Of a stretch of 64,000 nt of DNA, positions 1 to 64,000 are shown piece after piece. The stretch's first letter is position 1; every line of letters begins with the position of its first letter. The stretch comes from Zygnema circumcarinatum SAG 698-1b (lineage: Eukaryota > Plantae > Zygnematophyceae). Position numbers and translations under genes: made by a program. The DNA is taken from NCBI GenBank assembly GCA_037447605.1, contig CM074810.1, positions 620,001-684,000 of the forward strand, given 5' to 3'. The notes beneath the pieces were generated by a model, which worked only from the letters and a program-made list of their open reading frames with translations, was not told the origin of the DNA and ran no database searches.

Positions 1-281
1 TGGCAGATCTAACGAATTTAATGTTGTCACGTTGCTTCAACATGCCACGGAGGACGGCCGTGAGTCCTAACCGTTGCTTTGGCGGATAGCCATCTGAGCC
101 CTAACCGTACCTATGTACGGTTAATGTACGGATTTCATGTCCTAGTGTCCGAATTGTACGGTTTTCCATCTTTGCTGACGTGGATGATCGGACGGCTGGA
201 GTCGAATCGATTTATCCAATGATCTGCTCCCACATAGCCCTACATGTCCGAAATTTTTTGCCCGGACTCTCCTGAACCGTA

Positions 282-472
282 CAGTAGACCCCCCCAATAT
301 TTTCGCCCCTCTTATTTTCGCTCCCCAATATTTTCGCCCTGAATTTGCCAAAACCCCTTTTTAATATAATACTGCCCGCCTATTGTTAACACGCACCCTT
401 ATATTTTCGCTACCCAATATTTTCGCCCAATATTTGCCGAAACCATGGCGAAAATATTGGGGGGGTCTACTG
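282..472. mobile_element. Non-autonomous TIR element (MITE), Tc1/mariner-pogo type
   Basis: Perfect 26-bp TIRs CAGTAGACCCCCCCAATATTTTCGCC at 282-307 and their reverse complement at 447-472, flanked by TA at 280-281 and 473-474. Several internal TATTTTCGC repeats. No coding capacity. Confidence 0.85.
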
Positions 473-647
473 TAACGGTACTGTGTTGCCCGTACGTACA
501 ATGTGGACGATTCGTACAAATTCGTACGAATATCGTACGGTCGAAGCTTGCCGAACCTTCCATTTGGGACGCCCTTGAAAGCTTGGCCCTCCCTCCATGT
601 CGCTTCCTTCCCCGTACTCTGAACCCTAATTCATCCTCGCTGCTGCC

Positions 648-3600
648 ATGGCGTGCGCTTCCCCCGCGGCCCTCACTTCTATCCGCCCCTCTCTTCGCCA
701 TGGTCGTCGCTGCGCGTCGTCCCCACTCTCACCAGCCGCATCTCTCGCACTCTCCTCCTCCCCCTCCCCCACCAACTCCTTCTCCCCCTCCCTCTCCCTC
801 TCCCCCTCCCCCTCCGTCTCCTTCCCTCTCCTCTCTGTTCGCCGAAGCGCCCTCGTGGGCGCGGCGGGAGCACGGCGGGTGCCCGGCGCTGTGACATGTG
901 CGGCGACGCTGCCTCCGTTAGCGGAGACGGAACTGGTGGCGGTGCGCACGGAGAGCGGGGCCCTGGCGGCGCTGCCTGCGGGCGCGGGTCTGTACGCGGT
1001 GCACGACCGCGCGGGGCGGCTGCAGTACGTGGGCCTCTCGCGGCGCCTCGCCGCCTCCGTGCACGCGCTCGCGCAGGACCTGCCGGACCTCTGCCACGCG
1101 GTCAAGGTGAGGGAGGGAGGGAGGGAGGGAGGGAGGGAGGGAGGGAGGGCGAGGCCTCAACCCCGCCCGGGTTTTGGCGCTTGAATTCTGAACGCTGAAC
1201 CCTAAAACCTGAACCGTGACCGTTGAGCTTTGAGCACTAAAGCGTGAACCATAACGACCATTGAACCCTGAACCTCTGAACCCTAAAACCTGAACCGTAA
1301 CCGTTGAGCTTTGAGCGCTAAAGCGTGAACCATATTGACCATTGAACCCTGAACCCTTAATTCTGAACCCTTAACTCTAAAACCTGAACCGTGACCGTTG
1401 AACTTTGAGCCCTAAACCATGAACCATAATGACCATTGAACCCTGAACCCTTAATTCTGAACCCTTAACTCTAAAACCTGAACCGTGACCGTTGAACTTT
1501 GAGCCCTAAACCATAAACCATAATGACCATTGAACCCTGAACCTCTGAAATCTGAACCCTTAAACCTTAGCCTTAGGGAACCGTGACCCTCGAACGCGTG
1601 AACCTTAAACCCTAAACCCTAAATCCTGACCCCTGACCCCTCACCCTGTGCTCCTGCGCCTTCTGTCAGGCAGGTCGCTGTGGTGGAGTCCCCGAGCCGC
1701 GATGCGCTGACTGCCGCGTGGCAGGCGTGGATGGAGGAGCATGTCCAGGCGGGCGGGGAGCTGCCACCTGGCAATGAGCCCGGCAACGCTACCTTCACCG
1801 CCCGCAGGGCCCGCCCCGCGAAGGCCGATCTCCGCCTCACGCCCGGAGGGAACAAGGAGCTCAACATTTCGTTGATTGAGGTTGGGGGGGGGGTGGTTCC
1901 ATGTCTCCGTTAGCATGTGCGGTTGAATGTTGAGGAAACCGGGGAAAGGGGGAGGGGGGTCTCCATGTCTTTTGGTTGTGTCCGTGAGGGGAACGGGGGG
2001 TTCCGTGTCAGTAATAGCGTGTGTAGTTAAGTGTTCGGCGAACGCAGACGGCAGGTTTGTATGTCTCGAATTGCGTGCGAAGTGATCTGTTCCGAAAAAT
2101 GGAGGCGACGTTCTGTGTCGAGGATGGGTGGCATTTTGGAAGTAGGGAAATGGGGGGTTGAGGTTCAGAAGGGGAGGTTTTGATGGGGGTGTTTAAGTGG
2201 GGGAGGGAAGCGGTTGGGAAAGGGGGAGGGGGGGTGGGGGGGAAGGGAGTAGTGATGCTGGGAGCTTTGATTGGTCCAAGGGAGGGAAGGTCCGGGAATT
2301 GGTCAAATTTTTGGGTATCTGGTTGATATGAAGTGGGTGGGGGGTTGTTCGGAAAAGGGCGTTTCTTGTGGGTTCTGTCATGTGTTGCGTGGTTCTATGC
2401 AGTTTAGATGATGGTTGCAGATAACTGGTTGGATGACTGAAATTGGTTTACATTGGGAATGGAGAGGACAGAGAAAGTGACTCGTGTTGTGTGTGTTTCA
2501 TTTTGTTTCATTGTTTCAGCTTATCGATAGAGTTGTGAAGGAGTGCAAAGTTGTCGCCTTCATCAAGGGCTCAAGGTCTGTCTCTCTCTCTTTCTCACTC
2601 TCTCTCTTTGTGTCTTTCTCCCTCTCTCCGCTCTCTCCCCTCCCCCCCCGCTAGCCCCCTCCTTTTCCATTTTTGCTGGCTAAGTTTTCTTCAAGAAACT
2701 CATCAGATTTTAGCTCTTTTCAGAGTAGTAGCGCCTACGAGGGTCTCACCTGTTGGCTTGAGAAACATAAAGGGGGAAAGGGACGGCACCGGAACAGGCC
2801 CCCTCTCTCCTCTCCCCCTCTCTCCTCTCCCCCTCTCTCCTCTCCCCCTCTTTCCTCTCCCCCTCTCTCCTCTCCCCCTCTCTCTCTCCCCCTCTCTCCT
2901 CTCCCCTTCTCTCCTCTCCCCTTCTCTCCTCTCCCCCTCTCTCCTCTCCCCCTCTCTCCTCTCCCCCGACCCCCCATTCCTCCCCCTCATCTTTCGTTCC
3001 CATTGCCATGAAGCTCCTGATTCATGGCGATGCTAATCAAACACATTCAACTATAGTCATCCCTCTCCTCCTTTCCCAAAAGCCCATGCATGATCCCGTC
3101 CACCCATGCAACCCATTCACGGTTCATCCACTCATGCTCACCCATACATCATCCTTTCATTCCTTGCATATCCGAGCAGGACATCTCCTCAGTGCGGATT
3201 TTCACACCGAGTTTTGACCATTCTGAATGAGAACCAAGTGAACTATGAAACCCTAGATGTGCTGGACGAGGAGTACAACCCCGGCCTGCGGGAGGCCATA
3301 AAACAATACAGGTCAGAATGTTCGAAAACCCTCAAGTTCGGATTAGGGTTCAGAATGTTCTATCTGCAGGCAAACTCTCGTTGCTTATTTTTCGGGTTCA
3401 TTCTTTCAAGATGTCTTCCTCATACTTTAGGGTCTCACATGAGAAGATGTGTTGGCCAAGTTGCACGTGGACTTCACGGAACTGAACGTAACTCGAGCGC
3501 ATAGGACGGGGTGGAAGGGAATTGATGTTCTTCTTTCCTTCCTTTTTTTGTGAGTCGCAGTCAATGGCCAACAATTCCACAGCTATATGTGAACGGCGAA

Positions 3601-3672
3601 TTTGTCGGTGGAGCGGATATTCTCGATGAAATGGTCGAGTCAGGAGAGATCAAGAAGCTGCTTTCTGTGTAA
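648..3672 (+). CDS. GRXS16: Plastid monothiol glutaredoxin with N-terminal GIY-YIG domain (GRXS16/CXIP2-like), ~321 aa
   Basis: Exons 648-1106, 1674-1880, 2520-2575, 3180-3311 and 3561-3672 join in frame with GT-AG introns. Ser/Pro-rich transit-peptide-like start, GLYAVHD...QYVGLSR, then [38 protein letters not shown]. Confidence 0.95.
1197..1620. repeat. Intronic tandem repeat, ~80-92-bp unit rich in AACCCT(A/G)AA, about 4 copies
   Basis: Unit AAAACCTGAACCGTGACCGTTGA...ACCATTGAACCCTGAACC recurs near 1204, 1286, 1379 and 1474 in GRXS16 intron 1. Confidence 0.85.
2800..2965. repeat. 15-bp pyrimidine minisatellite (CTCTCTCCTCTCCCC)n
   Basis: About 10 tandem units visible in GRXS16 intron 3. 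Confidence 0.8.
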
Positions 3673-4462
3673 TATGTTTCTGTGTGTAGAACGGATCAAC
3701 CCTTTCTGCAAACGGATAGTTCCATATACCGACCTTTTTCTACCAAGCTTTTCCCTTTAGTCTATGGGAGCAGTGCGTGAAGGACAGGGAGCATATGACC
3801 CTTGCACAGTTGCACGGACCCTTCTCATGTACTGTTTCATTTGTTAGCACGGAATTCCTCAACAGGTTGAGAACATACAACTTATTTTAAATTTTCATTG
3901 CTTTTTTATATCAAGTTCATGCTATTTCTCTGAGGCCTTATTGTGTTTCGGCCTTTACTTATTCATCTTGTCTTCTTTTTAATATCTATTCTTACTTATT
4001 TTATGTTGCAGTGTCATTAGAGTAAATACCAGTATCAACAATTTAGTAAGAGCGAAATAAAATCCAACCAACTTAAAGGCTTGACAAATCCATGCATGCC
4101 TTTGCTTGGTAAGGGGTCCACTTTTTCTCTCTCTCCCCTCCCCCCTATCTGTCTGTCTCTTCCTAGTGGCCTGTCTGCCTGTCTATCTCTCTCTTTCTCT
4201 CCCTCTCTCCCTTTCTCCCTCGCTCTCTCCCTGTACTCTCCCCTTATCTACATGGTCACAAAAATTCACTGAAGCTTGGCAGGAGCGAGACAACAAGGAT
4301 TGCGACCGTCTACGGAACTGAAAATGCACAGAACTGTTCACCACTTGACCGATCGGAAGGACTTCACATATAAACATTTACCATTAGGAACGAGAAACGA
4401 GTACCTCGCAGTATGGCCTGTACATGGTCACATCACAGCCGTCGATCAACCGGATCACCGCC

Positions 4463-7098
4463 TTAGAATGGAGCCATGCCGAAGATTGCAGCCACTCTTG
4501 GGTGCATTCTATGGTAGAGTCTCCGTACTACATGATCCCTCAACTTGCGTGCTTCCACGTGTCCTCCTCTCGCTGACCGTTCGAGAAATACCAACGACTT
4601 CACTCCATCGCCATCCTGCTCCCGTTGACAACAAAAGGAAGAGCTAAAAATTTCACTCTCCAATTTTGAATTCATCTTCCGAGTTTCCTTCAATTTCCAA
4701 CCGCAATAACACCCAAAAGAAAAAACGGGAAACAAAAAAGTAAAAATAAGGCAAGAAAGAGCAGTCTGCAACCCCTTCATAAAAAGTAAGCATGCCAATA
4801 TCGGGACTCGAACCCAGCACCTTCAGCAGGTTTATTGCGTGCTCGTAATGCGCCGCCGGATGGTTCACTTTGGCTACCTGCGCTATGAGGCTCCGCGCCC
4901 TGCTCTGATTGGCCGGGCAGCCCTCGCCGCGCTGGAGGCACATCGCAAGGCTGAAGGTGGCGAATATATTGCCGCCCGCCGCAGCCTTTTCGAACCATAG
5001 GGCCTGTCCAGATGCATCCCCCCTCCGCCATCATACATCATATGCTTGCTGGGGACTATTTAGGGTTTTTAGGGTTTTCAGGGTTTTTAGGGTTTTTGGA
5101 GCAGATATTGAGTCAGGCCTAGGGAACGGCAGCATCGGTCGAAAAAAAGATCGTGAAGATAGGGAGAATATGAAGTTAGAGAGGATAGGCTTTAAGCTCT
5201 GATCTAACCACACCAAATTACCAAATTAAGGAGTTAAAAATATCTGAGGTTCACAGTTTCAGGTGGTTTAGAAAATAAGCTGTACCGCTCCAGCCAAATC
5301 TTTTGGAGTTCCGCGACCTTGCTGGAAGCAGAGGGCCAAAGGGTATTGCGATTCTCTATTTCCACCAGTCGCAGATTTTTTTAGCCAATGCACGGCCTCC
5401 TCCAAAGTCTTTTCTGACTTCTCCTTTTCTAAAGGCACAAACAACAAAACAAGCGAAGGTTAATCCAACTGATTATCTCCGAAAACAACAAAAACCCAAA
5501 AAAGTTGCCCATAGGGACCCGGCCTCAAAACAGTTCAATATGTTTACCCTTGAGCAGCTAACCTCAAAATCAAAACATTGAACCCAAATTTCACGACCCC
5601 AAGAGCTTGATCTTACTCCATATAGGGTTCTACTTCATACTCTGAACCCCGTAAGCTTTTCACTAAGCGCGCCCCCCCCCCCCTCCCTCTCCCTCCGCCC
5701 AAAAACTTGTTTTCACAACGACGACAACCAGTCTCCCGTGTGAACACGCGGTTAGGGTCAGGGTTAGGGTTAGGGTTAGGGTTTGGGTTAGGGTTAGGGT
5801 TAGGGTTAGGGTTAGGGTTAGGGTTAGGGTTAGGGTTTGGGTTAGGGTTAGGGTTAGGGTTAGGGTTAGGGTTAGGGGTAGGGTTAGGGTTAGGGTTAGG
5901 GTTAGGGTTAGGGTTAGGGTTAGGGTTAGGGTTAGGGTTAGGGTTAGGGTTAGGGTTAGGGTTAGGGTTAGGGTTAGGGTTAGGGTTAGGGTTAGGGTTA
6001 GGGTTAGGGTTAGGGTTAGGGTTAGGGTTAGGGTTAGGGTTAGGGTTAGGGTTAGGGTTAGGGTTAGGGTTAGGGTTAGGGTTAGGGTTAGGGTTAGGGT
6101 TAGGGTTAGGGTTAGGTTTAGGGTTAGGGGTAGGGGTAGGGTTAGGTTAGAATGAAGGTTACGGTAAAGGATTAAGAAGGTTAAAGTAAGATGCGGTTTA
6201 GGGTTTAACCCCGTGCCCCCGTTCACACCTCCTTCGTGCAGCAAAACCAGCGCGAGGTTGTGCTGGCCTCGCACATTTCCCGCCTCCGCCGCCTCGCGGT
6301 CCCACCGGACGGCCTCCTCCTTGCAGCCCTGCAAGCAGCAGCGCAGAATGAACGACCAATGTTCAGAGTTTTCAGAGGATTTTCAACGATAGAATGTTGA
6401 GGGTTGTTTAGTCTAAGATTCCATTCCCTCCAATGGAGCAAATGTGAGGGACTGTGAGCTAAATTACGACGACGTTGCATGAAGAAAATTGGTTGCCATG
6501 TCAGCTGCCATGGGGGGCATGCGACACCATTGGCCACCCCCATGGCCCCCATGCCCCATGTCCCCATGCGGGCCATACCCCATCATTCCCATCTTCCATC
6601 ATCCCCATGCTCCATGTCCCCATGTCGGCCATGCCCCTCCCATCATCCCCATGCAGCCATGCCCCATGCCCGCCCCACCTTTATCCGCAGCAGCTGTCCC
6701 GCGTCCACCATGGCCTCTGTGCTGCCACGTGTCGCCCCCTTCAAGAGGCAGTCCAGCGCCTTCTCCACGTCCCCCTGTCCGTACATGTTCCGCTTCCCCC
6801 ACGCCGCAAGGAGGGCCGCTTCCCGCAGAGAGCAGGTCGCCGCTCGCCAGCTCCGGCACGCCTGCCCGGCGGCAAGCACGGCGGCGGTTGACAGAGGTGA
6901 CAGAATGCGTTGGAGCAGGTCGGGGGGAAGCTCAGAGAAGGGAGAGCAGCCAGGGGGGCAGGGAGAGACATGGGTGGGGTTCAGCGCTAGGCGGGCAGGT
7001 GGAAGGGAGGGGAGCGGGGGTTCAGGATGAAGGAGACGCGTTGCGGCAGAACCAGAACTGACGGTTTTCGGGTTAGGGTTCAGGGAGGGCGGAGCCAT
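4463..7098 (-). CDS. F-box protein with Sel1-like repeats (At1g70590-like), ~327 aa
   Basis: Exons 7098-6679, 6328-6229, ~5413-5286, 5003-4821 and 4615-4463 join in frame. F-box FSELPPDLLQRIL...CRSW, LREAALLAAWGKR...KALDCLLKGATRGSTEAMVDAG, and Sel1-type repeats AAEAGNVRGQHNLA, SATGGNRESQYPLALCFQQGRG, AAAGGNIFATFSLAMCLQRGEG. Confidence 0.88.
5751..6150 (+). repeat. Interstitial telomeric array (TTAGGG)n, ~65 units, in F-box intron 2
   Basis: Near-perfect TTAGGG tandem array with a few TTTGGG, TAGGGG and TCAGGG variants, degenerating toward 6210. Confidence 0.97.
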
Positions 7099-9215
7099 GG
7101 CGAGGGCCTGCTCGTGATCGGGCTGTATCGCAGGGGGTATTTATGCTTTGTATGTATGTATGTATGTATGGTCACATGGTGGTATGGTATGGTATGGTGT
7201 GGCATACAATGGCATGGCATGGCATGGCAGGGTATGGTCTGGTATGGTACGGTCCGGCCGTCCGTACATGTTCGTACAGTTTTGGAGAACCATGATTGAT
7301 TCTTTTTGAAACCACGAAAACACTCGAGATATCCCGATATTTTATATCTCGATACTTCCATTTTCGGATATGAATATCGGTGCGATATTATCTCCGATGC
7401 GACTTCATCAATGAAAAATGGAAAATCGATGATTCCTTTTTTTGTTTTTGTTTTCTTGTCTCGTTTGTATTTCAGTTTCTAAATCGTGCGATTGTCGAAA
7501 CGTCGGACTGACCGCCGCCCGCCTGACAAGGCCAATCATTGCACGGGACCCCACCGACCAGCCAGCCAGGCGACAAGATTGAACCTGCCAGGGGGCCCAC
7601 TATTTTGTCGTGACATTCTTCCGACAATTAAGTCTACAGGGCAGCCGTTAAAAAAGACAAACTAATCTGCCAGGTGGTGGTCGGTCGTACAAATACGACA
7701 AGAAAGGCAGCACATTGTTTAAGGACAGGTGGAGTATTAATTTGTAATATTCGGCAGATCTTGACCTCTCTGTTGGACATTGGTCCACTTGGCCTGTCGG
7801 TACTTCACCAACAGTGTACGAACATTCAAAAAGGAACAAAATTGAAGGACAGTCGTGTTTTGTCGTTTAGTTTAAAGACAAATTTTGAATCTATCTATCG
7901 CCGCCTAGTATATGATCGGACGTATCAGATTAACCGACAAACATTTTCACGCGGCTTATCGTGTCAGATAATTGTCGTTTAACGTAGTTCCAGAATGGGT
8001 TCACTGGGCTTCCAGATTCCAGAAACAACAAAAAGCCATATGGAATTGCGAAGGCGGCCCTTCCTGCATTGAATGCCTGCGCTGGCAGAAAGGTACAGCC
8101 ATACCGACGACGTCATCCATGCGTCACCACCACCAACAGCAACCACCAACCAACCATAGGGAATCTTTCGTAGTGCAAAGCTACTGTTCCTGACGAATCT
8201 ACGACTAGACACCGTATCCGACACCTGGCATATCTGGACCGAATCGACAACGTGACCTTTTTCAGCCAATCACGACACAGTTGTACCAGCCATTCGTACT
8301 TGTGGGTGAGAATCTAAGATTCTAAAAGATCGCAAGTACAAGTCATGCCAGCTGAACTATGACGCACAGAATATTTTCAGATCTCATGCCCACGTGCCTC
8401 ACTGACGCACTGGGTCTCCATTTTGGCAGCTAGCGTAGATTGCACACAAGTTCGTACGATTCTACTAATCTTAAAATCCCCTGATGATTGCCTTCTATTC
8501 GTACGGTACTTTCAAGTACGGTTGAAAGTGCATATTTTTGGCGTTTAGTTCCGACGCTATGTACTCATCTGCGACTCGCTCCCATCCGATGGTACGATTT
8601 TGCGCTTTCCTCTGCGAGCCATGATCGAGCATTTGCGCGCCACGTGTTTAATTTTTGTACACGTGACTTAATGTTATTGGCTGGTGCTCAACCATAGTTC
8701 TCCATCGAACAGGCCATCGCCACGGTCTATCGAGCCGACCCTAAAAACCCTTAAAACCATAAAAACCGAGAACATGTTCCCATGGGAAAGATGTGGCATT
8801 GATCTCACGATGGCGACAACATCAAATGAACAAAAACAAAATCAATATGGGGAACCACGAAGAACATAACAGAATGGCATCACATGCGATGCCATAATGC
8901 CATGCATTGCCCATGGCCATGTACATGCATGCATGCATGCCCATGATGCCCGTATATGGCCACATACATACACACATACAAAGCCATGACACATGCCACC
9001 CACTTTGAGCGAACCACAACGTCCTTTGACAACGACGAACCTTCAGCTTTATTTTTCAACACCAATGAATGCATCTGTGCCCCCTAGAGACGAATCTGCC
9101 GCACGGCATGGCCATGGCCATGGGCATGCATGCCGCCCATGCCCCATGTCATGGTGCCCCGCTCTAGCCTCCCTTTATACATGCCCTACCCTATGCCAAC
9201 TTCCATACATGTTCT

Positions 9216-11833
9216 ACTTCAACTTTTTCATGCATGTTGTTCTATCCCATCCTACCCAATTGACTCAGGCCTTTTTAAACCTCGTCAATACCCTAACACC
9301 TTAAACCCTAAACTCTAAGCCCTAAACCCTACTACATGTACATCCATCCTTCCTTAACAAAAAAATCATGGATGAACAACTTAGTCCCATACAATACATA
9401 GCCTACAAACTACAATTTCTTTCCTTCCTTTCTCTCCTCGTCCTCCCACTGCCCGCTCGTGGTTCTCCGCGGGGACACCCCCGGGGACCCCCCTGTCTTC
9501 CCCGTAAACCCTGCCCCTTTAACGGAGGCATAAACCCTCGGCGTCGACGGGTTCCAGGAGCTTCCCTTCTCCTGGTCCGCCATCGCGGAGGGGGGCCTCA
9601 CCGCCATCGAAATCGGTACAATCCGAATGGAGGCGTTTCCTCTGGGCGACCTTTGGAGGGTCGGAGGCGCCTTGTACTTTTTCAGGTCCCCGTTTGGAGA
9701 TATGGAGTCCTTGGGCGAGAGGTAATCCCCCTTGGATGGGAAGTCCCCCGGAGAGACCAAGTCCCCCGGGGACACCAAACTGCTCGAAACTGGCGATATT
9801 GGAATTGCTCCAAAGTCCCTTCCGCTTCCCGCCTCCTCCCCTTCAGAAGACTCTCCCCCTCCTCCCATAACCCCTCCTCCTCTATACCCTGTCAAAGCAT
9901 CTAAATCAAGCTGTGGAAGGCGGAACGGCCTCGCCAGCTTGGGAGGGGGTTGTCTCCCACTCTTCTCCCTCTCCCTCTCCCTCTCCCTCCCCCTCTCCCT
10001 CTCCTTCTCTCTCTCCCTCCCTCCGTCCTTCCCATCGTCGTTGCGGTTCTCTATGATCATGCCATCCGTGTTTGATCGGACAAACTCGTTCCCCCTCTGG
10101 GGAGTCTCTGACTCCATGGATGGTCTCCTTCGGACTCCTCCAGGAGGCTCTCTCCCTTTCTCTTTCTCCATAGTCGGCTGACTCAGTATGGGGCCCGAAT
10201 GCCACATGGACTCTGCCGGACCCCTCTTTTTGTGAATGGATGCATAGTCATACTTCTCCTCCCCCCCATAGACAATATCCTCCATTCGCGGCGGCGTCAG
10301 CTTCTTCTTCGTCACCTCCCCCTTCGCCTGCTCTTCCATGAGATCTGCTGCCAATCCATTTGCAAACTCCTGCCATGCCATCTGATGTGCAAGCGGAGCA
10401 GGCAAAGTCTCCATTCTGGTAAGCTTCCGAATCTCCCCTGTATCCATCCGACTCAATTTGGGAACCTCCGAAAACTGAACAATTCCCTTGTTTCTCCGTC
10501 CCCATGTCCCCCCCTCCCCCCCTCCTNNNNNNNNNNACTTCAACTTTTTCATGCATGTTGTTCTATCCCATCCTACCCAATTGACTCAGGCCTTTTTAAA
10601 CCTCGTCAATACCCTAACACCTTAAACCCTAAACTCTAAGCCCTAAACCCTACTACATGTACATCCATCCTTCCTTAACAAAAAAATCATGGATGAACAA
10701 CTTAGTCCCATACAATACATAGCCTACAAACTACAATTTCTTTCCTTCCTTTCTCTCCTCGTCCTCCCACTGCCCGCTCGTGGTTCTCCGCGGGGACACC
10801 CCCGGGGACCCCCCTGTCTTCCCCGTAAACCCTGCCCCTTTAACGGAGGCATAAACCCTCGGCGTCGACGGGTTCCAGGAGCTTCCCTTCTCCTGGTCCG
10901 CCATCGCGGAGGGGGGCCTCACCGCCATCGAAATCGGTACAATCCGAATGGAGGCGTTTCCTCTGGGCGACCTTTGGAGGGTCGGAGGCGCCTTGTACTT
11001 TTTCAGGTCCCCGTTTGGAGATATGGAGTCCTTGGGCGAGAGGTAATCCCCCTTGGATGGGAAGTCCCCCGGAGAGACCAAGTCCCCCGGGGACACCAAA
11101 CTGCTCGAAACTGGCGATATTGGAATTGCTCCAAAGTCCCTTCCGCTTCCCGCCTCCTCCCCTTCAGAAGACTCTCCCCCTCCTCCCATAACCCCTCCTC
11201 CTCTATACCCTGTCAAAGCATCTAAATCAAGCTGTGGAAGGCGGAACGGCCTCGCCAGCTTGGGAGGGGGTTGTCTCCCACTCTTCTCCCTCTCCCTCTC
11301 CCTCTCCCTCCCCCTCTCCCTCTCCTTCTCTCTCTCCCTCCCTCCGTCCTTCCCATCGTCGTTGCGGTTCTCTATGATCATGCCATCCGTGTTTGATCGG
11401 ACAAACTCGTTCCCCCTCTGGGGAGTCTCTGACTCCATGGATGGTCTCCTTCGGACTCCTCCAGGAGGCTCTCTCCCTTTCTCTTTCTCCATAGTCGGCT
11501 GACTCAGTATGGGGCCCGAATGCCACATGGACTCTGCCGGACCCCTCTTTTTGTGAATGGATGCATAGTCATACTTCTCCTCCCCCCCATAGACAATATC
11601 CTCCATTCGCGGCGGCGTCAGCTTCTTCTTCGTCACCTCCCCCTTCGCCTGCTCTTCCATGAGATCTGCTGCCAATCCATTTGCAAACTCCTGCCATGCC
11701 ATCTGATGTGCAAGCGGAGCAGGCAAAGTCTCCATTCTGGTAAGCTTCCGAATCTCCCCTGTATCCATCCGACTCAATTTGGGAACCTCCGAAAACTGAA
11801 CAATTCCCTTGTTTCTCCGTCCCCATGTCCCCC
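9216..11833. repeat. 1.32-kb direct duplication across an N-gap (probable assembly artefact)
   Basis: 9216-~10512 appears identical to 10537-~11833 (offset 1321). The second copy starts exactly after the 10-N gap at 10527-10536, and the ORF track repeats with the same offset. Confidence 0.9.
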
Positions 11834-14424
11834 TCCCCCCTCCTCCCCTCCCCTCCCCCTCCCCCTCCCCTCCCACTCCCACTCCCACTCCCACTCCCAC
11901 TCCCCTCCCCTCCCCCTCCCCTCCCACTCCCACTCCCACTCCCACTCCCACTCCCCTCCCCTGTCCCCTCCCCTGCCCCTTCATCCATGAAGTCGGAGAA
12001 CTTGATCTCATATGCTGACCCTTCAAAGATGACTTCTTAGGAAAGACCTGCTTCTTCTCCGACTCTATTGATCGCCATCGAATAATGGACCGGCGAGGAC
12101 CCCCCTCTCTGGGTGACTTGGGGGACCCCGGGTCTAAGTCTCCATGCTCCACTTCTCCGTTACCCATCACATAACTGTCAAACGGGGAACTCACAGAACC
12201 CGTTCTGTGCGTTGCTCCACTGTTCGTTCTATAAAGAGGGAGTCCTGTGAGGGTTGAAAGTTTTTTCAACCACGCTGCCCTTTTCGACCCGCTTGCTTTC
12301 TTGCTGCTCTCCTTTTGTCCTTCCTCCAATTTAAAGCTTTTCGATTGGTCTTTCCTCCCCTTCTCACTCCCCCCCTTCTCCCCTCCCTTTCCCGGTCTAT
12401 TGTACTCTTGCCATCTCACATCAAACTGAGCACATGCCCTATCTACAGCCCAAGCTCTATCATAGATAGTATCGGAAGAGCACCTTGAATCTGATAAAGG
12501 AATTACGTCATTACTTTCTCCCCTTGTATATTTAACCCACATTGCTTCATAGTGGCGGCTGTCAAAGCATGAGCCGCTCTCAAAGGACTTTTGTCCCTCT
12601 CCTGCAGGGTCTGCTTCCTGCATGTATCGCTGCCAACTTGAGTTCGCCATGGCTATGGCGAGAAGGCTCTCTTCCGGACTCGCAGGACGGCCATTCATTC
12701 CAAGAGCACACTCCTTAAGCCCTGCAAAAGGAAAGCAAAAAAACCCAAAACCCACATTCCGCATTATGAATAAAAAACCCTCCAATTTTCAACTTTTTTT
12801 CCACCCATCTAAAACCCCATTCCGGACACTTGCTCTGAATCTCCAGGAGAAGGTAAGTAAGGTTCAACTCGTCCCCTCACCTTCTTCCGTACACAGGGAG
12901 GTTGTCAACCACTGCTTAATTTCCACCACAATTCCCGGCCAGTATTCGGACAAATCCTTCACATCCTTAATCTTGGGAGCGATTTCGTCCTCTTCGTCTA
13001 TGGCCACAACTTTCCACGAAACGCGTGCCACCATCCCCAAAGCTTCAGGCTCCACTAATGCAAAGGCAGAAAGCACCTTCACCGGGTAAACCTCCCCCAC
13101 AGCCGCCTTCCTTGACCCAATTTCTATGACCTCTACTGGAGTTCCGTTCATCGGGAGTCCACCCAAAGTGGAGTTAAACTCCTCCGGATCGCCCCACGTC
13201 TGCGGGAGGAAGCCGTAGTTCCACTTGGCGTTCTCTGCGAAGTGGGCGGCTTTTCCGTTCCGTTCCTGGCGACACAAACGGAGGGGGTTGGCGCGTTCCT
13301 TGGCGGCGACGGACATTCGGACCCAACTGCCGCATGGAGTCGTGCAGACGAAGTTGAATGAGGACTTGGACTGGTAAAGGGGGATGCCTGCATAGGAGGG
13401 AAATCAAAGTAAAATCAAACAAAAAATCAAAATCAGAAGCAAAAGCAAAAGCAAAACCAAAATCAAAATCAAAATCAAAATCAAAATCAAAATCAAAATC
13501 GATCAAAAGGTTGATTCCTAGATTGGTTGATTTCAAGGACGAGGGCTCTTACGTTTTCGATTAAAAGTGTGAGAGGGAACGTGTAGATAATATAGAAATA
13601 ACAACAATAAGAGAGGTAAGATAGATAGAGAGAGATAATAATGTTCAGTTTGCATTCCAGCTCCTTTCCATGATGAGGAGACCATAGAGAAGGAGAGAGA
13701 GGGGAGAGGGGGTGAGAGACAAGGAGAGAGAGTATGAGTGGGAGAGAGTGAGAGAGAGGAGAAACACAGCGACAAGGGGAGAGACAGAGGGACGGAGCTG
13801 GAACTCGAGTTTAGAAAGAGAGCAAAAAACGGATGGGGTGGGAGAGGGGAGAGAGAGAGAGAGAGACAGGGGGGGAAGACCACGAGAAGAGAGGGAGAGA
13901 GGGGGATGCTGCTCGACTCAAAGAGGGAGAGAGAGAGAGACAGCCAGCCAAGAAGAAAACTGAACTTAAAGGAAATAATCACATCGACGAAAGTAGCCCC
14001 CAACCTGCACTCCAACTCCTCCTCGCCCCCACAAAAGCTTAACAACCCCTCTCCCTCCCTCCCCCTTTACCTCCCCCCACAAGAAAAAAAAAAAAAAAAT
14101 TATGGCTGCCCGCGCACCGTGCCAGGGCGACACGTGTTGGCCGCTGGCGTCGAAAAAAAGCACGCGGTGCTTGAGGGAGCCCGGCGCGCCGAAGTCAAGA
14201 GTTCGATACCTGCGGCCGGCGGCGGAAGCAGCCGTGGGGGGGGAGGGGGGCGCGTCGAACGCGGGGGTCGCGCCACGTGGCAGAGAGGGATTGGTCGAAG
14301 ACGCGGGCGAGAGGGAGGCGGTGGGAGAGGTCGAGGGGAGGAGGACGGAGTCGGGGGAGAAGGGCCGAGGGGCCTTGCGGGAGAGAGGGGGAGGGGGGAC
14401 GTCGAGGGGGGGGGGAGGGGCCAT
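10731..14424 (-). CDS. Degenerate PPA6-type soluble pyrophosphatase domain plus long low-complexity C-terminal extension, ~934 aa
   Basis: Exons 14424-14118, 13387-12881 and 12721-10731 join in frame (2805 nt). PPase-like motifs HRVLFFDASGQHVSPWHGIPL, KWNYGFLPQTWGDP, PVEVIEIG, VKVLSAFALV, SWKVVAI and AIAMANSSWQRY. Start codon is tentative. Confidence 0.85.
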
Positions 14425-14960
14425 GGCGGGGGGGGAGGGAGGGAGAGAGGGAAAGGGAGGGAGGGAGGGAGAGAGGGGGGATGTGAAGAAGGAGGGAGGG
14501 AGATGAAACAGAGGGAGGGAGACGGAGAATGTTAGAGGAAAGTAGAGAGAATGAGAACAGATAGAGAGAGAGGGGATGAGAGAGAGGGTGAGAGGGAGAG
14601 AGAGAGAAATAGAACAGGGCCAGGGAGAAGGCGTGACTGTAGAGGAAGGCAGGCAGAAAGAGCCAAAGGCGAGAGAGATAGGAGGCTGAGCGAGAGGGAG
14701 AGGGAGCGGCTGGGTGGGAGCGAGACTGAAGAGAGAGAGGTGAGTGTGGTCGAGAACAAGAGAGAGGGAGAGAGCGAGAAAGAGAGAGAGGAGAGAGAGG
14801 GATAGAGTGAGAGAGAGGGAGAGCGAGAGAGAGGGAGAACGAGAGAGAGGGAGAGAGGGAGAGAAGGAGAGGGGGCTCGCGCACTGGCGAGTATCGAGCG
14901 CTTAAGAGCCGCTTGTCGGCACGCGGGCAGCGGCGGAAGTTTTGGGGAGGGGGGACGCGC

Positions 14961-14992
14961 GACACGTGGCGGGGCGTGACTAGACACGTGGC
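14961..14992. promoter_or_regulatory. Tandem G-box/ABRE pair (GACACGTGGC x2)
   Basis: Two exact GACACGTGGC at 14961-14970 and 14983-14992, ~540 bp upstream of the PPase-like start. Confidence 0.5.
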
Positions 14993-16098
14993 GGGATGCG
15001 ATTGCAGCAGCTGCAGGTGTACGAATATGTCGGTCACGGGCGCGGCCGTACGGCCGGACAAGGGACGAGAGAATTGGGCGCACGCGGAACCCCGGGGGAA
15101 CGGGCAAGAAAAAAATACTAAAAAAAAATTCTGCAAGCGAAAAGGATCTATTTTTATGTCCTTGGTGTTCAGGTAACTGTGATTTTGCATAGAACCAAAA
15201 TTTGTGTTCGAAAATTTTCCGTTTATTGGATATGTAAATGTTTTCCTGTTAAGGAAATGCGTTTTTTGGCTGTTGAAAAGTCAAAAGAAACATTTAAGGG
15301 CAGGCTTTCTGTGCTAAAACCTTTTTGACGGAAGCTGGGAGTCCGTACAATGTTTGACCGTTCCGAGCAGAGTCGCGTCGCGACAGACGGAGCCATAAAC
15401 GGACGCTGATGTGGACCCACAGCCCTTGTCTCTATCGATTAGGCCAAGATTGTGGCTTCTCTGCAATGTACAGTCCAAACCTGTCTGCCGCCCAAGAAAG
15501 ATTCGCCGTACGGCAATATGTACGGTCAACGGTCTCGTGTCGGTCCAGCCGTTAAACGCGTCAGGGGCCGACGGGAAAAACGGAAAACGGACATTTAACT
15601 GGATCGCCGCTTGAAACTTTGGACATTTGTCCTGCCACGTGGTCAATTTTGGCCTTATATTATCTGACAAAATCAGGTACTTTCACACCGACATAAGTTG
15701 TCGTCTTCTGTAAAGGCTACTGTCGGTGGCAGGTGGCACCTCAGGTCACCGACATTCCAGCCTTGTCCTGATTTGCTCAGATTATTGGCGGCGCCCTCTG
15801 GGGCCAACGGAAGGTATTGTCGTATTAGGACCAGCCTCGACCGTACAAAGTTCGTACGCACAACACGCCGACCACGACCTGGCATGCTTTTGGCCTTTCA
15901 TGGACCGGTCACTAGGCGACGGACTGTTTTTGTCGCTTTTTAACCGCCGCAGTCGGAGCCCAGCGCAAGTCACCGCGGTCGCAGAAGCCGTACGGCTGCT
16001 GGGGCAAGTGGCTGCACCTCATGCGACGAAAGTATGGCCGTACGTTGCGTATGAATATGTACGGTCGCATGTGTCGTATTGTCCTGTACAACTGCTAA

Positions 16099-16327
16099 GG
16101 GTAACTCTACTGCACCCCCGCGTTTTGTCTTTCGNNNNNNNNNNGGGGAGGGGAGGGGAGGGGAGGGGAGGAGAGGCCAGGGGAGGGGGGGGAGCGGAGG
16201 GGACGGGAGGGGCGGGAAAAAGATTTTTTCCCGAAAAATTCAAAACTGGGGGGTACCAAAACGGGCAGGCAAAATTTTCAAAAGGGGGGTGCGAAAGACA
16301 AAACGCGGGGGTGCAGTAGAGTTACCC
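16099..16327. mobile_element. Non-autonomous Mutator-like TIR element
   Basis: Perfect 36-bp TIRs GGGTAACTCTACTGCACCCCCGCGTTTTGTCTTTCG at 16099-16134 and 16292-16327. 9-bp direct TSD AACTGCTAA at 16090-16098 and 16328-16336. An N-gap inside makes the true length uncertain. Confidence 0.85.
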
Positions 16328-17356
16328 AACTGCTAATTGTCCGGACTATTGTTTAGCAGAGGAGGTACAGTACTGTACCAATTAGAAATTGTACGGATCA
16401 GCAATGTATGTACGGAGATCTTTGTTTTGAATGGCACGATGTACGAATGAACAGGATTTGTGACTGACCATTGGCAGATAGAGGGACCTTTACAGCGAAA
16501 CAAGTGCATGGATCTCACGCTTCAGCGTTCTTACTGTCCTGTTCTGTTCCTGGTTACTCCATGCGATTACAGTGTCGGAAATTTGGCATTCCGTGTTAGG
16601 CCCACATGGAAAGACCGTACAATTACAGTTACAGTTCCAGTGTCGTTGTGGCAGTAGAACGAGGATAGTTCTGACTTGGAGGCCGCTTTCCATGTCAAGT
16701 CCTACGACAGGTCAGAATTGGCGGAGAATTTTCCCGTTTTTAAAGCAGCTTAGAAATAAGATGAAGGTGAAACTCTCAACTTGAATAAAACCCTAAAGAT
16801 AAAACCACTCCCAGTCTTTACAAAACTTAAAACGTTTTTTTTTTTTTTTTAAATTGTAAAGTGAAAAGCAACTGCAGTAGAGGGAGGGAGGGAGGGAGAG
16901 AGGGAGGGAGGGAGGGAGGGGCTTCTGTTGCCACTTATGTCCCCATTAAAGTGAGATGCAAGATGGGCCCGGATGTGTACTTGCGGCCAACAGCGAGAGA
17001 GGGCTCTCAGCGCTTTACAAATTGACAGTGTACTTTTACATCGCCGCCGGCAGACGGCGGAGCGAGCGCTACTAACCCCAATCAACCTCCTGCCCAAAAT
17101 GTACAATTTATAATGTGCCAAAAAAATAGAGAGAGCGATAGGAGATATAGAGATAGAGAGAGAGATAGTGATAGAGATAGGGATAGAGATAGGGGGGAGA
17201 GAGAGAGAGAGGGGGGGGGCGATTGAGAGAGAGAGAGAGAGAGAGAGGGAAAGGGAGAGGGGGAGAGAGAGTGAGAGAGAGAGGGGGAAAGACAGAGAGA
17301 GAGAGATGGGGGGAGGGAGAGGGAGGGAGGACATCATTCGAAGCAGGCCTCCAACC

Positions 17357-18345
17357 CTAATCTTCTTCCAAGTTTATTTGATCTTTGAACTTTCCGTAAA
17401 GAATTCTCTTCAGCTCTGCGAGCTGACCCTCGATCTTCTCCTTCTCCCTCTCCAGCTCCTCTCTCTCTCGCGCGTTCTTCTGCGCGAGCTGTGAGAGCGC
17501 CTCCTCAACATCCTCCTTGGAACTGTGAATGAAGACTTCTCCTCTCAAATAGCGCACCTCCTCTTCATCCGTCAAAATCAACTCATTTTCTGCATCTTCC
17601 AAATCTTCTGATAGCTTCTGCAAACGATGCAGGCCGAAGTGTCCCTTTAAGGCTTCTCCCTATCAATGATTCAAAACGAAGCCAGAACAATGGGCAGGTG
17701 GAAGCATGTTCCTGTATAAAACATGCCTAAATTCTCATCAATTGGGTTTCTTACTCTCATTAAGGGAGATTACGAAGAGTTTTAGTTCTTCATATTAAAA
17801 AGAAAATGTGTTCTTCCGCACCTTCTTCAGCTGCACGAGGTCCTCTATTTCGTGCTTTCGATTGTTCAGTCTCCCAAAAGTGTTAATGTTCTGCTGGTCC
17901 TCCCATGTCACCGGCGTCTCCTCCTTCCGCGCCTACAAAATTAAAACACCCAAACCCTAAAATTCTCAACACATGGAAAACCACACATGCTGTTGTTGAC
18001 ATTCAGGAAGCAAAAACCCACAAACCCAAAAACTCAAAAAACTCAAAAACCCGCCCCGGGAAATTGCTTCATATCAGCATTCTAAGGATCTCATTGACTG
18101 CTATCTGAGGAAAGCAAGAGAACAAAAAAATGATGAAAATTCAACCACTTCAGCACCACAGCATTGCAGACGCCCACTACTGAGCTGCATGAGCAACCCT
18201 AATTTCCTCCGTTGTCTGCTCCATTTCAGTTTCAAAAATACTAATCTTCCAACATTCAATCGATGAAAATTTAACAGTTTAATAGTTTAAGTCCATGCAG
18301 TGAGTCAGAGAGGAGGGAGGGCCCCTCTCCTTTCACCTGCGCCAT
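17357..18345 (-). CDS. PFD4: Prefoldin subunit 4
   Basis: Exons 18345-18337 (MAQ, tentative), 17932-17822 ([21 protein letters not shown]) and 17617-17357 ([12 protein letters not shown]...[18 protein letters not shown]). Confidence 0.93.
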
Positions 18346-19594
18346 GGCGGCCTTCCTCCCTCTCTCCCTCACCGCGAGAGTGGTGCCTGGCAGAGGACGC
18401 AGAGCCGCGTTCCATGTGCCCGTACAGTACTACAAAACTATTTTTTTTGTTGTACAGTATTAAAAAGCAAAACAACAAAAACAATTCATGCATGTCTTCA
18501 CAATGCACGAGTGTACGGCAATCCCTCTTTTTATGGTGCGGTGTCTTCAGCTTTTGGAAAAATAATGTTTTGTTGGATATTTTGTTAAACACATGATTCC
18601 ATGCCTCATGCGCCATGAGGCCAACAATGCTGTTCACAACTTTCCATCTCACAATGTAAGCAGCAGACGCGTGCTGAATGCTCCTAAAGCAGTTAAGTTA
18701 AATTAAGAAGAATTAAGAAGTTAAGTTTAATTGCAAACCTTACTTTTTTCGCTTTGTTTTTGTTTGTCTTCACATTTCTTGATGTTGTTTCCCCACTTTG
18801 TTGTTGCGCCAAGCGAAGGTGCTGATTTTGTATGCAAGAAAAGACAGCGATGAAAAAAAAAAGCCTACAAAACCAAAACCAATTTTTCCCTAAGATCATT
18901 GAACCCCCCTCCACTGTCCTCAGTGCCTGTAAGCTTTTTCTGATCAAAATCAAAATCATTCATGCAGAGGGATCAAATGCAGTGTACACGTTAAGAAGCC
19001 AATGAAACAAGTCAAAATTGAGAAAATATTGCAAAAAAAGTCTATGAAGGCTTTTCGTTTACTAATTTCTCATACTCCCAACTTAGTTAAATATATATCG
19101 CCCGAGGCTGATCACTTTATTCTGGTGGGGATTATGATAAACAAAGAAACAGCTAAGAAAAACATATATATATAGATCTAAAAAAAGATGCGCGTTCAAT
19201 TACGCCGAGCAATGAATGGCCCAACTTTGTTCGTTGGAAAATACAGCTTCAGACTTAGTACCATTTCCTCTTCCCAACTTCAAATTTTCAAGCTCTAACT
19301 CTTTAGCTTTATCCAGAGCCTTGCCTCTCCTAACCTAAGAAAACAGTTTCAGTTTCAGTTTCTTTATGTCACATACAATTTCTTCTACGTAAAGAGACCT
19401 TTCAGAGACACGTAGACCAATACATACTTCATTTTCCTTCACCAAACATTTCAAACATCCCTGAAACAACCCCCTACATTCTTGAGTACAGAAAAACCCT
19501 GCCCCCTACAAATAAGACTTTTATTTACCATCTGTACAAACGAAGACTTATTTTCCCTCTCCCTCTTCCTTATGTTGGACCCACACCCCCTCCC

Positions 19595-21303
19595 TCACAG
19601 AAGTCCAAGGCTTCTGAGCTCCCTCAGATGGTGCGGCTGAATGGGGGGGAGCCCCCCCCCCTCCTCCTCCTCCTCCGCCTTGTCAAGGTCCTCCACAACG
19701 AACTCCTGCGAGAGCTCCTGCTTCTGCAGAATGTACAGGTGGCGCTCGCTGATTCGCTGGCCGCATATTATGGCCACAAAGAAACCGTAGAGTGTCCCTA
19801 CCACAAGGAGGAGGAGCACTGCACAGCCACGGGGGAAAGGGAGGTGTGCTGGTCGGAGGGAGGGAGGGAGGGAGGGAGGGAGGGGGGGAGGGAGNNNNNN
19901 NNNNGGGAGGGAGGGGAGGGAGGGGAGGGAGGGGAGGAAGGGAGGGAGGGAGGGAGGAAGGAAATAGTGGAAGTGGAGCAAAAAATGAAGGTCTGGGTGG
20001 GAAGAGAGAGTTGACCAAAACTGACACCAAACTGACCTACAGTAGTCACAAAGCCATAGGGCTGCTCTGCGTAACCAAAGTCGTACTTGAGCTGATCGCC
20101 ATACACAACGTACACCAAAAACCCCAATGTTCCAACTATCTGCAATGTCCAATCATCCATAATTAATTTGTTATATTCCCATATGTAGTGGAGTATGGCC
20201 GAAAGGGAAAATGGCATCGGGGTCGCTATAAGCAAACAACGAAATGTACGTTTTGCAAAGTATAGTATGTCGTACAATGAGCCGCAACATGCTTATAATC
20301 TACTTTCCTCCAGATAAAATACCGGCTGGTACGGTGGAGAGAGGGAGAGGCGATAAAGACGAGAGAGAATGTAGCTTGAAAGAGGTTTCAGGGCTTACCA
20401 ATTGCACAAAAAGAAAGATGAGGACATGATCCCGAGCCACAAATATTTGAAACTTAAGTTTCCGCCACCAGCGGTCTGGCGGGATGTTTTCTCGCAGTCT
20501 AAAGTGAGCTCTACATTCAGTGCAGTGCCCAAATGCAAAACCTTCCTGCATAGAATCACTGAAAAGGACTCATCAGTCGACTGAGATCATGGGGATTCAG
20601 TCCATAAATTCATGGCCTTGGATGCATTAAGGGGATCACTCACTTTGGCGGTTCTCCAATGATCCAAACATGAGCGGTGAACATATTTCTGAGTGCCTTT
20701 ACATTGGCATGGCGCAATTAAATCGTCACCTGTAAATGGCAGCAAATGTGGGGAAACGTTAAAGTATTTAGAATTTAATAATCAAATCAGAGCTTTCAAC
20801 TTATCAGTGTCGAGGAGCAGCAGTTCTTGTCTTTCATTGCACGCAGGAGGCAAAAGAAAAGGAATGAAATTCAAACAAAGGGAGGGAAAAATACCTCCGT
20901 ATTCGAGGCATATCCTACAAAGAGACAGGTCTGAACTGACAGGAGAGGCGATGCTGCTTTCAAAAACTGAGCTTTCCTCAGCAACATCGTTTGAATCCTG
21001 CTGCAGAATTATCAGAGGAACCTCATCTGCTCCTTCACCCACAAGCTGCCCCTCCCACGCCACATAGTGCTCCTTGGAAGCTTCATAATCATCAGAAAGA
21101 GCGCTGCGGGCCCACTTTCTATGCTCTAAGCTCTTCTTTCCGAACCGCATAAGAGACGTGCTCTCCATGTCCTCCTCTCCCTCCCGCTCTCCCTCTCCCT
21201 CGCCCTCTCCCGCTCCCTCTCGCTCAGATGTCCCATCTTCTGGTGCAAGGAGAGAGACTTCACTCTCATCTTCAATGTTTTCTTCCTCCCCTTCTTGTGG
21301 CAT
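19595..21303 (-). CDS. RING-CH (RINGv) membrane E3 ubiquitin ligase, At1g11020/At1g50440-like
   Basis: Five exons (21303-20895, ~20729-20644, ~20545-20398, 20139-20037, ~19818-19595). CRICLE..DLIAPCQCKGTQKYVHRSCLDHWR..CTEC, followed by hydrophobic segments and ICGQRISERHLYILQKQEL. Confidence 0.9.
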
Positions 21304-21783
21304 CTTTTAATCGTTAGCCTAACCTTAACCTTCTTTAACCTAACCCTAACTGCAGTCTCAAAAACCGAAGGCACTGGCGTTCAGGCTACTTCCACTTGAA
21401 CCCTAACCATAACCTAACCCTAATCGAAGTCCCAGCTGAGCCTTCCCCTCATGTCAGCCCCATAGCTCTAACATAGCGCCAACACTAACCCTAACCCTAA
21501 CCCTAAACTTCATGCAGCCCTTCCTGCCCACGCGAAATCCTTGAAGATGAGTGTGAGAGTTCACTCGAATCCCATGAAGAATGATAATTTCAAAATGCAT
21601 AAATATTGCAGGTAATGCATGGCCATGGCTGGCAGCAGACGAGCTTGCACAGCCATGGCCATGGCTTCCCTCTCCTGCCAAACGCCACGTGGCGAGCAAC
21701 TGTTGCAATTTTCAAACCAGGCTGCAAATGGATAAAATAGGGGGAGTCAGACCTTGACCATCGCTAAATCAATTTCGTAAGCC

Positions 21784-22054
21784 TGTCGGGCGAATTAAGC
21801 ATTGGCTAGGTACAGTACGCATTTCGGTACGGCTGTGTACGGCGGAGCAGCGGATCCCGACCCGGAATTCGTACACGAAACTTTGACTTTTAGTAGAAGG
21901 TATTCGGGAATTGAGTACGCGATGGTCAATGTCTGACTCACCCTTCTACTAAAAGTCAAAGTTTCGTGTACGAATTCCGGGTCGGGGTCCACGGCTCCGC
22001 CGTACACAGCCGTACCGAAATGCGTACCTAGCCAATGCTTTAATTCGCCCGACA
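21784..22054. repeat. Long inverted repeat (foldback), arms ~115 bp, 41-nt loop
   Basis: 21784-21900 pairs with 21942-22054, including a perfect ~45-bp inner stem. No clear TSD. Confidence 0.9.
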
Positions 22055-22744
22055 TGGCTTGCTAATCGGGTGGTTTCATGTGATGGAAAGCCAGAAAAAC
22101 GCAGTTCTATCTGAAAATCCAAAAAAAGAAAAAACAGCGAAATTGCCACTTTTATCGCCCACATGGATCCCCGTTTTAGGTTACCTTTCTATTTCGATAT
22201 TTCACATGTATCGCGATATATCGCTATGCGATATCGATATGAGTCGACAGTGTCGTCTTAGCACTGTGCTGCTCCACATTTGCTGTTTGGTAAATTCTGG
22301 GTGTCTCTGAATTCAAAATAAATAAATTAACAATAGAAAATATGGGTAAAACGAAAAAAAGATTATCCATAACTCAATAATATTTTGTTAAAAAAAAAAA
22401 AAGGAAGAAGACCCTGACAACCCATAGCAGCAGTGAGACAAAGCACCAACTTTTTTTTTTTAAACTTTCAAAGCGAGCCATCCTTGACCATCCGTTTGGG
22501 CCCTGATTTCCTGAACCCTAAACCTACAAAAGCGTCGACAGAACGACCCCAGAGAACCAAAAGAGAAAAAGGCCCTATTCGATTGCACGGAATTAAATAT
22601 ACATCTCACATCGAACTCTGTTCAGAACTGGCCAAAAAATTTCCCTGAAAAACGCTCCTCAAAAAAAAAACCCGCTTTGGCAAAAGCACGAGCCGAAGGA
22701 TTCCCCTCCCCTGTACATGCAAAACTCAAGACAGCCCTCTCAAC

Positions 22745-22958
22745 TGAAACTAGAATTAAAACTAAAACTGAAACTGGAATGAAACTGGAACTGGGACTAT
22801 AACTGGAACTGAATGTGGAACTGAAACTGGAACTGAAACTGGAACTGGAACTGGAACTGGAACCGGAATTGAAACTGAAACTAAAACTGGAACTCGACTG
22901 AACTGAAACTGGAACACAGGAACTGGAACTGGAACTGGAACTGAAACTGAAACTGAAA
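22745..22958. repeat. Hexamer minisatellite (GGAACT/GAAACT)n
   Basis: About 30 degenerate units just downstream of the glycerol kinase stop. Confidence 0.85.
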
Positions 22959-23020
22959 CTGTTGCTTTGCAGCCCTTGTATACATCTCAAAACTGGCTTG
23001 AAAAGTTCCATTTTTATTTT

Positions 23021-27239
<4,219 letters not shown>

Positions 27240-28494
27240 NNNNNNNNNNGGAGGGAGGGAGGGAGGGAGAGGGAGATGGAGAGCGCGAGAGAGAGCGCGA
27301 GGGGGAGGGAGAGGGTGGGAGGGAGGGAGGGAAGGAGAGGGACAGGGAGAGAGGGAGAGAGAGCGCGAGAGATGGGGAGAGGAAGGGAGGGAGAGGGACA
27401 GGGCGAGAGGGAGGGAGAGCGCTAGGGACGGAGGGAAAGGAGAGAGTGGGGAGAAGGAGAGGAAGGGCGCCAAGAGACGGGGAGCGGGGGAGGAAAAGTG
27501 GGTGGGACCTCAGTGACTGGAAACCAATCAGAGACTGCCATGTGTACAATTGGATGACGTGGCAAGTTATGAATTGGTCCATCTAGGAAACAGGGCTGTG
27601 CACTTAATTTCGACCGTTACCTTTGAGGGAGATCGATGTGCGAATAGCAGAGAAACTGCCAAAATTTGGGATCCCTTGAGGATTAGAGCACATGGCATGG
27701 GCGGACATCAGCCAATATTACAGTGCCACGTGGCATTATTACCACATAGAGCCTCGTTTGAGTCACAGCTTTTTCAGTTTCACGGCCAACAGCTACAACG
27801 GCCTGCCCAGACATGTGAAGCGATTCCGTATCAGTTTTATGTATCTAGTTATGTTGGCGCCGTTACTGTAACTGTGACGGCGACTGTGACTGCGATTCTA
27901 CTTTGAAATTAACTGTGACTGTAACTTGAGTGTTAGTGTAGCTGTGAGTTCAAGTGTAACTGCAACTGTACATGTGCATGGGTGCACAGCCTCTGTACCT
28001 GGCTGGCTGCAATCGTCCCCATGGCGCCTTAATGTGATGCGGGGAGGCTATCACTACTGCAGAAAGCCATGGATAATTAAACCTATCAAACCAGTAGTCT
28101 GTATCCGTACTAGGGTTTGATGGGGCTTCAACCTTAAGAGCATATCAGCATTACAAATCGCAGCAGAGTTTATGACTTTGACTAGCGCCTGAAGTCAAAG
28201 AAAACCCTAAAAGTGGCGCTGCACTGTACGCTTGAACGAGCGACATGGCATGGCATGGCTATGGCATGGCATGGCATGTCGTCTTGTCCATGCATGTGCC
28301 ACTGATGGCTCTGCCGATGGCCATGGGCTCATCCTGATCCTGCAATGACTCTACAAACCCTAAAATTCTGAAACCACGCAATAAACGCAACCCTCAAATT
28401 TGGGGAAAGTAAAGTGGAGGCCTGCAATCCTCTGAACCCGAAAGCCCATAAGTTTAACTGAACCCTGGAACTGAAACACGAAGAGGAGGTGACC

Positions 28495-30435
28495 ATGGAG
28501 ACGGAGAAGCAGGCGGAGGCTGTGGGAGAGGAGGAGTTCGCGGAGCTGGTTCTGTTTCAAGTGCCGGAATGCTATGTCTACAAGGTCAAGCCTTTTGGGT
28601 TTCTCAGGTTACAATTTTTGGGACGTCTATGTATCATATTTATTTTTGAGCCTTTCAGAGCTTTAGGGACAGCTGGAGCCTGGAAGAATATAAAGGTGAA
28701 GGTAGTCATAAGAAATGGCTAACTTTTTGTTTTATTTTTTTCTTTTTTTTTGTGCAGATTCCTCCCAGAAAGTCTGCAGCTTCATACAGGTACAATGTCT
28801 TCATCTCTTTTTTTTCATTTGTAGTTTAGATTGGATTTATAGTGTATGCCGAGATCGAATTTTGTGACTTGTATTTGGAGCAAATACATTTGTATCCCTT
28901 TTCATTAACGAAAGAAAACATATTCCCAAGTTTTTTTGTTTCATGTTTCAATTGAAGTATCATCCCAAGGTCCTGACCCAAACCCAAAACTATTTTGAAA
29001 TTTCCCAATTATTAAGTACTTTTGAGGATTTTTAGAAAACCCTGACAATCCCTAACACGACTTGACTTTGAAAATCCGACGGAGCCCAAGAATGTAGCAA
29101 TCTCTGAACCCTAGAACGTTAAGATGAGCCCTCGAAATCTCTACTATGTCTTTGAGCACTTTCTAAAATCGCTGCCAAAAATCTGGATTAACCTCAGGAC
29201 CCCCTTCTTTTTTTTTTCTTCTTGTTCCTGCAGAGCTGACGAATGGGACATTAACAAGTGGGCTTGGGAGGGCTCCCTGCGCATTGTTTCCAAAGGAGAA
29301 GACTGCAGAATTTCCTTGGAAGATGTGAAAACTGGAGAAATCTTTGCCCAAGCTCCAATAAGAAAGGATCTGCCCTTACCTGTGGAAGCTGTTATCGACA
29401 GCAGCCGTTTCTTTGTGCTCAGAATTGAAGACAACACGGTGAACGTAGCGAGCCGGCACGCATTCATAGGAATTGGGTTTCGGGAGAGACCTCAAGCTTA
29501 TGATTTTCAAGCTGCTCTTTATGATCATGTGAAGTATTTGCACAAGAAGAAGGAGGCGGAGGAGATGGAGCAGGAGTATCGGTCCAAGCCTTCGGCGGAT
29601 TACGGTCTGAAGGATGGGGAGACTCTTCGTCTTCAAATAAAGCAGGTATGCAGACAAGAGAAAGAGGTTAGGAAGGAAGGAAGGAAGGAAGGAGGGAAGG
29701 AAGGAACAAGCTCCTAACAGTATGAGAGCGGATTTGATGGTTTATTGTGACTGTATGAATGCACAAATGGTCGAGCGGGTAGACATTGGTGCTTTTCTTA
29801 GTATTGTTTGAACAATGTTAGAGGAAATGGCACTCTTTGTTAGGTACTTGTTGAGTAGGTGGACGAGAGATAACGCATGGTGGTTTGTCAGTTTAGCATG
29901 CAACTGCCATGTGCTCTCTAGCGCCCTCTCTCTTTCTTTCTCTCTCTCTCTGCTCCTGTCCCCCCCTCTCTCCCTACTGTCACTCTCGCTCTCACTCCCT
30001 CTCTCTCACTCCCTCTCTCTCTCTCTCCCTCTCTCTCTCCCCTCCAACCCCTCTCTGCACTCGCTCTGCTCCTGTCCCTTCCCACTCCGACCATCTTTTC
30101 TTCTCTTCTCCAAAAGTAATGAAACCCTTGCAATGTTCTTTCCTCTTATTTTCCGGCAGCCCCCAAAGAGCAGCTCTCCCACCATCGGCATGTTTTCCAA
30201 GCAGAAGCATTTGGAGGAGATGAGGGTTCCCCCCTCCCCCAGCACTCCCGGCGCATTGGGCTTCAAATCAGTGGGCAGCTCTGCAGATGCTTCAAACTTT
30301 CCGCAGCCCTTTGTTCCAATGCTCGCCCCTCCCCCTGCTCCTACAAGCACTCCCTCTCCCTCCAAAGCCTCTCCAACGACCCCTAATTCAAAAGAAGCAA
30401 TGGATGAAGACTTCGGGGATTTCCAGACAGCATAG
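28495..30435 (+). CDS. NECAP: NECAP-like adaptin ear-binding coat-associated protein
   Basis: Exons 28495-28584, 28758-28789, 29234-29645 and 30160-30435. Motifs VPECYVYKIPPRKSAASYRADEW, EAVIDSSRFFVLRI, AFIGIGFRER..AYDFQAAL and C-terminal EDFGDFQ. Confidence 0.94.
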
Positions 30436-31247
30436 AACAGACCGGATGATAGTGAGGAAGGGAGAGTGAGGAAGGGACAGACAGAGAGGAGATGGGGATT
30501 GAGAGTGAGAGGTGGAGGGGGGGGGGGGGGGAAGGAGAGGGACAGGGAGAGAGGGAGAGGGTCTTTGTATTTGAGCCTGAAGAAGAACCCAATTTTGCGG
30601 AGGAGGAAGTTTCATGGGAGGCGGACGAGATCGACTTTTCAATTGGTTCACAGTTATGGTTTTAACGATATCAGATGTGTAGCTATTGGATGGTATTGGG
30701 ACTGTACATCATTACGGGGTAGGAGAGAGCTATCATTGAAATATTTGCCATTTACTAGGCGGATCTAATGAAATGAATGTAAATTACAGGTTATGGTTTT
30801 ACAGTGATGTGGTTTATGGGTGCCGACATGGCAGTTGATGCAGTGATGCTCTGTGATGCTGTTTGTACATTATTTTTCCATTTCCTGGAAGCTGATCTGG
30901 GTTCCAATTCAGGGAGATTTGACATTCAAATAAAACAAAAATAAATAAAAAATCTTCATCATTGCAGGCTCATAATGGTCCTGGTCAGATGCCATGTGGC
31001 GATGATGTCACTGGGATGCGTTCATTACATCATCCTTATGTGCATCACGAACAAAGAGCACATCACATTGTCTCAACCAATCGTAGGGATTGAACAGAGC
31101 GATGAGAAAACGAATATTGATGAAAGAATGAAGACTGGCCCCAACCTAACCCTATCTCTAACCAACATTTCGATGATGTAACATCTTCGACATAACTTAC
31201 TGTACATCACTATCCACCACCCACTACTAGGCCCTAACATACTTTCC

Positions 31248-37812
<6,565 letters not shown>

Positions 37813-38092
37813 TTTTTTTGAGGTTTTTTTTTTTTTGGGAGGTTTAGATGGTAAGGAAACTAGTTTGACGTTAGGATTTTGATATTTGTCATGTTCTTTA
37901 AAAAAAAAAATCGTGGGGATTTTCAAGGGTCAGTTCTCGACTGGTCTGCGTTTTCTGCCCTCTCATGGAAGCGAATAAAGTAAAGAGTAAGGGGAGAGTG
38001 GGCAGTGGGGACTGGGGACCAGGACTTGAATTATTTTCAAACATTTCATCAATTTTCCGCATTTTTCGGGCAGCACTTCCACCCGATCACGA

Positions 38093-38114
38093 CCAACCAG
38101 CAGGTGCCACGTCA
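38093..38114. promoter_or_regulatory. ERSE-like (CCAAC-N9-CCACG) element overlapping a UPRE (TGACGTGG)
   Basis: CCAAC-CAGCAGGTG-CCACGTCA in the 474-bp head-to-head spacer upstream of the PDI gene. Confidence 0.5.
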
Positions 38115-38285
38115 ACCAGGCCAAAACATTTTCTGCCCTTTTCTGTCGACCGTACATTCCCCACCGTACGGCCGCGTAATGATTTTCGCCACCTGTACGG
38201 TACGGTCGCCACACTTTACGCGTCCGTACGGTAGCCGTTGGCGCAAAAAAGAAAGGGGCGGGGGCGCGCGCGGGGTCAACTGGCC

Positions 38286-47112
<8,827 letters not shown>

Positions 47113-48177
47113 CATGAGGGGAGGTCGAACACCTGTAGACTAAGCAGATGCAGAACCGTACCGTTGGCTAGGGGAGGGTTCCTTTATGGTTTGTGTAGTG
47201 GCATGATGGCATGTAGTGCTTAAGAAGCTCAGCTCCATATGCCTCTTCAGTTGCAGTTTTGTTCGATCTTTGGGCTAATGGAATTTGACTTAAATGAAAT
47301 TGTATCTTTGGCTTCCCTTTTCCGTAACTTCAGTTCCCTTTGTTTGAAACGAGGTTGATTTGGAGAGTGTTTGGATCTCTTGGGAACGAGATCCAAACTT
47401 GTGAGGGATTGCAAAAACGTTGACTAACCGAAAAAGGTAAGCTACGTTTGGTAGTAGTCACTTCACTGTTAGTGAAGCGTGTTAGCCACATATGCACGTC
47501 TTAGTCTCAATTTAGAAAGGTTAGTTTGACCATACGATTGCCATCACACCAGACACATGCGACCTTGTAGTAGCATGTGATTTGGGTCTCCACAAAAGGG
47601 AGGGAGGGAGGGGACGAGGGAGAGAAGGAGAAGGGAAGGAGGGAATGTGGGGGTAGGAAGGGAGGAAGGTGGGAGGAGGGGGGATGTGGGGGCAAGGGGG
47701 GCCGAGGGGGCGAGGGGCAGAGGGGGAGAGAAGGAGAGGGAGGGGAAGGGGCTAACATTGTTAAAGAATTAACTGGTTTAACTGTGCTGTAAACCAATCA
47801 CTTACCGCCATGTATGCAACGCTATTGACTTTATACACGACGTACTATGGTGCAGCCATCAAAGTGTAAATATTCCTGCCTATGGCCACTGTATCTTAAT
47901 CCATTTCAACTATTCTGCGAAATTCAAACGCCGCCCAAAGACGGGTCTCAACGAAACTCCGCCTTTGACTGCCGACTTCCTTTCACCACTGGTTTGTTTC
48001 CCTCACATTTTCACTCACTCCATTTCTCCTTCCCCCCTTCTCCTTCCGCATCTATCGCTCTCCCTTACTCCCCCACTCTCTCTCTCTCACTTTATCCGTG
48101 CCTTCTCCAGCCTCCGTCCGCGTCTCAAGAGAGAGCAACGTGAAACCCACAAAACACAAATGCATCACACACACTGC

Positions 48178-48575
48178 CTATTTTTGCATCTCCCTAATGT
48201 TCCCCAGACTATACTTATAGTGTTCAATCCCAACCTTCACGAGCACCTTGTACCGCAGCTTCAGCCGCTTCTCTAAAGAGAGCATCAATGTGGTGGGGTA
48301 GCTGGAGATCTCCTCCTTACTACGGCCCATCTCAGTCAATAAAAAGTCGATCTTGGTCTCGATACTATCCCAACACCTGCCAATCGGCTGCGCTTGCACC
48401 ATTTTCAAGGTTGGAAGCTTCCCAAAGCGCTCCTTCAGCTGCTTGTACGTGTTCTCCATTGTAGTCCGCGATACGGACAGCATCTGTGGGGTACTTAGCA
48501 GTCTCTTTTCTGATTATTTTTAGCTATCTCAGGTCCAAAACTCTCCTCTAGAAAAGTAATGTCTTTTTCGTTTTA
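48178..48575 (-). pseudogene. Truncated, frameshifted mTERF copy
   Basis: Nucleotide sequence closely matches ~51810-52160 of the intact mTERF (SRTTMENTYKQL...SYPTTLMLSL.KRLKLRYKVL). It carries a net 11-nt insertion at ~48500-48520, a 6-nt deletion, and lacks the N-terminal half. Confidence 0.8.
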
Positions 48576-49145
48576 TTAAAAAAGCAGGGGGATAAACGGA
48601 GTATTCCTCTTGAAGGAATATCCCAACCAAAGTGCTAGCCCTAAGATCAGCCCCAACTCAAAAAATGACAGTGACCCTAACGCAAACCCAAACATATACA
48701 CTAACCAAAACCCTAACCCTAACAGGATCCCTAACAAGAACCCTGACAAGAATTCTGACCCAAAACTTTGCCATTCAAACCCTAACCCTAACCCTGACCC
48801 TGACCCTCTCCCTAACCCTAACCTTACAATCCCTGCCCTCAACCCTAGCGCTAACCCTAACCCTAACCCTAATGCCACCCCACCCTGTAACGCGTACCAT
48901 AATGCTACCACTGACATTGAGGCGAAAACAAAGTGCCATCCGCTCCGGAGCAAAGCCCTGACGAGGAGCATCCCCGCCCCGGCCCATGTCCCCAGCCCCA
49001 ACCCTAAACCCAGCGCTGCCCTGAACCCCAGCCTCGCCCAAAGCCCTGCGACGCCATTCGATTGCCCTTGGCCATAGTCGTCGAAGTCATGGTCAATGGC
49101 CAAAGCCTTAGCCTTAGCCATAGCCAAAGCCTCAGCCGAAGCCAT
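48576..49145 (-). CDS. Hypothetical Leu/Gly-rich multi-pass membrane ORF (~189 aa)
   Basis: Open frame from ATG 49145 (the track start at 49157 is TTG) with several hydrophobic stretches. Partly encoded by degenerate TTAGGG repeats. No family recognised. Confidence 0.3.
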   Translation of the reverse strand: MASAEALAMAKAKALAIDHDFDDYGQGQSNGVAGLWARLGFRAALGLGLGLGTWAGAGMLLVRALLRSGWHFVFASMSVVALWYALQGGVALGLGLGLALGLRAGIVRLGLGRGSGSGLGLGFEWQSFGSEFLSGFLLGILLGLGFWLVYMFGFALGSLSFFELGLILGLALWLGYSFKRNTPFIPLLF

Positions 49146-50087
49146 GGCCAAAGCCAAATTTGAAGGGTCAAAGAGTCAGGGTCGGGGTTTGACTTTTGGG
49201 TGGGCTGAACAGTTGAGGGTTTAGGGTTTAGGGTCTAGGGTTTGGGGTTTGGGGTTTAGGGTTTAGGGTTTAGGGTTTAGGGTCTCCGAGGTCAAATTTC
49301 GAGGTTTTTCGAACGCACGGAAATTAGAAAAACCCTCTAAACACTTCCTGGAAATTCTCCTTTTTAAAAAATAAAAAAAAAGGTTTCAGATACATCACAG
49401 ACAGAGCGCGCTCTGATTTCTAAATTCTCGAAATGCGCAATGCCAAGTCTACGACTGACTAATGCCGTGACCAAATGGAGTGACTAACGCGTGACTAACC
49501 GCCCGCGAGCCAGCGGGCAGGCCCGTGGGGGGCGGCTTTCGGGGTGTACCGATTTCGGAGTCGACGACTTTGAAGACCCCAAGAGCCCGCCTCAAGGCAC
49601 CGACAACATCTGGGGATGTACGGATACGATCTGACACAGCCAATGACAGTCTAGAGATCGTGCTGACTGGTAGGATTTGTCGCGACGTGATTTCGTTCAC
49701 AATGCAGTCTTCGTACAAATGCGACCACCCGAAACTTGGCATATTTGCCTGGAATATTCGAGTATTTTGTCGTTTTTTGTGTGCGGTACTCTTTTCGGTT
49801 GCAGCCCCTTTCGCAAAGTCGACTCAAGTCTGACAAATTAGACAAGATCAAAAAGACAAAAGAGAAAAAGACAAGAAAATTTTGAGCAGTCCGCAAGTGC
49901 GAACCAACTTTAGGGATTTTAAGGACGGCCGGCCGCGCCCAATGCCATGTGGCAGGGCCTGAACCCTCGGAAAATTGTCGTTACCAGCGAGGGGCGGAGG
50001 GGGTTTTGGCGCCGAGTACAGAACAAGTACTCAGCGCGACCCTGAACCCTTCCGTTCACACAGCCGGGTCACATGTCAACGTTCCCT

Positions 50088-50395
50088 TAAACCCTTAAAA
50101 CCCTAAAACCCTAAAAACCTAAAAACCCTAAAACCCTAAAAACCGTAAAACCCTCAAACCCTAGAAAACCCCTAAACACTCTAAAACCCCTAAAAACCCT
50201 AAAACTCTAAAAACCATTGAAACCCTTAAAACCCTAAAACCCTAAAACCCTAAAACCCTAAAACCCTAAAAACCATAAAACCCTCAAACCCTAGAAAACC
50301 CCTAAACACTCTAAAACCCCTAAAAACCCTAAAACTCTAAAAACCATTGAAACCCTAAAACCCCTAAAACCCCTAAAATCTTAAGAACCCTAAAG
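50088..50395 (-). repeat. Degenerate telomere-like array (TTTTAGGG type) with a higher-order duplication
   Basis: CCCTAAAA units on the + strand. A variant block AAAACCCTCAAACCCTAGAAAACCCCTAAACACTCTAAAA...CCATTGAAACCC occurs twice (~50147-50225 and ~50277-50355). Confidence 0.85.
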
Positions 50396-51740
50396 TGGAC
50401 GGGAGGGCATGTGCAATGAATGGTTCAAGTGCCACCTGCCAAAAACCCTAAATCCCTAAAACCCTAAAACCCTACGAACCCTAACTACTTAGTCCCTTTC
50501 TTGTACGAGTAAGTAGCCAATAGAAACAATAGAAACTAAGTCGCATAAAGTAAGTCACCCACACCTTCTGTATTAGACCAACTTTGTATATTGCCCGACA
50601 CGAAAAAAGTATAATCATTCGAAAAAAAAACTTCATACTCGAAATAAAGAGAGTGTGGAAGCGGATGGAGCCCCTCCCTCCGACTGACGAAGGTTGAAGG
50701 TTGGTCCATGGCACCCAGTCACTCTGCAAAGGAAGCAGACGGGCGGAGATTGAATGGTTTAAGGTTTAGGGTTTAGGTTTACGACGAGAAACATCGCATC
50801 AAGAATCCAAAAATTCAATTTAAATTGAATTCAAAAAACGTTCAGAACAACCCTAATCTCCTTCAGGGCGTACGCAGTGTTGTTGTTCGTGCAAGAAGAG
50901 ATAAACGTTTCAAACTGGCCGATATCCGGCATCATGCATGCACTCGCATGAAGTTCACCAAACCTTTGTTCAACAAACATTCGCCGCGTTTGCATGAAGG
51001 AGTCATGAATAGTTCGCTGGTGATGTTGCCACTCACCCTCATCGCGACGGAGCTCTTTCCGCGCTTCCTCTTCAAGACCGTTCCGTTTCAACCTTCATTT
51101 GCGTTTCCAAGAATGTGCAGTTTATTTGGTTGCTCGCCATCTGCAGACGAGAGAAGAAGTTTAGCCAACGTCATATGAACAGAAGGAGAAAGCCTTCTGA
51201 ATGAAAGCGTTCACACTCTGATGACCACTTCAGGAGATCTTGGAATCGTCCAAACTGTACGGCCAGTGTATCACTATTGCAATTTTTTCAACTATGCTGT
51301 TGGTTCTCAATAGCAAAAAATGCATTCATCAGGAGAAAAAGAAGGGCCAATGATCGGTTTTTTCGCTTCTTCTGGTCCTTTCTCTCACATTGACACAGCA
51401 TTGGAAAATGAGGTGCAGTTTGTTCACCTTCTGCTGTTATTCGAAGCCGCCGTCCCTCTTGCTGCAGCACTACCTATCCCCTCTCTCTCCTTCTTCCTCC
51501 CTCTGTCCCCTCTCTCGTCTCCTTTCCAGCTCCGACTTATGACCTGGCACAGACCACCACCCACGCATTCGAAGGAGCTCCCCTCCCCTCCTCCCTTCTC
51601 CCTCCCTCTCTCCCTCCCTCCCTCCCACCCTCCTCTATCTCCTCGTCTCCCATGCCATCCCAACGAACCAAAGAGTAACTTTTTTGGGCCATTTTTCTCG
51701 ACCGGGAGGCACTCGACGTGTGTCAGACCACACTCCCGAC

Positions 51741-52907
51741 TCACATTCGCTGTTGTGGCAACTGCACCTTAAACATCTTCATAAAAGTAGCGTTCGAAGG
51801 AATAAACAATGTCCCCAGTCTATACTTATGGTGTTCAATCCCAACCTTCACGAGCACCTTGTACCTCAGCTTCAGCCGCTTGTCTAAAGAAAGCATCAAT
51901 GTGGTGGGGTAGCTGGAGACCTCCTCCTTACTACGGCCCATCTCAGTCAATAAAAAGTCGACCTTAGTCTCGATACTATCCCAACACCTGCCAAGAAGGA
52001 AGGGCTGCGCCTGCACCATTTTCAAAGTTGGAAGCTTCCCAAAGCGCTCCTCCAGCTGCTTGTACGTGTTCTCCATTGTAGTCCGCGATACGAAAAGTAT
52101 CTGTGGATTACGTTGCAGCATTTTCTGAGCTATCTCGGGCCCAAAATTCTCCTCCAATCCAGCCACAGCATCCTTGAAGTGATCGCCCTTTCTTTTAACG
52201 ATGCAGGGGAAGGAGCGGAGCACATGCTCTCCTACCTCTCTGGAGAAGGTCGACCTCACAGCCTCGACTCCCTCCCTTATGGTTTCATCTCTGTAGGTTA
52301 GCAGGTTTGGGTAGCTCTCTACCATAGCGCTTGTGACAGGGACCCCTAACTCCTCCCATAGGCGAGCCTTCGCCTCAAGAGTCTGCAAACGGGAGCCTAA
52401 AATCCCCGGCATTGTACCCACAACCTTCCCTAAGTTCTTTACCTTCACAGAGCCCCGCAGGAACTCGAGAATGGCTTGCTGTTTCTCATCAGGAGCGGTT
52501 AAGAAATTGCCTTTCAAGGAGCTGCGTTTTACGGCATTGAAAAAGTCGTTGGAGTTGATCCCCTGGCTCTGGAAGAAGGCAGCTTTAGGGAGGATAAGCT
52601 TATGGACTCTTACAAGAAGACTCGTTTTCTTATCAACGAGAAGGCCGACCTTCTGGTGCGTATATCCTAAGCTCCGGAGAGCGTCCATTGCTTCTTGCAG
52701 AGCCCCCTTCGTCTCCACAGCTTCCTTATCGGCCATGACTTCTCCCTCTGCACTCGCTTTGTGAAGTTGTTTGTCCTCCTCCTTGCTGCTGCTGCAGGCG
52801 TATCCATGGCGCCCTGGTAGCAGATCCAGGGCAGGGTGGCACCATGGGAGGCCGAACGGAGCTCCCTTCCAGACGGTCCGTTGAAAGGGATTAAAGAGAG
52901 ACGCCAT
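51741..52907 (-). CDS. mTERF-family protein, intronless
   Basis: mTERF-like repeats KNLGKVVGTMPGILGSRLQTLEAK, MVESYPNLLTY, MLQRNPQILFVS and EEVSSYPTTLMLSLDKRLKLRYKVL. Likely start gccATGGCG at 52907; the ORF is open back to 53027. Confidence 0.85.
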   Translation of the reverse strand: MASLFNPFQRTVWKGAPFGLPWCHPALDLLPGRHGYACSSSKEEDKQLHKASAEGEVMADKEAVETKGALQEAMDALRSLGYTHQKVGLLVDKKTSLLVRVHKLILPKAAFFQSQGINSNDFFNAVKRSSLKGNFLTAPDEKQQAILEFLRGSVKVKNLGKVVGTMPGILGSRLQTLEAKARLWEELGVPVTSAMVESYPNLLTYRDETIREGVEAVRSTFSREVGEHVLRSFPCIVKRKGDHFKDAVAGLEENFGPEIAQKMLQRNPQILFVSRTTMENTYKQLEERFGKLPTLKMVQAQPFLLGRCWDSIETKVDFLLTEMGRSKEEVSSYPTTLMLSLDKRLKLRYKVLVKVGIEHHKYRLGTLFIPSNATFMKMFKVQLPQQRM

Positions 52908-53635
52908 GGCGGATGTTTGAATGCGAGTCACTGCCTCATATTCTTGAGAAAGCCTCCCTCCCGCAACCTTGCACACTAAACCTGACCCTCCAATTAACCC
53001 TAATCCTAACCCTAAAATGAGCCTCAACCCTAACCCAATCCTAACCCTTACAGTTAACCCTTATCCTAACCCTAAAATTAACCCTAATCCTAATCCTGGA
53101 ACTCGACAATCGGCGTTAGCGTTAGGGCCAGGGTTAGAGTTGGGATAAGGCTTTGGATTAAGGTTTAACGTTAGGGTTCAACTTAGCTTTTCGCTGAACA
53201 TTAGGGTTAAGGTCAGCTTTTTATGCTTTGGATCATATTGTCAACGTTAGAGGAAGGGTTAACTTGATAGGTTAGGCTTAGGTTAGGGATGGCAGTGGTA
53301 GGGCTTGAGTCAAAGTTTAAGGGTTAACCATCCCATCAAAAACAATCACCAACATTCGCATAGTTAAACTCCACATCTGGTTGAAGGCTCCATGGAAGAT
53401 GTCACATGGACGCAATCGCACCAAGTTACAGTTTCAGTTCCAGTCACACTTCCCGTTAGCGCCCTAAAATCCAAAGTAGAATAATTCGAATATTTATAGC
53501 GTTCTGACGCACGTGCCAAAGGGCGAGGCTGATTGGCAGCACGATGATGACTCGGTAGTTTGTAGAATCTGTAATTGGCACAAGCCGTATGAAGCCTCTA
53601 GTCGCAATCAGTGGTACTAGTTCTTTCTTAAGATG

Positions 53636-53644
53636 AAACCCTAA
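53636..53644 (+). promoter_or_regulatory. Telo-box AAACCCTAA in the mTERF/RZ-1 divergent promoter
   Basis: Exact motif, with a site II-like TGGGCT near 53915. Confidence 0.35.
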
Positions 53645-54206
53645 CGCTTGGCTGATTGAGCTTGGAAACTACGCCGCCTTCACGGAGCACTCTTTACGCC
53701 CGGGGATGAATGCAAACCAGCCCGGAAAAAAAAATGTTTATTTTCTGACCGCCTCCACATTGAAGCCGCAGCCATACTTGCCAAAACCTCTTTTCTGCCC
53801 TAAAAACATTTTTTTCTGGCCTTAAAACATTTCGTTCCTGCCCGTTTTGCGAGCGCTTTCCCCTTTGACAAGGCACAGAGCCTTCGGCCAATCACAACAT
53901 GCCACGTCGGATGTTGGGCTTACGTGACAGACTCCCATTGGCGCACGCCCCTGAAGTTCTACCCCTGAATAGGGAACCCACCACCGTGTGCTAATCAGGA
54001 GCTGGGTCCAGCCGGCAAGGTAGGGGAGGGCGAGGGAGAGGAAGAGGAAGAGGGAGTGCGGGAGAGGCTGAAGGGAGAGGGAAAGAGAGGGAGAGAGAGG
54101 GAGAGAGAGGGAAAGGGAGGAGAGGGGGAGAGGCGGAAGAGAGCTGGCGAAGGAGAGGGAGAGGGAGGGGGAGAGAGAGAGGGAGGGGGAGAGAGAGGGA
54201 GGAGGC

Positions 54207-56692
54207 ATGGCCGCGGATGCGGAGTACCGGTGCTTCGTCGGCGGGCTGTCGTGGAACACCACCGAAGAGATGCTGATGGGCGAGTTCCGGGACTTCCAAG
54301 TCACCGAGGCCAAGGTTGGTCGGCGGGCGGCAGGCAGACTAGGGCTGACGTGGCAGGCACTAAGAGCGCAGGGCGGATGTCAAGAGCCTTCGCGGATGTC
54401 TCATCGCTGAAGATGTGACGGCTTCCTTTTGTGTTTTCATGTGGGATGATAGGGAGGTTGCGGGGTTGACACTAGAGCATTTAAGGGTTTCAACTGCACG
54501 ACCTGCGCATGTATATTGATGTACCTATGTATGTACGCATGCATGTGTGGATGCATGTCTTTCGAGCACGATGTGCTTATTTAAGCATGCTGCATGTATG
54601 TATTTGTGTTTATGGCAGGCACTGGCTGTGGATGTATGGATTCATCGTTTATTTATGTACGTATGGGCCGTCTGCCTGATGGATGTATTCATCTTTGTGA
54701 GAGTTTGTATGGGTGTCGTCGGCACGCCTGCACCATACATAACGGGATCATTGTTTGCGTGTTTGCACGCATTGAGGGAGTTCATGCACTGTCTTGTTGT
54801 ACCCTGTGAGATATGATTTAGTGGGATCATTTCACTTTTCTGGATGAATATTTGGAACCAGGCTATGTTGTCTGTGCGTCTGAAACAAGAAGACGCTTTC
54901 TAGTTGGTTGTCTGATATTCTGGTTCTTCTTATTGTCTGTTTTGCTACTTGTTGCGATTGATATGTACACGGATTTCTTCGATGTCAGTATAACCTTGGT
55001 GGGTCGCTTTTCCTCTTCCGTTCTCTCTTCGCGTATTAATTCAGTCTGCTAGAGTTTCAACTGTTATTCTTTGCTTCGCGACCTTCTCAGTATTGCTTTA
55101 CATGTTTAGGGTTAAGTCAAACCTGCTTTGTGGTTGTTGAACCGATTGCTTTGCTCATCCTCAGACTGCATGGCTACTTGCTTCTCCCCGTCGCCCTTCT
55201 CCTTCTGTCCTCCCCTCCTCTTCTATTCTCTCCAACCTCCACTTTTTCTCTCACTTTGCCGTGTTTCCGTGCTTGGTTGCCTTCCTTGCTCCCTGCCCTG
55301 CTTCCGCACTGTTTGAGAACTGTCTCTTCCCTCTCGCTTGCTCGCTCGTGCTCGCTTTCTCTCTCTCTCCGCTGCTTCTTCCGTGCTTGGCTGCCTGCCC
55401 TCCCCCCTCGCTGTCCGAGAAGTGCAGAATTGGAGGGCGACTTCTCCCAGAAGGAACTCTTGTGTGGAGTGCCGCGGAATCCGCAGTGAGAGGATAGAGA
55501 ATTACAAAAAGGAACACAAAGCGCCGATGAATGATGGTCCCACTGTTCGCTACTCGTCGTCATCGTGATGGTCGCATGCGTGGGGAAAAATGAGGACAAT
55601 GCTGAGGCCTTTTTCTTGGTTCGAACGCACCTGTGACTAAGTGACGTATGCAAACAGAGTTTGGGAAGGATAAAGACGAACCCTTTTGCTTGCTCGCATT
55701 GATGCACAAATGGGGAGTGATACACCGAACCACAGCGAACCAGAATGAGACTTGTTGGAACATGGATCTGGTCCGTTGGAAAAGGTCCGAAAAGGGGTTA
55801 AGTGGGAATATGCCTGTTACAAGGGAGCATCGGAATATGGCAATGACTGCAGCCCTCGTCTCATGTTGCCTGATATCTATTTGAAAGGTAAGGCGTCGCC
55901 TCTGGAATCATGCAGGTCAAGCTCTGAAACGAGGTGTGAGGAGGCCTGCTTCCCCGAACCCGATGCTGATATTTGGGATGTAACCTGGACGTGTACTTTT
56001 GCTTCTCCCTTGTGGGAATTGCTTGCATTCAAAGCTGAACATGCCGTTGTATCTGACTCTTTGTGGGTCTTTACTTTCAGGTGATTATGGATCGGGAATC
56101 AGGCCGATCCCGTGGCTTTGGATACGTGACCTTTGCAGACAGGCGATCCATGGATGATGCCATTGATGGTATGAACGGAAAGGAAATCGATGGTCGTGTC
56201 ATCACAGTGAATGTGGCGCAGCCAAGGAGAAGCTCCGGAGGGGGTGGGGAAAGAGGAGGGGGAGGGGGAGGGAGGTATTCAGGAGGAGATCGCTATGGAA
56301 GTAGCGGGGGAGGTGGAGGAGGATACAGTGGAGGAGGGAGTGGTGGGGGCGGAAATGGGGAATGTTTCAAATGCGGACATCCGGGACATTGGGCCCGGGA
56401 TTGCCCCTCTAGTGGAGGAGGGGGAGGACCTTCTCGGAGCTATGGAGGAGAAAGGAGGGGAGGGGGAAGCTATGATGGGGGCAGCCGCCGGGGCGGCAGC
56501 AGTTATGATGGCGATCGACATGGCTCGTCGTCTGGCAAGTATGGATCATCTGATCGTTACAGTGGAGGATCGGACCGTTATGCTGGGAAGTCTGGTGGGG
56601 GCTCTCGGTATGAAAGCAGCAAGGGAGGAGAGCGGGGGGGGCCATACGAGCGGCCGGGCGGAGAGAGTCGGTCGCGCGATGATCGCTATTGA
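54207..56692 (+). CDS. RZ-1: Glycine-rich RNA-binding protein with RRM and CCHC zinc knuckle (RZ-1 type)
   Basis: Exons 54207-54314 (EYRCFVGGLSW) and 56081-56692 (DRESGRSRGFGYVTF, CFKCGHPGHWARDC, G/R/Y/D-rich tail). Confidence 0.95.
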
Positions 56693-58209
56693 GAAACAGG
56701 TTGATGGGTGTAGCTTGAATGGCAGGGTCGACCTGCAGGGTAGAGCGTGAGAGAGAGGGGGAGTGAAACAGAGTGTCATAGGAGTGTGGGGATGCATGGG
56801 GGTTTTCAGTGAGAGCATGGGAGCATGGGTGCATGACTGCATGCCAAGTGTGTTTCCGCATGTAGGTAGAGTTCTGAAAGTGACAGGAGTCATAGCTCGT
56901 GGAGAGACATTGAGCAGGGGAAGAAGCGTAGGGTGTGTGCGTGGGATTCTGTGGTTTTCTTCCTCGTTGGGGTCCAGGTGCTTTCGTCTGCATGGTAGGG
57001 ACTGCTGCTGCTGCTGTTGCTGCTGTCGACTTGGTATTGTAAATACACTTGGCAAAGGGATGAGAAACATAAAATTTGGACCCAGGCTCCCCTCATGTGA
57101 TGCTTGATAATTGGCTGTTGCTGTACGTTTTTATGCTACCGTACTTCTGCATGGAGACATTGGGCATGATGCGTGGAAACCATCGGTTAGTTGTCCGGTC
57201 ATTTTTTTTCGTGTGTCCTGACCAAATTTGCAGTCGGAGGAATTCTGTTGAATACGGAGTGCTAATCTTAGAATAAATTTCACTCCTGAAGCAATAATAT
57301 CTGGAAATCTGATATCGAAGCTTGAGTATTAGCTAAAAACAAAGACGCTCCTATAGTACAAAATGAATTCTGATGTTACTTCCGCATAAGGAAAAACCGT
57401 TTCCTGTAATTTTCCTAATAATAGTACTACCCCACCAGTACCACCCTCTGGCCTTGAACAGTCCGACCAACAGTGAACCATTATTTACTAAGGCTCATAC
57501 CTCATCTGATTCTGGACCTGCGATTGAGCCCGCGTTTGTCTATGCTCAAAAGGCGAGTTTCCACTGTCTCCCCTCTCAGCCCGGTGATTGGCTTCTGTCG
57601 AACCCCACTTCTTGAGTACGGGAAACGCCCTTTCGATTGCGGTAGTCACGCGTTTCCAACTCGAGCTGTGCAGCAAGTCTGCACAGAGCGGACCATGGGA
57701 TCGCCAACCATTGGAACAACCATTGGATAGCAATGGCTGGACGATCCAATGGTTTTGCACCATTGCAATGGTTGGCACCAATTGCCATCCAATGGTCGCA
57801 ACCGTCGGTAATGGTTGCTCGGGTTGCAAGGCAACGATCAATTTGAGCCATAAATAAGCTATTTACGATATTTACGGCAATTCCCTTATTTGAGGATGCC
57901 TTGCAATGGAGAGGAAATGAAGTTTGATTGAACTCACTTGCCTTGCAATGGTCGATGGTGGACACTGGGTGGTCCAATGGCTCGATCGTACAATTGCTCA
58001 CTGTACGGTATAGAACGGATGTACGGATATCATTCCAGCATCCTGTGCTTCTCCTTCCATTCCCCCTCGGCAGGAGGGAGAGGCGGAGAGAGCGAGAGAG
58101 AGGGGGAGAGAGAGGAAGGGGGAGAGAGGTGGAGAGAGAAAGAGAGAGAGGGAGAGAGAGGGGGGGGCGAGGGAGGCGGAGAAAGCAGAGAAGAGGAGAG
58201 GAGGCGGCC

Positions 58210-58682
58210 ATGTCTTCCGGATTCGGGCTCCATGGCGGCGTGGGGCGGTGCTACCCCGTGTGGATGGAGTTCTCGGAGTGCATGGCTCTGTGCGAGGACC
58301 CGCGGGACTGCACTCAGCGGCGGGAGGACTACTTCGAGTGCCTGCACCATCGCAAGGAGGTGCCCGCCCGCCCGCCTCCCTCCCTCCCTCCCTCCCTCGG
58401 CTCTGCGCGGCTCCTTGGATGCAGGCCTGAAGTGGAAGGGCTTGGATGCGTTTTTTCAATGGCAATGTGCATTGTTGTGACATATGGGGAGTCTGAAGAG
58501 TTGGTTGTGGCAGTCCGGTCCGGGTAGGTTTTCGAGAATGCGTTGAACATGTATTTTAGTTATCGTTAATGTTGCTTTTGTAAATGTGTTTGCAGTATAC
58601 GAGAATCAATGCTATCAACAAGGAAAGAGAGCGTCAAGCGAGGCAAAAACCCGGTGAAGAGAAACACGAAGGGCATCATTGA
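58210..58682 (+). CDS. NDUFS5: Complex I 15-kDa subunit (NDUFS5)
   Basis: Exons 58210-58359 and 58596-58682. Twin CX9C pattern [13 protein letters not shown]...[18 protein letters not shown]. Confidence 0.93.
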
Positions 58683-60823
58683 GAATGTTTAGAACTTTCC
58701 TATTTTTTCACATTTGAGATTTCTTTTCAGTTGGATTCCATCTGTACTTTCTGCACAGGGATGGATCCACAAGATGTAGTTCCTCGCCAATAGGTTTTTC
58801 AGAAAAAAACTGAATGAAGATATGCGCCAGCAGTGCCCTCCAGTATGGAAAATGTGATCCAATTCCGTTCACTATGTGAGAGGCCTTAGCTTTTAGGTGC
58901 AACAGAGAGTCAATATTGTGCAGTTTGTGTCAACCTAATGTAAGACCTTTGCTTTTTTCTGGTTCCCGCGTGCGGTAAAGCCCTACATCTGTTTCACTAC
59001 ATCTGTTTCACTGGCTCTAGAACCATTTTTTTCTTCCAATGTTGTGTTTGTCTCTATTGGTTGCGGCTTGTAGAAGTCGAGTACCCTACAAACCCTAAGA
59101 ATCCATTCGAGACAGTGAAAAGCTGCCTAGCCCTAAGAAACTTTGAAACCCTAAACGTGTACACTTTTGGATGTGTTGGTTTTTGGTGTTTTAGGGTTAC
59201 GGGAGATGGGTTCTGAATGGGAAAGTCGGCTTCCAGAGCTAGGAGAGGCTATACAGAGAGGGAGAGAGATAATTTCAACCATTTTTTCAGTGCAAATACA
59301 CCGAGAAATAGTGTTTTCTCTTCTTCATATGTAGGTGTCAAGAGTTCCAGCAGGGCGGCTTACTTTTTGTTCGTCTTTCATTTCTAGTTTCGTGCTGTGT
59401 GACTGTGTTCTTGCACTTGCTGGAACATCAATAACGGTTGCCTGATGAAATGTACTGCAGCACATCTCTCTCCTCTTCCTGTCGCTCTCCCTTTCTTTCG
59501 CCCCTCCTCTCCCCGCTCCATCTTCCTTTCTCGCTAACTACTGAGAGTTTTAAACGGAGTGGTACATGCAGTTCAATCGTGCGGAATGGCCTGAGAATTA
59601 GATACACGGGGGAGAGGAGGGAGTAGAAGTAGAAATGCAGATAAAGCAAGGCGGGAGAGGGAGATTGGCTGGGGAATGAAAGAGAGAGGGAGAGGGAGAG
59701 CGAGGAGGGGGGAGCGGGGAGAGTAAGAGTAGAGTTGAAGATAAAGAAAGGAGGGAAAGGAAGATTGACTAGAGGATGAAAGAGAGACGGAGAGAGGGTG
59801 AGGGGGGAGTGGGGATAGGGGAGGAGAGGGGGGAGGGGGAGGAGAGGGGGAATGGGAGAGAGGGGAGAGAGGAGATGGGAGGAAGGGGGGGGGGGACGGG
59901 GGAGGGGGGGACGGGCGAGGTGTGGAAAAGAGAAAGAGGGGGTAGAGGCGGAAGAAGGGGGGCGGGGTAGAGGGAGGGAGAGGGAGGCCGGAGGGGTGAG
60001 TGAGGGAGGGGGGCGGGGTAGAGGGAGGGGAGGGGGAGGGAGAGGGGGAAAGGGCGGGGAGAGAGGGAGAGTGGGAGGGGGAGTGGGAAGTGGGGGAGAG
60101 GGGGAAACGGGGGAAGTGGGAAGTGGGGAAGACTAGGAGGGGAGGGGAGCGGGGGGGGTAGCGAGAGAAGGAGGGCAGAAGGGAGGTCGAGACGGGAGGA
60201 TGAGCGGTCATTTCTCTGACCTTAATATTCAGAGTGGTTAATGGCGAAGCCATCGTCATCTTGCAATGTCAGTTTATGTCTCTACTTTTGCCACTTTTGT
60301 TTTCACTTTTTGTTTGCATTCAAGGACGGCAGTTTATCTGTTCTACATGTAACCCGCTTGTTAAGCGCTTTAACAGGACGGACAAGTTGCACATAGAATC
60401 TTATGATCGTTACGCTCGATGAGTTGTACCTGTTGAAACAGAAAATGAAAAAGAACTAAATATGGATAGATGCGCTACAGAGACTAAAAAAATGAAAATT
60501 AATACAGACGCCGTAAAAGCTGATCTGCGATGAAAATGCGTTCAGTACCATCTGTGCTCCAAATTTAGACATGTGGCGCCAAGTTTATAGAGCCTGTACC
60601 AACGGCTCATCCGTTCCATGTCCCATTCAACGGAACTCCAGCTATGCGGATTTACAGCAGACTAAACTGATGGAAAGGGCGAGCTGTGTAGCCCTTGTTC
60701 AGGAGAAAATAACAAATGTGTGTTTGGAAGGGTGCTGAACTCTATACTGCGGAGTTGATAGGCGAAGGTGTTGGGTCGATGTTGGGGCCGGGGGGGAAGA
60801 ATTAAGAGAGGCTGCTTTTGCCG

Positions 60824-63800
60824 CTAGGTCAAAAAGCCGGAGCCTTCCCAACCGAGACGCAGCATCTGGTCGACCAGCCGTACACTCAGCTGTTCACACA
60901 TAGCACAGGATTAGGCTATGGGTTGGAAAATCAAGAGGCAAGCACAAGACCAAGGCCTAGATCATCAGCATCAGGATCGAGATCAAGAGATCAAGTTCAT
61001 CTTCAAGATAAACGATAGCATGAAGGTCAATCGATTGATGACAATGTTGAAGGTGGCGATCAAGTTCAAGATTGTACCATGATCAAGATGATGGAGTCTG
61101 AAGGGTACCTGGGGATCTGTGTAGACGAGCAGTTGACCGGCCGACGTGGAACATAGAAGGGCTGTGTTGTCTTCCGTAAGTGCAAGCGCCGTCACGTCAC
61201 ACCCTCGCCCGAGGGGGTAGCGGTACGTCACCTATGAGCCTCCCCTCTCTCATCGTCAGCTTACAAAAAGAACCACAAATGGTCTAAAGCATCGCCATGG
61301 CGGCACTCCGTAACAGCTTGCAAAAGAGGGAGAGGGAGAGGGAGAGGGAGAGGGAGAGGGAGAGGGAGAGGGAGAGGGAGAGGGAGAGGGAGAGGGAGAG
61401 GGAGAGGGAGAGGGAGAGGGAGAGGGAGAGGGAGAGAGGGAGAGGGAGAGGGAGAGGGAGAGGGAGAGGGAGAGGGAGAGGGAGAGGGAGAGGGAGAGGG
61501 AGAGGGAGAGGGAGAGGGAGAGGGAGAGGGAGAGGGAGAGAGAGGGAGAGGGAGAGGGAGAGGGAGAGGGAGAGGGAGAGGGAGAAGGAGAGGGAGAGGG
61601 AGAGGGAGAGGGGAGAGGGAGAGGGAGAGGGAGAGGGAGAGGGAGAGGGAGAGGGAGAGGGAGAGGGAGAGGGAGAAGGAGAGGGAGAGGGAGAGAGAGG
61701 GAGAGGGAGAGGGAGAGGGAGAGGGAGAGGGAGAGGGAGAGGGGAGAGGGAGAGGGAGAGGGAGAGGGAGAGGGAGAGGGAGAGGGAGAGGGAGAGGGAG
61801 AGGGAGAGGGAGAGGGAGAGGGAGAGGGAGAGGGAGAGGGAGAGGGAGAGGGAGAGGGAGAGGGAGAGGGAGAGGGAGAGGGAGAGGGAGAGGGAGAGGG
61901 AGAGGGAGAGGGAGAGGGAGAGGGAGAGGGAGAGGGAGAGGGAGAGGGAGAGGGAGAGAGGGAGAGGGAGAGGGAGAGGGAGAGGGAGAGGGAGAGGGAG
62001 GGAGAGGGAGAGGGAGAGGGAGAGGGAGAGGGAGAGGGAGAGGGAGAGAGGGAGAGAGGGAGAGGGAGAGGGAGAGGGAGAGGGAGAGGGAGAGGGAGAG
62101 GGAGAGAGGGAGAGGGAGAGGGAGAGGGAGAGGGAGGAGGGAGAGGGAGAGGGAGAGGGAGAGGGAGAGGAAGGGAGAGGGAGAGGGAGGAGGGAGAGGG
62201 AGAGGGAGAGGGAGAGGGAGTGGGAGAGGGACCAAACGAAAGCCGTTATCAATTCGTTGGCCATCAATAGCTACACAGAGGAGAGAGAGAGAGGCAGACA
62301 TGCCGATTCCTCACCTTCAAAGTATATATCTCCAAAAGTGCAATGACTGGACCGGTCCGCTCTTCCTTTCCAGCCCCCCCCGGCTTGTCCTGCCAAACCC
62401 GAAAACTGAGCACGTTTCTATCTCCTGAACTCATCCCTTTCCGGGGACTCTCTCTCTCCTCTCCGTTTCGGATGATGTCGGATGAGTTCAAACGGTTATG
62501 ACTGTCGGGCTCTGCTATGCTGCTACTCCTTCGTCGAGCTTTGGGAGGTCCCGCCATGGATGTTCCCACCACCAAATGCAGCCCATTGGCAGAAACAGCC
62601 ATGGCTGCTACATGTCCATCCTCCTCTGCCACTCTCACACTGGCAACCTCCGCTCCGTTAACTGTGACTGCTCGAAGTAGGCGAGTAGAGATGTCCCACA
62701 CTACCACAATGCCTTCGGGAGAGATTGCGAGAGCATCTGCCCTACCCACATGCGGAATTCTCCGCATAACTCTCCCTCCCAGAATGGAGTGAAGAAGAAG
62801 ACCTCCTGATCTTGAAGCAGAAGCAACACAGTCAAGATCAACTGAAACTGCGACACAAGTGACCGCATCTCCATGGCCCCTTAATACCTGCAAAGGACCC
62901 TCCACCTTCTTTCCCCACCTTCTCCCTGTCTCTCCCGACTGGGCAGCTCCCCCTCCTCCTCCTCCTCCCCCTCCCACTCCCACTCCCACACCTCCTCCTC
63001 CTCCTCCTCCCGTCCCCTTCCCTCCATCAGCCATAGCCAAACTATCTCCAGTCGTACCACTCTGCCCTCCTCCACCTCCCCTCCCACCACTCGCAGAGAG
63101 AGAGCTCTCACTACCACCTCCTCCCCCTCCTGTCCCTCCCCCATATCCATGCGTTTTATGCACTCTCCATACGAGCACAGCGGAGTCGGCTCCCCCAGTG
63201 ACCAGTGTGCCCCCATCCTCCGACAGGCCAAGGCACAACACAGGCTGGCAATGTGCCCATATTGACTCCAAAACTCGTGCGGAATCAACAGCAACAACTT
63301 TAACGGAACAGTCCACGTGTCCCCCAGTGAATAAAAACCTTCCATCCAATGAAATACTGCAGATTTCAGCCACTTTTTTCACATTCCTTGCAGGTAAACT
63401 CACAACCTTTGGATACACATTGGGTTCTTCTACAACTCCGCCTACTCCTGAACCGGGAATTGCTCCTCCTTTGAAAATTCGGAGCAGGGCATTCGTTCCC
63501 ACACTTGCAATGGGCTTTCCGGGTTGAAAAAGAAAGGGCCAACCTCTGCCATCCGGAGTGTTTGGCTGCCACTTATGTGTTGCCACGTGGCAAGTCGGCA
63601 CGTTCAGATCAACGGTCACGATCACTTCCTTGGTGGCTAAAATTTTGGCTGCTGGAACATTCAGTCGGTCTCCATGTGGAAGGTTGTACTTCACCATTTG
63701 TGCTGGATAACGGAAAACTGTTTGCAAATGGAGGGCTTCTTCGAGAGCTACTCTCCGAACGTGGGGAGTGGTCAATAGCTGACTCGGAGTTTGACCAAAA

Positions 63801-64000
63801 TAAGCAATTTGATCTTGTGTTGCTTTTCGCATAGTTGGGTTTGTGATGGTATCGATATCGACTGCCCCTTCATATGTTAAGTAAAAGAACAGATTTTGAG
63901 CATTTACAGCCTCTCTCCCTCTCTGCTTGTATCCGAAGATGAGATCGATCCAATGGTGGAGATTCAAGCTCACATACTCACTCTCAAGTGCTGCTCTTTG
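60824..64000 (-). CDS. BEACH-domain/WD40 protein, BChC type (3' part; runs off the window)
   Basis: Exons 64000-62315, 61231-61109 and 60889-60824. Motifs [33 protein letters not shown] and WD40 repeats, ending [16 protein letters not shown]. Confidence 0.93.
61327..62225. repeat. (GGGAGA)n hexamer array, ~0.9 kb, in a BEACH gene intron
   Basis: Continuous GGGAGA units with few interruptions. Confidence 0.95.

Follow-up and report, generated by a model that had tools for sequence, protein, structure and literature searches.

On the minus strand of the window (the whole stretch of 64,000 nucleotides analysed here), a gene of three exons very probably encodes a catalytically dead paralogue of the eukaryote-type family I inorganic pyrophosphatase (PPase). 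The locus represents a nuclear gene, expressed and spliced correctly, from a streptophyte alga of the conjugating green type, and alignment and phylogeny together indicate that it is a member of a single large clan of dead PPases. The best explanation overall, which we favour as the probable one, is that the dead PPase serves as a non-catalytic binding module carrying a regulated docking tail.

Gene structure and transcripts

The spliced coding sequence comprises 2805 nt, that is, 934 codons and a TAG stop in frame, with GT-AG boundaries at both introns and matching phases (Table 1); the intact frame and splice phases noted in the first-pass annotation, which was made from the sequence letters, are thus borne out. 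The ATG at 14424 is the first in-frame start downstream of a stop at ~14904, the open frame of exon 3 spans 662 codons, and an (AAATCA)n microsatellite lies inside intron 1 (13401-13500, TRF). Where a plastid PPA6 orthologue would carry a transit peptide, the window protein has the P/S/A-rich residues 1-71; the nearest full-length relative, P0019, lacks an N-terminal extension.

Transcript-like contigs join the exons exactly at the predicted bases. The joint between exons 2 and 3 (12720/12880, with 159 nt skipped), which the first-pass annotation had placed at 12881/12721, occurs in contigs from four runs belonging to three studies (X1, X2, X3 and X6), and all three exons are joined in a single contig (X1 record 3, 14341..14117 / 13386..12880 / 12720..11980); intron 2 is retained in the minor contigs X2 record 11 and X3 record 19. 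Contigs cover the tail at 10537-11274, 11359-11827 and 11980-12720 and break at both coding microsatellites (11275-11358 and 11828-11979), so that it takes several contigs to cover the domain and the whole tail. The start codon falls in a low-complexity stretch at which contigs break, outside the contigs listed.

Table 1. Features of the gene and its surroundings, in positions of the window
Feature	Positions	Strand	Content and basis
Coding region, whole gene	10731..14424	-	934 aa + TAG; in-frame spliced CDS and contig X1 record 3
Exon 1	14118..14424	-	Residues 1-71, P/S/A-rich N-terminus; 72-102, first PPase strands, up to SPWH
Intron 1, 730 nt	13388..14117	-	GT-AG, CT-rich; spliced out in X1 record 3
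Exon 2	12881..13387	-	Residues 103-271, PPase barrel core and 13 former active-site positions
Intron 2, 159 nt	12722..12880	-	GT-AG; skipped in X1, X2, X3 and X6 contigs
Exon 3 (12721..10731), start	12618..12721	-	Residues 272-306, last PPase helices; aligns with C-terminal helix region of the dead clan
Clan-specific extension	12441..12617	-	Residues 307-365; common to 13 dead representatives
Predicted disordered tail	10734..12440	-	Residues 366-934, G/S/R/E/K/P-rich; composition, charge-hydropathy, open frame
Coding hexamer microsatellite, (GV)n/(GE)n runs	11829..11981	-	Residues 519-569; TRF 11828-11974, period 6 and 51
Tail island 1	11685..11822	-	Residues 572-617; alignment and ungapped scores against shuffles
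Coding hexamer microsatellite, (ER)n run	11283..11339	-	Residues 733-751; TRF 11274-11340
Tail island 2	10818..10889	-	Residues 883-906; above shuffles in P0019 and P0065
Second copy of the 3' part of the gene	9216..10526	-	Equals 10537-11846; beyond N gap 10527-10536

Fold and active site of the pyrophosphatase domain

Several independent comparisons support the retention of the PPase fold. Residues 72-306 score 56.3 bits with the Pfam profile of the family I pyrophosphatase domain (PF00719; threshold 23.5, E 4.1e-15), a PDB search matched PPases (6c45, E 4e-20), and for the domain a search of the ESM Atlas by features yielded nothing but generic PPase clusters. The window protein was folded as exon 2 alone, for which the AlphaFold (AF2) model reached a pLDDT of 93 and a pTM of 0.88; in Foldseek this exon-2 model matched 1wgj, 6c45 and 5wrt, the yeast and human enzymes included, with a TMq of 0.83-0.86 (rmsd of 1.3-1.8 to 1wgj and 6c45). 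The fold of the full domain was taken from the orthologue P0019, the model of which places the C-terminal helix at 230-250. When 60 dead and canonical domains were aligned, all 15 near-invariant columns proved to be kept in the window protein, and the motifs SPWH, N-x-G-x-LPQTW, P-x-E-V-x-E-I-G, WK and PG...W, which define the fold, are common to dead and canonical domains, whereas the catalytic columns are lost. Because these fold columns and fold motifs are kept, the alignment indicates that the PPase barrel is under constraint.

The active site has fared differently. The 13 active-site positions, in yeast numbering E48, K56, E58, R78, Y93, D115, D117, D120, D147, D152, K154, Y192 and K193, are occupied in the window protein by T, R, S, A, Y, N, T, E, E, S, K, S and L, respectively, so that only Y93 and K154 are kept and 11 of the 13 are replaced, in agreement with the earlier claim that nearly all catalytic residues had been lost. 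The general base D117 has become T, and the metal ligands D115, D120, D152, E48 and E58 are also replaced (residue roles as given in the PPase review PMC11210485). Five of the seven acidic residues that bind metal or activate water are now uncharged, and D120 and D147 have become E; among the phosphate-holding residues, R78 is replaced by A and K193 by L, and the change of K56 to R is conservative. The D-x-D-P-x-D signature is absent, N-G-T-P-V-E standing where D-N-D-P-V-D is expected, and six residues are inserted in the LIDEGELDWK region, before the WK motif. When the motifs were aligned to the human and yeast PPases and to the canonical plant-type representative P0059, every replacement listed in the first-pass annotation was found: VEIP to CTTP, KMEV to RMSV, LRYY to AAHF, GDNDPVD to MNGTPVE and RDYK to TTSL, together with the altered LIDEGELDWK region. 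At the first five of the 13 active-site positions, P0019 likewise has T, R, S, A and Y. Since the ligands of Mg2+, pyrophosphate and the attacking water are gone, we infer that the protein is incapable of pyrophosphate hydrolysis; a gene that is expressed and conserved despite the loss of its catalytic residues would fit the concept of a pseudoenzyme.

The dead clan, its extension and its tails

Relatives were collected by an exhaustive search of protein representatives and placed in an unrooted FastTree phylogeny. One branch, with an SH-like support of 99, separates 71 dead representatives, among which the window protein lies; within these 71 rows it groups with P0019 and P0058 (support 98). 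Its nearest kin are other dead proteins, at 41-52% domain identity, P0019 and P0058 being the closest in the tree. In the domain, the window protein is ~36% identical to a representative of the plant plastid type and 31-33% identical to its yeast and human counterparts, and the clade of the canonical plant-type P0059 is separate from the window protein. The domain had been thought to follow plastid PPA6 throughout; its position in the dead clan, off the P0059 clade, argues against a plastid PPA6 orthologue, and at this level of identity the domain is not specifically PPA6-like.

All the residues checked as typical of the clan occur in the window protein: C before the E48 site, T for I49, W124, R139 and H151, as well as N155, E for D120, F211 and W-L after the PG motif. 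Across the clan, 74% of members retain E58, 44% D115 and 81% K154, 69% have E at D120, and about half of the members carry a rim of W-L-R-x-C-x-C in place of W-F-R-x-Y-K, of which the window protein has only the second C. The clan members of named origin come only from Mesotaenium and Closterium and stand in public databases as unnamed proteins (for example, CAI5463889.1, CAI7923508.1, and Mesen1 ME000420S07042 and ME000124S00201); the window's own protein was absent from the protein collections searched. Literature searches did not find a published description of a dead family I PPase or of this family of PPase plus tail. The earlier impression that no protein of this architecture had been described therefore holds for the literature, but the protein is not unique, being one of a large clan already present in public databases.

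Homology within the clan extends ~60 residues beyond the Pfam domain. This extension carries the motifs Y-E-x-x-W-x-x-Y-T, then P-L-S, then Y-[DE]-R-A-W; it is conserved in 13 dead representatives, with residues 333-365 of the model aligning, and is absent from canonical PPases. In the P0019 model its first helices (264-282) are confident and the remainder is not. The first-pass annotation had the C-terminal helix continuing directly into a long disordered region; the long tail stands, but disorder begins near residue 366, after the extension. The 569 residues of the tail contain 73% disorder-promoting residues, and their mean hydropathy of 0.386 falls below the charge-hydropathy boundary of 0.429, so that by composition the tail is predicted to be disordered.

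Each clan member has its own long tail, and the tail studied here cannot be aligned to those from Closterium and Mesotaenium. Two protein-level islands are nevertheless found, in the same order and above shuffled controls, in both P0019 and P0065, and these are the only two proteins with which this gene's tail islands are common. Island 1 reads F-S-E-V-P-K-L-S-R-M-D-T ... K-L-T-R-M-E-T-L-P-A-P ... Q-E-F, with ungapped scores of 40-47 against P0019 (shuffled maximum 40) and 31-44 against P0065 (shuffled maximum 33), and island 2 reads W-N-P-S-x-P-R-V-Y-x-S-V-K-G-A-G-F. P0065, which is encoded by L001, is less than 40% identical in protein, and its synonymous sites are saturated. The open frame and the conservation of these islands in two other taxa indicate that the tail is real coding sequence. 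In a search for a clan-wide tail motif, reduced-alphabet 6-mers were common to at most five proteins, against three to four in shuffles, and none rose above the shuffles; the tail motifs of the window gene are therefore specific to its subfamily, and the tails of different clan members may differ in role. Island 1 had no match in the ESM Atlas when searched by features. A Rubisco-binding motif was considered for the W-containing motifs of the tail and dropped, their spacing being unlike that of the Chlamydomonas motif.

Possible functions and related systems

The second copy of the 3' part of the gene is 99.77% identical to the first over 1310 nt, its sole three mismatches (10513-10520) adjoin the N gap, and it is probably an assembly artefact, namely an unmerged contig overlap. 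This near-identical copy across the gap, like the contig breaks at the two microsatellites, would be expected if the tail, or its last third, had been wrongly attached to the domain in the region of the repeats and the gap, making the gene in part an artefact of assembly or annotation; we regard this as very unlikely, as a single contig starts in exon 1, crosses exon 2 and continues for 740 nt into exon 3, the frame is open across both repeats, and the islands 3' of each repeat are in frame and keep their order in P0019, a protein from a full-length Trinity transcript. The chance that the locus is a transcribed but decaying and functionless copy appears slighter still. The wrecked active site, the size of a family in which some copies may be dying, and microsatellite expansions in the tail that are typical of the non-coding DNA of this genome are all compatible with decay; however, a frame of 934 codons is intact over two correctly spliced introns, the fold-defining residues are kept, and both the tail islands and the replacement residues are common to relatives that are only ~41% identical, and this reading is disfavoured.

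If the gene is functional, the dead domain might regulate or anchor the active PPase of the cell, pairing with it or competing for its partners and bringing it to places that the tail determines. Both the fold and many of the motifs that form the surface are kept, and the family I PPases of animals and fungi form dimers, which would in principle allow an inactive paralogue to pair with an active one. The plastid-type PPases of photosynthetic eukaryotes are reportedly monomers, however, and a genome holds dozens of divergent clan members, beyond the need for a regulator of one enzyme, which leaves us thinking this role improbable. The pocket might instead still perform chemistry, as a new hydrolase, or bind a phosphate ligand, as a sensor of pyrophosphate, polyphosphate or inositol pyrophosphate. 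The kept K154 and Y93, the conservative change at K56, the partial clan-wide retention of E58, D115, E at D120 and K154, and the cysteine rim in about half of the clan speak for such a pocket; yet with five of seven acidic residues uncharged, D117, R78 and K193 replaced by T, A and L, and only one of the two rim cysteines, the window protein seems a poor candidate for it, and we hold little expectation that it works in this way.

We return to the binding module with a docking tail; the scaffold, regulator or sensor role suggested in the first-pass annotation is likewise a proposal. The mechanism that we propose for the module is tentative, and we would put its chances at somewhat below even. 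Recognition of a partner or ligand would fall to the remodelled barrel together with the helical extension specific to the clan, and the 569-residue tail would act as a docking platform on which the two conserved islands are putative short linear motifs. The most likely control would be phosphorylation-dependent partner binding through K-L-T-R-M-E-T-L-P in island 1, proposed because this short motif fits the established consensus both of a basophilic plant kinase site (L-x-R-x-x-T) and of mode-I binding by 14-3-3 (R-x-x-pT-x-P). Against this reading, the tails of the dead clan generally contain R-x-x-[ST]-x-P at ~9 per 10,000 residues. A broader proposal, which we consider possible but rather doubtful, is that barrel, extension and cysteine rim together form a new recognition module and that the clan consists of lineage-specific signalling scaffolds; the fast-evolving tails would then bear docking motifs for kinases and 14-3-3 proteins, and the expansion of the family would have taken place in the algae nearest to land plants.

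The family I pyrophosphatases are textbook examples of a housekeeping enzyme. In the present case an entire clan of dead copies, a branch for which we found no published description, is expressed and held under constraint, while the disordered tail differs from copy to copy. The clan members of named origin belong to the algal lineage that is sister to land plants. If the barrel is a binding module, it would add a new case of an enzyme fold put to use in signalling or scaffolding and would be a lineage marker of interest for the growth of streptophyte signalling networks. For annotation, PF00719 matches in these genomes should not be called inorganic pyrophosphatase, as has already happened to one clan member in JGI/IMG.

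Yeast IPP1, human PPA1 and plant plastid PPA6 have the same barrel, SPWH N-terminal strands and C-terminal helices as the window protein, which differs from them in its lost signature, its 6-residue insert, its ~60-residue extension, its 569-residue tail and its place outside the canonical part of the tree. The dead PPases of Closterium spp. and Mesotaenium endlicherianum belong to the same clan, with 39-50% domain identity, the same lost sites, the extension and low-complexity tails, although these tails are unalignable with that of the window gene. A family I PPase domain joined to other parts is already known from the soluble PPase of trypanosomatid acidocalcisomes and vacuoles (PDB 5cuy and 5cuu) and from the ATP-sulfurylase-PPase fusions of diatoms, but in these the active site is intact, the added parts are folded domains and there is no disordered tail. 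Pseudophosphatases and pseudokinases exemplify the same concept, an enzyme fold kept by selection after catalysis was lost, in unrelated folds, as does plant FAD synthetase with its inactivated FAD pyrophosphatase domain (PMC9678776), which is likewise of unrelated fold.

An undescribed clan of dead pyrophosphatases

The 934-residue product of the three-exon gene is a new member of a hitherto undescribed clan of family I pyrophosphatases (PPases) that are dead, having lost most active-site residues, and carry disordered tails. Exon 2 alone scores 56.3 bits against Pfam PF00719 (cut-off, 23.5) and matches the human and yeast PPases with an E value of 4e-20. The structure prediction proposed in the first-pass annotation yielded the PPase fold for the 168 exon-2 residues (AlphaFold with a 60-row family alignment as input; pLDDT 93, pTM 0.88), and Foldseek aligned this model to the yeast, human and Toxoplasma enzymes with TM scores of 0.83-0.86 and rmsd of 1.3-1.8 A. 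The N-terminal strands up to SPWH come from exon 1 and the last helices from exon 3; the domain therefore comprises residues 72-306. The reported likeness to plastid PPA6 is present (36% identity to the plant plastid-type PPase) but generic, since identity to the yeast and human enzymes is nearly equal (31-33%).

We aligned the protein to P0059, a canonical plant-type PPase that has VVEIP, AKMEV, KLRYY, GDNDPVD, LIDEGELDWK and RDYK. As first described, nearly all catalytic residues are replaced: Y93 and K154 (yeast numbering) are the only 2 of 13 sites left unchanged. In PPases, D117 and two metal ions activate the attacking water, and the site is lined by D115, D120, D152, Y93 and K56 (PMC11210485). 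Judging from the sequence, pyrophosphate hydrolysis is not expected, because five of the seven acidic residues, including the general base, have become uncharged, and of the four basic residues that hold the phosphates, two are lost. The canonical W-F-R-x-Y-K reads W-L-R-x-C-x-C in about half of the clan and W-L-T-T-S-L-C here.

Active-site residues in the alignment to P0059
Yeast residue	Residue in this protein
E48	T118
K56	R126
E58	S128
R78	A150
Y93	Y160
D115	N183
D117	T185
D120	E188
D147	E215
D152	S226
K154	K228
Y192	S266
K193	L267

A decaying gene copy might also have lost these residues, but several observations argue against decay. Across 60 dead and canonical domains, 15 columns reach at least 90% invariance, and this protein retains every one of them; a column-by-column comparison showed that the fold-defining motifs are common to dead and canonical proteins, with loss concentrated in the catalytic columns. 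Moreover, the T, R, S, A and Y at the first five sites, the E at D120 and the K154 also occur in P0019, the nearest full-length relative, despite an identity of only ~41%. We conclude that this is a real, expressed and conserved gene.

Searched exhaustively, a set of 1.84 billion representatives yielded 1300 matches, and among the best 150 of these, ~70 retain at most 6 of the 13 active-site residues, many being 400-2000 residues long. In a FastTree phylogeny of 149 domains, a check that had been suggested, 71 dead rows including our protein fell on one side of a branch (SH-like support 99), within which it grouped with P0019 (880 aa) and the fragment P0058 at support 98. A single origin of the clan is likely from this quick, unrooted tree. 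Wherever a member's organism is named, it is Mesotaenium endlicherianum or a Closterium strain, and the protein is entered as "unnamed protein product"; a single JGI/IMG member carries the name inorganic pyrophosphatase, and the remainder, from transcriptome, Logan or metagenome data, have no label. No other Pfam domains were found in the long members. The architecture had been thought undescribed; our literature search indeed found no published description of a dead-PPase clan, but the architecture is common to a clan.

P0058, the closest fragment (52% identical), is encoded on the environmental ENA metagenome scaffold L002, so subfamily relatives inhabit sampled natural communities. Outside the clan in the tree lie five unnamed tandem proteins: P0001 (5113 aa, NCBI-sourced), with ~20 PPase-like stretches, the best keeping 4 of 13 active-site residues, and P0002, P0013, P0036 and P0123, with two to four stretches each and 11-12 of 13 residues.

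Gene structure, transcripts and assembly

Features of the gene, its tail and the surrounding window
Feature	Position	Strand	Remark
Exon 1	14424..14118	-	three-exon join, 2805 nt
Exon 2	13387..12881	-	three-exon join, 2805 nt
Exon 3	12721..10731	-	three-exon join, 2805 nt
(GV)n/(GE)n run	11829-11981	-	coded by hexamer microsatellite
(ER)n run	11283-11339	-	coded by hexamer microsatellite
Tail island 1	residues 572-617		F-S-E-V-P-K-L-S-R-M-D-T ... K-L-T-R-M-E-T-L-P-A-P ... Q-E-F
Tail island 2	residues 883-906		W-x-P-S-x-P-R-V-Y-x-S-V-K-G-A-G-F
mTERF match	51741-53027	-	neighbouring ORF
RRM + CCHC zinc knuckle match	56063-56692	+	neighbouring ORF
BEACH + WD40 propeller match	62264-63973	-	neighbouring ORF

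The frame and splice phases proved intact, as previously read: the spliced sequence encodes 934 codons plus TAG, with two GT-AG introns of compatible phase. The window stretch is present in seven public runs (three studies, a single species label), four of which were compared with 10300-14700. All four contain a contig from which exactly 12721-12879 (+/-1) is missing, bounded by GT..AG on the strand of the gene, and X1 record 3 (1521 nt; 14341..14117, 13386..12880 and 12720..11980, otherwise identical to the window) joins exon 1 to exon 2 and runs on through 740 nt of exon 3 in a single contig. The runs are not recorded as RNA, yet intron-less contigs reveal that they contain transcripts; absence of the exon 2/exon 3 junction had been set beforehand as a refuting outcome, and the junction is present in transcript contigs of all four. 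Low-depth contigs at 12694-12909 and 13388-13410 that retain intron 2 or extend 24 nt into intron 1, namely X2 record 11, X3 records 19 and 20 and X6 record 26, point to unspliced RNA or some DNA within the runs.

ATG 14424 is the first start after an in-frame stop ~160 codons upstream, and the only Met in residues 1-71. In X6 record 27, 23 different letters stand in place of 113 nt around this ATG; the 5' end and start codon are accordingly provisional. Summed contig depth over the CT-rich 5' region (14372-14700) is in the thousands, reflecting many similar low-complexity loci. Tail contigs cover three pieces (10537-11274, 11359-11827 and 11980-12720) and break at the two coding microsatellites; they therefore show the stretch between domain and stop codon in parts rather than on one molecule.

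That the architecture is an assembly artefact was considered with regard to a 10-N gap (10527-10536). Positions 9216-10526 are a second copy of 10537-11846 (99.77% identical, the only three mismatches lying at 10513-10520 in the microsatellite adjoining the gap) and comprise the 3' UTR and last 371 codons; they are probably two contig ends overlapping by 1.3 kb that were placed side by side unmerged. Contigs reaching 10537 carry 38-259 extra letters without a match on 10300-10526, which fits a 3' UTR continuing as below 9216. The duplicate leaves the protein unchanged, although annotators would call a spurious 380-aa ORF at 9410..10552. The 3' UTR holds two TTTAGGG units and one TTAGGG unit (10611-10647; plant-type telomere repeat).

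Elsewhere in the window, a 3-kb purine-strand microsatellite (32269-35306; GA and GAGAGAGAGGGAGGGA units, ~190 copies) creates long artefactual ORFs in several frames, and the mTERF, RRM/CCHC and BEACH/WD40 neighbours are ordinary nuclear genes.

Extension, tail and possible role

The long tail was originally placed directly after the C-terminal helix. It is disordered by composition, with 73% disorder-promoting residues in 366-934 and a mean hydropathy of 0.386 that falls short of the 0.429 charge-hydropathy boundary, but homology among dead members first continues to about residue 365 (motifs Y-E-x-x-W-x-x-Y-T, P-L-S and Y-[DE]-R-A-W). In an AlphaFold model of P0019 residues 1-345 (pLDDT 81.6), the PPase part matches PDB PPases (TMt 0.70-0.84), and confidence within the extension is limited to its first helices (264-282).

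The tail's coding microsatellites resemble hexamers common in non-coding DNA of the same genome. Two islands are shared in the same order with P0019 and P0065, another relative, scoring higher than all shuffled windows or than 99.9% of them; shorter matches (464-475 and 690-701) occur with P0019 alone, and K-R-A-A-W-L-K-K (418-425) and R-W-R-S (486-489) were spotted by eye. These motifs were not found in other clan tails, nor was any clan-wide tail motif found above shuffles; the tails are therefore subfamily-specific.

Most likely, on sequence grounds, the protein has a non-catalytic binding and scaffold role, in which barrel and extension would form a binding module and the disordered tail a docking platform. 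Alternatively, the dead protein might regulate a live PPase, or its remodelled site, in which Y93 and K154 persist, might retain ligand binding or chemistry. Within the scaffold reading, our preferred mechanism, held tentatively, is that phosphorylation would control partner binding. L-x-R-x-x-S/T is the site of SnRK/CDPK-type kinases and R-x-x-pS/T-x-P the mode-I 14-3-3 site; K-L-T-R-M-E-T-L-P, which reads K-L-T-R-M-D-T-T-P and K-L-L-R-M-D-T-M-P in two relatives, fits both as a candidate.
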